The notes under the pieces: model-generated
Seen by the model: only the letters and a program-made list of their open reading frames with translations
The model's database searches: none
Told to the model about the DNA's origin: nothing
Assembly (NCBI GenBank): GCA_963692945.1
Contig: OY843585.1
Coordinates: 930,001 to 962,000 of the forward strand
Length of the DNA stretch: 32,000 bases
Reading direction: 5' to 3'
From: Bdellovibrionales bacterium
GTDB taxonomy: Bacteria; Bdellovibrionota; Bdellovibrionia; Bdellovibrionales; UBA1609
Translations under genes and position numbers: made by a program
Part shown: positions 1 to 32,000 of the stretch, one piece after another
Position numbering within the stretch: the first letter of the stretch is position 1
Layout: each line of letters starts with the position of its first letter

Positions 1-3000
1 AAATAAAGTTTGAGATTTTATATTAATAAAAGGGTTGTCAGGTGGGGAGTTTTTGAAGCCTACAGATCCAGAAATAATTTTAAATTCTTGATCTCTAAAT
101 AGGATTAAATTGTCTTCTCTTGCTGTTGAAATATTGAAATCTCCTGTAAGAGAAGGTGATTGTAAGGTGCCAAAAATAGATGAACTGCCTTCAATAGATG
201 AGTTTAAAACAGAGTTATTGATAGATAGAGGTTGTTTTGTTTCTATTTTAAATTGGAGTTGAAAAGGTGAGAATTTTTTAGATTTTTTTTGTCCTGTTAA
301 AGAATAGTAGTTTGCTATGTTCATTTTTGTATTTGAAAAATTTTTTGTAATTGTTCCAGAGTTAATCATGTAATGACCATTTAGAAGATAAGGATATCTG
401 TTCCCTGTGATTTTTACAAATCCATCTCCTTCTGTTGAAAAATCTTTAGGTAGGTTTAAATGAATATTTGAAAAATTGAAAAAAAGATCAACTGTTGGAG
501 GATTTATAAAATTATAAAGGATATAACCACTTCCTGAGCTAGACCCTAAACCTATAGAGCTTTTAAATTTAGAAATTTTTATTTTTGTATTATTTATTTG
601 AAGAGAAGAGTTGATGTTAGAGAAATCTGGCAAAGTGTCTATAGAGATAGTTCCATTCTTGATTTTTACAGTTCCTTGAGGATTCCATTGTTTTAGATTT
701 CTACTTGTTATTAAATGGGTTTGAATATTTCCATCTAAATTGTTTAGGGCAGGAAATAATATAGAGATAAAAGATAACGAAGTGTCTCCCGATAAGAGCA
801 ATTGGTTATCTTTTTTTTGAATTCTAAATTTTTTCCGATTGTATTGAGAGAAAGATACAGGGTCTAAGAGCCAAGCTTCTTTTGAAAAAGAAATAGAAAA
901 AGGTTTTTTGCTTTTTAACCATTTTTTTTCTTTAAAAAGGAAAAAGTCTTTTATGTGTAAATGCCCTTTCCAAAATCTACTTTTAGTTTGGCTGATAAAT
1001 AAGTTGATATTTCCTTTTAATCTTGAATAGTAGTTCTCTGTCGTTTCTTTCTGATTTTTTGCTCTCAGTATTTTTATAAGGTCAAAATTAAAAAAGTCTC
1101 CATGGATAAAGATAGGTTCTTGTTTTGAAAAAGGATAGTAGAATTTTTTAATTAAAAATTTATTGATGATATTTCCAGAAAGAGTTAAGCCTTTTTTGTT
1201 AATGCTTATTTTAGCTTTTGTGTCCTCTACAGAAAAAGTGTAGAGAAAAGCATCTGAAACACTAAATTCTCCGACTCCTTTAGGATTTTTTAAAGCACCT
1301 AGAATTTTCATATTAAAATTTAAAAATCCCGATTGTTTAAAAGGTAAAAAGGAAGTTAATAAATTTGAACTTTCTATAGATAAATTTGTTCCTTTTACAG
1401 TTAAGTTGAAATTTTTGTTAAAATCTCCTGAAGCTGTAATGAGTCCAGAGCCTTTTGTTAAAGAGAGGTTTTTTAAAAGACCCTGTCCTTCTTTTGAAGA
1501 AATATCAAAGTCAACTCTTTGAAAAATTTCTTTTTGAATATGCGTATTAAAGAAATTTCCAGAAAGATCAAAAGAAAGATTTTTCTTAGAGTTCCAAGGT
1601 TTTTTTATAAAAAAAGCTGCTGTTCCTGTTCCTTTAATATCCAGAGGCCATTTAATATTTGCTTCAATGGCTTGCTTAATATCTTGAATGTCTATAAAGG
1701 AAAAGGTTCCTTTGACAATCGATTCTTTTTTATTGAAATCTATAGAACAATATCCTTGAAAATGACTTTTTCCAGGAATAGATTTTATGTTTTTAAAAAT
1801 GATTTTTTGATTTTTGAAATTAAATTGGCTGGTGATGGTTTTTAACTTGTACTTTTCTATTTCTAATAAGTCAGAATTAAGATAACCTTTTGCTGTAAAA
1901 ATTCCTTTATTCAATTTAAATAAGCTGTTTTCTAATTTGATAGATCCTTTTAAATCAAGAGGTGTATTAAAGGCTATATCTCTATTTAATTCAGCAAATC
2001 CATCACCGATTATGGTGAGAAGATTTGATGAAGGTTTGTATTTTCCTATAATTTGGAGGAGAGAGCTGTCTTCTTTTTTAGCTGTAATTTCAAAGTTAAG
2101 TATTTTATTTTTCCATTCTATAGATAGATCTGTATCCATCTTATAAAATGAGATTATTCTTTCTTTCCAATTGGTTATATCTATTTGAGGAGATTGACTT
2201 TTTATTTTACAATCCACATACAAATCAATATTTCCTATGCATTTAACAGTTCCATTGATATCAGCTATTACAGGTAAACGAATATCTATAGTATCCTTTA
2301 AGAAAGAAGAGGCTTTTAAATTGCGAACTTGCAAGGATAAATTGTATTGTATAGGAAGAGAATTAAATAAAATTTCCACTTTATCAAAGTTAATAAAGGA
2401 TAGGGAATCTATTTTTATAAATCCTTGATCTATAAGAGCTGTTTTATTTAAAAGACGTCCTTTAGCGGAAAAAGATTTATAGGGTTTATTTTTAAATATA
2501 AAATCAGAACTTTGAATCTGAAACTGACCTTTGTAACCCTTTTTTTTGTTAAACTGTATATTCAAATCATAAGAGATGAGAGAAGTGATATTTATATCTG
2601 TCTTTCCAAGAATTTTTAAAATTTGATTGATTGAAGAAAAGGGTATTTTCCCAGAACTTTTTAATTTGAGATTTTTTAGCCCTCTAGAGTTAAGTAAAAT
2701 TTCCAAAAAACTTGTTTTCACGTTTAAGGTGTCATTAGATAAAGTCATTTTTTCTACATAGATTCTGTTTTTTTCAATAAGGCCTTTTGATTTAAGAAAA
2801 AAGGAATTTTCTTGGTTAACAAAAACTTTTTTAATTGAATTTGTAAAGTAATAACCTTGAGAACTTTTTCTCTGAATATCCCAATCTATATCCATGAGTC
2901 TTAGAGTGTTGTCTTTATGAGTTAAAGTGAGGTTTGTATTTTTAATGATTATTCTTTTTATAGGAAGATTAAAATCTGCAGGACGAGTTTTATAGGTTTT

Positions 3001-3405
3001 TTGTATGTTATTGTTAGTTTGAATATTGAGAGTTCCATAATCCATTTTTACTTTTGATAGCATTATGGTTTTTTTTAGCATCAGGGAAAGTAAGCTGGGG
3101 CGAATATTTATAGATTTTACAGTTTGTGCTCCATTTAGAATTATAAAAAAATTATTTTTTTTTGATGTAGATAGGTTGGTATTTTCTAAAGTCACATTCT
3201 CTAAATTTATACTCATACTTAAAAGTTTAAAATTCAATTTCTCCCAATGGATTTTTAAGCCAATTTGTTTCTGAAAGTTTTCTACTAATGTTTGAGATTT
3301 CAAATGGAGGAATTCTTCTATTTTTTTATTGATCTGATGTAAGCTGAGAGGTGTTAGAAGGAATAATAAAAGTAGGAATGTCAAAAGTAGGAAAGTTTTT
3401 TTCAT
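1..3405 (-). CDS. Very large envelope protein, N-terminal 1135 codons only (continues past position 1). Best guess is an AsmA/TamB-like outer-membrane biogenesis protein.
   Basis: ATG at 3405 (cat 3403-3405 on +) opens MKKTFLLLTFLLLLFLLTPLSLHQINKK..., a hydrophobic signal-anchor. I read the + triplets in phase 1,4,7... over 1-420, 1501-1620, 2401-2460 and 3001-3060 and found no tta/cta/tca, so the minus frame stays open to the window edge. It is absent from the ORF track only because there is no in-window stop. The product guess rests on size, the N-terminal anchor and a monotonous N/K/L/T/I-rich beta-like sequence, not on a diagnostic motif. Confidence 0.7.
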   Translation of the reverse strand, partial: MKKTFLLLTFLLLLFLLTPLSLHQINKKIEEFLHLKSQTLVENFQKQIGLKIHWEKLNFKLLSMSINLENVTLENTNLSTSKKNNFFIILNGAQTVKSINIRPSLLSLMLKKTIMLSKVKMDYGTLNIQTNNNIQKTYKTRPADFNLPIKRIIIKNTNLTLTHKDNTLRLMDIDWDIQRKSSQGYYFTNSIKKVFVNQENSFFLKSKGLIEKNRIYVEKMTLSNDTLNVKTSFLEILLNSRGLKNLKLKSSGKIPFSSINQILKILGKTDINITSLISYDLNIQFNKKKGYKGQFQIQSSDFIFKNKPYKSFSAKGRLLNKTALIDQGFIKIDSLSFINFDKVEILFNSLPIQYNLSLQVRNLKASSFLKDTIDIRLPVIADINGTVKCIGNIDLYVDCKIKSQSPQIDITNWKERIISFYKMDTDLSIEWKNKILNFEITAKKEDSSLLQIIGKYKPSSNLLTIIGDGFAELNRDIAFNTPLDLKGSIKLENSLFKLNKGIFTAKGYLNSDLLEIEKYKLKTITSQFNFKNQKIIFKNIKSIPGKSHFQGYCSIDFNKKESIVKGTFSFIDIQDIKQAIEANIKWPLDIKGTGTAAFFIKKPWNSKKNLSFDLSGNFFNTHIQKEIFQRVDFDISSKEGQGLLKNLSLTKGSGLITASGDFNKNFNLTVKGTNLSIESSNLLTSFLPFKQSGFLNFNMKILGALKNPKGVGEFSVSDAFLYTFSVEDTKAKISINKKGLTLSGNIINKFLIKKFYYPFSKQEPIFIHGDFFNFDLIKILRAKNQKETTENYYSRLKGNINLFISQTKSRFWKGHLHIKDFFLFKEKKWLKSKKPFSISFSKEAWLLDPVSFSQYNRKKFRIQKKDNQLLLSGDTSLSFISILFPALNNLDGNIQTHLITSRNLKQWNPQGTVKIKNGTISIDTLPDFSNINSSLQINNTKIKISKFKSSIGLGSSSGSGYILYNFINPPTVDLFFNFSNIHLNLPKDFSTEGDGFVKITGNRYPYLLNGHYMINSGTITKNFSNTKMNIANYYSLTGQKKSKKFSPFQLQFKIETKQPLSINNSVLNSSIEGSSSIFGTLQSPSLTGDFNISTAREDNLILFRDQEFKIISGSVGFKNSPPDNPFINIKSQTLF

Positions 3406-3449
3406 TTTTAAAGAAGAGATTTTTTTTAGAATCAAAGAGAATATAGGTT

Positions 3450-4523
3450 TCAATGTTTAGTCCATTTCTCTAATAAAGATTGAGCATTTTTATAATCAGG
3501 TTTAACTTGTAAAATGCTATTAAGATGTTCAATGGCCTCTTCTTTTTTGCCAAGATAATATAAGGTTTGAGATTTTGTATAAATTAAAGGAAAAACAGAT
3601 TCAGCATCTTTCATTTGGTTTAAAAGTTGATTGATAAGATCAAGACTTTTTGTGTATTGACCTGTTTCCATAAGCCAATCCAGATAAAACCAGTAATCAG
3701 AGAGGTCTTTAAGTTTTGTAGTTAAGAGATTTATAGCTGCATCAGGCCACCCTAAAAAATAAAGAAAAAGAGATAAATTTTTAGTTTGTTCTTCTTTTTT
3801 TTGTGATAGTTTTTGTATCACTTTAGACCATCTCTGTTTAAGGTCTGTATTTTCTGGAATGAAATGAGATTTTTTTGTATCAGATACACGGTTTTTATAC
3901 AGAGCCATTTTTTGATCTGTAACAACTTTTATGGCTCTTCGTTCCTTTATAGATTGTTGTAGATCTTTGTATTTTTTATTTTTTGGGTCTTTTGCTAAAA
4001 GAGTTTGAATGACTTTACTTTCTTCATCTATTAAACCTTGTGCTTTTAAAAAATCAAGAGATTCTAATAGTTTATCATCTTCAGAAGTATTTCTTTCTTT
4101 TAAGTTTTCTAAATAGATGTTCAAATGATTAGAAAATTCCAAAGAATATTCTGCCCATCTTTGACAAGAAAAAATAGACGGATGCTTTTTCGCATAATCT
4201 TTTAACCAAGTGTGATACAATGTGTTTGCTTCTGATTTGTTGATTTTAACCTTTGATTTTATAACTAGAGGTAAAATAAAAGTCCAAGCAATAGGCTTAT
4301 GATCTTTTAAAAGTTCTCTGGAAAGTTCAAGTGATTTTTTATGAGATCCTGAGTTGTAGAGAAATTGACTGAGAGATTCTAAATCAGAATGATTTTTCAT
4401 TTTACTAAGAATTTCTGTAACGGATAAGTTTTGTTTTAAATAGAAAGCCATTTGTCTTTCTAACTTAATTTGAAGAAGATTGTTTTTTAAGGGGGTTGAT
4501 TTTTTACTTGTTGTTTCTTTCAA
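3450..4523 (-). CDS. Hypothetical protein with C-terminal TPR-like repeats
   Basis: 357-aa ORF. The C-terminal ...YYLGKKEEAIEHLNSILQVKPDYKNAQ... is TPR-like. The start overlaps the efp stop by 20 nt, and an alternative internal Met (MAFYLKQ) is possible. Confidence 0.6.
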   Translation of the reverse strand: MKETTSKKSTPLKNNLLQIKLERQMAFYLKQNLSVTEILSKMKNHSDLESLSQFLYNSGSHKKSLELSRELLKDHKPIAWTFILPLVIKSKVKINKSEANTLYHTWLKDYAKKHPSIFSCQRWAEYSLEFSNHLNIYLENLKERNTSEDDKLLESLDFLKAQGLIDEESKVIQTLLAKDPKNKKYKDLQQSIKERRAIKVVTDQKMALYKNRVSDTKKSHFIPENTDLKQRWSKVIQKLSQKKEEQTKNLSLFLYFLGWPDAAINLLTTKLKDLSDYWFYLDWLMETGQYTKSLDLINQLLNQMKDAESVFPLIYTKSQTLYYLGKKEEAIEHLNSILQVKPDYKNAQSLLEKWTKH

Positions 4524-5067
4524 TGTAACTTCCGTCTATAGTATTGATTTTTAATTTATCTCCTTCAGCAATATGAAGAGGAACTTGCACTACTAAACCT
4601 GTTTCCATTGTAGCAGATTTTGTTGTATTAGATACAGTATTTCCTTTCAATCCTGGTTCTGTTTTTGCAACGGAAAGCACTAGACTTTTGGGAGTTTCAA
4701 TGGAAATGATTTTATCATTAAAACAACAAGCGGTTACTTCTAAAGATTCTATCAGGTAGTATTGTGCATCTCCTATTACAGATGGGAGAATGGGTAGAGT
4801 TTCATAACTTTCTTTATCCATGAAGTAAAAAGCATCTGCGTCTTTGTAAACATAAGAGAGGGCTTTATAAACAATATCTGGAACAGCAAATTTTTCTCCA
4901 GATCTAATGGTTAACTCTAAGTTTGTTTGTGTTAAAAGATTTTTAAGTTTTGTTCGTGTGAATTGATTTCCTTTTCCAGGTTTTACATGTTGGAAATTCA
5001 AAATCACATAAGGTTCTCCTTTGAGCAGAATCTTTAAACCTTTTTTAAAATCACTTGTTCCGTACAT
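4504..5067 (-). CDS. efp: Elongation factor P
   Basis: MYGTSDFKKGLKILLKGEPYVILNFQHVKPGKGNQFTRTKLKNL... carries the conserved KPGKG loop. I place the start at ATG 5067 (187 aa, a typical EF-P length), 1 nt after the upstream gene's stop (5069-5071), rather than at the track's 5112. Confidence 0.9.
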   Translation of the reverse strand: MYGTSDFKKGLKILLKGEPYVILNFQHVKPGKGNQFTRTKLKNLLTQTNLELTIRSGEKFAVPDIVYKALSYVYKDADAFYFMDKESYETLPILPSVIGDAQYYLIESLEVTACCFNDKIISIETPKSLVLSVAKTEPGLKGNTVSNTTKSATMETGLVVQVPLHIAEGDKLKINTIDGSYIERNNK

Positions 5068-5068
5068 G

Positions 5069-5644
5069 TTAAGAGTTTTTCTCGTTTTCTTGATTATCAC
5101 TCCATCTTTCAATGCGTGATAAAAGTTTTTGTAGTTTTTGTAATTTTTGGGATTTTTTATCGTCTGTAGAATTTTGAGAGGGTGGGTCTTTTTGTTGATT
5201 CTTTGGTTTTTTAATCCCGTTTTTTTGTTGATATAGAATTTTTTCTAAATGTTGAATGGTTTTTTTAGCTGTTTGATTCCAAGGTTTTATAAAAGAAACC
5301 ATTTTAAAAGCTGCTAGAGTTTTTTCTAAATTTTTTTCTCCTCTATAAATTTCTCCAAGGAGTTGGTAAATTTGATGATTGTCAGGGCTTAACTCTTTGG
5401 CTTTATTGAGGGTTTCAAGGGCTTTAGAGGTCTGACTTTGATCTTTGTAGATTTTTGCTAATAGAATGTAGCCTGTGGCATAGGTAGGGTTATGTTGAAT
5501 GCCTTTAAGGCAGATTTCCTTCGCTTTTTTAAATTCTTTTTTTAGACGATAGACTTGAACAAGAGGGCAAAACACTTTAGATTTTGGATTTTTAGCCAAT
5601 ATAGCCTTGTATTTTTTTATTAGAAAAGGATTAAATAAATCCAT
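5069..5644 (-). CDS. TPR-repeat protein with Lys/Gln-rich C-terminal tail
   Basis: 191-aa ORF with repeated A..Y..LA.IY...G....A helix-pair patterns (ICLKGIQHNPTYATGYILLAKIYKDQSQTSKALETLNKAKELSPDN). Confidence 0.7.
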   Translation of the reverse strand: MDLFNPFLIKKYKAILAKNPKSKVFCPLVQVYRLKKEFKKAKEICLKGIQHNPTYATGYILLAKIYKDQSQTSKALETLNKAKELSPDNHQIYQLLGEIYRGEKNLEKTLAAFKMVSFIKPWNQTAKKTIQHLEKILYQQKNGIKKPKNQQKDPPSQNSTDDKKSQKLQKLQKLLSRIERWSDNQENEKNS

Positions 5645-5713
5645 ATTAAAAATTTGACATAAAATGATTTAGTTGGACAAGTCTTTTTCTTAAGGTATTC
5701 TTAAAAAGCAGCT

Positions 5714-6226
5714 ATGAACTTAGTCATTTTAGGTATTGATCCTGGAACTATAACTACAGGTTATGGTATTATTCTTTTACAAGGTCATCAAGTTGAATGT
5801 TTAAATTATGGTGTGATTTCAACTCCTAAAAGTTCTAATCTTTCACAAAGAGTGCATTATATTCATAGTGAGTTAAGAAAACTTTACAAAAGATACAAAC
5901 CTCATCATACGGCTGTAGAAAAAGTCTTTTTTGGTAAAAACCCAGAAGTTGCTTTTAAATTAGGACATATTTTTGCTGTGTGTCTATTGGAAAGTGAGTT
6001 GCAGGGGAGTGATTTTTTTGAATATGCTTCTCGTTTTGTTAAAAAGAGTGTTACTTTTTCTGGAAATGCCTCAAAAAGCTTAGTTCAAGAATTTGTGACA
6101 AATGTGTTTTCTTTGAAAAAAGACCAAAAATTAGATGCAACAGATGCTTTGGCAGTTGCATTATGTCATAGTCGTTACTGTCAGAGAATGAAAATTCAAA
6201 AACGATTAAAAGAAGTTGCTTTATGA
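5714..6226 (+). CDS. ruvC: Holliday junction resolvase RuvC
   Basis: ILGIDPGTITTGYGII N-terminus, AVEKVFFGKN and DATDALAVALCH motifs. The stop overlaps the ruvA start (ATGA at 6223-6226). Confidence 0.9.
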   Translation: MNLVILGIDPGTITTGYGIILLQGHQVECLNYGVISTPKSSNLSQRVHYIHSELRKLYKRYKPHHTAVEKVFFGKNPEVAFKLGHIFAVCLLESELQGSDFFEYASRFVKKSVTFSGNASKSLVQEFVTNVFSLKKDQKLDATDALAVALCHSRYCQRMKIQKRLKEVAL

Positions 6227-6792
6227 TAGGTTTTTTAAAAGGAAAAGTTCTTTTAAAACAGGGTGTCAGCCTTGTTGTTGATGTATCTGGTGTGGGTTAT
6301 GAAGTTCAAGTTGCTAAATCTATCGCTGAACAATTAGCTCAAGGTTCTTTTGTTTCTCTTTGGATTTATACCTCCATTCGTCAAGACTCTCTGGATCTTT
6401 TTGGTTTTTCTCATATTGAAGAAAAAAGCTTGTTTTTATCTTTACTCAAAGTGAATGGTGTTGGTCCTAAGATGGCTTTAACTATTCTCGGATCTTGTTC
6501 TTTGGAACAGTTTATTCAAATGATTAAGGATGAAAATCTAAAAGCCTTGACCGCTTTACCTCGTGTTGGAAAAAAAATGGCTCAACAAATAGTTTTAACT
6601 CTCAAAGAGCAAGTTTCTCATACTTTGATCGGAAAAAGTAAAGACAGTCAATACAGCCATCAGCTTATAGGAGCTTTAGAATCTTTAGGTTTTGTTCCTT
6701 CAGAAATTAGAGATGTTTTAAGTAAGATAAAATGGGAACAAAATTTACAAAAAGACCTTGAGCAGGCTTTGACTCATTTGAGATCTTCGTAA
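6223..6792 (+). CDS. ruvA: Holliday junction branch migration complex subunit RuvA
   Basis: MIGFLKGKV...VDVSGVGYEV, then LLKVNGVGPKMALTIL and LPRVGKKMAQQIV helix-hairpin-helix motifs. It lies between ruvC and ruvB. Confidence 0.9.
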   Translation: MIGFLKGKVLLKQGVSLVVDVSGVGYEVQVAKSIAEQLAQGSFVSLWIYTSIRQDSLDLFGFSHIEEKSLFLSLLKVNGVGPKMALTILGSCSLEQFIQMIKDENLKALTALPRVGKKMAQQIVLTLKEQVSHTLIGKSKDSQYSHQLIGALESLGFVPSEIRDVLSKIKWEQNLQKDLEQALTHLRSS

Positions 6793-6806
6793 AAAAAAGG
6801 ATAAGA

Positions 6807-7847
6807 ATGTCAAATGATTCACTTTTGAATATTGATGAATTTCCAGAGGAAAAAGAATCTGAAAACACTTTACGCCCTAAAAGTTTTAAAGAATTTCCTG
6901 GGCAAGATAATGTTAAAAAGAAATTACAAATTTTTGTAGCTGCCGCTTCTCAAAGAGAAGAACCTTTAGATCACACCTTACTTTATGGTCCTCCTGGTTT
7001 AGGGAAAACAACTTTGGCTCATATTATTGCAGACAGTTTAAAGGTTCCTTTTTGTGCAACTTCAGGTCCAGCCATTCGTAGAAAAGGAGATTTAGCGGCT
7101 CTTTTAACAACACTTCAACCGAAAAGCGTTTTATTTATAGATGAGATTCATCGTCTTAGTTCTGATATTGAAGAGTATCTTTATAGTGCCATGGAAGATT
7201 TTTTTATTGATATAGTTACTGGAGAAGGTGTTGGAGCTCAGTCCGTTAGATTCAAATTGAGTCCTTTTACTTTGATTGGTGCAACCACACGGACAGGTCT
7301 TTTAAAAGCTCCATTTAGAGATCGTTTTGGAATTATAGAGCGATTGGAGTTTTATGATGAGTCTTCTCTTTGTTCTATTGTTCAACGATCCGCACAGATT
7401 TTGAATTTGAAAGTTACAGAAGGAGGAACTCAAGAAATTTCTAAGAGAAGTCGGGGGACTCCTCGTATTGTGAATAGACTTTTAAAGCGTATAAGAGATT
7501 ATGCTCAAATTCAAAAAAAAGAAGTTATAGATGAGCATTTAGCAAGTTATGCTTTGAAAGAACTTGGTGTTAATAAATATGGATTGCACGGTATGGATAT
7601 GCAAATTTTAAAAATACTACAGGAGAATTTTTTAGATAGGGCGGTTGGTATAGACACTTTATCTGCCACTATCAACGAAGAAGTTGATACTATAGAAGAT
7701 TTTTATGAACCCTATTTATTAAGACAAGGTTTGATTCAAAAAACTCCACGAGGCCGTATTTTGACAAAAAAAGGAAAAGAAATTGTTGCTTCTATTTTTC
7801 CTGATAGTGTAGAAAAGAAGAAAAAGAAGCAAGAGAAATTATTTTGA
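6807..7847 (+). CDS. ruvB: Holliday junction DNA helicase RuvB
   Basis: LRPKSFKEFPGQ, Walker A GPPGLGKTTLA, Walker B LFIDEIHRL, GATTRTGLL, RGTPRI. Confidence 0.95.
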   Translation: MSNDSLLNIDEFPEEKESENTLRPKSFKEFPGQDNVKKKLQIFVAAASQREEPLDHTLLYGPPGLGKTTLAHIIADSLKVPFCATSGPAIRRKGDLAALLTTLQPKSVLFIDEIHRLSSDIEEYLYSAMEDFFIDIVTGEGVGAQSVRFKLSPFTLIGATTRTGLLKAPFRDRFGIIERLEFYDESSLCSIVQRSAQILNLKVTEGGTQEISKRSRGTPRIVNRLLKRIRDYAQIQKKEVIDEHLASYALKELGVNKYGLHGMDMQILKILQENFLDRAVGIDTLSATINEEVDTIEDFYEPYLLRQGLIQKTPRGRILTKKGKEIVASIFPDSVEKKKKKQEKLF

Positions 7848-8962
7848 TTATTGGTGTTCCAAAAGAAATTAAAAACTCAGAATATAGAGTGGGTTTAACA
7901 GAGACTAATGTTGGTTCTCTTGTGGAAAAAGGTCATAAAGTTTTAATTCAAAAAGGGGCTGGAGAAGGTTGTCAAATTTTTGATGAAGCTTATAAGAAAG
8001 TAGGAGCTCATTTAGTTGATACTCTTTCTGAAGTTTATAAAAATTCAGATATGATAGTGAAAGTTAAAGAACCTCTTGTAGAAGAGTATGATCTTTTTAA
8101 AGAGAATCAAATCTTATTTACTTTTTTGCATTTGGCAGCTGAATCTAAACTCACAGATGTTTTATGTTCTAAAAAAGTTAAAGCTGTTGCTTATGAAACT
8201 ATAGAAAATGAAGATGGAGAACTGCCTCTTTTGAAACCTATGAGTCAAGTTGCAGGAAGAGTTGGTCTTCAAAATGGAATTTATTATCTTCAAAAACACA
8301 ATGGAGGCAAGGGGGTTTTAGCAGGAGGTATTTCTGGTGTAAAACCGGCTCATATTGTTATTTTAGGAGGAGGAATGGCTGGAATTCATGCGGCTATGAT
8401 GGCTGTGGGATTGGAAGCTAAAGTGACCATTTTAGATATTAGTGAAGATAAGTTAAAGTCTTTAGATCAGTTTTTTGGAGGAAAAGTTAGTATGTTGTTA
8501 TCCAATAAAGAGTCTCTTTCTTCTATTGTAAAAGAAGCAGATCTGTTGATTGGATCGGTTTTGCTTAAGGGTGAAAAGGCTCCAAAATTAGTGACAGAAA
8601 AAATGATTCAAACCATGTCAAAAGATAGTGTTGTCGTTGATATATCTATAGATCAAGGAGGTTGTATAGAAACAGCTCGCCCCACATCTCATGAAAAACC
8701 AACTTATAAAGTTCATGATGTGATTCACTATTGTGTTCCTAATATACCAAGTTCTGTATCTAGAACTTCAACTTATGCTTTAACAAATGTGAGTTATCCT
8801 TATGTGTTAGAGATTGCTGAACAAAATTTGGAAGTTGCTATTAAAAATAATTTGGGACTGAGTAAGGGGTTAAATACTTATGGGGGGCATGTGACTTATC
8901 TTCCTGTTTCTAAAGCTCTTAATAAGGAATACAAATCTTTTCAAGATGTAGGTTTTCTCTAG
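7844..8962 (+). CDS. ald: Alanine dehydrogenase
   Basis: MIIGVPKEIKNSEYRVGLT N-terminus and NAD-binding VILGGGMAGIHAA. The TTG start at 7844 overlaps the ruvB TGA (TTGA), suggesting translational coupling. The last 15 nt (8948-8962) are identical to the repeat unit at 11111-11125. Confidence 0.9.
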   Translation: MIIGVPKEIKNSEYRVGLTETNVGSLVEKGHKVLIQKGAGEGCQIFDEAYKKVGAHLVDTLSEVYKNSDMIVKVKEPLVEEYDLFKENQILFTFLHLAAESKLTDVLCSKKVKAVAYETIENEDGELPLLKPMSQVAGRVGLQNGIYYLQKHNGGKGVLAGGISGVKPAHIVILGGGMAGIHAAMMAVGLEAKVTILDISEDKLKSLDQFFGGKVSMLLSNKESLSSIVKEADLLIGSVLLKGEKAPKLVTEKMIQTMSKDSVVVDISIDQGGCIETARPTSHEKPTYKVHDVIHYCVPNIPSSVSRTSTYALTNVSYPYVLEIAEQNLEVAIKNNLGLSKGLNTYGGHVTYLPVSKALNKEYKSFQDVGFL

Positions 8963-9086
8963 GAATACCCTCATGCAAAAACCAGTAGGTTTTCTCTATG
9001 AAACTCTACTTATTTTCTGAACTTGAAGAGTGTCCCTTTTACGATGAAAGGTCAGAAAATAAGTAGAGTAACACTAGAGTTTTGTA
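8963..9086. repeat. Composite structured repeat, copy R1 (left part truncated)
   Basis: It contains a 25-nt unit at 8975-8999 (gcaaaaaccagtaggttttctctat), hairpin A at 9003-9069 and the terminal motif actagagttttgta at 9073-9086. It is near-identical to 11184-11300. Confidence 0.9.
9003..9069. repeat. Hairpin A, copy 1: perfect 18-bp stem and 31-nt loop
   Basis: actctacttattttctga (9003-9020) is the exact reverse complement of tcagaaaataagtagagt (9052-9069). The loop is acttgaagagtgtcccttttacgatgaaagg. Confidence 0.9.
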
Positions 9087-9140
9087 AAACAGGCATGGTT
9101 TTTGCATATAGTTTATGGTAAACTAAAAAAAGGAGAAATA

Positions 9141-9740
9141 ATGAGTAATAAATCTACTGTTTTAGAGGCTAAAGCTTATTTTGCAGAAATTTGGAAACTT
9201 TTCAACGAGCAAAAAGAGTACGATAAACAAACGGCAATGGAGCGAAAAGAATATGAAAAAAAAGCAGCAGAAGATATTAAAGAGCTCCGAGCTAGCCTAA
9301 AAGCGACTGACCTAAAATTCAATGGTCACTGGGGTAAGTTGATGGAGACTTTAGTTGAAGGAGATTTAGTGAAACTTCTAAAACAAAAAGGTATCCAAGT
9401 TGATCGGACGGCAACAAATATACTGAAAAAACACGGGGAACAACAATTTGAATTTGATATTTTAGCTTTCAATGGGGAAGAGATCGTTGTTGTAGAAGTG
9501 AAAACAACTTTAGATATTAAAGAGTTGAATTATTTCATTAAGAAATTAAATAGAGTTACGGATTTTATGCCAGAATTTAAAGGTAAAAAAGTTTATGGAG
9601 CCGTTGCGTATTTAAAAGCCAACCAATCTTCTGACAAAAGAGCTGAGAAAGAGGGTTTGTTTGTGATAAGAGCGACAGGAAGCAGTTCCAGTATTGTTAA
9701 TAAGCAGAGTTTTAAACCCAAAGCTTTTACAAAACTCTAG
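9141..9740 (+). CDS. PD-(D/E)XK (restriction-endonuclease fold) nuclease-like protein with N-terminal charged coiled-coil
   Basis: FEFDILAFNGEEIVVVEVKTTL fits the D...(D/E)xK signature, and the N-terminal 60 aa are K/E-rich and helical. I place the start at ATG 9141, preceded by AGGAG at 9131-9135, whereas the track begins at 9102. The last four codons plus stop (acaaaactctag) lie in the 14-nt repeat motif. Confidence 0.6.
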   Translation: MSNKSTVLEAKAYFAEIWKLFNEQKEYDKQTAMERKEYEKKAAEDIKELRASLKATDLKFNGHWGKLMETLVEGDLVKLLKQKGIQVDRTATNILKKHGEQQFEFDILAFNGEEIVVVEVKTTLDIKELNYFIKKLNRVTDFMPEFKGKKVYGAVAYLKANQSSDKRAEKEGLFVIRATGSSSSIVNKQSFKPKAFTKL

Positions 9741-9903
9741 TTCTTTCCTTTTTATTTTCACGAGATTTGAAGAGCAAAGCCCTTCATGCAAAAACCAGTA
9801 GGTTTTCTCTATGTTAAAACTTTCATTTTCACGAGATTTGAAGAACATCTCTCCTGTGATGAAAAGCTCGTGAAAATGAAAGTTCACACACTAGAGTTTT
9901 GTA
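9728..9903. repeat. Composite structured repeat, copy R2, bounded by perfect 14-bp inverted repeats
   Basis: tacaaaactctagt (9728-9741) is the reverse complement of actagagttttgta (9890-9903). Inside are a half-unit at 9752-9787, a 25-nt unit at 9788-9812 and hairpin B at 9818-9884. Segment 9752-9813 matches 11153-11214 at 61 of 62 positions. Confidence 0.9.
9818..9884. repeat. Hairpin B: perfect 18-bp stem and 31-nt loop, same geometry as hairpin A with a different stem sequence
   Basis: aactttcattttcacgag (9818-9835) is the exact reverse complement of ctcgtgaaaatgaaagtt (9867-9884). The loop atttgaagaacatctctcctgtgatgaaaag shares TTGAAGA and GATGAAA(A)G with the hairpin A loop. Confidence 0.9.
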
Positions 9904-9989
9904 GATGTCTTCTCAAGACGATTTACTCTTTTGAGAAGTGAATTTAGATTCTCTTTGAGAGATTCATTTTCTTTTTGAGGGTTCACGAG
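9891..9989 (-). pseudogene. Relic of the 3' end of a tail-fibre-like gene (about 30 codons plus stop)
   Basis: 9891-9976 aligns by eye without gaps to 11288-11373, with 7 mismatches in about 86 nt. It translates as ...ENESLKENLNSLLKRVNRLEKTSTKL*, against ...KENTSLKENLNSLIKRVNRLEKTTTKL* for the intact gene. An in-frame upstream stop lies at 9990-9992. Confidence 0.8.
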
Positions 9990-10173
9990 TTAAAAAGGTT
10001 TTACCTATGTGACTTCTTAATTAGCGAAACAGAGAGAGGATTCATTCTCACGCAAACAAAAAAATTTTATATTCCTGTCTATTCTATGTACAAAAAAACC
10101 CGACTAAGATAAAGGAAAAAAGACTTTCTTGGTTTATACAAGATCATCCAGTTACTTATAAAAACAGAGAATA

Positions 10174-10845
10174 TCAAGACCAGTTTTTTGGCTTGAACAT
10201 TCCATTGACTCTATTGGGAAATTGACTTTCTTTTAAATGACTTTCTTTCAACCTTAAGGTCTTATTTGATATTCTTCTTAAATCCATATGAGTTTCCACC
10301 TTAAAGGGTGTAATGACTACTATTTTCTTCCTTAATTTGTTCCGAGCAAATCTAAGAGGCAATTTTAAATCTGTATCATTTGACAATAATACTACATAGT
10401 CCACGTTTCCCTTACAACAATCATATATAATATGTGTCGCTATATTAACATCTGTTTCTTTTTCTTCGTGCTTAGGAAATTGAAAGATACTTCCTCTTAA
10501 AAGGCTCTTTATTTGCTCTAAGTTTTTAGAGTTCCCTTGCAAAATAGACAATCTTTCTATTTGGTTATTTTTTATTTTTATATGTCTTTTTTTGAACTTA
10601 CCATAAACTATTTCAACTTTTTGAAGAGTCCTTAGAGCAGTTAACCATACATTCTGGTTTTGTGTTGAGTTTGAAAATGGAGTTTTAGCTGTAAAATATT
10701 TTATTTTAATTATCTTATTTAAAGAAGGATCTAAAACAAGGCTAATAAGTTTCTCTATGTTAAGCCATTTATAGGGAGTATCTTTTAATGAATAATAGAG
10801 GTTAAATCCGTCAATATAAACAATGGTATTAGAAGTAGGGAGCAT
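10174..10845 (-). CDS. NYN-domain (PIN-like/LabA-like) predicted ribonuclease
   Basis: IVYIDGFNLYY N-terminal acidic motif, EKETDVNIATHIIYD, and DYVVLLSNDTDLKLPLRFAR followed by KKIVVITP. This order of conserved Asp motifs is typical of NYN domains. Confidence 0.75.
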   Translation of the reverse strand: MLPTSNTIVYIDGFNLYYSLKDTPYKWLNIEKLISLVLDPSLNKIIKIKYFTAKTPFSNSTQNQNVWLTALRTLQKVEIVYGKFKKRHIKIKNNQIERLSILQGNSKNLEQIKSLLRGSIFQFPKHEEKETDVNIATHIIYDCCKGNVDYVVLLSNDTDLKLPLRFARNKLRKKIVVITPFKVETHMDLRRISNKTLRLKESHLKESQFPNRVNGMFKPKNWS

Positions 10846-10859
10846 AAATATTTGGCCAT

Positions 10860-10889
10860 AAAAAAACGAAGGCGATCTTTCAATCGCCT
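10860..10889 (-). terminator. Rho-independent terminator-like hairpin ending 15 nt upstream of the NYN start codon
   Basis: The minus strand reads AGGCGAT-TGAAAG-ATCGCCT (7-bp GC-rich stem, 10870-10876 and 10883-10889), then TCG and T7 (A7 at 10860-10866 on +). Confidence 0.6.
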
Positions 10890-10928
10890 CGCACCTCCCA
10901 GCCGTAGCCGAAGAGGGAAATCACTACT

Positions 10929-10956
10929 AGTATATATACACTAGATAAAAAGTCAA
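10929..10956 (-). promoter_or_regulatory. Sigma70-like promoter TTGACT-N16-TATACT
   Basis: On the minus strand the -35 TTGACT is at 10956-10951 and the -10 TATACT at 10934-10929. It would start a transcript of about 60 nt that runs into the terminator at 10860-10889. Confidence 0.45.
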
Positions 10957-11014
10957 ATCTTATCTTCTTATCTTAATTTTAACATATTTACACTATATGT
11001 TATCGGACTATTAT

Positions 11015-11125
11015 CTGAAAAACTTAAGTTTTTCTCTAGAAATACCTTTTGCGAAAACCAGTAAGATTTCTCTAAGCGAAAACCAGTAAGATTTCTCTAA
11101 GCGAAAACCAGTAGGTTTTCTCTAG
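11015..11125. repeat. Tandem array of the 25-nt mini-hairpin unit (one diverged plus three head-to-tail copies)
   Basis: Unit at 11015-11039 is ctgaaaaacttaagtttttctctag. Units at 11051-11075 and 11076-11100 are both gcgaaaaccagtaagatttctctaa. Unit at 11101-11125 is gcgaaaaccagtaggttttctctag. There are no spacers between the last three. Confidence 0.9.
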
Positions 11126-11150
11126 TTCAAACATAAGTTTATTAAGTAAC

Positions 11151-11300
11151 TCTTATTTTCACGAGATTTGAAGAGCAAAGCCCTTCATGCGAAAACCAGT
11201 AGGTTTTCTCTATGAAACTCTACTTATTTTCTGAACTTGAAGAGTGTCCCTCTTACGATGAAAGGTCAGAAAATAAGTAGAGTAACACTAGAGTTTTGTA
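11151..11300. repeat. Composite structured repeat, copy R3 (full length)
   Basis: It contains a half-unit at 11153-11188, a 25-nt unit at 11189-11213, hairpin A at 11217-11283 and the terminal motif actagagttttgta at 11287-11300, which holds the fibre gene stop. Confidence 0.9.
11217..11283. repeat. Hairpin A, copy 2: perfect 18-bp stem and 31-nt loop
   Basis: 11217-11234 is the reverse complement of 11266-11283. The loop differs from copy 1 at one base (ctctt versus ctttt), a position that could pair with aagag within the loop (G-C versus G-U). Confidence 0.9.
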
Positions 11301-13435
11301 GTTGTCTTCTCAAGACGATTCACTCTTTTGATAAGTGAGTTTAGATTCTCTTTAAGAGATGTATTTTCTTTTTTCAAAGAAGTGAGTTCTCTTTCTAGTT
11401 TTTTATTTGTAGATGCTAATTTCTTCTTTGTTTGAAGTTGTGTCTCTTTTAGTTTTTTTGTCATTTCTTTTGTGGTGGTTTTTACATCATCTGAAGTTTG
11501 TTTAAGTTTAATTTTTGTTTCTTCAATTTGACTTTGGCTCGCTCCCAACTCTTTTTTAACAGTTAAAAACTCTGTTTGAAAAGTCTTTTTTAAATCAGCT
11601 AGAGATTTTGTAAGAGCCGATACAGACTCTTTAAGAAAGTTTAGAGTTTTTGTTGTGGAGCCATAAAATTCTTTAAAGGCTTTTATGATAACAGGAATAA
11701 GCCCTTGATAGTTTAAACTTAAAGTCTTTTTTGGATCTGAACCTTCCAACACTAACTCTGGGTATTCTTTTTGAACCTCTTGAGCAATAAGACCTATCTG
11801 TTTTGTTTGAACTTTATGTTTGTCTTTCCAGTAAAAAGTTTTTGGGTTTAATTTTAAAAGAGAATGGCTTTGATTTTTTAAATCCTTTATCTTGGTTTTG
11901 AGTCTTCGGTCTGATGATGTTTCTGGGAAAAGCCATGCAGGAAGAGTAGGAGAAGACACATTGGTATCCAAGGTGAAATAATCTGAAATACGTCCCGGAG
12001 TAGTAGTAGATTTTTTAACCTTTAATTCGCCATCTATAATCAAATCCCCATGTATTGTAACTTGTCTTTCATCAACTACAACAGGGGCAGTTTCATACCT
12101 TAAATTCCCTGTGATTAAACCACCGATATCTAGTTTGTAACTTTCATCTTCACAAGCAACAGATTTACAGCCAGATCTATGTCCAATAGCAATATTATTA
12201 CTTCCAGTTTTGTTTAAAAGACCTGCAAAGGATCCAAAAAAATTGTTCTCTCTTCCAGTTGTGTTTCCAGTACCTGCAAAGAATCCAAAAAAACTATTCT
12301 TATGTCCACCTATGTTTTGACCACCTGCAAAGGATCCAAAAAAATTGTTCTCTTTTCCAGTTGTGTTTCCAATACCTGCACCACTTCCAAAAAAACTGTT
12401 ACTATCTCCAGTTTCGTTTGTATAACCTGCTTCATATCCAAAAAAACTGTTATTATTTCCAGTTATGTTTGAATAACCTGCACCACTTCCAAAGAAATTG
12501 TTATACTTTCCACCTATGTTTGCACGACCCGCTTGATTTCCAAAAAAACTGTTATTATGTCCACTTGTGTTTGCACGACCTGCAAGGTATCCAAAAAAAC
12601 TGTTAACACCTCCAGTTGTGTTTGAAAGACCTGCACTCCTTCCAAAAAAACTGTTCCACTTTCCACCTGTGTTTTCATGACCTGCTTTATAACCCACAAA
12701 AGTATTCCCTTCACCTGTGTTTGTTGAATTAAGTCTTTTTGTTGATTTCCCTGCTCCAAAACCAAAAGCCGTGTGCTTATCTACACTTACCTCTGTTGTA
12801 TCTCCACAACCAACTAAGCTTAAACTTAATTCACCTGTAGAATCATCTGTCACTTTATAACAATTTGGATTCCCACTCCCACCAACAACTGCATCACCAC
12901 AAACATTTTTAGCATAAGTCAAAGTGGTTGTATCAGCTATGATTAACTCTACCACTTTTTCCACCTCTGTTTTTCTGGTTGCATGAGTAGTAGCTGGTAA
13001 AGCATCTATCTGTGTCTGTATATTTGTAGGAAGACCAGACTTCCCATCTGCTTTATCAATAATTTCTTCATAAAAAAGAGAACAGCATTGAGTGGCTTTT
13101 ACTGGAATATTAAAATCCCATTCTGAACTCAAAGTTCCTGTCCCTCCTGTTAAGTGAATGATTTTAGGTCTTTTTTCATCTGGCACAGCTGTTTTACAAT
13201 CTATTAAATGTTTATCGGTTGCTAAATTAGGATCACACTTCCTAAAATTAAATGTCCAACCTGTTGGTTTATTTGGAGTATAACTATTTAATATGCTTAA
13301 ACATTTTTTACCAGCCTCTGTGTTTGTTAAATTATCTTCACTTGCAAACCTGTCTATAATGGATTGAGATTGAATCACTTTCCAAAGTTCAGTATTAGAA
13401 TCTTTTATTTTTTTTTGTGAAGTGGATTGTTGCAT
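11288..13435 (-). CDS. Phage-tail-fibre-like surface protein. It has a Cys-containing N-terminal region, ten 17-aa NSFFGxxAGxxNTxGxx repeats, an S74-type intramolecular chaperone (autoprocessing) domain and a coiled-coil tail.
   Basis: The repeats are read directly from the translation. SSDRRLKTKIKDL...QIGLIAQEVQKEYPELV...LNYQGLIPVIIKAFKE matches the SDxRxK...GxIAQEV..P..V pattern of the tail-spike/endosialidase C-terminal chaperone domain. The annotated Met is probably not the true start (see the 13436-13671 segment). Confidence 0.8.
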   Translation of the reverse strand: MQQSTSQKKIKDSNTELWKVIQSQSIIDRFASEDNLTNTEAGKKCLSILNSYTPNKPTGWTFNFRKCDPNLATDKHLIDCKTAVPDEKRPKIIHLTGGTGTLSSEWDFNIPVKATQCCSLFYEEIIDKADGKSGLPTNIQTQIDALPATTHATRKTEVEKVVELIIADTTTLTYAKNVCGDAVVGGSGNPNCYKVTDDSTGELSLSLVGCGDTTEVSVDKHTAFGFGAGKSTKRLNSTNTGEGNTFVGYKAGHENTGGKWNSFFGRSAGLSNTTGGVNSFFGYLAGRANTSGHNNSFFGNQAGRANIGGKYNNFFGSGAGYSNITGNNNSFFGYEAGYTNETGDSNSFFGSGAGIGNTTGKENNFFGSFAGGQNIGGHKNSFFGFFAGTGNTTGRENNFFGSFAGLLNKTGSNNIAIGHRSGCKSVACEDESYKLDIGGLITGNLRYETAPVVVDERQVTIHGDLIIDGELKVKKSTTTPGRISDYFTLDTNVSSPTLPAWLFPETSSDRRLKTKIKDLKNQSHSLLKLNPKTFYWKDKHKVQTKQIGLIAQEVQKEYPELVLEGSDPKKTLSLNYQGLIPVIIKAFKEFYGSTTKTLNFLKESVSALTKSLADLKKTFQTEFLTVKKELGASQSQIEETKIKLKQTSDDVKTTTKEMTKKLKETQLQTKKKLASTNKKLERELTSLKKENTSLKENLNSLIKRVNRLEKTTTKL
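12170..12706 (-). repeat. In-frame 51-bp (17-codon) tandem repeats within the fibre gene
   Basis: ccaaaaaaa(c/t)tgtt...cctgca units recur every 51 nt on the + strand. They generate the shadow ORFs 12259-12606 (+) and 12514-12765 (-). Confidence 0.85.
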
Positions 13436-13671
13436 AATAGATGTCCCAACTCCTAAAATAACGATAGCCCCTATTGCCGATGCAATAACAACACTAATAA
13501 TAGCAGAACCTTTTTGATTTAAATAAGAAGGGTTGTTGTTTTTTAAAAGAAAGGAAAGTTTGTGAAATAAAAGAAATTTACATTTTAAAAGTAAATGGGG
13601 GGGGGGGGTAGAAAGATTTTTTTAAAATAAAAAAGAGATTTTCTAGCTCTAGATTTAAAAGCTTTTTTCAT
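13436..13671 (-). other. Out-of-frame 5' segment of the fibre gene: start codon, basic N-terminus, poly-Pro and transmembrane helix
   Basis: ATG 13671 gives MKKAFKSRARKSLFYFKKIFLPPPPIYF, with a stop at 13585. In the fibre frame, 13596-13436 is open and encodes HLLLKCKFLLFHKLSFLLKNNNPSYLNQKGSAIISVVIASAIGAIVILGVGTSI directly before Met 13435. Confidence 0.7.
13597..13608 (-). repeat. G12 (C12 on the coding strand) homopolymer, a candidate slipped-strand phase-variation tract
   Basis: Counted directly: gggg at 13597-13600 plus gggggggg at 13601-13608. Confidence 0.95.
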
Positions 13672-13677
13672 AGATAA

Positions 13678-13706
13678 ATTATGAAGAAGGTTTTAAAAAA
13701 TATCAA
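13678..13706 (-). promoter_or_regulatory. Candidate promoter TTGATA-N17-CATAAT ending 6 nt before ATG 13671 (possible leaderless transcript)
   Basis: On the minus strand the -35 is at 13706-13701 and the -10 at 13683-13678. No Shine-Dalgarno lies between the -10 and the ATG. Confidence 0.35.
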
Positions 13707-13708
13707 CC

Positions 13709-13803
13709 CTAATTTTTCTAGAAGAAAGTAGGGCAAGTAAAGAAAAATCAGCCTATCTAATTTTTCTAGAAGAAAGTAGGGCAAGTAAAGAAAAATCAGC
13801 CTA
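13709..13803. repeat. Perfect 47-nt direct duplication with a 48-nt period
   Basis: ctaatttttctagaagaaagtagggcaagtaaagaaaaatcagccta occurs at 13709-13755 and again at 13757-13803, between the E1-beta stop and the fibre promoter. Confidence 0.95.
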
Positions 13804-13856
13804 AAACCTATAGTTTAGTCACTCACCTAGCAAATTAAGTCAAAATCTAAAAAACA

Positions 13857-14906
13857 TTACCATTTGGAATGGCAGATTTTTTCAATCTCTTCTTGAATGG
13901 TTTTCACTTGTGGAACCGTGTTATTTTCTAAAATAGGGTTTAAACCTACACCTGGTAATTGTTTTCCAGCCAATACAGAAGGTGGAGCAAGTAGATGATA
14001 AAATCCTTCTTGAGTGGAACGATAAGCTAGATGCTCTCCAAAGTTAGCCACTTCAGTATCTTCATTAACAAATAAAACGCGTTGAGTTTTTTCATAGGAT
14101 TTTTTAATCATTTGCCAGTCATAAGGGTAAATAGAGCGTAAATCTATAAGTTCTACACTGACATCTACATTTTTAATAGCTTGTTCACAAAGATGAAGGG
14201 AGCGACCAAAACTAACAATGGTTATATCTTCTCCATGTTGTGCAATCTTTCCTTTTCCAATAGGCACCTTGTATTCTTTAAGTTTGGGCCAATCTGGTTT
14301 CCAATTTTTTCGTTCCTCACCAATAGGAGCGTCAATCCTCTTTTTAAGCTCTTTTTCATCCGAAGGTTCTCCAGGTAGGAGTTCTTTAGATTTTACTCTT
14401 AAGAGAGCTTTAGGCTTTAAATAGATAACAGGGTTAGGGTCTTCAATAGCTGATAGTAAAAGCCCGTAAGCATCCAAAGGGTTAGAAGGAGACACAACTT
14501 TCCAGCCGGGTATTCGCACAGCCCAACTGTCAAAACTATGACTGTGATAAATAGAACCATGAATACCAGCTCCATTAGGTGTCATCAATACAAGTGGTAA
14601 CGAAAATTGTCCATGGCTACACCATAAGTTGTTTCCTGCTAATTTTAAGAGATCTATTGTGTTGAATATATAATCTGTAAATTGAATTTCAGCAACGCAC
14701 CTTTTTCCAGTCATAGAGATGCCTATCGCTGTTCCTACAATGCCTCTTTCATCAAGAGGAGTGTTCCAAGTGGTTTCTAAACCTTGTGTGGCTGTAAAGA
14801 CACCTCCTAATGGAGGGCCAACATCTTCACCAAAAATATCTTTTAAATCTAAATGCTTTTCTCCATAGTGAAGAGCCATTCGTATTGCTTGTACCATGTT
14901 TGCCAT
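13857..14906 (-). CDS. 2-oxoacid (branched-chain/pyruvate-type) dehydrogenase E1 component, beta subunit
   Basis: MANMVQAIRMALHYGEKHLDLKDIFGEDVGPPLGGVFTATQGL... and AEIQFTDYIF are typical E1-beta sequences. The start abuts the alpha subunit's stop. Confidence 0.85.
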   Translation of the reverse strand: MANMVQAIRMALHYGEKHLDLKDIFGEDVGPPLGGVFTATQGLETTWNTPLDERGIVGTAIGISMTGKRCVAEIQFTDYIFNTIDLLKLAGNNLWCSHGQFSLPLVLMTPNGAGIHGSIYHSHSFDSWAVRIPGWKVVSPSNPLDAYGLLLSAIEDPNPVIYLKPKALLRVKSKELLPGEPSDEKELKKRIDAPIGEERKNWKPDWPKLKEYKVPIGKGKIAQHGEDITIVSFGRSLHLCEQAIKNVDVSVELIDLRSIYPYDWQMIKKSYEKTQRVLFVNEDTEVANFGEHLAYRSTQEGFYHLLAPPSVLAGKQLPGVGLNPILENNTVPQVKTIQEEIEKICHSKW

Positions 14907-15908
14907 TTAGAATTTTCTCCAGTTTGCATTTTCATTGTTTGAATAAATATGATCCCAAATGCTTTCCTTTTTAGGGGAAGCTTCTTTCATAACTTCTTGT
15001 TGGACACTTTTAGCCTCTTCCTTATATTTGTTCCAAGTGTCTTTGATGATTTCTTTTGTTAGAATGTTTTCTTGAAGTAATTTCTTTTCAAAATTTTTAA
15101 TACAACAAGGTTCATTTGTGTAGTTAGCTCCCGAAGCGGAAGAGTGTCCGTAGAGACGAGAGACTTTAGCTTCAACACAAATTGGTTTTCTATTTTTCCT
15201 TATGCTTTCCATTTTTTCTTTGAGGACTGTATAGCTTTCTATAGGATCATTTCCGTCTATAACCACACTTTCTATTTGAAAAGCTTTAGCTCTATCAATG
15301 ATTTGTTTTTCCCCATGTTGACTGGAGTAACTTGTTGAAATTCCCCAAGAGTTATTTTGAACAGTGATTAACAAAGGGAGTTCTTTATTAGGTCTGGAAG
15401 CCCATATTAAACAAGTTGCAAAGTCACTTTCATGTGTTCCAGCATCTCCTCCTGTGACAACAGTGAGATTTTTATTATTTTTTTCTTTGCTTTGAACATA
15501 GGCTGTTCCTATTGCCATAGAGTATTGAACACCAATGACAGAAGTCACAGGTGGAACATTCCATTGAGGGAGACTGTAATGATTTACAAAATTTCTACCC
15601 CCAGACGATTGATCCGTTGCTTTGTTTAAGATAGTCCTAAAAGCTTCTTTCATAGTTAATCCCATAGCTATAAGAGTCGGGAGGCAACGATAATGCAAAT
15701 AAAGCCAATCATGTTTTAAGCCTTGTCCTTTATCAATCAATAGTCCAAGGGGAACTGAAAAAGCTTCTTCTCCAGGACCGCCAATCCAGAAATAACCCAG
15801 CCCTTGTTTGTAGATATGTATAAGTCTTTCTTCAGTGACACGAGACTTCACCATTAGATCATAAATTTTTAAACAAACTTCTTTAGAAAGAGTATTTTTT
15901 GAAGTCAT
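14907..15908 (-). CDS. 2-oxoacid dehydrogenase E1 component, alpha subunit (ThDP-binding)
   Basis: ThDP motif region VVTGGDAGTHESDFATCLIWASRPNKELPLLITVQNNSWGIST. YGHSSASG lies near the C-terminal part. Confidence 0.85.
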   Translation of the reverse strand: MTSKNTLSKEVCLKIYDLMVKSRVTEERLIHIYKQGLGYFWIGGPGEEAFSVPLGLLIDKGQGLKHDWLYLHYRCLPTLIAMGLTMKEAFRTILNKATDQSSGGRNFVNHYSLPQWNVPPVTSVIGVQYSMAIGTAYVQSKEKNNKNLTVVTGGDAGTHESDFATCLIWASRPNKELPLLITVQNNSWGISTSYSSQHGEKQIIDRAKAFQIESVVIDGNDPIESYTVLKEKMESIRKNRKPICVEAKVSRLYGHSSASGANYTNEPCCIKNFEKKLLQENILTKEIIKDTWNKYKEEAKSVQQEVMKEASPKKESIWDHIYSNNENANWRKF

Positions 15909-15910
15909 TG

Positions 15911-17989
15911 TTATTTTTTTGGTAATCTAGCTTTTTTTAATAAGACTGTTTTATGAAGGGAGGCTAGGTCTAAAGCTATATTTGCAGCCTCTTGGACATC
16001 GGCTCGTTTTAGATATCTTTCCTTACTTTTTTTAGAGTTATATAAGTCTTCTCTATCTACTATATCTTCCATATCATCATCTTTTTTATTTAAGACTTTA
16101 GAAATTTTTATACGCTTTTTATTTTTTGATTCTATTTTTTTTATTTGTGCAAGGATTTTTTTAAAATCTTTGTTTACAGCCACTCGTTTTTTTGAAAGAA
16201 GTTTTAAGTAAGAAATTGTTTTTGAGCTAATGGGTTTCCAGTTTTTGTTTAATTGATTAGAGAAAATTTCTTTTGGAGGGGATTTAAAGTCTGCAATACT
16301 TTGTTCGGGAAGAGTGTAATCTAGATTTTTTTCACCTATATCATTCAAATTAAAGATACTAGGTAGTGAAATATCGGAAATAACTCCTCGTTTTTGAGTG
16401 GATTTTCCACTAGGTATAAAGTAAAGTCCAACCGTTGTTTTTAAAGCTCCTAAATGATTTCTTAAGTGTTCAACAGATTGAACGCTTCCTTTTCCAAAAG
16501 TGTGATCACCACCAACGATAACTGCTCTGTTGTAATTTTGTAGAGTTCCTGAAACAATTTCAGAAGCACTGGCACTCAATCGGTTCACTAAAACAACAAG
16601 GTCTCCTTTATAAAAAATTCTTGGATCTCTATCCATTAAAAGAACTGGGCTTTTATAATTTTTTTCAGATTGTTTAACAACATTGCCTTCTGCAAAGAAA
16701 AGACCTGCTAAACTAACAGCTTCATCTAGAGATCCACCTCTATTATTTGATAAGTCTAATACTAAAGAAGAGATTTGTTTTTTCTTTGCTTTATTGAGAA
16801 GGTTTTTGATATCTGTTGTTACAGACTTTCCATATCTTCCTGAACCATAAAAAGAGGGAACTTTTATAATACCAATAGTGTGAGAGTGATTCTTTAAAGT
16901 TTTCTTTACATAGTCAATAGAGGCGGCTTCTTCTACAAGATCTACAGTGCTTCTAATGATCTTCACTGTAAATATAGATTTTTGCTTCTTTTTGTTTTCT
17001 CTTAAAATTTTTAAGTAAACAGGTGTGCCTTTTTTTCCTCTAATGATAGACACAACGTCTTCTATTCTTTCCCCAAAAACATTTATTAACTTTTTTTTAG
17101 ATTGTTGTCCAACGGCTAAAATTTTATCTTTTCTTTTTAGTTTTTTAGATTTAAAAGCAGCCCCTCCAGGAACTAAGTTTTCTATAATAGTGTATCCAAA
17201 ACGGGAGCTTAAAGTGGCACCAATACCTTCAAGAGATAAATTCATTGAGATATTAAAGTCTTCCACTTCTTCACGGGTTAAGTAACTGGAATGGCTATCT
17301 AAAGATTGAGCAAAAGAATTGAGATAAAGAGAGAACCATTTTGTTGGTTTGCAAGATTGGAAACTATTATTGCTTTTTTTTATGCATTCTCTAAGTTCTT
17401 TAGGGTTGAGTTGAGGTTTCCAAGATGTAACCTGCTTAGATATATTTTTAAAAATATGGAAAATATGATTGATAGATTTTTGCAAATCATTTTCTATAAG
17501 GAAGATGTTAGCCACTTGATATTGAAGATAAGCTTCCATCAATCTGTTGGCTTTTCTTTCTGATGAGGGGTAGGTTTTTTGATCTTCATCTAAAATGTAA
17601 GTGAGGTTTGGTTTAAATTTAAAATTCTTATCAAGATATTTCTTTGCAAAATCCAATCTCTCTTTTACTCTTTTAGAATAGATATTGTAAATATGATAAA
17701 GATCAGAGCAGTTTCTATTTTTTATATTTGATAGTAAGCGATGATTTCTTTTTTCAATGGATTTTATATCAGATTTTAAAAAATAAATTTTTTCTCTATC
17801 AAGATCTTTTAAAAAATTATTTAAAACTCTTTTTTTAATTGTAGGGGTGATTTTAGAGTAGAGAATGTGATTTTTTAAGAACTGATCTTGAATGCTATTG
17901 ATATAACGACAAGAAAGGTTACCGAATCCTTGTATGGGAAAGAGAGTGACTAGAGAAATGAAAGGTAAAAAGAATTTAAAAATGAACAT
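15911..17989 (-). CDS. prc: Carboxy-terminal processing (tail-specific) protease, S41 family
   Basis: Signal peptide, PDZ-like GIGATL...VPGGAAFKSKKLKRKDKILAV, catalytic region LVLDLSNNRGGSLDEAV and SASASEIVSG...GDHTFGKGSVQ. The size is about that of Prc/Tsp. Confidence 0.85.
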   Translation of the reverse strand: MFIFKFFLPFISLVTLFPIQGFGNLSCRYINSIQDQFLKNHILYSKITPTIKKRVLNNFLKDLDREKIYFLKSDIKSIEKRNHRLLSNIKNRNCSDLYHIYNIYSKRVKERLDFAKKYLDKNFKFKPNLTYILDEDQKTYPSSERKANRLMEAYLQYQVANIFLIENDLQKSINHIFHIFKNISKQVTSWKPQLNPKELRECIKKSNNSFQSCKPTKWFSLYLNSFAQSLDSHSSYLTREEVEDFNISMNLSLEGIGATLSSRFGYTIIENLVPGGAAFKSKKLKRKDKILAVGQQSKKKLINVFGERIEDVVSIIRGKKGTPVYLKILRENKKKQKSIFTVKIIRSTVDLVEEAASIDYVKKTLKNHSHTIGIIKVPSFYGSGRYGKSVTTDIKNLLNKAKKKQISSLVLDLSNNRGGSLDEAVSLAGLFFAEGNVVKQSEKNYKSPVLLMDRDPRIFYKGDLVVLVNRLSASASEIVSGTLQNYNRAVIVGGDHTFGKGSVQSVEHLRNHLGALKTTVGLYFIPSGKSTQKRGVISDISLPSIFNLNDIGEKNLDYTLPEQSIADFKSPPKEIFSNQLNKNWKPISSKTISYLKLLSKKRVAVNKDFKKILAQIKKIESKNKKRIKISKVLNKKDDDMEDIVDREDLYNSKKSKERYLKRADVQEAANIALDLASLHKTVLLKKARLPKK

Positions 17990-18075
17990 GACTATTTATT
18001 TTACAATAGAATTATAAGGAAAAGGGTACATATTATAAATTTTTAATAAAAATCCTATATAAAGTCAAGAATCAA

Positions 18076-20661
18076 TCATTTGGTAGATGTTCTTTTTTGA
18101 GATTTTTTTCTTTTTACTTTAGATTTTTGGGGTTTAGATTTTGAGATTTTAGTCTTGGTTTTTGAACCTTTGGTCTGTTTTGTTTTTTCTTGCATAATCT
18201 CCAAAGCTTTTTCTAAGTCTAAACCACTAGGGTCTATTTCATTTGGAATACTATAGTTTTTCTTCTTATAGTTTATATAGGGTGAAAAACGCCCTTTCCC
18301 TTTCATTATTTTAATTTGATCTTTTTTGTAAGTTATAGTTTTAATGGCAGCAACTTGATTTCGTCTATGTTTCTTTTCCTTGGAGAGCACCTCTAAAGCT
18401 TGTTTGAGATCTAAAGATAGGAATTCTTTATTTGACGGGATAGAGCGAAAGTCTCCATCGTGGACAATATAAGGGCCAAAACGACCAATGCTTTTTTTAA
18501 CTTCTTTTTTTGTCTTAGGATGTTTACCTAAGACTTTTGGAAGACTAAGTAATTGGAGAGCTTGTTCAAGAGATAGCTCTTCCAATAGAATAAATTTTGG
18601 AACAGAAACTCTTTTTTCTGCTCCGTCTAATTCTAGGTAAGGACCATATCGCCCTGTCTTTAGAAAAATTTTCTTTTTTGTTTTAGGATCTATTCCTATA
18701 GAATCAGGTTGATTTTTAGTTTTAATAATTTCATGGAGTTTTTCTATAGTGATGTTAGAAAGATGAGAGTCTTCAGGTAAAGAGGCTTTCACTTCTGTTT
18801 TGGCTTTTTTTTGACTGATATAAGTTCCAAAGCGACCCACATGGAAGGTGATATCTTTAAAAGGTTTAAAATGAAGACTTCGGCTTTCTTTTGGGTCAAT
18901 ATTTTTTTCTTGATTATCAACTAGGTTTTTTAAACCCGTTTTTCCTTTGTAAATAGTGCTTAAATATTTTTTAGAGTCTGTTTTACCAAGAGCTATATCA
19001 TCTAAAGTCTCTTCCATTTTAGAAGTGAAATTTAAATCCACATAATTAGGAAGGTATTTGCTTAATAACCTAGTTACAGCAAGGGCTGTAAAAGTAGGTA
19101 CTAAAGTTTTATTTATTTTTTTAACATATCCTCTATCTTGAATAGTACTAATGATAGGAGCATAAGTTGAGGGTCTTCCAATGCCTTCTTTTTCTAGTTT
19201 TTGAATCAATGAAGATTCATTATAATAAGGAGGGGCTTTTGTTTCATGGCTTATAGATTGAATCTCCTGGCAAGAAAGAGAGTCTCCTTTTTTAAGTAAG
19301 GGGAGCTTGATTTGATCTTCTTTAGGGTTTTCTTCATCTTGATAAATCTGGTAAAACCCGGGAGAGACAATCACAGTTCCAGAAGCTGTAAAAGTAGAGG
19401 ATGCTGATTTGATAGTCAGGCTTGTTTGTTCTTGCTTACAGTTTTTCATCTGACAAGCAAGGGTTCTTTGCCAAATCAATTGATAGAGTTTTAATTCTGG
19501 ACCACTAAGATGAGTTTGTTTTGGGGGATTAAGATTTCGACCAGAAGGCCTGATGGCTTCGTGTGCTTCTTGAGCTCCTTTACTTTTTGTTTTATAAACA
19601 CGAGTGGATTCATACAATTCTTTTACCCCATAAATTTTAGTGATGGCTTTTCTAATACCTTGAATGGCTTCTTTAGAAAGGTTTGTAGAGTCCGTTCTCA
19701 TGTAAGTGATTAAACCATTTTCATAAAGCCTTTGAGCTATAGACATGGTTTGACGAGCCGATAAATTAAGTTTTCGGTTAGCCGCTTGTTGAAGAGTAGA
19801 AGTGATAAAGGGTGGTTTGGGTGAACGAGAGATTGGTTTTTTTGTAACTTTTTCTACTTCCCACTTTTCTTTTTGTAATTTTTTTTCTAATTGAAGAGAT
19901 TCTTTTTCTTTAAGATGTAATAAGTCTTTCTTTTTTAAAACTCCCTTGTCATCAAAGTCTTTTCCTTCTGCTATTTTTTTAGAGTTGTAAGATTGAAGAT
20001 GAGCAGTAAATTTAAATTTTTTAAAAGAAAACGACCCTTCTAAACTCCAATAAGGGGTTTTTACAAAATGAAATCTTTCTATTTCTCTTTCGCTAATTAA
20101 TTTTACAGCTGTAGATTGAACACGTCCTGCAGAAAGACCTCTTGCTATTTTTTTCCAAAGGAGTGGAGAAATAGTGTAACCGACGAGTCGATCTAAGATT
20201 CTGCGAGCTTCTTGAGCTTGAACTAAGTTTGTATCAATTTTTCTAAAATTTTTTAAAGATTTTTCAATAGCTTCTTTTGTGATTTCATGGAAAACCATTC
20301 GTTTAGTAGGGATTTTAGGCTTTAGAATTTCTACTAAATGCCAACTGATGCTTTCTCCTTCACGATCTTCATCCGTTGCAAGAATAAGTTCACTGGCTTG
20401 TTTCAGTTTGTCTTTTAATTTAGAAACAACTTTTATTTTTGAGTCAGGAATGCAGTAGATAGGTTCAAAATTATCACTTGTATTTACACCTAAAGATTTC
20501 CAAGGTTTGTCTTTGTATTTTGCTGGAATTTTTTTTGCTGACTCTGGAAGATCGCGAATATGACCCATACAAGACTCAATCATATAATCTGAATCTAAAA
20601 AGCGATGGATTGTTTTTGCTTTAGTTGGTGATTCTACAATCACTAATTTTTTCTTTTTCAT
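18076..20661 (-). CDS. topA: DNA topoisomerase I, with a Cys-free repeat-type C-terminal domain and a Lys-rich tail
   Basis: LVIVESPTKAKTI, ATDEDREGE (Toprim), and GLITYMRTDS (active-site Tyr region). The C-terminal third has four GR(F/Y)(G/S)(P/T)Y repeats and no cysteines. Confidence 0.95.
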   Translation of the reverse strand: MKKKKLVIVESPTKAKTIHRFLDSDYMIESCMGHIRDLPESAKKIPAKYKDKPWKSLGVNTSDNFEPIYCIPDSKIKVVSKLKDKLKQASELILATDEDREGESISWHLVEILKPKIPTKRMVFHEITKEAIEKSLKNFRKIDTNLVQAQEARRILDRLVGYTISPLLWKKIARGLSAGRVQSTAVKLISEREIERFHFVKTPYWSLEGSFSFKKFKFTAHLQSYNSKKIAEGKDFDDKGVLKKKDLLHLKEKESLQLEKKLQKEKWEVEKVTKKPISRSPKPPFITSTLQQAANRKLNLSARQTMSIAQRLYENGLITYMRTDSTNLSKEAIQGIRKAITKIYGVKELYESTRVYKTKSKGAQEAHEAIRPSGRNLNPPKQTHLSGPELKLYQLIWQRTLACQMKNCKQEQTSLTIKSASSTFTASGTVIVSPGFYQIYQDEENPKEDQIKLPLLKKGDSLSCQEIQSISHETKAPPYYNESSLIQKLEKEGIGRPSTYAPIISTIQDRGYVKKINKTLVPTFTALAVTRLLSKYLPNYVDLNFTSKMEETLDDIALGKTDSKKYLSTIYKGKTGLKNLVDNQEKNIDPKESRSLHFKPFKDITFHVGRFGTYISQKKAKTEVKASLPEDSHLSNITIEKLHEIIKTKNQPDSIGIDPKTKKKIFLKTGRYGPYLELDGAEKRVSVPKFILLEELSLEQALQLLSLPKVLGKHPKTKKEVKKSIGRFGPYIVHDGDFRSIPSNKEFLSLDLKQALEVLSKEKKHRRNQVAAIKTITYKKDQIKIMKGKGRFSPYINYKKKNYSIPNEIDPSGLDLEKALEIMQEKTKQTKGSKTKTKISKSKPQKSKVKRKKSQKRTSTK

Positions 20662-20776
20662 AAGAATAAAACATAGGTTGTCCCTTTTAAGCTTTCAAGT
20701 TATTTATTTGAGAGATTCTTTTTCTTTTCTTAAGAATGAGAGGAAATGATTTAAAATTAAAGACTTTTTACTTTTT

Positions 20777-21001
20777 TTAACGGTATCTATGGACAATCAG
20801 TCCTTTTGTAGCTAAACCTTGAGGTGAAAAACCAACTGTAACACGATCTCCCAAAACCACTTTTATGTTGTAACATCTCATTTTTCCACAAAGTGTGGCC
20901 ATAACCTCAATTTCTGGCTTATCTAACTTAACTTTATAGACACCACCTGCACGAGTATCAATCACTTCTCCATCAAATTTTGTTAAATCACTTTTAGCCA
21001 A
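20777..21001 (-). CDS. infA: Translation initiation factor IF-1
   Basis: 74 aa. GEVIDTRAGGVYKVKLD...CGKMRCYNIKVVLGDRVTV...GLIVHRYR is an S1-like IF-1 pattern. Confidence 0.9.
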   Translation of the reverse strand: MAKSDLTKFDGEVIDTRAGGVYKVKLDKPEIEVMATLCGKMRCYNIKVVLGDRVTVGFSPQGLATKGLIVHRYR

Positions 21002-21010
21002 AAAAAGCCT

Positions 21011-21856
21011 CTATTTATAATTGGAAATTAAATTTTTTGGACCACTTTCAAATAAAACCTCTAAACGATTATTTTTAGAAGATAAAATAAAACCCCAGCC
21101 AAAAGTCTTATGTTGGAGGCCGCTATGCGTCTCAAAGCTTTTTTCCATACTGTATGAAAAAGTTTTTTGATTTTTATATTCTTGATACAGAGTTTCCCAA
21201 TTTACATTTCCAAGATTAGGAAGATGTACTTTTGTTGAAATGGTTTTTTTAGCGAAATCTTTTTTAGGAGGCTTTGTTGCTTTAGCAGTTACTTTATTTG
21301 ATTTTTTAGGGAGTGTCGTTGTCTTAGCAGTTGATTTAGCAGTTACTTTATTTGATTTTTTAGGGAGTGTTGTTGCTTTAGCAGTTACTTTATTTGATTT
21401 TTTAGGGAGTGTTGTTGCTTTAGCAGTTACTTTATTTGACTTTTTAGGGAGTGTCGTTGTCTTAGCAGTTGCTTTAGCAGTTACTTTATTTGATTTTTTA
21501 GGGAGTGTTGTTGTCTTAGCAGTTGCTTTAGCAGTTACTTTATTTGATTTTTTAGGGAGTGTCGTTGTCTTAGCAGTTGATTTAGTGGTGAGTTTATTTG
21601 ATTTTTTAGGAGGTTTTGTTGTTTTAGCAGTTGCTTTAGCAGTGGTTTTCTTTGATTTTTTAGGAGGCATTGTTGCTTTAGCAGTTGATTTAGCAGTTAC
21701 TTTCTTTGATTTTTTAGGAGGTTTTGTTGATTTAGCAGTTACTTTAGCAGTGGATTTCTTTGACTTTTTAAGAGGCTTTGTTGTTTTAGTAGATCTGAGT
21801 TTTTTATTGCTCTGATTCTTTTTTACTTTTTTAGTTGTTTTTTGCTTTGTAGTCAT
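21011..21856 (-). CDS. Histone-H1-like Lys/Ala/Thr/Pro repeat protein with a C-terminal Tudor-like domain resembling the UvrD/PcrA C-terminus
   Basis: The N-terminal ~195 aa are (T)AKTTTLPKKSNKVTAKA-type repeats. The C-terminal GLQHKTFGWGFILSSKNNRLEVLFESGPKNLISNY fits G..(V).H..FG.G.(V)......(L).V.F..G.K.L...Y. It lies 9 nt upstream of infA. Confidence 0.7.
   Translation of the reverse strand: MTTKQKTTKKVKKNQSNKKLRSTKTTKPLKKSKKSTAKVTAKSTKPPKKSKKVTAKSTAKATMPPKKSKKTTAKATAKTTKPPKKSNKLTTKSTAKTTTLPKKSNKVTAKATAKTTTLPKKSNKVTAKATAKTTTLPKKSNKVTAKATTLPKKSNKVTAKATTLPKKSNKVTAKSTAKTTTLPKKSNKVTAKATKPPKKDFAKKTISTKVHLPNLGNVNWETLYQEYKNQKTFSYSMEKSFETHSGLQHKTFGWGFILSSKNNRLEVLFESGPKNLISNYK
21271..21800 (-). repeat. 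In-frame tandem repeats (54-bp and 42-bp units) encoding the Lys-rich repeats
   Basis: Near-identical agcagttactttatttgattttttagggagtgt(c/t)gttg... units are visible on the + strand. They create the antisense shadow ORF 21240-21815. Confidence 0.85.
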
Positions 21857-21867
21857 ATTTCTTTGTT

Positions 21868-21895
21868 AATATATATAGATTTGAAATCTAATCAA
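21868..21895 (-). promoter_or_regulatory. Candidate promoter TTGATT-N16-TATATT for the Lys-rich protein/infA genes, with a 15-bp palindrome in the spacer
   Basis: On the minus strand the -35 is at 21895-21890 and the -10 at 21873-21868. The palindrome TAGATTTgAAATCTA is at 21876-21890. The -10 ends 11 nt before ATG 21856. Confidence 0.35.
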
Positions 21896-21908
21896 GAATT
21901 TTTTTATT

Positions 21909-21937
21909 TTGAAAAAAATTACTTTTAAAAGTAAGTT
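21909..21937 (+). promoter_or_regulatory. Candidate metG promoter TTGAAA-N17-TAAGTT
   Basis: The -35 is at 21909-21914 and the -10 at 21932-21937, 8 nt before ATG 21946 with no Shine-Dalgarno. It overlaps the 16-bp palindrome at 21919-21934. Confidence 0.35.
21919..21934. promoter_or_regulatory. Perfect 16-bp palindrome TTACTTTTAAAAGTAA, a recurring motif
   Basis: It is its own reverse complement. The 14-mer ttacttttaaaagt recurs at 27052-27065, and a one-base-insertion variant ttacattttaaaagtaa lies at 13578-13594. Confidence 0.5.
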
Positions 21938-21945
21938 AAACAAGC

Positions 21946-23472
21946 ATGAAGCATAGAAATTTAAACCTGTTTTATATCACTACACCAATTTATTACGTCA
22001 ATGATCTACCTCATGTAGGGACAGCTTATACAACCATTTTAGCAGATATTTTCAACCGTTATCACCGTCTTTTTGGTAAAAAAACTTTTTTTTTAACGGG
22101 AATTGATGAGCATGGCCAAAAATGTGAGCAAGTGGCTCAACTCAAAAAAATGGATCCACAGCTTTACTGTGATCAAATGAGTGCTCAATTTCAAAAAACT
22201 TGGAAATCCCTTCATATTGATTATGATCTTTTTTTGAGAACCAGTTCTCTTCAACATCATGAGGTAGTTCAAAAGGTGTTAAAAATTTTATATGACAAAG
22301 GGGATATTTACCCTAGCACTTACAAAGGTTGGTATTGTGTGAGTGAAGAGATTTTTTATATGGAAAAAGACCTTGTTGATAAGAAATCCCCTACAGGTAA
22401 GGAGGTCATTTATCTTGAAGAAAAAAGTTATTTTTTCAAAATGTCTAAATACCAACAATCTTTACAAAAGCATCTGGAGGATAACCCTGAATTTATTAAA
22501 CCCTCTTATCGTCAAAATGAAATCAAAGGGTTTTTAAAAAAACCCATTCAGGATTTATGTATCAGTCGTCCTAAAAAAAGAGTTTCTTGGGGAGTGGAAT
22601 TGCCTTTTGATAAGGATTATGTGGCTTATGTATGGGTAGATGCTCTTTTGAATTATGTAACAGGTGTTGCCTATTTGCGAGATGAGAAAGAGTTCACAAA
22701 GTGGTGGAAAGAAGCAGGGGCTGTTCATTTTCTTGGTAAAGATATTTTAATGACTCATGGAGTTTATTGGACTTGCCTTCTTATGGCTTTAGATTTGCCT
22801 CTTCCTAAAAATCTTTTTGCTCATGGTTGGTTATTGAATGAAAGTCAGGAAAAAATGAGCAAATCAACAGGAGAAAAATTAGACCCTTTAGAACTGATAA
22901 AATTTTTAGGTGTTTCAGAACTCCGTTACTTTTTAGCTCGTGAAATACCTCTGGGCAATGATGCTCATATTTCTAAACCACTTATGGTGCAAAGAATCAA
23001 TCAAGATCTGTCAGATCAATTGGGAAATATTTTAAGTCGCCTTTCTCGTTTGGTAGAAACAAATTATGATGGAAAAATCTATAAGCCTTCAGGTCAAGAA
23101 GGAGAGATTTTTAAAGATCAAGCAGAAAATCTTTCCAAGCAAGTGAAAGAAGATATTGAAAATTTTAAATTGAATCAGGCTTTAGATAAAATCAATGAAA
23201 TTCTTTCCAAGGTGAATCGTTATTTAGAGCAAGAAACTCCTTGGAAAACAGTGAAAACAAATAAAAAAGAAGCGAGTTGTGTTTTATACAATTCTTTGGA
23301 AGTGTTAAGAATTTGTGGAGTTTTATTACACCCTGTTATGCCAGAAAAAATGACAAAACTTCTTGGTGTTTTAGGGGAAGAGGTTTCTTTAGACTCATTA
23401 AAATGGGGTAGGTTACCTTTAGGAAAAGATTTAAAGCACTCAGAACCTTTATTCCCAAAAATTCATTTGTAA
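21946..23472 (+). CDS. metG: Methionyl-tRNA synthetase (short form)
   Basis: The HIGH-type motif region is YYVNDLPHVGTAYTT, and the KMSKS motif (QEKMSKSTGEKL) is present. Confidence 0.9.
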   Translation: MKHRNLNLFYITTPIYYVNDLPHVGTAYTTILADIFNRYHRLFGKKTFFLTGIDEHGQKCEQVAQLKKMDPQLYCDQMSAQFQKTWKSLHIDYDLFLRTSSLQHHEVVQKVLKILYDKGDIYPSTYKGWYCVSEEIFYMEKDLVDKKSPTGKEVIYLEEKSYFFKMSKYQQSLQKHLEDNPEFIKPSYRQNEIKGFLKKPIQDLCISRPKKRVSWGVELPFDKDYVAYVWVDALLNYVTGVAYLRDEKEFTKWWKEAGAVHFLGKDILMTHGVYWTCLLMALDLPLPKNLFAHGWLLNESQEKMSKSTGEKLDPLELIKFLGVSELRYFLAREIPLGNDAHISKPLMVQRINQDLSDQLGNILSRLSRLVETNYDGKIYKPSGQEGEIFKDQAENLSKQVKEDIENFKLNQALDKINEILSKVNRYLEQETPWKTVKTNKKEASCVLYNSLEVLRICGVLLHPVMPEKMTKLLGVLGEEVSLDSLKWGRLPLGKDLKHSEPLFPKIHL

Positions 23473-23502
23473 TAAAATTTTTCATAGTTTTGAGAGATTT
23501 TT

Positions 23503-24585
23503 TTATTCCCAATCATTTCTATTTTCTAGACGATTTTGAGATGGAATATGGTTTTGTTCAGCGGCTTTTTGATACCAGTAAAAAGCTTCTTTATTCATAT
23601 CATATTCATAGTCATGTTCATAGATATCACCTAATTCATATTGAGCATAAGTGAAGTTTTGTTTGGCTGCTCGTTTCATCCAATAGATCGCTTTTTCATA
23701 ATTTTGAGGAACTCCCTTCCCCTCAAGGTACATACGACTTAATTCATATTGAGCTATGGCTAAATCTTGGTTTGATGATTTTTCATACCAATAAAAGGCT
23801 CTCTGATAATGTCTAGGTATATATTTTTTATGGTAGTAGATATGTGCTAATTGATATTGAGCATAAGCAGAGCCTTCCTCTGATAGTTTTTTAAGTTTTT
23901 GAATTTCTCTTTCCATGTAAAGGTTTAAATTAAAATAATATCTGACTTTCTCTTCTAGAAGATTTCTGAGGTTATCTATTTTTATCATACTTAACATGTT
24001 ATGACTGGATATAAAAAGGATTCCAGCCACTTGGTTTTTTTCGTCTAGCACAGGAGAACCACTGGCTCCAAGCCAAATTATATCTTGATTAACAGGAAAA
24101 GTGTAGAAGACTTCATTGTTATTTATGAGAGGGCCTGTTTTTTCTGCTATTGTAAGGAAGCCTTTAGGGTAACCTATTACAGAAAGTTTCTCCGTAGGAA
24201 GTGGTTGTTCCTTTTTTAGTGTTAAATAATTTTCAACCTCCCCATCTATTTTAAGGATTGCTAGATCATGTAGGGAAGATATTTTTTGAATACTTTTTGC
24301 TTTTAATTTTTGAGGGTTATTGTCTTGCGATAGAATAATGTGATCAATACGATTTCTTTGCGATAAGTTATCTAAGATATGGAAATTAGTAACAAATTGA
24401 TTTGGACTTATGAAGAATCCAGTTCCTTGTGTGGTTTGACTGTTTATTTTCCATATATATTCTTTTATATTTGGTGTAGTGGTTTTTGGAGTTTTGGAAA
24501 ACACTGTATTGCAAGTAGAGATGGGGGGGGGTGTAGCAAAAGAAATATTTGAGAAAAGAAAATATAAAAAAACAAAAAATATCAT
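23503..24585 (-). CDS. Secreted trypsin-like serine protease fused to C-terminal Sel1-like repeats
   Basis: Signal peptide MIFFVFLYFLFSNISFA. The His, Asp and Ser regions are GTGFFISPNQFVTNFHIL, HDLAILKI and GASGSPVLD. The C-terminus has several AQY(Q/E)L...Y..G.GV...Y..A..WY.KAA Sel1-type repeats. Confidence 0.8.
   Translation of the reverse strand: MIFFVFLYFLFSNISFATPPPISTCNTVFSKTPKTTTPNIKEYIWKINSQTTQGTGFFISPNQFVTNFHILDNLSQRNRIDHIILSQDNNPQKLKAKSIQKISSLHDLAILKIDGEVENYLTLKKEQPLPTEKLSVIGYPKGFLTIAEKTGPLINNNEVFYTFPVNQDIIWLGASGSPVLDEKNQVAGILFISSHNMLSMIKIDNLRNLLEEKVRYYFNLNLYMEREIQKLKKLSEEGSAYAQYQLAHIYYHKKYIPRHYQRAFYWYEKSSNQDLAIAQYELSRMYLEGKGVPQNYEKAIYWMKRAAKQNFTYAQYELGDIYEHDYEYDMNKEAFYWYQKAAEQNHIPSQNRLENRNDWE
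24523..24531 (-). repeat. G9 (C9 on the coding strand) homopolymer encoding PPP right after the signal peptide
   Basis: Counted directly: 8 g at 24523-24530 plus g at 24531, corresponding to codons ccc ccc ccc of ATPPPIST. Confidence 0.95.
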
Positions 24586-24845
24586 GGTTCAATAAATATC
24601 CTTCAAAGAATTCATTTTAGCTATTTTCTATTTTTGAGAAAGATGATTCTCAATAAATATTAAATCTACCTTAATTATTATGACTGTACTTTATCAGGCA
24701 AGTAATATATAGAAAAAAATGTAGGTCAAAAATCTTCTATTTTTTGAAATTAAGAGAAATAGCCTGTTTTTACATTAAAACCAGTTTTTCATTTTAAAGA
24801 AATAAATGGTTTTTTATAAAAAATCCTTATAGAAATATTAAAAAT

Positions 24846-25379
24846 TTAATAGTTTTCTAAACTTAAGCTTTGATGAGTGGCTTGTATAACAGAAGCGATA
24901 CGAATTACAGATTGAATGGCTTCCACAGTTAGACCTTCTTGTTTTAATTTTTGACTATGGCTTTTTAAACACATTCCACAACCTGTAATGGCAGAAATGG
25001 CTAGGGAATAAATTTCAAAATCTTTAGAATCCATTCCATGTTTAGTCATCATAGTCATTCTTAATCCAGCTGGTCTTTTAGAAAGCTCATCATCTTCTAT
25101 AAGATGAATAGATCTGTAGTAGATATTATTCATGCCCATTAAAGATACAGCTGTTTTTATTCCCATAATATCTTGTTCAGAAAGTGTGGTTTCACTTGCT
25201 GAAAGGAGCTGTTTTACAAGAAAAGCATTTCTTACACTCATAGCAACACTCAGTGCTGAACCTAAAATTTGTTTTTCAGACAAGCCAGGAGATGCGTCAG
25301 GAGTTAGGACATTCCCTAAGTTGATACGAATGTCTTTCGCATAGTCTTTAATAGATTCTTTGATAATATCAATAGACAT
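24846..25379 (-). CDS. ahpD: Alkylhydroperoxidase AhpD (carboxymuconolactone decarboxylase family)
   Basis: The CxxC active-site region is ITGCGMCLKSH. I place the start at ATG 25379 (MSIDIIKESIKDY, 177 aa), 1 nt after the ahpC stop. The track's 25442 start would overlap ahpC by 62 nt. Confidence 0.8.
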   Translation of the reverse strand: MSIDIIKESIKDYAKDIRINLGNVLTPDASPGLSEKQILGSALSVAMSVRNAFLVKQLLSASETTLSEQDIMGIKTAVSLMGMNNIYYRSIHLIEDDELSKRPAGLRMTMMTKHGMDSKDFEIYSLAISAITGCGMCLKSHSQKLKQEGLTVEAIQSVIRIASVIQATHQSLSLENY

Positions 25380-25380
25380 T

Positions 25381-25911
25381 TTAAAGAGTTTTTTCACCTT
25401 TTTCCCAATTGCATGGGCAAAGCTCATCCGTTTGTAGAGCATCTAAAACCCTTAAAACTTCTTTTGGGCTTCGTCCTACATTGAGATCAGTGACATAAAC
25501 AAAACGAATGATTCCATCAGGGTCTATAATGAAAGTTGCTCTTTGAGACACTCCTTCATTCATATCTAAAATACCTAAAGAGGCTGAAAGTTCTCTTTTA
25601 ATATCTGCAAGCATAGGAATTTCAAGACCTTTTAAACTTGGTTCATTTGCTCTCCAAGCAAGATGAACATATTCGGAGTCCACAGAAGCTGTCAGAAGTT
25701 GAGCATCTCTTTCTTGAAAATCCTTATTCATTTCATTAAAACCTTTTATTTCTGTAGGGCATACAAAAGTAAAATCTTTTGGATAAAAAAACAACACAAG
25801 CCATTTGTCTTTATAAGATTTATTACTGATTTCTGTGAAAGCTGTTTTTGGGTTTGTTGATACAACAGCTTTTAAATTAAATTCTGGTAATTGATCTCCT
25901 ATTCCTAGCAT
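25381..25911 (-). CDS. ahpC: Peroxiredoxin, AhpC/TSA family
   Basis: The peroxidatic Cys motif is FYPKDFTFVCPTE and the C-terminal Cys pair is ELCPCNW. It lies directly upstream of ahpD. Confidence 0.8.
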   Translation of the reverse strand: MLGIGDQLPEFNLKAVVSTNPKTAFTEISNKSYKDKWLVLFFYPKDFTFVCPTEIKGFNEMNKDFQERDAQLLTASVDSEYVHLAWRANEPSLKGLEIPMLADIKRELSASLGILDMNEGVSQRATFIIDPDGIIRFVYVTDLNVGRSPKEVLRVLDALQTDELCPCNWEKGEKTL

Positions 25912-25979
25912 TCTTCGCCTCCTTTTTTATATGGTAAGGTTAAGCACACTAACAAAGAAACTTCATAAAGAAAAGAGAT

Positions 25980-27029
25980 TTAATGAGATTTTTTTATTTC
26001 AAAAAATAGAAATTGATTTTTTTGTGTAGGACTAAAATTGTTATCGCTGACAAAAACAAGAAGTTGTTTTTGAGGTCCAATAGAGGGGCCTAAAGTCATA
26101 CCTTCTAAGTTATCAATTTCAAAGTTTTTTTCTTCTTTTGAAGACCAGAGAATCTTTTTGGAGCAGGGTATAAATTCCTTGAGATTTTTCTTTTTTAAGA
26201 GATTCAATGCTTTTTGACAATTTGTGAAAAATAGAAGAGTAAAATTACTTTTCTTTTTGTCATTGTAAGCCCTTTCTAAGGTTAAGAAAGTCTTATTTTC
26301 TAAGAAAATAATTTCTGTGAGGCCAGTTAAGGGGTTAAGAATGTAGGGGTATTGGGTGATGAGTTTTTTATTATTCATTTCAAACTCACTCAGTCGAATC
26401 CAATTTTCTTTATAACTCTTTAAATCTTGAAAGAGAGGGGCTTCTGTCGCAACCCATAAAGTGTTAGATTGATTATCTAAACTTAAGGATTCAAAACCTT
26501 GATTTGCTTGAGCTCCAAAACTTGAGATTCTTTTTGGATCCCAAAAAACGGCAGGAGTGGGCCAAGAGTTTTTCCACAATCCTTTTTGGCTAAATTGGAA
26601 AATTTGTGTCGGATCAGGTTTTTTAAATATTTGCTGTCCCTCAGAGGCTATAAAAAAGCTTCCATTTTTTTCTATATCCAAAGCTTCAGAGTCCATATTA
26701 AAGGGGAGGGGTTGCCCTTTAGAAGTGTGTAATAAGATATGATTTTCTAGTTGAAACTGATAAGTTGTTTTCTCTTTTTTTACTAATGAAAATCTATAAA
26801 TACGATGGTTTTTTTTATCATCTGATAGAGCAAAAAACTTTTTTGTTTTAATATCAAAACTTAAAGACGATAAACCTCCTAATGAGAGTCCTTTAAACTG
26901 TGTGTCATTTTCAAAAATTTGTTCATTGAGAAGATGAACTTTAAAAGGGGGTGGTGTTTTTTGAAAGAGATAGCATTTTGTGAGTATTAGGAAGCCAAGT
27001 AGTAAGCAAGCCCTAAAACCTAATTTCAT
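25980..27029 (-). CDS. Secreted protein of the phytase-like esterase family (beta-propeller-like)
   Basis: N-terminal signal peptide. GLSLGGLSSLSFD....FFALSDD and GFESLSLD resemble the GGLSGL...SDD and FEG motifs of that family. The assignment is tentative. Confidence 0.55.
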   Translation of the reverse strand: MKLGFRACLLLGFLILTKCYLFQKTPPPFKVHLLNEQIFENDTQFKGLSLGGLSSLSFDIKTKKFFALSDDKKNHRIYRFSLVKKEKTTYQFQLENHILLHTSKGQPLPFNMDSEALDIEKNGSFFIASEGQQIFKKPDPTQIFQFSQKGLWKNSWPTPAVFWDPKRISSFGAQANQGFESLSLDNQSNTLWVATEAPLFQDLKSYKENWIRLSEFEMNNKKLITQYPYILNPLTGLTEIIFLENKTFLTLERAYNDKKKSNFTLLFFTNCQKALNLLKKKNLKEFIPCSKKILWSSKEEKNFEIDNLEGMTLGPSIGPQKQLLVFVSDNNFSPTQKNQFLFFEIKKSH

Positions 27030-27038
27030 CGTGGTTTT

Positions 27039-27068
27039 ATATTAGAAAAACTTACTTTTAAAAGTCAA
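27039..27068 (-). promoter_or_regulatory. Candidate promoter TTGACT-N18-TAATAT, 9 nt upstream of ATG 27029
   Basis: On the minus strand the -35 is at 27068-27063 and the -10 at 27044-27039. It overlaps the palindrome-motif copy at 27052-27067. Confidence 0.35.
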
Positions 27069-27099
27069 CCATCTATCTTTTAATTTGAAATTTTTTACT

Positions 27100-27762
27100 C
27101 TAGTCTTTTTCTGAAAAGTCTATAGTTCCAAAGCAAACGCTATTGGCTTTGAATTCAAAGAATCTTGAAAGACTACCAAATTCCATGTTGGTTATAGTTC
27201 CTAGCACCTTACCTCCGAAACCGTCATTTTTATCTAATAGTCTATCTTCTTCTTTTCCATAAGCATCGTCAATATCATCAGCAAAATCCAAGATTTGATC
27301 AACAATGATGTCTTTGGCTTCTTCAATGTTGTCTCTATATTCATCTATTTGGTCTAAAGCTTGGTCGTTACCTTTGTGCTCTTTTTCTAATCTATCAAGA
27401 TTTTTTTCAGCCTGACAAAGAGGTTTTAAACTGTCATCAATGGCTTTTGCCATACAGTTTTTTAAACTTCTAAGAGGATTTCGTGCCTTAAAGAGCTTGG
27501 CTATAGAATCACTGACAATGTGAACACTTGGAACTCCCGATTCATAATCTCTACAATTGCTTGAAACTTTAATTTTAGCTTTCTTTTGAATCTCTTCAAG
27601 ATCTAAATCTTTTATATCCTTTAAAGTGAATTCAGGGACTTCCTTATCTGGTCTTGGTATCGGTTTTCCATCCCTTTTACGATCTTCATTGTAATTTATG
27701 CGTGAACAGCTGGATAAGCTGACCAATGAAAACAAAATAAAAATTAAAGATAAAAATTTCAT
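27100..27762 (-). CDS. Hypothetical lipoprotein, acidic
   Basis: MKFLSLIFILFSLVSLSSCSR is a signal peptide with a lipobox-like LSSC. There is no recognisable domain. Confidence 0.6.
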   Translation of the reverse strand: MKFLSLIFILFSLVSLSSCSRINYNEDRKRDGKPIPRPDKEVPEFTLKDIKDLDLEEIQKKAKIKVSSNCRDYESGVPSVHIVSDSIAKLFKARNPLRSLKNCMAKAIDDSLKPLCQAEKNLDRLEKEHKGNDQALDQIDEYRDNIEEAKDIIVDQILDFADDIDDAYGKEEDRLLDKNDGFGGKVLGTITNMEFGSLSRFFEFKANSVCFGTIDFSEKD

Positions 27763-27922
27763 AATTAACCCACTATTTTAGTCTATAATCATTATCGGTA
27801 TGGATAGTCCTATTTCTTAAATATCCTTAGTTTATATTTATAAATAAAAATGAAAACACAGGACAAAAGACTGAAAAAAACTATATACAAAAGGTTTATT
27901 TAGACTTAAGTATAGAAAACAT

Positions 27923-29230
27923 ATGCCAGCTGCTGTTGTTATAGGGTCTCAATGGGGAGACGAGGGAAAGGGTAAGGTTGTTGATATTTTTTCAGCCCAA
28001 GCGGATTATGTGGTTCGCTATCAAGGTGGTTCCAATGCAGGACATACATTAAAGGTTGAAGGTCGTGAAATCATTCTCCATTTGGTCCCTTCAGGTATTC
28101 TTCACTCCAAAGTCATTTGTGTTATTGCTTGTGGTGTTGCTTTAGATGTTTTAGCAATTTGTAAAGAAATAAAAGCTCTTCAGTCTTTAGGATTACTTTC
28201 TTCTTCTCATCAACTATTGATTTCTGATTCAGCAACATTGCTTCTTAGTTACCATAGAAAATTGGATCAAGCTCGTGAAGAATGGGCTGGTCATGAAAAA
28301 ATTGGAACGACAGGAAAAGGGATAGGTCCTGCTTATGAAAGTCGTGCAGAAAGAAAATCTTTGTTATTTTCTGATCTTTTTGAGAGTAAAGATGTTTTAT
28401 ATCAAAAAATAGCGAATGGACTTAAAGAGAAAAACTTTCTTTTAGAATATTTTTACAAGAAAGAGTCTGTATCTATTGAGTCTATTTTATCTGAGGTTTT
28501 GGAGTGTCGTGAAATTTTAAAGTCTTATAGATGTAAAGACACTTCTTTAGAAATTTACAAAGCTCTTCAAGATGGAAAAAAAGTTTTATTTGAAGGGGCT
28601 CAAGGTAGCCTTCTTGATGTTTTACATGGCACTTATCCTTATGTAACAAGTTCTTCCACTTTAGCAGGGGGGGCTTTAACAAGTTGTGGTGTTGGTCCTA
28701 AAATGATCAATAAAATTTTAGCCATTACAAAGGTTTATACAACAAGGGTTGGTTCAGGTCCTTTTCCTACAGAATGTAGTGACACTGCAGAAGGTGAATA
28801 CCTTCAAGAAAAGGGTCGTGAATTTGGTGCTACCACAGGTCGGAGAAGACGCTGTGGTTGGTTAGACTTGGTGGCTTTAAAATATGCTATTCGTATCAAT
28901 GGCATTACAAACTTAGCTTTAATGAAATTAGATGTTTTAAGTGGTTTGGATGAAATTAAAATTTGTACCTCTTATAAAATGAAAGGCCAAGTGACTAAAG
29001 AATTTCCTAATTTATCTAGTCATTTGCAAATGGTAAAACCACAGTATCAAACTTTTCCTGGTTGGACAGAGGATTTGAGTCAAATACGATCTAAAAAAGA
29101 TCTTCCAGTTCAAGCGATTCAATATATAGATTTTATTTCAAAAGAATTAAATGTTCCTGTAGATGTTATCTCTGTTGGCTCTAGCCGGAATGAGACCATT
29201 TGGTTAGAATCTTTATTTGGAGATTTATAA
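27923..29230 (+). CDS. purA: Adenylosuccinate synthetase
   Basis: VVIGSQWGDEGKGKVVD, GGSNAGHT, GTTGKGIGPAY and GATTGRRRRCGWLD. Confidence 0.95.
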   Translation: MPAAVVIGSQWGDEGKGKVVDIFSAQADYVVRYQGGSNAGHTLKVEGREIILHLVPSGILHSKVICVIACGVALDVLAICKEIKALQSLGLLSSSHQLLISDSATLLLSYHRKLDQAREEWAGHEKIGTTGKGIGPAYESRAERKSLLFSDLFESKDVLYQKIANGLKEKNFLLEYFYKKESVSIESILSEVLECREILKSYRCKDTSLEIYKALQDGKKVLFEGAQGSLLDVLHGTYPYVTSSSTLAGGALTSCGVGPKMINKILAITKVYTTRVGSGPFPTECSDTAEGEYLQEKGREFGATTGRRRRCGWLDLVALKYAIRINGITNLALMKLDVLSGLDEIKICTSYKMKGQVTKEFPNLSSHLQMVKPQYQTFPGWTEDLSQIRSKKDLPVQAIQYIDFISKELNVPVDVISVGSSRNETIWLESLFGDL

Positions 29231-29334
29231 TTTTCTAAATTTGAAGATTTAAATTTTTTTTATCCAGAGCAACCCTTTAGTCTTAATTTTTATTTTAGTT
29301 TTTCTTTGCTTTTTGAAAACATTGATTTTTAAAA

Positions 29335-30249
29335 ATGAACTCTGATAGACTTAAGTTAATGCTTCGTAAAGTTCAAATCACTTTCTTAATGTTACTTTCT
29401 TTTACTATTATTGTAATGGGTGGTTATAATTGTGCTCAAAAAATTTCTTATCCACCTAGTGTGCCTATAGCTGTAGTTCCAGACAACCAACTAGCTTCCG
29501 AGCCAGCGGATCCCTATGCAGGTCGTCTTCCTGAAAAACCACTTGATAATCGTTGCAATCGTTCTCAGTATAGTGATTTGGAAAAAAGATATGGAGCTTC
29601 CGCTTTTGTTAGAGTGGATGCAGGAGATTTCATAGATTTTCGCCTTGGTTTAGATACAAATTTTGATGTCAATTGTAAGCGTATGTATCTAGACATGACA
29701 GAAAAAAGCAGATCCTATAAAGGAGAGTTAACAATATCTTATGAAGAGAATAATCAAATTAAAGTGGAAACTTTTAAAACAGGATATAATAAAGAAGAAA
29801 ATAAATACAATGAATGGGATGGTAGGGATAAAACAGCTAGTAGTTCTGGTAAATTAGATTCTAAGTTCTATGCTATTTTTGAAAATTCTTTTGCAGCTAT
29901 TATTCTTCAAATGGACAAGGTAAAACTTATAGATGATAGAGATGGCGAACAAAGAATGGTAGGTTCAGGAAAGATTTGGTATAAAATGTTTAGAGCTTTT
30001 GCAAATGACTATGATGTTTGTTACAGATCAGGAACTTATATCTCTAAATCAAAACGATCAGGTCGTAGGCCTAACACAAGATGTTGGTTTCTCAATGCGG
30101 GCCCTCATAGTTGTAAACCTGAAGGGGTGAACTCTGGAGTTATTGATTTAAAAGATCGTGATTATGAGTGTTATGATAAATTGGGGACATTTGGGAATTT
30201 AAATGTTCGCGAAGCTTTTAATGTTGGTGATGATGAATTTCCTTATTAA
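29335..30249 (+). CDS. Hypothetical exported, Cys-containing protein
   Basis: The N-terminal hydrophobic segment ITFLMLLSFTIIVMGGYNC may be a lipoprotein Cys. There is no recognisable domain. Confidence 0.55.
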   Translation: MNSDRLKLMLRKVQITFLMLLSFTIIVMGGYNCAQKISYPPSVPIAVVPDNQLASEPADPYAGRLPEKPLDNRCNRSQYSDLEKRYGASAFVRVDAGDFIDFRLGLDTNFDVNCKRMYLDMTEKSRSYKGELTISYEENNQIKVETFKTGYNKEENKYNEWDGRDKTASSSGKLDSKFYAIFENSFAAIILQMDKVKLIDDRDGEQRMVGSGKIWYKMFRAFANDYDVCYRSGTYISKSKRSGRRPNTRCWFLNAGPHSCKPEGVNSGVIDLKDRDYECYDKLGTFGNLNVREAFNVGDDEFPY

Positions 30250-30277
30250 AAAAAATAAATATTCAGGGAGGTAGTTT

Positions 30278-30889
30278 ATGAAGTATTTTTTAGTGTTAGT
30301 GTTCTTTTTATTTCTGGTTGATTGCGGTAGTGATAAAAAAACAGATGTTATTACCCCTGGTACAGGTTCTTTTGGTTCTTTAGCTTTTTCAAAAATCTGC
30401 TCGGGAGGTTCTTTTCAAGTTTATAAAAAATCAGTTGTAGGTGCTGTTGGTCCCTCTCAAATTAATAGTTTACCTGTAGGTGCTTCTGTATCTGTTAAAG
30501 GTGTTATAAATGATTCTCCTTGCCATTCAGGTAGTGTTAAATTCACTTGTGAGGGAACGGTTGCTATTGATACGAATAGGGCTATAATTTGTAACACAGG
30601 AACGGTTCAAGGGGGAGTTGGTTCTTCTCTAACTACAACAACAACACAAAGCTCTAGTTTGATACCTAATCTATTACAGCAAAATACGGAATGTAATCCA
30701 CTCACTCATTCTTGTGGTACTAACATAAACCCTCTAACAGCTCATGGTCATGGTTATGGTTCTGTGAATCTGATTCAGGGTCAAGTTCATACCTATGACA
30801 ATGGAACTAAAGCTTATGTAAATATTGAGTTTCCTCGTCCTAGGGGACTTTCTGTTCATGGGAATTGTTCAACAGGATTCGCTTGTTGA
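30278..30889 (+). CDS. Hypothetical lipoprotein, Cys/Gly/Ser-rich
   Basis: A strong Shine-Dalgarno GGGAGG precedes the ATG. MKYFLVLVFFLFLVDCGS carries a lipobox. The mature part contains ten Cys. Confidence 0.65.
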   Translation: MKYFLVLVFFLFLVDCGSDKKTDVITPGTGSFGSLAFSKICSGGSFQVYKKSVVGAVGPSQINSLPVGASVSVKGVINDSPCHSGSVKFTCEGTVAIDTNRAIICNTGTVQGGVGSSLTTTTTQSSSLIPNLLQQNTECNPLTHSCGTNINPLTAHGHGYGSVNLIQGQVHTYDNGTKAYVNIEFPRPRGLSVHGNCSTGFAC

Positions 30890-30915
30890 TTTTATAGTCA
30901 TTCTTTTTTAAAGTT

Positions 30916-31797
30916 ATGTTATTAGATCAACAAGATGATTTTTTTAGAGATCTTTTATTTAACAAACAATATTCTGAAAACACTATCGCTGCTTATAGGA
31001 GAGACTTATTTATTTATCAAGAATTTTGTAAAACAAAAAAGCAAATTTCAGAATTTTATCAATATCTTACAAAAAAAAATTTAAGTCCAAAATCTCAAGT
31101 TCGTATTATTAGTTGTCTAAGAATGTATTTTAAATATTTACAAAGTTGTGGAATATCTACACCTGATATAAATATTTTAAAATTTCCTAAGTTAAAAAAG
31201 AAGTTACCAAAAATTATCAGTATCAAAGAATTTAAAGCTTTATTAGAGGCTTCTAGAGAGAAAGATAAAGTTTTAACCATTCGCAATCATCTTGTATTAA
31301 GTTTTTTATATGGTTTAGGTTGTAGAGTGAGTGAATTGGTTCATTTGGATTTAGAGGATTTTAATGCTACAGAATCTTGGGTGAATATAACAGGAAAAGG
31401 GAATAGACAAAGATTGTTACCTCTATCTAAAGACCTCTATGAACTTTTAAATTTTTATTTAAAAGAATCTCGTCCGTTGGTTGTTAAGACAGAAATGCAG
31501 GCTTTGCTTTTTAATAATAAAGGAAATCGTCCTTCCCGTATAGATATTTGGAGATGGCTTAAAAAATGGTCTCAACAAGCAGGTTTTGATGATGTTAAAA
31601 ATCCCCATTCTTTTCGTCATGGATGTGCTACGGGATTGTTAGAACGAGGGGCTGATTTGAGGAGTATACAAAAACTACTAGGTCATCTCAATATTCAAAC
31701 AACTCAAATTTACACTTCTGTTACTTCTAAGCATTTGAAAGAAACTGTTGATAGATGTCATCCATTCTCTCAATCTGAAACTTCAGTTGAAGATTGA
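30916..31797 (+). CDS. xerD: Tyrosine site-specific recombinase, XerD-like
   Basis: ENTIAAYRRDL at the N-terminus, GCRVSELVHL, HSFRHGCAT, and LLGHLNIQTTQIYTSV (catalytic Tyr). XerD versus XerC cannot be settled by eye. Confidence 0.7.
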   Translation: MLLDQQDDFFRDLLFNKQYSENTIAAYRRDLFIYQEFCKTKKQISEFYQYLTKKNLSPKSQVRIISCLRMYFKYLQSCGISTPDINILKFPKLKKKLPKIISIKEFKALLEASREKDKVLTIRNHLVLSFLYGLGCRVSELVHLDLEDFNATESWVNITGKGNRQRLLPLSKDLYELLNFYLKESRPLVVKTEMQALLFNNKGNRPSRIDIWRWLKKWSQQAGFDDVKNPHSFRHGCATGLLERGADLRSIQKLLGHLNIQTTQIYTSVTSKHLKETVDRCHPFSQSETSVED

Positions 31798-31813
31798 TTT
31801 TTTAGAAGAAGAT

Positions 31814-32000
31814 TTAATTTTTATCTTCAGAAAAAAAATTGATTTTTTTTAGATTTTTACAGGTGTCATTTTGATCACATTGAGAGGAACCTAAGGGTCT
31901 TATAGGTTCTTCAACTGCGATCATTTCATATATAAACTCTGGAAGTTTAAATAAGGAGTTATTTAAAATAGTGAAATTTTCTTGTTGCAATTGTTCTGAG
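31814..32000 (-). CDS. C-terminal 61 codons of an unidentified protein (the 5' part lies beyond the window)
   Basis: The minus frame is open from 31999 to the stop at 31814-31816 (...EFIYEMIAVEEPIRPLGSSQCDQNDTCKNLKKNQFFSEDKN*). It is not in the ORF track because it lacks an in-window start. Confidence 0.35.
   Translation of the reverse strand, partial: SEQLQQENFTILNNSLFKLPEFIYEMIAVEEPIRPLGSSQCDQNDTCKNLKKINFFSEDKN

Follow-up and report, generated by a model that had tools for sequence, protein, structure and literature searches.

What kind of sequence stands between the genes of a small island in a Bdellovibrionales genome, and what keeps its fold while its letters change? The question is raised by three repeats, R1, R2 and R3, in a window of 32,000 nucleotides (the whole stretch of DNA that was analysed) from a small, AT-rich, Bdellovibrio-like genome (1.56-Mb contig). 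The initial annotation had described three copies in the same orientation, each running from a 25-nt unit (U) through a hairpin to the end motif ACTAGAGTTTTGTA (E); all of these were recovered, with the amendments given below.

The repeats belong to a lineage-specific island of 4.9 kb (8948-13856), located where ald and a pdhB-like gene converge, between their stop codons. The island is absent from four relatives (L002, L003, L086, L087), in which these two stop codons are 0 to 4 nt apart and whose Ald proteins are 77-85% identical to the one found here. The flanks consist of housekeeping genes in synteny with the relatives, and no transposase or recombinase gene was found in the 32 kb. At the left junction, a half unit, GTAGGTTTTCTCTAG (8948-8962, + strand), closes the ald reading frame, contributing its final four codons and its stop, and is identical at 15 of 15 positions to 11111-11125; Ald ends in DVGFL-stop here, and in DLSL-, DLNL-, SFNL- or EFQI-stop in the four relatives. 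Three genes follow: a stand-alone PD-(D/E)XK nuclease with a long N-terminal helix (9141-9740, + strand; Pfam Hjc and DUF8196), an NYN-domain RNase gene carried as cargo between R2 and R3 (10174-10845, − strand; PADLOC HEC-09 candidate, phrog_7929), and a tail-fibre-like protein of 715 aa (11288-13435, − strand), which carries a Peptidase_S74 chaperone domain and is comparable to the Bdellovibrio MAT fibres. Repeats occupy every gene junction of the island and all copies are inside it; none was found outside 8940-11380, either in the rest of the window or at 88 other loci.

A copy comprises up to five modules. E in inverted form (E') is optional; a half-hairpin (B') comes next, then U in one to three copies, the rod hairpin, which is 67 nt long and of type A or B, and the 14-nt terminus E. 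R1 is made of U (8975-8999, with a 6-bp mini-hairpin AAAACC-AGTA-GGTTTT), a type A rod (9003-9069) and E (9073-9086), after whose ...GTA similarity ends sharply, all on the + strand. R2 begins with E' (9728-9741, − strand), followed on the + strand by B' (9747-9787), which copies the left arm of type B and the 5' part of its loop without a right arm of its own, then by U (9788-9812), a type B rod of the same geometry as type A (9818-9884) and E (9890-9903). R3, also on the + strand, comprises a B' 98% identical to that of R2 (11148-11188), U (11189-11213), a type A rod differing from the R1 hairpin by one loop base (11217-11283) and E (11287-11300). The copy had been placed at 11151, but its homology begins at 11148, and its upstream neighbourhood contains three tandem U at a 25-nt pitch (11051-11125, + strand), the first two with a disrupted mini-hairpin, and a variant unit, GAAAAAC-TTAA-GTTTTTC-TCTAG (11017-11039, + strand), which together with its spacer parallels the half unit at the end of ald. 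A scan for U returned six copies with at most 2 mismatches, all on the + strand (matches starting at 8977, 9790, 11053, 11078, 11103 and 11191), where chance predicts none; three of the six are in tandem, and the number of U varies, being 1 or 3. Exact copies of E were recovered on the + strand at 9073, 9890 and 11287.

The rod hairpin was analysed by a scan of the whole 32-kb window in which a stem had to be perfect over 12 bp or more and its loop 3-80 nt long. Exactly three hairpins were obtained, at 9003-9069, 9818-9884 and 11217-11283, compared to 0-2 in mononucleotide shuffles, and each has the perfect 18-bp stem, the 31-nt loop and the stem sequence announced for it. The conserved loop ends, searched as TTGAAGA-N13-GATGAAA, gave 3 matches for 0.02 expected. 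The 31-nt "loop" is itself structured: from its base, the type A rod consists of 18 bp, an A·G mismatch, 3 bp, a GAAGA/GATGA motif, 3 bp and a 7-nt pyrimidine loop, and in R1 it is lengthened by an outer stem, CTCTATG (8994-9000) with CA-C-TAGAG (9072-9079). Folding of the element on the + strand gave z scores of −4.5 to −6.6.

Conservation of structure under changing sequence, the central point of the initial annotation, applies to this hairpin more thoroughly than had been claimed. Types A and B differ at 32 of 67 nt, with stem and loop lengths exactly preserved. All 25 pairs remain paired in both types (100%): 14 are altered on both sides, one changes from G-T to A-T, and none is broken. 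No shuffle out of 500 reached this level, and sliding the partners by 1-3 columns lowered pairing to 41-49%. Pairs were counted on an ungapped alignment of the hairpins, as MAFFT put the right arms in the wrong place when the full elements were aligned. The three copies are real, but R1 and R3 are 98% identical over 116 nt, so that only two independent versions exist and the covariation amounts to a single comparison, type A (R1, R3) against type B (R2). Judging from this comparison, pairing in the hairpin is clearly maintained.

The same observation could not be extended to the mini-hairpin of U. The variant proposed as its compensatory pair does exist at 11017-11034, but the argument fails in two of the six units: two tandem U (GAAAACC-AGTA-AGATTTC) lack 2 of 7 pairs, with no compensating change. 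The U of R1 and R2 have an A/C mismatch in place of the outermost pair.

On which strand, and in which molecule, would the rod hairpin be selected? The purine motif GAAGA/GATGA, which forms two tandem G·A pairs, is invariant and non-complementary. It makes sense on the + strand only; the minus strand has pyrimidine mismatches in its place. In the 18-bp stems all pairs are Watson-Crick, which fits symmetry at the DNA level as well as RNA, and the minus strand folds almost equally well. In the apical 3-bp stem, types A and B differ by transitions only, with a G-T wobble in type A. In the reading favoured below, the rod hairpin would be selected at the single-strand level, more likely as RNA than as single-stranded DNA. 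In kink-turn or box C/D-like motifs, RUGAUGA and CUGA boxes form tandem G·A pairs beside a 3-nt bulge; here the 3' side reads GUGAUGA (B) or ACGAUGA (A) and the 5' side UUGA, in a symmetric register without bulge. Coding for a small peptide was rejected: types A and B have ORFs of 20-22 codons, but the frame in which the conserved TTGAAGA is read is not the same in the two, and a peptide is therefore not the conserved thing.

These properties could also be those of a plain structured-RNA family, of small RNAs or of elements acting in cis in 3' UTRs, the copies being simple paralogues with no function in mobility. Such a family would agree with the covariation, in which the apical stem shows transitions only and has a G·U pair, the tandem G·A motif is of a kind common in RNA, and the + strand can be transcribed at all three sites, R1 after ald, R2 after the nuclease gene and R3 after a promoter-like site (10987-11014). 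However, no Rfam family matched the window at gathering score, and a relaxed search gave only weak generic miRNA-hairpin matches (E about 0.05, 26 bits versus an 82-bit threshold). Neither a terminator nor defined ends are present. The hairpins had been said not to be simple terminators for want of a T-run, and indeed none directly follows the stems; a scan for intrinsic terminators found none at R1-R3, where, in place of a short GC-rich hairpin and its U-run, 18-bp, AT-rich stems enclose a 31-nt loop with no T-run within 10 nt. Sharp DNA termini, an inverted terminus and donated stop codons (see below) are features of a DNA element, and the repeat is missing from close relatives. We consider a purely RNA family unlikely.

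The copies bear marks of exchange between them. R3 is a mosaic, with the left part of R2 (98% identity), the core of R1 (98%) and the right flank of R2 (92%). The half-hairpins at 9747-9787 and 11148-11188 have no proper partner. The NYN gene is bracketed by a direct duplication of ∼230 nt, and 9891-9986 (− strand) is a relic of a fibre-like gene, namely its last ∼31 codons, ending in ...EKTSTKL-stop and 92% identical to 11285-11373. A diversity-generating retroelement, suggested by this duplicated 3' end of the fibre gene, was rejected: a reverse transcriptase is absent, and adenines are not singled out among the differences. The statement that the repeats are "not a decaying duplication" was half right: the hairpin is maintained, but R1/R3, and the flanks of R2/R3, are recent duplicates with 92-98% identity. 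One may then ask whether the whole family is a neutral by-product of recent segmental duplications in a fast-changing island, the stems being renewed by palindrome correction (template switching). The near identity of R1 and R3 (98%) and of the R2/R3 flanks (92-98%), the duplication around the NYN gene, decaying half-hairpins and broken U units, and 18-bp stems without wobble pairs would all agree with it. Template switching, however, would make GAAGA/GATGA, A·G and G·T complementary, and both diverged versions retain them identically; moreover, stem and loop lengths stayed exact despite the extent of divergence between the two types. A neutral origin appears improbable to us.

The ends of the element were considered separately. 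Similarity between copies breaks off sharply at ...GTTTTGTA at three independent junctions. Owing to the inverted exact copy of E at 9728-9741, the terminal inverted repeats of R2 are perfect over 14 nt; they can be extended to 41 nt at 78% identity, and each outer end has a TA. Compared to a MITE, R2 has both termini, and R1 and R3 the right terminus only. TA flanks R2, yet the repeated motif of R1 and R3 includes a TA as well, so that a target-site duplication is indistinguishable from a terminal TA. The ends of the element are also gene ends: the last codons of the nuclease gene, ACA AAA CTC TAG, are within E', and the E of R3, read on the minus strand, ends the 715-aa fibre gene, meaning that the E motif supplies TKL-stop to two unrelated genes. 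All four nuclease paralogues of the source genome end in KL-stop, and homologues from other genomes end two residues earlier; this suggests that further copies of E' may be present elsewhere in the source genome.

DUF8196 nuclease genes were also seen at the edges of lineage-specific islands in three different genomes. A general tie between the nuclease gene and bracketing inverted repeats was rejected, with z below 2.5 in most of 67 loci; the positives among the 67 are terminator-like palindromes repeated between tandem gene copies. No R-like element was found at loci L088 and L004.

Hairpins that separate genes call to mind single-stranded DNA recombination sites such as integron attC, the hairpin of CTX phage or the ends of IS200/IS605. 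On this view the island would be an array of cassettes, put together either by the neighbouring PD-(D/E)XK nuclease or by some recombinase or nuclease whose gene is located elsewhere. Like the attC sites of integrons and CALINs, the hairpins here are co-oriented, constant in geometry and variable in stem sequence, with an asymmetric conserved motif that is strand-specific; they separate gene cassettes bounded by E ... E', as integron cassettes are by R' ... R'', the inverse core and core contain AAC...GTT, and the sites overlap the cassette stop codons. The left junction of the island at the dyad centre of a U unit and the recurrence of DUF8196 genes at island edges in three genomes point the same way. 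The attC core consensus is RYYYAAC for R'' and GTTRRRY for R'; E/E', with ACAAAAC...GTTTTGT, fit this consensus at 5 of 7 positions only. The 14-bp outer and 18-bp inner stems are perfect and continuous, with neither the extrahelical bases nor the unpaired central spacer of attC. No integrase, HUH or Xer-type gene and no other recombinase is present in the 32-kb window, the cassettes are in both orientations, the left terminus is missing from R1 and R3, and no comparable flanking repeats were found at 80 metagenomic and 3 genomic loci of homologous nucleases. On balance, such sites are a rather unlikely explanation. A more specific proposal, that hairpin and sharp terminus form a novel single-stranded recombination or guide-like site, and that this site and the multicopy DUF8196 nuclease, with no need of an integron integrase, capture defence and adhesin cassettes and move them into operons that small Bdellovibrio-like genomes conserve, has, both parts taken jointly, a slim chance of being correct. 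A Xer/dif-like site was rejected, U and E both being unlike the dif consensus in a by-eye check.

The three tandem 25-nt units close to the NYN gene evoke another arrangement, in which they would encode an RNA antitoxin of type III-like kind that counters the NYN RNase. Read along the minus strand, repeats (11125-11051), a terminator-like hairpin with a T-run (10890-10862) and the start of the NYN gene (10845) do succeed each other in the order repeats, terminator, toxin. But repeats and terminator are about 160 nt apart, with a promoter-like site between them, and the repeats are ∼205 nt upstream of a candidate toxin that is NYN and not ToxN. Single units occur in R1 and R2, away from NYN, and no comparable tandem array was found upstream of NYN homologues in 80 viral loci. 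That HEC-09 showed no defence phenotype (bioRxiv 10.1101/2024.01.29.577857) also counts against an antitoxin, which we regard as extremely improbable.

Is the family known from elsewhere? An exact scan with a 21-nt unit of GTDB representative genomes (596 Gb) returned one match, in the GlpD-like coding region of a Planktophila MAG; as about one match is expected by chance in 596 Gb, it is unrelated. The same exact scan of JGI metagenomes and IMG/VR returned none, and blastn of 8940-11380 against phage and plasmid collections found no match. A chimeric query made of repeat-spanning ORFs and the fibre C-terminus, aimed at annotated repeat ORFs of the source genome, gave no match.

Known repeats nevertheless offer parallels. 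BOX elements of S. pneumoniae are built as boxA-boxB(n)-boxC, and their transcripts are predicted to fold into a stem-loop (PMC3049150). Like the repeats here, they are modular composites with a tandem internal module of variable number and partly complementary terminal modules, and they are intergenic and clustered (PMC3049150); the layout found here is E'/B' - U(1 or 3) - hairpin - E, without sequence homology to the pneumococcal family. In contrast to BOX, the long hairpin is here internal and bears a conserved G·A motif, and it is not a product of the termini, there is no sequence similarity, a handful of copies was seen, and the host is Bdellovibrio-like. Correia elements (CREE) of Neisseria are 100-160-bp elements bounded by inverted repeats and flanked by TA, located at gene ends, where they alter their neighbours, and they form long RNA hairpins bound and cut by RNase III (PMC2649163, PMC2229807). 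They form their hairpin from 26-bp terminal repeats, whereas the hairpin of R1-R3 is internal; they exist in hundreds of copies and carry an IHF site.

Another parallel comes from a small, AT-rich genome, that of Rickettsia, whose palindromic elements (RPE) are repeats of 100-150 bp that overlap coding ends, donate codons and show compensatory stem changes. RPE are in frame inside genes and dispersed over the genome, whereas R1-R3 are at 3' ends within one island. As read from the sequence, the architecture of the R1-R3 family is MITE/BOX/Correia-like, and its sequence is unlike any of these. It looks like a novel family within a familiar kind of bacterial repeat, and not like a novel kind of system.

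We therefore favour, with a probability of roughly 0.45, the reading that R1-R3 are a lineage-specific, modular palindromic junction repeat of this MITE/BOX/Correia-like kind, reshuffled by recombination and with a hairpin selected in single-stranded form. Spread and reshuffling would take place at the DNA level, where copies recombine with one another and may also be transposed in trans. Selection on the single-stranded + strand would keep the rod hairpin, its likeliest form being RNA in the 3' UTRs of ald and of the nuclease gene, plus a short transcript through R3. Such RNA might govern processing or stability, perhaps by offering a substrate to an RNase III-type enzyme; for Correia elements, binding and cleavage by RNase III and effects on adjacent genes are documented (PMC2649163). 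Against the junction-repeat reading, both termini are found in one copy only (R2), the hairpin is internal whereas most MITEs form theirs from the termini, and we infer dispersal over the genome from protein C-termini alone.

If the junction-repeat reading is true, R1-R3 would be a new family of structured junction repeats in a poorly sampled, reduced-genome branch of Bdellovibrionota. They would show how a small island with a nuclease, an RNase and a fibre gene of prey-recognition type is assembled and reshuffled. RNA-seq and nuclease assays have a concrete target in the hairpin, whose compensation is unusually clean and whose tandem G·A motif does not vary, and the recurrence of DUF8196 nuclease genes at island edges in three genomes is a separate lead.

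An inverted-repeat scan (perfect stems of at least 12 bp, loops of 3 to 80 nt) returned only three perfect hairpins in the 32-kb window, at 9003-9069, 9818-9884 and 11217-11283, against 0 to 2 in shuffled sequence. They belong to the same-orientation repeats R1, R2 and R3, respectively, and reading of the sequence bore out the layout of the region in the initial annotation, including an 18-bp stem and a 31-nt loop in all three. The loop motif TTGAAGA-N13-GATGAAA has three matches for 0.02 expected. Unit U (25 nt, GCRAAAACCAGTAGGTTTTCTCTA) is present in six copies, always on the + strand, when none is expected, and three of them stand in tandem (11051-11125). The 14-nt end motif E (ACTAGAGTTTTGTA) was found exact at 9073, 9890 and 11287. 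A further exact copy, inverted (E', 9728-9741), is absent from the initial annotation; because of it, R2 (9728-9903, 176 nt) carries perfect 14-nt terminal inverted repeats.

Upstream of the repeats lie ruvC, ruvA, ruvB and ald. R1 is followed by a gene for a 199-aa PD-(D/E)XK nuclease (9141-9740, + strand; Pfam Hjc and DUF8196), R2 by a NYN RNase gene (10174-10845, minus strand), and R3 by the gene of a fibre protein of 715 aa that carries a Peptidase_S74 domain (11288-13435, minus strand), then a pdhB-like gene. The nearest Ald homologues are from Oligoflexia/Bdellovibrionota, and in four relatives (Ald identity 85, 84, 83 and 77%) the stop codons of ald and pdhB are 0 to 4 nt apart, so that 8948-13856 is a lineage-specific insertion of ∼4.9 kb. 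Its G+C content, 33%, is that of its flanks. No further repeat copies were found in the rest of the window, in the relatives' syntenic DNA or in the other loci compared. CTAG reaches 3.5 per kb in 8963-13856, about double the 1.6 per kb of the remainder of the window, and some of this excess is due to CTCTAG and CTAGAG in the repeats. Close to the island's right edge, at a site between the fibre gene start and the pdhB stop, a 47-nt segment (TAATTTTTCTAGAAGAAAGTAGGGCAAGTAAAGAAAAATCAGCCTA...) is perfectly duplicated in tandem (13712-13805). A G12 run is present at 13597-13608, in the 420 nt ahead of the fibre gene, with runs of G9 (24523-24531) and G7 (28667-28673) farther along. All three are striking for 32% G+C DNA and could be slipped-strand phase-variation tracts.

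At the DNA level, the repeats end sharply and include an inverted terminus, they donate stop codons to genes, their copies are mosaics, and part of the region is duplicated. Half a U forms the end of ald, its final four codons plus stop (GTA GGT TTT CTC TAG); it is identical at 15 of 15 positions to 11111-11125 and takes the place of the Ald C-terminus found in relatives, which puts the left junction of the island at the dyad centre of a U unit. Inverted E gives the + strand nuclease gene its terminal ACA AAA CTC TAG (TKL-stop), E on the minus strand gives the fibre gene its TKL-stop codons, and what is left of a fibre-like gene, a relic of 31 codons (9891-9986), also receives TKL-stop from E. 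Similarity between repeats stops exactly past ...GTTTTGTA at three independent junctions. R3 is a mosaic, with a left part matching R2 (62 nt, 98%), a core matching R1 (116 nt, 98%) and a right flank matching that of R2 (89 nt, 92%). A direct duplication of ∼230 nt (9747-9976 and 11148-11373) is found on either side of the NYN gene, as would be left by a single crossover with circular DNA, or by unequal exchange between copies. It is possible that the repeats are single-stranded-DNA recombination sites, as their co-orientation, their position at cassette boundaries and the island junction inside U would suggest, but no recombinase accompanies them and they do not conform to attC; an attC site was itself rejected on the unmatched core consensus, the perfect stems and the lack of a nearby integrase.

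The hairpins are of two types, A (R1 and R3) and B (R2), which were compared on an ungapped alignment. Their 31-nt “loop” carries its own internal structure. Above the 18-bp stem, both types have a conserved A·G mismatch and then three pairs, CTT/AAG in type A and TTT/AAA in type B. Next comes the GAAGA/GATGA block, which is invariant and has two tandem G·A pairs flanking an A-T pair; three more pairs (type A, GTG/TAC; type B, ACA/TGT) then lead to a 7-nt pyrimidine loop at the tip. Between types, both partners change in 14 of the 25 standard pairs and one G-T becomes A-T, with no pair broken. This compares just two independent versions, since R1 and R3 share 98% identity and a single base separates their hairpins. 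None of 500 shuffles matched the observed pairing and covariation values, and sliding the partners by 1 to 3 columns lowered pairing to 41-49%. All 10 differences in the 31-nt segment are transitions, 7 of them within pairs. The 18-bp stems are Watson-Crick only, and the minus strand folds nearly as well; there, the purine block and the G-T pair turn into pyrimidine or C·A mismatches, meaning that the conserved detail is of the + strand. An outer stem, CTCTATG / CA-C-TAGAG, links the tail of U to E. Conservation did not extend to the compensated mini-hairpin that had been described in U: R1 and R2 have A/C as its outer pair, and in two of the tandem units 2 of 7 pairs have been lost without compensation. 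From the covariation and the strand-specific invariant motif, we infer that selection acts on a single-stranded form of the hairpin, probably + strand RNA.

A known RNA family was rejected (no Rfam match at gathering score, otherwise weak generic miRNA hairpins only), no tRNA genes were found, and the hairpins are indeed not canonical terminators. A peptide-coding repeat was discarded, the conserved motif being in different reading frames in types A and B, and a diversity-generating retroelement was also rejected. The repeats had no match in phage or plasmid collections, JGI metagenomes or IMG/VR; the single match among GTDB representatives, inside a coding region, is attributed to chance.

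PADLOC assigns the NYN protein to its candidate HEC-09 (1e-37), for which testing showed no phage defence (bioRxiv 10.1101/2024.01.29.577857). A type III antitoxin array was excluded, as 80 viral loci with NYN homologues had no comparable repeats upstream. On the minus strand, 10862-10956 holds a promoter-like site (TTGACT-16-TATACT), then ∼65 unusually GC-rich nt with two hairpins, the second a terminator whose T7 run ends 17 nt upstream of the NYN start codon; this stretch may encode a small RNA or serve as a leader/attenuator. The fibre protein is similar to phage tail fibres and to Bdellovibrio MAT fibres (PMC10769870), and its gene contains at least five tandem 51-nt (17-aa) repeats of NSFFG type (12182-12487).

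The nuclease family is large (>2300 homologues), and the 1.56-Mb genome encodes three paralogues of this nuclease (94, 84 and 79% identity). F[T/Q]KL* is the C-terminus of all four proteins, while homologues from other genomes stop two residues earlier; these shared C-termini are indirect evidence that an E'-like sequence follows each paralogue. The modelled nuclease domain (pLDDT 79) is closer to the PD-(D/E)XK domains of Card1, Can2, Cdn1 and NucS than to Hjc. In two other genomes, homologous genes lie at both ends of a 7.3-kb lineage-specific island (comparison loci L004/L005; L004 2738-3388 and 10001-10672), and after murE at a lineage-specific island edge (L088, 10001-10573). With the present window, three genomes have such DUF8196/Hjc-like genes at the edge of an island inserted in a conserved operon, the positions being after ald, between murA and nuoN, and after murE; a genome can carry multiple copies, and on metagenome contigs the genes often stand in tandem arrays. 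Neither R-like repeats nor a general bracketing inverted repeat was found in the L004/L005 and L088 loci and 80 metagenomic nuclease loci. In L004, from a 45% G+C relative, the nuo operon contains a hairpin with a perfect stem of 31 bp and a loop of 58 nt (16551-16670), and behind the second nuclease copy lies a MITE-like insertion of 125 nt with inverted repeats GTTGCACATA (10672-10800).

The architecture of R1-R3, terminal modules with a variable tandem internal module, is comparable to that of BOX elements, which fold when transcribed (PMC3049150). Their behaviour is comparable to that of Correia elements, which have inverted repeats as boundaries and TA as flanks, lie at the ends of genes and are substrates of RNase III (PMC2649163). 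The best-supported reading is that R1-R3 represent a new, lineage-specific modular palindromic junction repeat.

Follow-up and report, generated by a model that had tools for sequence, protein, structure and literature searches.

The window, by which we mean the whole stretch of 32,000 nucleotides analysed here, consists of housekeeping genes apart from a single 4.9-kb island. In three relatives (L004, L005 and L006, with Ald 85, 84 and 77% identical, respectively) the genes for alanine dehydrogenase (Ald) and PDH E1-beta converge with 0-4 nt between their stop codons, the island is absent, and the gene order RuvC-RuvA-RuvB-Ald followed by E1beta-E1alpha-Tsp-TopA is kept. As the two genes are stop to stop in all three relatives, positions 8948-13856 constitute an island. 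The initial annotation of this DNA had concentrated on the nuclease-like gene and had not noticed that the entire region is an island. It contains three repeat modules, a nuclease gene, a fibre remnant, an NYN gene and a fibre gene. Its limits and its genes are as follows.

8948-13856, no strand: 4.9-kb island between the stop codons of the convergent Ald and PDH E1-beta genes, from the synteny of relatives
9141-9740, plus strand: gene for a DUF8196 / Hjc-like PD-(D/E)XK nuclease, 199 aa, with a long N-terminal helix (Pfam Hjc, E 2.6e-9; homologue label PF26618)
9894-9989, minus strand: truncated 3' remnant of a fibre gene, 32 codons, ending TSTKL-stop (78% amino acid identity to fibre residues 684-715)
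10174-10845, minus strand: NYN-domain gene, a HEC-09-like candidate defence RNase (Pfam NYN, 1.2e-10; PADLOC HEC-09, 1.1e-37)
11288-13435, minus strand: tail-fibre-like gene, 715 aa, with a Peptidase_S74 chaperone domain, ending TTTKL-stop inside a 14-mer (Pfam PF13884, 4.8e-15; PHROG tail-fibre families)

HEC-09 itself gave no protection in its authors' assays (bioRxiv 10.1101/2024.01.29.577857).

The nuclease-like protein matches only Hjc, DUF234 and DUF6602 in Pfam, and the NCBIfam Hjc model gives 24.9 bits against a cut-off of 70 bits. Its homologues carry the precomputed label PF26618, which is DUF8196. The residues of the D..(D/E)xK motif, D106, E119 and K121, do not vary across 35 sequences. 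The AlphaFold model has a mean pLDDT of 79.7, with values above 85 for the nuclease domain; it combines one long helix over residues 5-82 with a PD-(D/E)XK domain whose nearest folds are AF1548, VC1899, Can2/Card1 and NucS/EndoMS. By motif and predicted fold, the protein belongs to the PD-(D/E)XK superfamily, and by the label of its homologues to DUF8196, a name for which we found no mention in any paper. It shares with Hjc, NucS and Can2-Card1 a sequence match (Hjc), fold matches (NucS, Can2 and Card1) and the D..ExK motif, but lacks CARF and PCNA-binding parts, and the length of its N-terminal helix varies between paralogues. The protein is not TnsA-like. TnsA of Tn7 has a similar restriction-endonuclease-like catalytic fold, but it is absent among the top 50 PDB fold matches of our model; the protein studied here combines an N-terminal coiled coil with the nuclease domain, and neither a TnsB/C partner nor Tn7 ends are present. 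No recognised transposase class was found in the protein by Pfam, NCBIfam or fold matching.

The sequence ACTAGAGTTTTGTA, a 14-mer, occurs exactly four times: on the plus strand at 9073-9086, 9890-9903 and 11287-11300, and as its reverse complement, on the minus strand, at 9728-9741. The first and last of these positions flank the nuclease gene, and the perfect 14-bp inverted repeat described in the initial annotation is real and in fact extends to a perfect 17-mer (9073-9089 / 9725-9741), with 80% complementarity across 35 nt. An inverted repeat could arise by chance in AT-rich DNA, and the window does contain 555 inverted-repeat pairs above threshold, many of them in A/T runs. Here, however, there are four exact copies, and with up to 2 mismatches allowed the 14-mer has 5 matches in the window against 0.68 expected, a count that is reached in 0/100 shuffles. 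Chance is thereby refuted, and we give it practically no weight.

All copies of the 14-mer lie within longer repeats, each 3-9 nt away from a hairpin arm, and the 14-mer is exactly conserved while the flanks on both sides diverge. The longer repeats are three composite hairpin modules of 120-176 nt, all within 2.3 kb and in the same orientation, of which the 14-mer forms the outer edge. A module comprises a small palindrome, here called the S-box (AAAACCAGTAGGTTTTCTCTA; six copies within 2 mismatches), a hairpin with a stem of 18-19 bp (H1 or H2) and the 14-mer 3-5 nt beyond it. The stems of H1 and H2 differ, and their loops are alike (TTGAAGA..GATGAAA). The repeat features of the island are as follows.

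8948-8962, plus strand: final four codons and stop of Ald (VGFL-stop), identical to the 3' part of the S-box (GTAGGTTTTCTCTAG, exact at 8948 and 11111)
8963-9086, plus strand: module A, with S-box 8978-8998, hairpin H1 9004-9072, AAC and the 14-mer (from repeat match and folding)
9073-9089, plus strand: left arm of the inverted repeat, with the 14-mer at 9073-9086 and a perfect match over 17 nt
9725-9741, minus strand: right arm of the inverted repeat, source of the codons TKL and the TAG stop
9728-9903, no strand: module B, a 176-nt palindromic unit with S-box 9791-9811 and hairpin H2 9818-9884, the inverted 14-mers forming its basal stem (from arms and folding)
11050-11124, plus strand: three tandem 25-nt S-box units
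11148-11300, plus strand: module C, a mosaic that combines the left part of module B with module A (S-box, H1 11218-11286, 14-mer 11287-11300)

The modules are related to each other in pieces. Positions 8968-9086 are repeated at 11182-11300 with 3 mismatches, a direct repeat of 119 nt whose copies are 2214 bp apart and whose identity ends exactly at the edge of the 14-mer. That the left arm of the inverted repeat is simply the last 14 nt of this longer repeat had been overlooked in the initial annotation, as had the inverted pair of 14-mers at the two ends of 9728-9903. The left part of module C (11153-11214) is 98% identical to 9752-9813 in module B, and the two halves of module C, from B and from A, are joined within the S-box. 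Furthermore, 9888-9976 is 92% identical to 11285-11373. In module B, the arms 9728-9768 and 9863-9903 (41 nt) are 78% complementary, with the terminal 14 nt perfect, and the unit folds as a branched palindrome with its 14-mers paired (-34.2 kcal/mol, z -5.7). Module A folds at -26.4 kcal/mol (z -7.9). Overall, the module folds range from -26 to -34 kcal/mol with z between -5.2 and -7.9, and 0/200 shuffles fold as well.

In their stable stem-loops and imperfect palindromic structure the modules resemble REP/BIME sequences, and like other extragenic palindromes they lie 3' of genes, namely Ald, the nuclease gene, the fibre remnant and the fibre gene. The hairpins, which have no T-run, did not register as intrinsic terminators, and no canonical promoter or terminator was called at the arms of the inverted repeat. 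Judging from their position alone, the hairpins probably serve the convergent genes as 3'-end or terminator-like structures. Known RNA families gave no match at gathering thresholds, and a known ribozyme or sRNA was rejected, as a permissive threshold yielded only generic hairpin (miRNA-precursor) matches.

The modules also coincide with the ends of genes. The C-terminus common to the nuclease family (..KPKxF, followed by the stop or by one more residue) is reached at 9728. The F codon ends at this position, which is the first base of the 14-mer, so that the stop and the three additional codons TKL come from the 14-mer. The right arm accordingly reads TTT ACA AAA CTC TAG, which agrees with the initial statement that the last codons and the stop of the ORF are located in the right repeat. 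Among 97 gene calls (window and related loci), the protein nearly always stops at this F or one residue beyond it, and the TKL tail is found in the window copy only. The 14-mer carries the TAG in one frame of its complement, and the plus-strand copies at 9890 and 11287 likewise constitute the final codons and stop of the minus-strand fibre remnant (TSTKL-stop) and fibre gene (TTTKL-stop), in line with the earlier observation of two further 14-mers at fibre-gene 3' ends. A search with the C-terminal tail of the fibre for homologues in which TKL might be native matched the S74 domain alone and is uninformative. The last 15 nt of Ald are the same as the S-box sequence at 11111-11125, and Ald in the relatives ends ..KDLSL-stop, ..KDLNL-stop or ..KEFQI-stop. 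An invertible segment was rejected by reasoning: since the stop-codon sequence is the same in both arms, inversion would alter no protein.

A single ORF with its upstream promoter region inside a perfect 17-nt inverted repeat has the layout of an insertion sequence, and the initial annotation had read the 669-bp unit 9073-9741 as a minimal insertion element; the 14/17-mer would be its terminal inverted repeats, and the nuclease, its only gene, would mobilise it. The multi-copy nature of the gene is consistent with this proposal. The source genome has four paralogues on the same 1.56-Mb contig that are 79-100% identical to each other, whereas the nearest outside homologue is 55-58% identical; near-identical multi-copy paralogues are also found in other genomes. 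The site is empty in L004, L005 and L006 and hence not fixed. What is missing in these relatives, however, is the entire 4.9-kb island rather than the 669-bp unit. As part of a larger repeat that also ends the fibre genes, the 14-mer is common to unrelated gene ends. No direct repeat of any length, and thus no target-site duplication, flanks 9073/9741 (..GTAAC/ACTAGAG on the left and CTCTAGT/TCTTT on the right), and the same is true of 9728/9903 (..GCTTT/TACAAA and TTTGTA/GATGT). Insertion sequences also differ in their enzymes: DDE, HUH, serine and tyrosine transposase domains are all absent from the small PD-(D/E)XK nuclease encoded here, and neither a known transposase fold nor TnsA appears among its structural matches as specified above.

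The behaviour of the DUF8196 family (2353 matches; multi-copy) also argues against an element of this kind. We compared the 200 nt upstream of the gene with the stop region for inverted matches in 78 genes (from 80 metagenome loci, the window and other genomes). The longest flanking inverted match is 5-9 nt in 74 of the 78 genes, 11 nt in one and 16 nt in two, both from locus L026; a match of 17 nt is found for the window gene alone. In other words, the flanking inverted repeat does not exceed 11 nt in 75 of the 78 genes. The long bracket in L026 is a generic REP-like palindrome present in at least 6 copies in that locus, which is the same situation as in the window: the bracket comes from generic palindromes. 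Furthermore, the boundaries of the paralogues vary and carry no inverted repeats. The duplicated units in two other genomes extend from the promoter to the stop codon. In a Bdellovibrionales MAG the DNA common to three copies begins about 180 nt upstream of the gene and reaches its stop codon, and in one pair the shared stretch is longer, which means that the ends are not fixed; in another genome the similarity of two family copies covers -280 to +9 nt with respect to the gene. Paralogues differ mainly through indels in the N-terminal coiled coil. Tandem arrays also occur, for example four copies in L088 that are 96-98% identical and separated by spacers of just 28 nt. A search of 72,556 plasmids and 50,697 phages gave neither family members nor similar DNA. 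A scan of viral contigs with a 16-mer gave 9 single matches in unrelated coding contexts, consistent with chance, and the S-box had no match in viral contigs. The region is thus insertional in the sense that it is absent from three relatives and that three further paralogues of the gene reside in the genome, whereas the shared repeat, the lack of target-site duplication and the negative family tests do not bear out a 669-bp one-gene element with its own termini, which we regard as improbable.

A related set of explanations assigns the 14-mer a role as a target of the nuclease. Removal of 9087-9727 would leave a perfect 28-bp palindrome, and the promoter and CDS in this interval might be a mobile cassette that enters the centre of a palindromic site of two inverted 14-mers beside hairpin modules, where the Hjc-like nuclease would itself recognise the 14-mer or the extruded cruciform; we consider this about as improbable as the insertion element. 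In a selfish, homing-type version the DUF8196 nuclease would recognise the 14-mer, the 28-bp palindrome or an extruded cruciform and spread by break repair. The sequence similarity to Hjc, a four-way-junction resolvase, the intact D..ExK motif and the near-identical paralogues within the genome are compatible with homing, as is the palindrome itself. Across the family, however, there is no association with hairpins or inverted repeats, and ordinary duplication or gene conversion would account for the tandem arrays and for the variable ends of the duplications. Hairpins are not enriched beside family genes (0.64 per kb, compared to 0.65 per kb in other intergenic DNA), and a family-wide link between the nuclease gene and hairpins was rejected on these values. 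No operator common to the family was found upstream either, as no 8-mer is shared across 87 upstream regions; similarity among three Bdellovibrionota-like genomes is weak and pairwise only. Homing is in our view very improbable, slightly more so than the cassette just described.

We instead favour, with moderate confidence, a reading in which the modules are a REP/BIME- or MITE-like family of hairpin repeats in a recently acquired island, the copies of which have recombined into a mosaic. The nuclease gene is bracketed because module A lies on one side of it and the inverted arm of module B on the other, and the inverted 14/17-mer around it is most likely a by-product of the local hairpin repeat rather than the terminus of an element. 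Genes abutting a module would read into it and stop at its TAG. In this way the nuclease would have gained TKL and a stop, the fibre gene and its remnant would end with TKL and a stop on the other arm, and Ald would end within the S-box in like manner. Recombination among modules would have assembled the present gene order, as suggested by the mosaic structure of module C, the 119-nt direct repeat with its 2214-bp spacing and the surviving 3' remnant of the fibre gene.

The position of the 14-mers beside hairpin arms, the repeat identity that ends at the 14-mer edge, the stable folds, the TKL and Ald tails, the absence of the island from three syntenic relatives, the tandem arrays, the L026 case and the negative family tests all support this reading. 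Other observations count against it. Module copies are known from the island alone: the 14-mer, the S-box, H1 and H2 have no copy in 422 kb of related loci, and in the 32-kb window they occur in the island only. All four paralogues of the source genome carry a (T/Q)KL tail, which implies that a 14-mer-like end travels with the gene. Upstream of a family gene in another genome lies a region with weak similarity to the segment 9061-9087 (2/500 shuffles, uncorrected for five comparisons), and the absence of a T-run from the hairpins also has to be weighed. Finally, the 14-mer is exact between diverged flanks, as would be seen for a recombination core.

This last point leads to the alternative of a site-specific recombination site with the 14-mer as its core, which would make the region a cassette array, analogous to integron cassettes with their attC sites. 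Two putative cassettes can be delineated, 9087-9903 (the nuclease gene and the palindromic module) and 9904-11300 (the fibre remnant, the NYN gene and a module), each ending in a hairpin and ACACTAGAGTTTTGTA. As in integron cassettes, an ORF precedes an imperfect palindrome that has an inverse core at one end and a direct core at the other, and similarity between copies starts or stops at the three direct ACACTAGAGTTTTGTA copies. The 119-nt direct repeat around a 2214-bp segment is what circle integration would leave behind, and the cargo is accessory or defence-like. The details differ from integrons in several respects. The core GTTTTGT, as read from the sequence, does not fit the attC consensus (R''/R', RYYYAAC / GTTRRRY), the palindrome is longer (176 nt), and there is no IntI. 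No integron integrase, invertase or transposase was found in or near the island in the 32-kb window, whose sole recombinase is a Xer-like tyrosine recombinase (30916-31797) 17 kb off among housekeeping genes. There are also just two putative cassettes, with no second array for comparison. We judge a cassette array unlikely, although less so than the insertion element or homing. The initial suggestion that the 14-mer could be a recombination site is nearer to the observations than an element end, but it is not proven.

Compared with known repeat families, the recombined hairpin modules that we favour are closest to two types. Like the REP/BIME sequences of enterobacteria, they are stable stem-loop palindromes located after stop codons or between convergent genes, and they form recombination-prone mosaics with short linker motifs. 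Unlike them, the stems here are AT-rich and 18-19 bp long, the modules overlap and supply stop codons, three or four copies are known, all from one island, and a RAYT transposase was not seen. The second type are MITEs that add to coding sequence, such as the Rickettsia palindromic elements and the Neisseria Correia elements. The palindromic unit 9728-9903 resembles such elements in its size class (~100-180 nt), its terminal inverted repeats and the way it joins abutting reading frames, but it lacks a target-site duplication, and neither dispersed copies nor a parent IS are in evidence.

The locus shows that a gene located between two palindromic intergenic repeats mimics a minimal insertion element, which calls for caution in the annotation of such units. 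The repeats of the island supply the final codons and stop of three unrelated genes, Ald, the nuclease gene and the fibre gene, and thus reshape gene ends. DUF8196 emerges as a large uncharacterised family of nucleases whose copies are near-identical within a genome and vary in the length of their N-terminal coiled coil. If the nuclease were to use the 14-mer as a site, the finding would become important; and if the gene were a self-mobile cassette, DUF8196 would represent a new class of self-spreading nuclease genes.

A 4.9-kb island (8948-13856) fills the interval between the genes for alanine dehydrogenase (Ald) and PDH E1-beta. The island is missing in three syntenic relatives, in which the stop codons of these two genes adjoin. 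Its cargo is as follows.

8948-13856: the nuclease gene (9141-9740, +), an NYN/HEC-09-like gene (10174-10845, -) and a tail-fibre-like gene (11288-13435, -)

At the left edge, the last four codons and the stop codon of Ald (8948-8962) differ from those of the relatives and have the sequence of the S-box, the small palindromic repeat within the hairpin modules of the island. This sequence, GTAGGTTTTCTCTAG, has a second copy at 11111-11125.

Several other features of the region were also recorded. A perfect 47-nt tandem direct repeat at 13709-13803, just within the right edge of the island, contains the palindromic motif TTTCTAGAA, which recurs near S-boxes at 11030-11045 and 13636-13650. Upstream of the fibre gene, ~165 nt from its start, 12 consecutive G at 13597-13608 (poly-C as read on the strand of the gene) form a candidate tract for phase variation by strand slippage. 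The fibre gene itself has a long in-frame periodic repeat of nine 51-nt units (12115-12777), and 12 in-frame units of 42/54 nt (21222-21845) lie within ORF 21011-21856 (-), which has no Pfam match. The only canonical terminator-like site of the region, a GC stem followed by a T-run (10869-10890, -), is placed between the NYN gene and the hairpin modules of the fibre gene. The nuclease gene leader (9108-9141) and the interior of the NYN gene (10578-10611) share a 34-nt inverted match (82%), both translating to IVYGK(L/F)KK. This match could be due to chance in AT-rich DNA or could be a scrap of an NYN gene.

The nuclease belongs to the DUF8196 family, whose genes occur as several near-identical copies per genome (P0001-P0004 in the source genome; L001-L003, L007/L008 and L088 in others), varying chiefly in how many KETDRQ-like repeats the N-terminal coiled coil contains. 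At L088, four copies stand in tandem, 28 nt apart. The short motifs AAGTAGAGTA, TTGTAAAACA..GGC and TTTTTGCA are common to the upstream regions in three Bdellovibrionota-like genomes.

Window 9061-9087: shared upstream motifs
L007 3942-3969: shared upstream motifs
L001 about 5600-5650: shared upstream motifs

Between 2 and 54 of 500 shuffles reach their pairwise scores, and the signal is therefore weak.

Repeats were also seen near some DUF8196 genes elsewhere. A Bdellovibrionales MAG has its own ~140-nt palindromic repeat, which occurs in both orientations and is found upstream of two of its three paralogues, with further copies elsewhere.

L001 5338-5575, 7550-7699 and 9819-10377: ~140-nt repeat
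L003 5322-5706: ~140-nt repeat

In another genome, a stretch of ~123 nt downstream of one paralogue (L007 4682-4804) is absent at the other (L008); with its ends GTTGCACATA and TATGTGCAAC and TCAG on either side, it looks like a small MITE. Two DUF8196 genes at L026 (856-4000) are surrounded by six or more copies of a REP-like palindrome (AATTTGGGACACCCAT..ATGGGTGTCCCAAATT) within 3.4 kb. The 16-nt bracket at this locus results from that palindrome, the same route as for the bracket in the window.

Follow-up and report, generated by a model that had tools for sequence, protein, structure and literature searches.

An accessory islet between ald and E1-beta in a Bdellovibrionales genome holds a HEC-09-type NYN RNase unit and a DUF8196 nuclease gene, probably as neighbors rather than partners

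The stretch of Bdellovibrionales DNA that we analyzed (32,000 nucleotides, referred to here as the window) contains a 4.9-kb strain- or lineage-specific insertion at positions 8947 to 13855, exactly between the convergent genes ald and E1-beta. In two related genomes, L161 and L162, ald and E1-beta are only 0 to 4 nt apart and the surrounding gene order is the same as in the window. DNA similarity to both relatives breaks off at 8946 to 8950 and restarts at 13856. Therefore, the entire segment, including a fiber-like gene, is a lineage-specific insertion. Ald identity is 85% and 77% in the two relatives, and the C terminus of the protein reads KSFQDVGFL* in the window versus KSFKDLSL* and KSLKEFQI* in the relatives (asterisk, stop codon). 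The features of the islet are as follows.

8947 to 13855, no strand: the whole lineage-specific islet, delimited by the break in similarity to L161 and L162, where ald and E1-beta abut
8947 to 8962, plus strand: 3' end of ald, comprising its last four codons plus the stop (VGFL*); this segment is a partial core copy (GTAGGTTTTCTCTA matches the core)
8968 to 9086, plus strand: repeat unit U1, with a 28-nt core (8972 to 8999), a 22-bp hairpin of type 1 (9003 to 9069), and a ACACTAGAGTTTTGTA end (self-comparison, folding)
9141 to 9740, plus strand: ORF A, a DUF8196/Hjc-like PD-(D/E)XK nuclease of 199 aa with an N-terminal coiled coil (Pfam, fold, motif)
9747 to 9887, plus strand: repeat unit U2, with a half hairpin (9747 to 9783), a core (9785 to 9812), and a 22-bp hairpin of type 2 (9818 to 9884) (self-comparison, folding)
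9888 to 9976, minus strand: fragment of the 3' end of the fiber gene (27 codons and stop), 92% identical to 11285 to 11373
10174 to 10845, minus strand: ORF B, an NYN RNase of the HEC-09 family, 223 aa (PADLOC, Pfam, fold)
10859 to 10925, minus strand: conserved NYN leader RNA, with a hairpin P1 that has a UNCG loop, followed by an intrinsic terminator and a U7 tract (covariance model)
10929 to 10956, minus strand: promoter-like site of the NYN unit (TTGACT, 16 nt, TATACT), with -35 and -10 elements kept in loci L002 to L005
11048 to 11125, plus strand: core copies in degenerate form, three in tandem at 25 nt each, upstream of the NYN promoter and absent from relatives
11148 to 11287, plus strand: repeat unit U3, with a half hairpin, a core (11186 to 11213), and a hairpin of type 1 (11217 to 11283)
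11288 to 13435, minus strand: fiber-like gene within the islet, encoding 715 aa with 17-residue repeats and a Peptidase_S74 chaperone domain

The first-pass annotation had described two intact nuclease genes, arranged tail to tail, set apart by structured repeats, and lying between housekeeping genes. Both ORFs are indeed intact, with ORF A (plus strand) and ORF B (minus strand) converging at a distance of 433 nt, and the repeat units at 8968 to 9086, 9747 to 9887, and 11148 to 11287 do separate the genes. The fiber gene, however, is not a housekeeping gene; it belongs to the same insertion and is missing between ald and E1-beta in L161 and L162. No relatives of the fiber gene were found on the viral contigs searched, and the islet contains no helicase, methylase, or ATPase gene.

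The start codon (ATG) of ORF A is preceded at 7 nt by an AAGGAG ribosome-binding site. Pfam, fold, and motif agree with the earlier assignment of the protein to the PD-(D/E)XK nucleases: its match to Pfam Hjc (E = 2.6e-9) passes the domain-level cut-off, precomputed database annotation assigns PF26618 (DUF8196) to it, and its predicted model (pLDDT, 81.5) consists of a long N-terminal helix (residues 4 to 82) and a PD-(D/E)XK core, with AF1548, VC1899, Can2/Card1, and NucS as the nearest folds. The residues that had been named as catalytic, E104, D106, E119, and K121, do not vary among 38 homologs. ORF A may be read as a metal-dependent DNA endonuclease, probably dimerizing via its coiled coil. 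None of the tests made identified it as the Holliday junction resolvase Hjc, and the protein scores 24.9 bits against NCBIfam NF040854 versus a cut-off of 70. A sequence search of solved structures returned nothing informative for DUF8196 or for the NYN family, and our literature search found no paper naming DUF8196.

The ORF A family is present in multiple copies per genome, whereas the NYN gene is single. The 1.56-Mb source genome has four DUF8196 paralogs, ORF A included, and the three others, which are 79 to 94% identical, are recorded on a contig with the length of the source contig, 1,561,448 bp. DUF8196 occurred on no plasmid, viral contig, or phage record searched. In one other genome, two DUF8196 copies bracket a 7.3-kb islet with PDC-S01, PDC-S32, and SLFN_AlbA_2 genes. 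The location of DUF8196 copies at or around variable islets in other genomes suggests that they function in, or are tolerated at, sites prone to recombination.

ORF B had been called an NYN RNase-like protein, and Pfam (NYN, E = 1.2e-10), PADLOC, and fold all concur. Its match to the PADLOC HEC-09 model is full length, in two stretches (E = 1.1e-37, 127.7 bits), and homologs on Escherichia coli plasmids score 116.7 to 157.9 bits against the same model. The predicted structure (pLDDT, 87.6) best matches the NYN domains of VPA0982 and MARF1, with 2qip, 5yaa, and 6fdl as the top Foldseek matches, and D12, D132, D157, and D159 are invariant among homologs. HEC-09 is a PADLOC candidate consisting of a single NYN gene, whose prototype did not protect E. 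coli against the phages tested (Payne et al., bioRxiv 10.1101/2024.01.29.577857).

The genomic surroundings of the NYN gene are variable. The 0.8-kb NYN unit, comprising promoter, leader, and ORF, recurs alone at unrelated loci; window positions 10173 to 10956 have 72 to 78% DNA identity to L002 to L005, with similarity confined to the unit. This identity at unrelated loci, together with the abutting ald and E1-beta genes in relatives, bears out the earlier suggestion of horizontally exchanged accessory modules. Only five of the NYN loci come from close relatives, and the remainder are mostly 26 to 42% identical homologs from other phyla. Plasmids (411), viral contigs (72), and phage records (3) carry members of the family, and prophage-like contigs and genomic islands are among its carriers. 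On small E. coli plasmids (3.5 to 4.6 kb) the NYN gene is the sole annotated gene without an evident role in plasmid maintenance. In the window, the gene has ORF A, the repeats, and the fiber gene as neighbors. In relatives, it is accompanied by integrases, transposases, tRNA genes, and GmrSD_C; no conserved downstream partner was found there, and the 390-aa and 405-aa neighboring proteins are unrelated. Judged by its sequence, ORF B forms a HEC-09-type module of 0.8 kb that is complete in itself and whose acidic active site is intact, and it may represent a stand-alone RNase effector of mobile elements that serves in defense or addiction.

The leader of this module is a single 67-nt unit, with a terminator-like site (10890 to 10869, then U7) between its hairpin and ORF B. 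Of 88 covariance-model matches, 70 lie directly 5' of an NYN gene on the same strand and end at most about 18 nt from the estimated start codon, some overlapping the start by up to 9 nt. Of the cells in these leaders, 93% are paired; changes on both sides are seen in 12 of the 15 pairs, and the conservation of the terminator is accompanied by covariation. Hairpin and terminator, with an end point 0 to 18 nt ahead of the start codon, are conserved before NYN genes across phyla; the sequence and length of hairpin P1 vary. Rfam 15 gave no match for the leader or the repeats at gathering score, and with E values up to 5 it gave only sub-threshold matches of long hairpins to generic microRNA precursor models. 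The accessible portion of the HEC-09 paper (bioRxiv 10.1101/2024.01.29.577857) contained no mention of the leader or its terminator. The conserved hairpin-plus-terminator leader before NYN genes is the novelty here.

We infer that the terminator would stop most transcripts, so that a potentially toxic RNase would be made only by read-through or upon disruption of the hairpin. A further idea, which we hold to be doubtful, is that the leader is a functional RNA partner of the RNase, acting either as a nonrepeat RNA antitoxin or as a target of RNase self-regulation. If true, the single-gene NYN module would be a two-component RNA-protein system, disruption of the leader during infection or plasmid loss would unleash the RNase, and the partner RNA could account for the failure of the HEC-09 prototype to protect.

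ToxIN-type loci are laid out as a promoter, a structured RNA, a terminator, and an RNase ORF. The NYN unit has the same order, and both the conservation of the leader with the NYN gene across phyla and the occurrence of the gene on very small plasmids and prophage-like contigs would suit a type III-like toxin-antitoxin system, in which abundant terminated leader neutralizes the RNase and a loss of transcription frees it. We nonetheless consider such a system very unlikely, since no tandem RNA repeats lie between the promoter and ORF B, the NYN fold is not of the ToxN/AbiQ type, and a hairpin as variable as P1 fits a generic attenuator or stabilizer better than a specific protein-binding RNA. 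In addition, the literature search turned up no paper that connects NYN proteins to type III toxin-antitoxin systems.

ORF A and ORF B had also been proposed to form one defense or addiction system, with transcripts of the flanking repeats as its RNA component. It is true that the genes lie side by side in convergent orientation between direct repeats of 119 nt, that both active sites are intact, and that both families are found in variable islets that also hold candidate defense genes. Within one clade of small genomes, both families are common, and eight contig sizes above 1 Mb are shared by the NYN and DUF8196 match lists. However, none of approximately 158 NYN loci (about 1.5 Mb in total, searched with tblastn and a DUF8196 profile) contained a relative of ORF A, and none of three DUF8196 loci (L158 to L160) contained an NYN gene. 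One contig with members of both families has its NYN gene about 490 kb away from the one DUF8196 copy that was located. The copy numbers noted above and the host ranges differ as well, with NYN genes on plasmids, viral contigs, and phage records and DUF8196 on none of these. The NYN gene recurs alone with a leader of its own, and it is this 5' leader, not the repeats, that is the RNA traveling with it. The repeats contain gene-end fragments, and searches for their motif in other sequences yielded nothing but one match presumed to be due to chance. The co-occurrence test thus largely refutes the two-nuclease model, which we now regard as highly improbable.

The repeats themselves have a composite structure. 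U1 is 97% identical to 11182 to 11300 and folds at -39.1 kcal/mol (z = -5.7), and positions 9752 to 9813 of U2, which folds at -38 kcal/mol (z = -4.7), are 98% identical to 11153 to 11214; across the repeat hairpins, folding energies range from -38 to -42 kcal/mol (z from -4.7 to -6.1). A 21-nt core motif occurs six times versus zero expected by chance. The direct repeats are nested (119, 62, and 89 nt), and the 89-nt repeat contains the fiber gene fragment at 9888 to 9976, which was translated by hand as KKENSLKENLNSLLKRVNRLEKTSTKL* and compared with the C terminus of the fiber protein. Hairpin types 1 and 2 keep 21 of 22 pairs although just 10 of 22 arm positions are identical, and their loops have motifs in common. 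These features indicate selection on structure, which would not be needed for a mere scar. By eye, the 28-nt core looks like a dif site (11-6-11). A hammerhead-like reading of the GATGAAA loop motif, also made by eye, was dropped without support from Rfam.

Among representative genomes, the repeat core had one match, on an unrelated Planktophila contig, which we take as chance, and the motif was absent from viral contigs and from the fetched loci. The layout of repeats and DUF8196 in the source genome was read within the 32-kb window, where repeat copies occur at the islet locus only, and ORF A may be associated with the repeats in a genome-specific way. As the repeats carry fragments of neighboring gene ends, they look like junction or terminator units. 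We would describe them as composite units of 3' ends, in each of which a 28-nt core and its small hairpin precede a hairpin of 22 bp. They abut stop codons, supply the final codons of ald, and may have been copied together with gene-end fragments during islet assembly. They would then be terminator-like junction and recombination units, not the RNA partner of the nucleases.

Alternatively, site-specific recombination at the 28-nt core could have assembled the islet as a cassette array, with a recombinase encoded elsewhere and each gene individually mobilizable, by analogy with integron cassettes, Xer-dependent dif modules, and IMEX arrays. Core copies do lie in the same orientation at every junction (8972, 9785, and 11186), accompanied by the degenerate tandem copies at 11048 to 11125; the new 3' end of ald is a partial core; all of the nested direct repeats overlap at the core; and an Xer-like tyrosine recombinase is encoded at 30916 to 31797. 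This recombinase, the sole one of its type in the window, lies 17 kb past the end of the islet, however, and there is none in or beside it. A search of both strands of 8900 to 11400 for attC pairs of R'' (RYYYAAC) and R' (GTTRRRY) at 40- to 130-nt spacing found none. The genes differ in orientation, searches of other genomes (the presumed chance match excepted) and viral contigs did not find the core, the NYN unit occurs elsewhere without it, and the likeness of the core to an 11-6-11 dif site was judged only by eye. We therefore consider a cassette array unlikely. The region is probably an accretion islet with three unrelated cargo genes, in which the two nuclease genes became neighbors by accident of insertion and are not partners.

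This reading removes a false two-gene candidate and leaves an ordinary accretion islet with a HEC-09-type NYN gene and a DUF8196 paralog. The NYN leader offers a testable handle on the restraint of a candidate defense RNase without a known phenotype. DUF8196, which is multicopy, chromosomal only, and located at variable islets, is a second uncharacterized target.

With Hjc-like and other DUF8196 PD-(D/E)XK nucleases, ORF A shares the E-x-D ... E-x-K motif and the core fold, but it differs from the Hjc-like nucleases in its 80-residue coiled coil of variable length and its multiple copies per genome. The CRISPR ancillary nucleases Can2/Card1 are among the best structural and PADLOC matches of its nuclease domain; the PADLOC matches to these profiles cover the nuclease part only (positions 227 to 309 of 361), and in place of a CARF sensor domain ORF A has a single long N-terminal helix. 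The islet resembles integron arrays and sedentary chromosomal integrons in its repeat-gene-repeat layout, hairpin-forming repeats, and small defense-type cargo, but it differs from them in the lack of a nearby integrase and an attC consensus, in its opposite gene orientations, and in the coding fragments within its repeats. Like ToxIN, the NYN unit, as read from sequence, runs from a promoter through a structured RNA and an intrinsic terminator to an endoribonuclease gene, although its leader is a single hairpin instead of tandem repeats and its RNase fold is unrelated. HEC-09 and ORF B have in common the single-gene NYN build of about 210 to 230 aa, the MARF1-like fold, the conserved aspartates, and variable, mobile contexts, and what sets ORF B apart is its location in a small islet beside ald, outside any Hma or multigene defense system.

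In the two nearest relatives available, whose Ald proteins are 85% and 77% identical to that of the window, the order EF-P, TPR protein, ruvC, ruvA, ruvB, and ald is kept and is followed on the opposite strand by E1-beta, E1-alpha, Tsp, and topA, with a spacing of 0 to 4 nt between ald and E1-beta. DNA similarity between the window and these relatives ends at 8946-8950 and restarts at 13856; together with the spacing, this identifies the 4.9 kb from 8947 to 13855 as a lineage-specific insertion. Its cargo comprises two nuclease genes, ORF A and ORF B, and a 715-aa fibre-like gene with a Peptidase_S74 chaperone domain. The last four codons of ald (VGFL-stop, 8947-8962) are unlike those of the relatives and form a partial copy of the core of the repeat units, and the insertion therefore rewrote the end of this housekeeping gene. 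The first-pass annotation had described an islet of two ORFs. ORF calls, Pfam matches, structural models, and invariant residues confirm both as intact, convergent genes of nuclease fold, but the islet extends further than proposed and includes the fibre-like gene.

Features of the islet (window coordinates)
9141-9740, plus strand: ORF A, intact; PD-(D/E)XK nuclease, PF26618 (DUF8196)
10174-10845, minus strand: ORF B, intact; Pfam NYN match
10890-10869, minus strand: terminator-like site with U7, ending 23 nt 5' of the ORF B ATG
Between the promoter-like site and the terminator, minus strand: leader hairpin with UNCG loop, upstream of ORF B
Directly 5' of the leader, within 10859-10956, minus strand: promoter-like site (TTGACT, 16 nt, TATACT)
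Before ORF A, between ORF A and ORF B, and in the gap from ORF B to the fibre gene: repeat units
8968-9086 and 11182-11300: nested direct repeat, 119 nt, 97% identity
9752-9813 and 11153-11214: nested direct repeat, 62 nt, 98% identity
9888-9976 and 11285-11373: nested direct repeat, 89 nt, 92% identity, with 27 codons of a fibre gene 3' end

To assess co-occurrence of the two nuclease families, all six-frame ORFs from 166 fetched loci were searched with ORF A as a tblastn query and with a profile of 38 homologues; about 158 of the loci carry an NYN homologue. DUF8196 was found near none of these ~158 NYN homologues; its detections were confined to the three loci retrieved as DUF8196 loci, which in turn hold no NYN gene. 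One contig carries both families, and there ~490 kb separates the NYN gene from the single DUF8196 copy that was located. For co-occurrence, this is the outcome that the first-pass annotation had itself named as speaking against its joint two-nuclease defence or addiction system, and such a system, with the repeats supplying its RNA, is not supported.

ORF B is an already known candidate and moves on its own. It matches the profile of HEC-09, a single-gene NYN candidate family of PADLOC, with an E value of 1.1e-37 and a score that falls among those of E. coli plasmid homologues. The source study describes HEC-09 as a single NYN-domain gene inside Hma systems with a MARF1-like fold and reports no protection by the prototype against the phages tested (10.1101/2024.01.29.577857). 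The nearest folds to the ORF B model (pLDDT 87.6) are VPA0982 and the MARF1 NYN domain, and D12, D132, D157, and D159 are invariant among homologues. DNA similarity to four loci of other genomes (L002 to L005), whose NYN proteins are 62 to 70% identical, is limited to 10173-10956, that is, to promoter, leader, and ORF B, and the neighbours of this unit in those genomes are integrases, transposases, tRNA genes, or GmrSD_C. NYN homologues are also carried by 411 plasmids (207 from Klebsiella), 72 IMG/VR contigs, and 3 phage records, and in small E. coli plasmids of 3.5 to 4.6 kb the NYN gene is the sole annotated gene without an evident plasmid-maintenance role. The suggestion of horizontally exchanged modules finds support. 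Two such plasmids, L163 (NZ_CP063347.1, 3,461 bp) and L164, are very small and ColE1-like with HEC-09-type NYN cargo.

The RNA that accompanies the NYN gene is its 5' leader, in which 10890-10869 is the only terminator-like site of the region. The element also precedes the NYN homologues in L002 to L005, with compensatory changes (promoter and leader lie at about 7885-7990 in L002, L003, and L005). A covariance model seeded with these sequences and that of the window and rebuilt from 37 matches gave 88 tabulated matches at E values up to 0.1 in a search space of ~1.5 Mb. Seventy of the 88 lie directly upstream of an NYN gene on the same strand, ending at most ~18 nt from the estimated start codon, with some extending as much as 9 nt into it. 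Across 54 distinct leader sequences, 93% of cells are paired, and both sides have changed in 12 of the 15 pairs, with all controls far lower. A promoter and two-hairpin leader with an intrinsic terminator is conserved before HEC-09-type NYN genes across phyla, in about 70 NYN loci besides those named; an E. coli plasmid homologue has two upstream hairpins and no U tract. No Rfam family matched in 16 NYN loci with the leader, and we found no paper on it. We infer that the leader attenuates expression of a potentially toxic RNase. Lying directly against the start site, the hairpin may in addition prevent translation. A role as an RNA antitoxin or self-regulatory element is possible but less likely than attenuation.

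The first-pass view that structured repeats flank and separate the two genes is borne out. Each unit runs from a 28-nt core, CATGCRAAAACCAGTAGGTTTTCTCTAT, which holds a 6-bp hairpin, through a 22-bp hairpin to ACACTAGAGTTTTGTA, which on the opposite strand codes TKL and a stop, the end of both the fibre gene and ORF A. The core motif occurs in 6 copies versus 0 expected by chance, and folding of the units is far more stable than that of shuffled controls (z -4.7 to -6.1). The two hairpin types have only 10 of 22 arm positions in common (counted by hand), but 21 of the 22 pairs are retained in each, and loop motifs are common to both. Every unit lies at a gene 3' end. A role as the RNA part of a nuclease system is not borne out: no counterpart was found beside NYN or DUF8196 genes in the fetched loci. 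The repeats are also absent from viral contigs and, save one match taken as chance, from representative genomes; they carry no attC signature and match no Rfam family. We read them as terminator-like junction units duplicated during islet assembly.

Several other features were observed in the window. In the fibre gene, ~9 to 13 tandem 51-nt (17-residue) repeats bearing an NSFFG-like motif (12115-12777) precede the Peptidase_S74 domain. About 165 nt upstream of its start is a run of 12 G (13597-13608; C12 on the fibre gene strand) in a genome of ~31% G+C; this run may reflect either phase variation or an error of assembly. Further upstream a 47-nt unit is perfectly duplicated in tandem with one base between (13709-13803). 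A 281-aa ORF without a Pfam match (21011-21856, minus strand) is largely made up of tandem repeats with units of 54 and 42 nt (21222-21845). The sole recombinase gene, Xer-like and of the tyrosine type (30916-31797), lies 17 kb past the islet end.

ORF A belongs to a multi-copy chromosomal family. PF26618 (DUF8196) is assigned to it in the database's precomputed annotation, AAGGAG precedes its ATG, and paralogue alignment confirms the start. Its match to the Pfam Hjc domain lies above the cut-off (E value of 2.6e-9), but it falls short of the NCBIfam Hjc equivalog (24.9 bits, below the cut-off of 70). The AlphaFold model (pLDDT 81.5) has a single long helix (residues 4-82) followed by the PD-(D/E)XK core, with AF1548, VC1899, the Can2 and Card1 nuclease domains, and NucS as top Foldseek matches, and E104, D106, E119, and K121 do not vary among 38 homologues. 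Three more paralogues, 79 to 94% identical, make four in the same genome, and multiple copies are seen in other genomes; searches of plasmids, phages, and viral contigs found none. ORF A may be linked to the repeats locally, within the source genome. All four paralogues there terminate in xKL-stop, an extension that homologues elsewhere do not have, and the DNA of this end in ORF A (9726-9740) corresponds both to the right-hand end of the repeat unit and to the fibre gene end.

Other DUF8196 loci have islets of their own. In L158 (2458-10672; the same region in L159), two near-identical DUF8196 copies, each together with ~280 nt of upstream sequence, flank an islet of 7.3 kb that lies between aroA and nuo, with PDC-S01, PDC-S32, and SLFN_AlbA_2 genes as cargo. 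Between its genes, this islet carries repeats of its own in both orientations. In L160 (8525-10660), from another genome, 81-nt direct repeats bound a 2,055-bp unit in which a DUF8196 gene is accompanied by an Rpn-like PDDEXK_2 gene, a parallel to the 2,214-bp unit of the window.

Follow-up and report, generated by a model that had tools for sequence, protein, structure and literature searches.

The locus described here raises the question of how a gene for a long fibre protein is started when its annotated start codon lies directly behind an open stretch of the same frame that encodes a hydrophobic helix. The window, a 32,000-nucleotide stretch of contig OY843585.1 from a Bdellovibrionales bacterium, carries this gene on the minus strand. 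Reading from ATG 13671 gives MKKAFKSRARKSLFYFKKIFL-PPPP-IYF and then the TAA at 13587-13585, a frame of 28 codons in which a run of 12 C encodes the prolines. After the TAA at 13624-13622, the fibre frame stays open across the same run, as KNLSTPPPHLLLKCKFLLFHKLSFLLKNNNPSYLNQKGSAIISVVIASAIGAIVILGVGTSI-M13435, and reads KNLSTPPPHLLLKCKFLLFHKLSFLLKNNNPSYLNQKG-SAIISVVIASAIGAIVILGVGTSI-M up to the annotated start; no ATG, GTG, or TTG occurs in it upstream of 13435 back to that TAA. The original prediction had named this start, these prolines, and this stop, and had described the stretch after the tract as open, devoid of a start codon, and encoding a helix that runs into Met 13435. All of this was confirmed, the helix being 24 residues long. 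The features of the region are listed below.

11288..13435, minus strand: annotated 715-aa ORF, the fibre body (Cys-rich N-domain, repeats, S74 domain, coiled-coil tail)
13436..13507, minus strand: hydrophobic helix SAIISVVIASAIGAIVILGVGTSI, 24 residues, homologous by alignment to the prepilin-type helix of distant family members
13508..13597, minus strand: remaining leader in the fibre frame, HLLLKCKFLLFHKLSFLLKNNNPSYLNQKG, without a start codon of its own
13585..13587, minus strand: TAA at which reading from ATG 13671 stops with a tract of 12, leaving a 28-aa OFF product
13597..13608, minus strand: C12 homopolymer (G12 on the plus strand), the slippery element, poly-Pro in either frame
13609..13671, minus strand: ATG start at 13671-13669 with the opening 21 codons, MKKAFKSRARKSLFYFKKIFL, in a register other than that of the fibre body
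13678..13706, minus strand: sigma-70-like promoter match TTGATA-17 nt-CATAAT, 10/12 consensus matches, best match in the region
13709..13803, no strand assigned: perfect 48-bp tandem duplication, 2.0 copies, 100% identity (Tandem Repeats Finder; repeat-family search)

From 13671 to 13435 the spacing is 236 nt (3n+2), as had been stated. We rebuilt the gene in silico with tracts of 8 to 16 C. Products of 793, 794, and 795 aa were obtained at 10, 13, and 16 C, respectively, and peptides of 27-31 aa at 8, 9, 11, 12, 14, and 15 C. Thus, the claim that tracts of 13 or 10 would fuse the start to the fibre was borne out (794 and 793 aa), and the assembled length of 12 has the predicted OFF geometry in silico, within the 27-31-aa peptide class. 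The 794-codon frame is broken once, at the tract, and the rest of the gene is intact. A further run, A9 on the coding strand at 13408-13416 (codons QKKIK), lies nine codons into the annotated ORF and is potentially slippery; its counterpart in the family locus L001 is A7.

The tract itself is exceptional for this DNA, in agreement with the original prediction of a G12/C12 run (13608-13597) in an AT-rich background. GC content of the window is 31.9%, and G12 is its single G/C run of at least 10. Under an iid or first-order Markov model, about 1e-4 or fewer runs of at least 12 are expected in the window, and the longest G/C run in 200 shuffles of the window was 9. An uninterrupted G/C run of about 8 or more counts as hypermutable, and C12 is such a run; it also lies between a start codon and a functional body, the position from which a repeat can toggle the frame.

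We then considered which start codon the gene uses. In the deposited genome, the annotated start of the protein (P0001, 715 aa) is Met 13435. This residue is replaced by Val in three relatives, namely P0002 (a paralogue on the window's contig, 51% identical), P0003, and P0126. The helix lies inside the called protein in all three, behind a leader of 33-41 residues (...NRKGSAIVSVVIASVIGTIVILGVGTSIV and ...SNKGSALVSVIVASAIGAIVILGVGTSIV are examples from this set), and the post-tract leader of the window aligns with their leaders. The closest DNA relative, the 1,143-bp Logan contig L009, differs from the window by six substitutions between tract and helix, and five of these hit the third base of a codon in the fibre frame (p ~0.02); the helix differs by two conservative and two synonymous changes, and the fibre body by 51/36/27 substitutions at codon positions 3/1/2. 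Because the helix and leader lie inside the relatives, Val stands there in place of Met, and substitutions are biased to third positions, we judge the annotated Met 13435 start to be an artefact of annotation. Since the stretch behind the tract codes in the fibre frame, the gene needs a start upstream of the tract.

By comparison with relatives, ATG 13671 is judged to be the authentic start and is the sole start available. The N-terminus of P0126 (locus L008, on a 248-kb contig) reads in one frame as MKKAYKSRESPLHLRNLFLILKRLFLSKDSDLSKDSFLSNKG-SALISVIV..., beginning MKKAYKSRES..RNLFLILKRLFL, which is homologous to MKKAFKSRARKSLFYFKKIFL of the window, and reaching KG/SALIS further on. The window peptide MKKAFKSR matches its MKKAYKSR, and because P0126 begins with MKKAYKSRES... 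in frame, the MKK start is taken to be real. In protein alignments, both ends of the conceptual leader of the window match intact relatives, and the tract lies within a leader insertion of ~15 residues (IFLPPPPHLLLKCKF). At the DNA level, 23/25 nt around the ATG are identical between the window and P0126/L008, and the -35 hexamer TTGATA is common to both.

For the promoter that matches best in the region, the -10 hexamer ends 7 nt upstream of the A in ATG 13671; this match is to be read against an AT-rich stretch in which promoter-like matches show no enrichment. L001 and L008 retain both the -35 TTGATA and a spacing of 6-7 nt between the -10 hexamer and the ATG. This short spacing in the window, L001, and L008 suggests that the fibre mRNA may be leaderless. 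No Shine-Dalgarno sequence precedes ATG 13671, and most window genes are also without one. GGAG is present upstream of ATG 13435. Shine-Dalgarno strength was dropped as a means of separating the two starts, given its lack in most window genes; among window ORFs of at least 100 aa, only 25911 and 30278 have a strong one. The 48-bp tandem duplication (13709-13803) abuts the -35 box and is possibly a regulatory or variable-number element. Tandem repeats of ~33 nt also lie upstream of the fibre gene in L011 (about 1845-1947). Scanning the window with Rfam at gathering thresholds and for tRNA returned no match.

If the tract is a switch, then relatives should bear on it, and we compared the 5' regions of the family. 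A long simple repeat separates an MKK-type start from the helix in seven family loci, the set being C12, at least C9, C10, C19, (CT)20, and (ATTC)23 versus 9. Across the 114 kb formed by the window and twelve loci, there are 8 strong simple repeats, 7 of which lie in family 5' regions; the eighth is a C9 at the signal-peptide end of a protease gene in the window. At the exact tract site of the window, L009 has at least 9 C, with its contig beginning inside the run. Several relatives come from low-coverage long-read metagenome contigs (names like ctg..._1x, _2.75x), and repeat lengths in these are unreliable, which makes their assignment to ON or OFF uncertain.

Other members carry different repeats at the equivalent place. 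The in-frame P0126 gene of L008 has (AG)4, and L001 (P0003) has (AG)5, which puts its start MKKTYKSRER, homologous to that of the window, out of frame. In L001, MKKTYKSRER... runs to a stop, and the gene caller placed a TTG start 35 nt downstream. We had predicted the joined product from L001 beforehand, and P0126 was then found with exactly that form. In L002, ATG-MKKIILCLFFKIPY is followed by C10 and then ...MLKSEQG/FSLVG, in frame throughout. L003 (ERZ19650279) has ATG-MKYFFKKISALLVKSLYLP and (CT)20, out of frame with ...HSKKG/MSLISVIV, and its body frame is open across the repeat. L004 and L007 are paralogues of one Bdellovibrionales MAG (GCA_965243065.1) that begin with GTG-KKFF or GTG-KKSF and continue into (ATTC)n, with 23 units in L004 versus 9 in L007; the difference of 56 nt is not divisible by 3, and flanking identity is ~98%. 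L013 has C19 in a 94-codon ORF (1695-1979) upstream of its fibre gene P0114, which by its sequence looks like a displaced switch module. This ORF also holds a second, truncated pilin-like helix (NK/AFSLIKLLIAISILLI) and stops 21 nt short of the start that belongs to the fibre, where a Shine-Dalgarno sequence is present. The repeat-free members L005, L011, and L012 have ordinary short leaders. More distant members have in common the LVGCGxT junction and a prepilin-like N-terminus.

Length differences among family paralogues are thus seen at (AG)4 versus (AG)5 and at (ATTC)23 versus 9; for the tract of the window itself, L009 is the sole other carrier, with its contig cut inside the run. When scored against the MKK start, 4/5 scorable loci are OFF, where two thirds are expected by chance. 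This fits chance and would also fit an MKK frame that is not normally joined. In L002 and L013, an alternative fibre start lies downstream of the tract, and there the repeat may act on transcription or on the leader ORF instead.

We consider it likely that the C12 run is a contingency-locus phase switch in the leader-peptide coding region of a surface-fibre gene. This reading rests on the frame geometry, on the match of both the start region and the fibre part to relatives with an unbroken gene, on the repeats found at the same leader position, and on the copy-number differences within the family. Transcription from TTGATA-17-CATAAT would begin at or just before ATG 13671, at which ribosomes would initiate. 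With 10, 13, or 16 C (3n+1), MKKAFKSRARKSLFYFKKIFL, poly-Pro, leader, helix, and the whole fibre including S74 would be joined, giving in the ON state a fibre of 793-795 aa, presumably exported or anchored by its helix. With the assembled 12 C, or with 11 or 14 C, translation would stop after 28-31 codons; the OFF state would yield at best a helix-less cytoplasmic product from Met 13435. Slipped-strand mispairing at replication would add or remove one base of the tract, and a clonal population would mix fibre-positive and fibre-negative cells. The ON/OFF interpretation offered in the original prediction is supported by the intact relatives and by repeats at the same site in seven loci. Speaking against a switch are L009, which is cut in the tract and has a frame break at an A7 run, and the closest syntenic relative, L010, which is without the gene. 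The A7 of L009 (57-67) corresponds to A6 in the window (about 13541-13546) and breaks the leader frame between tract and helix. It could be an error, decay, or a second slippery site; otherwise, the leader tolerates more than the switch model assumes.

Other explanations for the frame break were weighed against this switch. One is that the homopolymer was miscounted: the population sequenced would then have a true tract of 13 (or 10) and an unbroken gene, with the tract still mutable. The source is a single 1.56-Mb contig, probably built from long reads, which miscall long homopolymers; all else in the gene is intact, and the relatives, judged by their names, also come from low-coverage long-read metagenome contigs. 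We nevertheless think a miscount unlikely. The sequence itself bears no sign of error, the deposited annotation also starts at Met 13435 (P0001, 715 aa), and out-of-frame states recur at di- and tetranucleotide repeats, which are far less error-prone. A true length of 13 would in any event alter the state of the element and not its nature. Alternatively, a constant low fraction of full-length protein could arise by recoding, through a -1 slip of tRNA-Pro on CCC CCC CCC CCC or through stuttering of RNA polymerase. Four consecutive prolines stall ribosomes (EF-P-dependent poly-Pro stalling). A -1 shift inside the C12 run gives the exact 13-C product. A 1989 paper on gonococcal P.II/Opa, cited in PMC3960869, places ribosomal frameshifting alongside slipped-strand mispairing in its title. 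However, we found no stimulatory structure or conserved heptamer, and the (CT)20, (ATTC)n, and (AG)n of the relatives are not ribosomal slip sites, while their DNA copy number differs. Recoding as the sole explanation is quite improbable, as it would supplement DNA-level switching and not replace it; slippage of the ribosome by -1 or stuttering in transcription may yield a little of the same protein from the 12-C template as background, but leaves the copy-number differences in the DNA of relatives unexplained.

It is also conceivable that the gene is a decaying pseudogene, with a frameshift at a mutational hotspot and no adaptive switching. The gene sits on a 4.9-kb insertion that is absent from a close relative and holds a remnant of the 3' end of another fibre gene, and L009 has its second leader frame break. 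Yet the 794-codon frame is interrupted once only, and the third-position bias against L009 is seen in both the leader (5/6) and the body (51/36/27). That seven loci have repeats at this site speaks for selection acting on mutability, and we regard decay as very improbable. Least credence of all is given to an untranslated tract, one lying in a 5' UTR or promoter and tuning transcription, with the fibre made from a non-canonical codon or from Met 13435. Here the C19 of L013 is 174 nt upstream of a fibre start with a strong Shine-Dalgarno sequence, an internal ATG of L002 gives a typical short prepilin leader, GGAG stands upstream of ATG 13435, and poly-C promoter switches are known, e.g., at Neisseria opc (PMC3960869). 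But the best promoter match lies upstream of ATG 13671 and not around the tract, the stretch between tract and helix is under coding-type constraint, and the MKK start is joined in frame in P0126. Met 13435 is not conserved, and a product begun there would be without the conserved helix.

With translational switching at the tract as the preferred reading, we turned to the protein that it would control. The Cys-rich N-domain closes at an LVGCGDT junction and is followed by ~9 repeats of 17 residues each, NxFFGxxAGxxNTxG (51-nt period, 12201-12685). Peptidase_S74 (PF13884, endosialidase chaperone) was found at aa 508-563 (nt 11747-11914) with 56 bits versus a cut-off of 22, and its catalytic-type motif SDxxxK is present as SDRRLK. 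A Lys/Glu-rich coiled coil forms the C-terminal tail. The repeats and S74 were matched by more than 1,400 proteins, and many of these bear tail-fibre-domain names. The N-terminal third found 14 relatives only, 5 of them below E = 1e-30, in an exhaustive search of 1.84 billion representatives. By its domain content, the protein is classed as an S74-chaperone tail-fibre-like adhesin with a degenerate pilin-like N-terminus.

The helix is conserved in P0002, P0003, P0126, and L009 and aligns with the G/FSLLE and G/FTLIE helices of distant members. Prepilin-like forms are G/FTLIE in P0099 and KGG/FSLLEILVV in the products of L004, L005, and L007. Members of the window's clade have G/SAIIS, without Phe+1 or Glu+5, and the leader of the window is 55 residues long. 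Against PF07963 and TIGR02532, the window protein and P0126 scored below both models, P0099 passed at 25.7 and 20.6 bits, and the extended L004 product passed at 19.3. From these alignments, we describe the helix of the window as a degenerate pilin-like (prepilin-type) helix with putative membrane anchoring. A bona fide prepilin was rejected for the window protein, which departs from the G-1, F/M+1, E+5 motif. No pilus genes were found in the window; N_methyl genes adjoin the fibre gene in L002 and L003. An AlphaFold2 model of the N-domain from a 12-row alignment (pLDDT 49.9, pTM 0.33) did not reach the quality needed for a fold search.

MAT (mosaic adhesive trimer) fibres of Bdellovibrio bacteriovorus carry a Sec signal peptide ahead of a conserved beta-rich N-domain of ~130 aa (PMC10769870), a source that also defines the SDxxxK motif of S74. 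The window protein resembles the S74 subfamily of MAT fibres in its beta-helical repeat fibre, its C-terminal S74 chaperone/protease with SDxxxK, and its broad lineage; in the repeats and S74, hundreds of such proteins are homologous to it. Its N-terminal part sets it apart from MAT fibres: the leader is long, the helix pilin-like, and the Cys-rich N-domain rare (14 relatives). MAT identity was rejected for the window protein, which lacks the Sec signal and the beta-rich N-domain of ~130 aa. Matches with Sec-signal-type N-termini (e.g., ...AQTTAFTYQGKL) cover 23-60% of the query, in the repeats and S74 only; we took such N-termini to be of MAT type, setting MAT apart by its published description and not by direct sequence comparison. 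There is no mention of phase variation or pilin in the MAT paper (PMC10769870). With type IV pilin-like proteins, the window protein has in common a basic leader ending in Gly and then a hydrophobic helix of ~22 residues; it differs from them in its G/SAIIS, its 55-residue leader, and its scores below PF07963 and TIGR02532.

Simple-repeat contingency loci are textbook knowledge for a handful of host-adapted pathogens, and the proposed switch can be set beside several of them. Neisseria Opa genes have CTCTT pentamer repeats in the leader-peptide coding region (PMC3960869). As in Opa, the repeat here lies inside a leader peptide between the start and the mature protein, copy number would set the frame, and the gene encodes a surface adhesin with several paralogues. 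The differences are a homopolymer versus a pentamer, an S74 tail-fibre-like fibre versus a beta-barrel, an uncultured Bdellovibrionota-like host, and a switching behavior that we infer here from sequence. Helicobacter pylori oipA and related outer-membrane protein genes carry CT repeats in their 5' region (PMC10564699). Translational ON/OFF control via slipped-strand mispairing in the 5' coding region, as proposed here, is the common element, and the relative L003 has (CT)20 at the equivalent place; protein class and export route differ, and the fibre switch is predicted from DNA sequence. A poly-G tract in the signal-peptide region of Neisseria pilC is said to have been described by Jonsson et al. 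in 1991. G/C tracts are also known in Campylobacter (PMC8355987). Like these, the window has a poly-G/C tract within the range of ~9-13 in the 5' part of a gene associated with pili or the surface, the genome being AT-rich or neutral; the genes have no sequence relationship to that of the window.

Literature searches for simple-repeat contingency loci in Bdellovibrio-like organisms found no report. The switch mechanism is of a known kind, and the lineage and protein family are new for such a switch, with a signature across the family that is unusually clear. Tail-fibre-like S74 adhesins are proposed prey-recognition devices in the Bdellovibrio lineage (PMC10769870). Five repeat types at the same leader position would imply strong selection for switchable display, and stochastic control of prey or host range becomes directly testable. 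A practical consequence concerns annotation. Gene callers start after the frameshift (Met 13435; P0109, P0081), which hides the targeting helix and makes the proteins look cytoplasmic. In P0109 (L003, 3001) and P0081 (L004, 3001), the called start is at or after the helix because the genuine start lies in another frame. The called starts of P0125, P0248, and P0249 coincide with this point, probably through the same miscall, with P0125 and P0248 likewise beginning just after the helix; the upstream DNA of P0125 ends within the tract.

The 5' ends of these genes also appear to have a history of their own. The 5' modules of L001 and L008 are 87-93% identical from -100 to +300 and ~45-60% outside. 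For L001 3866-4266 versus L008 3901-4301 and for L004 2419-3500 versus L007 1044-2100, identity is 87-100%, and the same genes are ~45-65% identical further upstream and downstream, in different neighbourhoods. Near-identical 5' modules on diverged genes in different neighbourhoods suggest that the modules moved by gene conversion or module exchange. We offer, as a tentative possibility, that small-genome Bdellovibrionota have a portable 5' switch module (promoter, MKK start, repeat, leader, and helix) that recombines among fibre genes, has its own repeat types, and yields stochastic combinations of prey or host fibres, possibly via pilus machinery. If true, this would amount to bet-hedging on target range in predatory or host-associated bacteria. 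Family members from reference genomes sit in Bdellovibrionales MAGs. Metagenome scans for the family and a genome-contig scan with an N-domain profile gave no match. Neither family members nor the DNA of the helix turned up in the viral collections searched, which thus give no hint of origin from a phage.

A 4.9-kb insertion (8963-13856) separates the alanine dehydrogenase gene of the window from that for E1-beta and carries the fibre gene together with an Hjc-like nuclease gene and an NYN-domain gene. The whole insertion is absent from L010 (GCA_029782575.1, RuvB 85% identical), in which the flanking genes abut at 2229/2230; a literature search on assembly GCA_029782575 found no paper. Proteins of Oligoflexia, Bdellovibrionaceae, and Bdellovibrionales MAGs share 65-69% identity with the RuvB encoded in the window, in line with a Bdellovibrionota-like lineage. 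After the fibre stop codon comes a module present in three copies (8940-9090, 9750-9976, and 11027-11373), with 97% identity between 8968-9086 and 11182-11300 and 98% between 9752-9813 and 11153-11214. At 9888-9976, 89 nt match the 3'-terminal 89 nt of the fibre gene with 92% identity and represent the remnant of another fibre gene. Taken together, the three post-fibre modules and this second 3' remnant hint at cassette-like recombination in the insertion. The post-fibre region also contains six copies of TGCRAAAACCAGTARGWTTTCTCTA and hairpins with 22-nt arms.

Two further window genes have repeats of their own. A 281-aa ORF at 21011-21856 (minus strand) consists nearly entirely of 54-nt tandem repeats (9.6 copies, 84% matches) and gave no match to Pfam. 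The second G/C tract of the window is a C9 on the coding strand at 24523-24531, in frame within the ORF at 23503-24585 (minus strand), which encodes a trypsin-like protease with Sel1 repeats. It codes for TPPPI right after a signal-peptide-like N-terminus (MIFFVFLYFLFSNISFA/TPPPISTC) and, judged by this position, is probably a second contingency locus that is currently ON.
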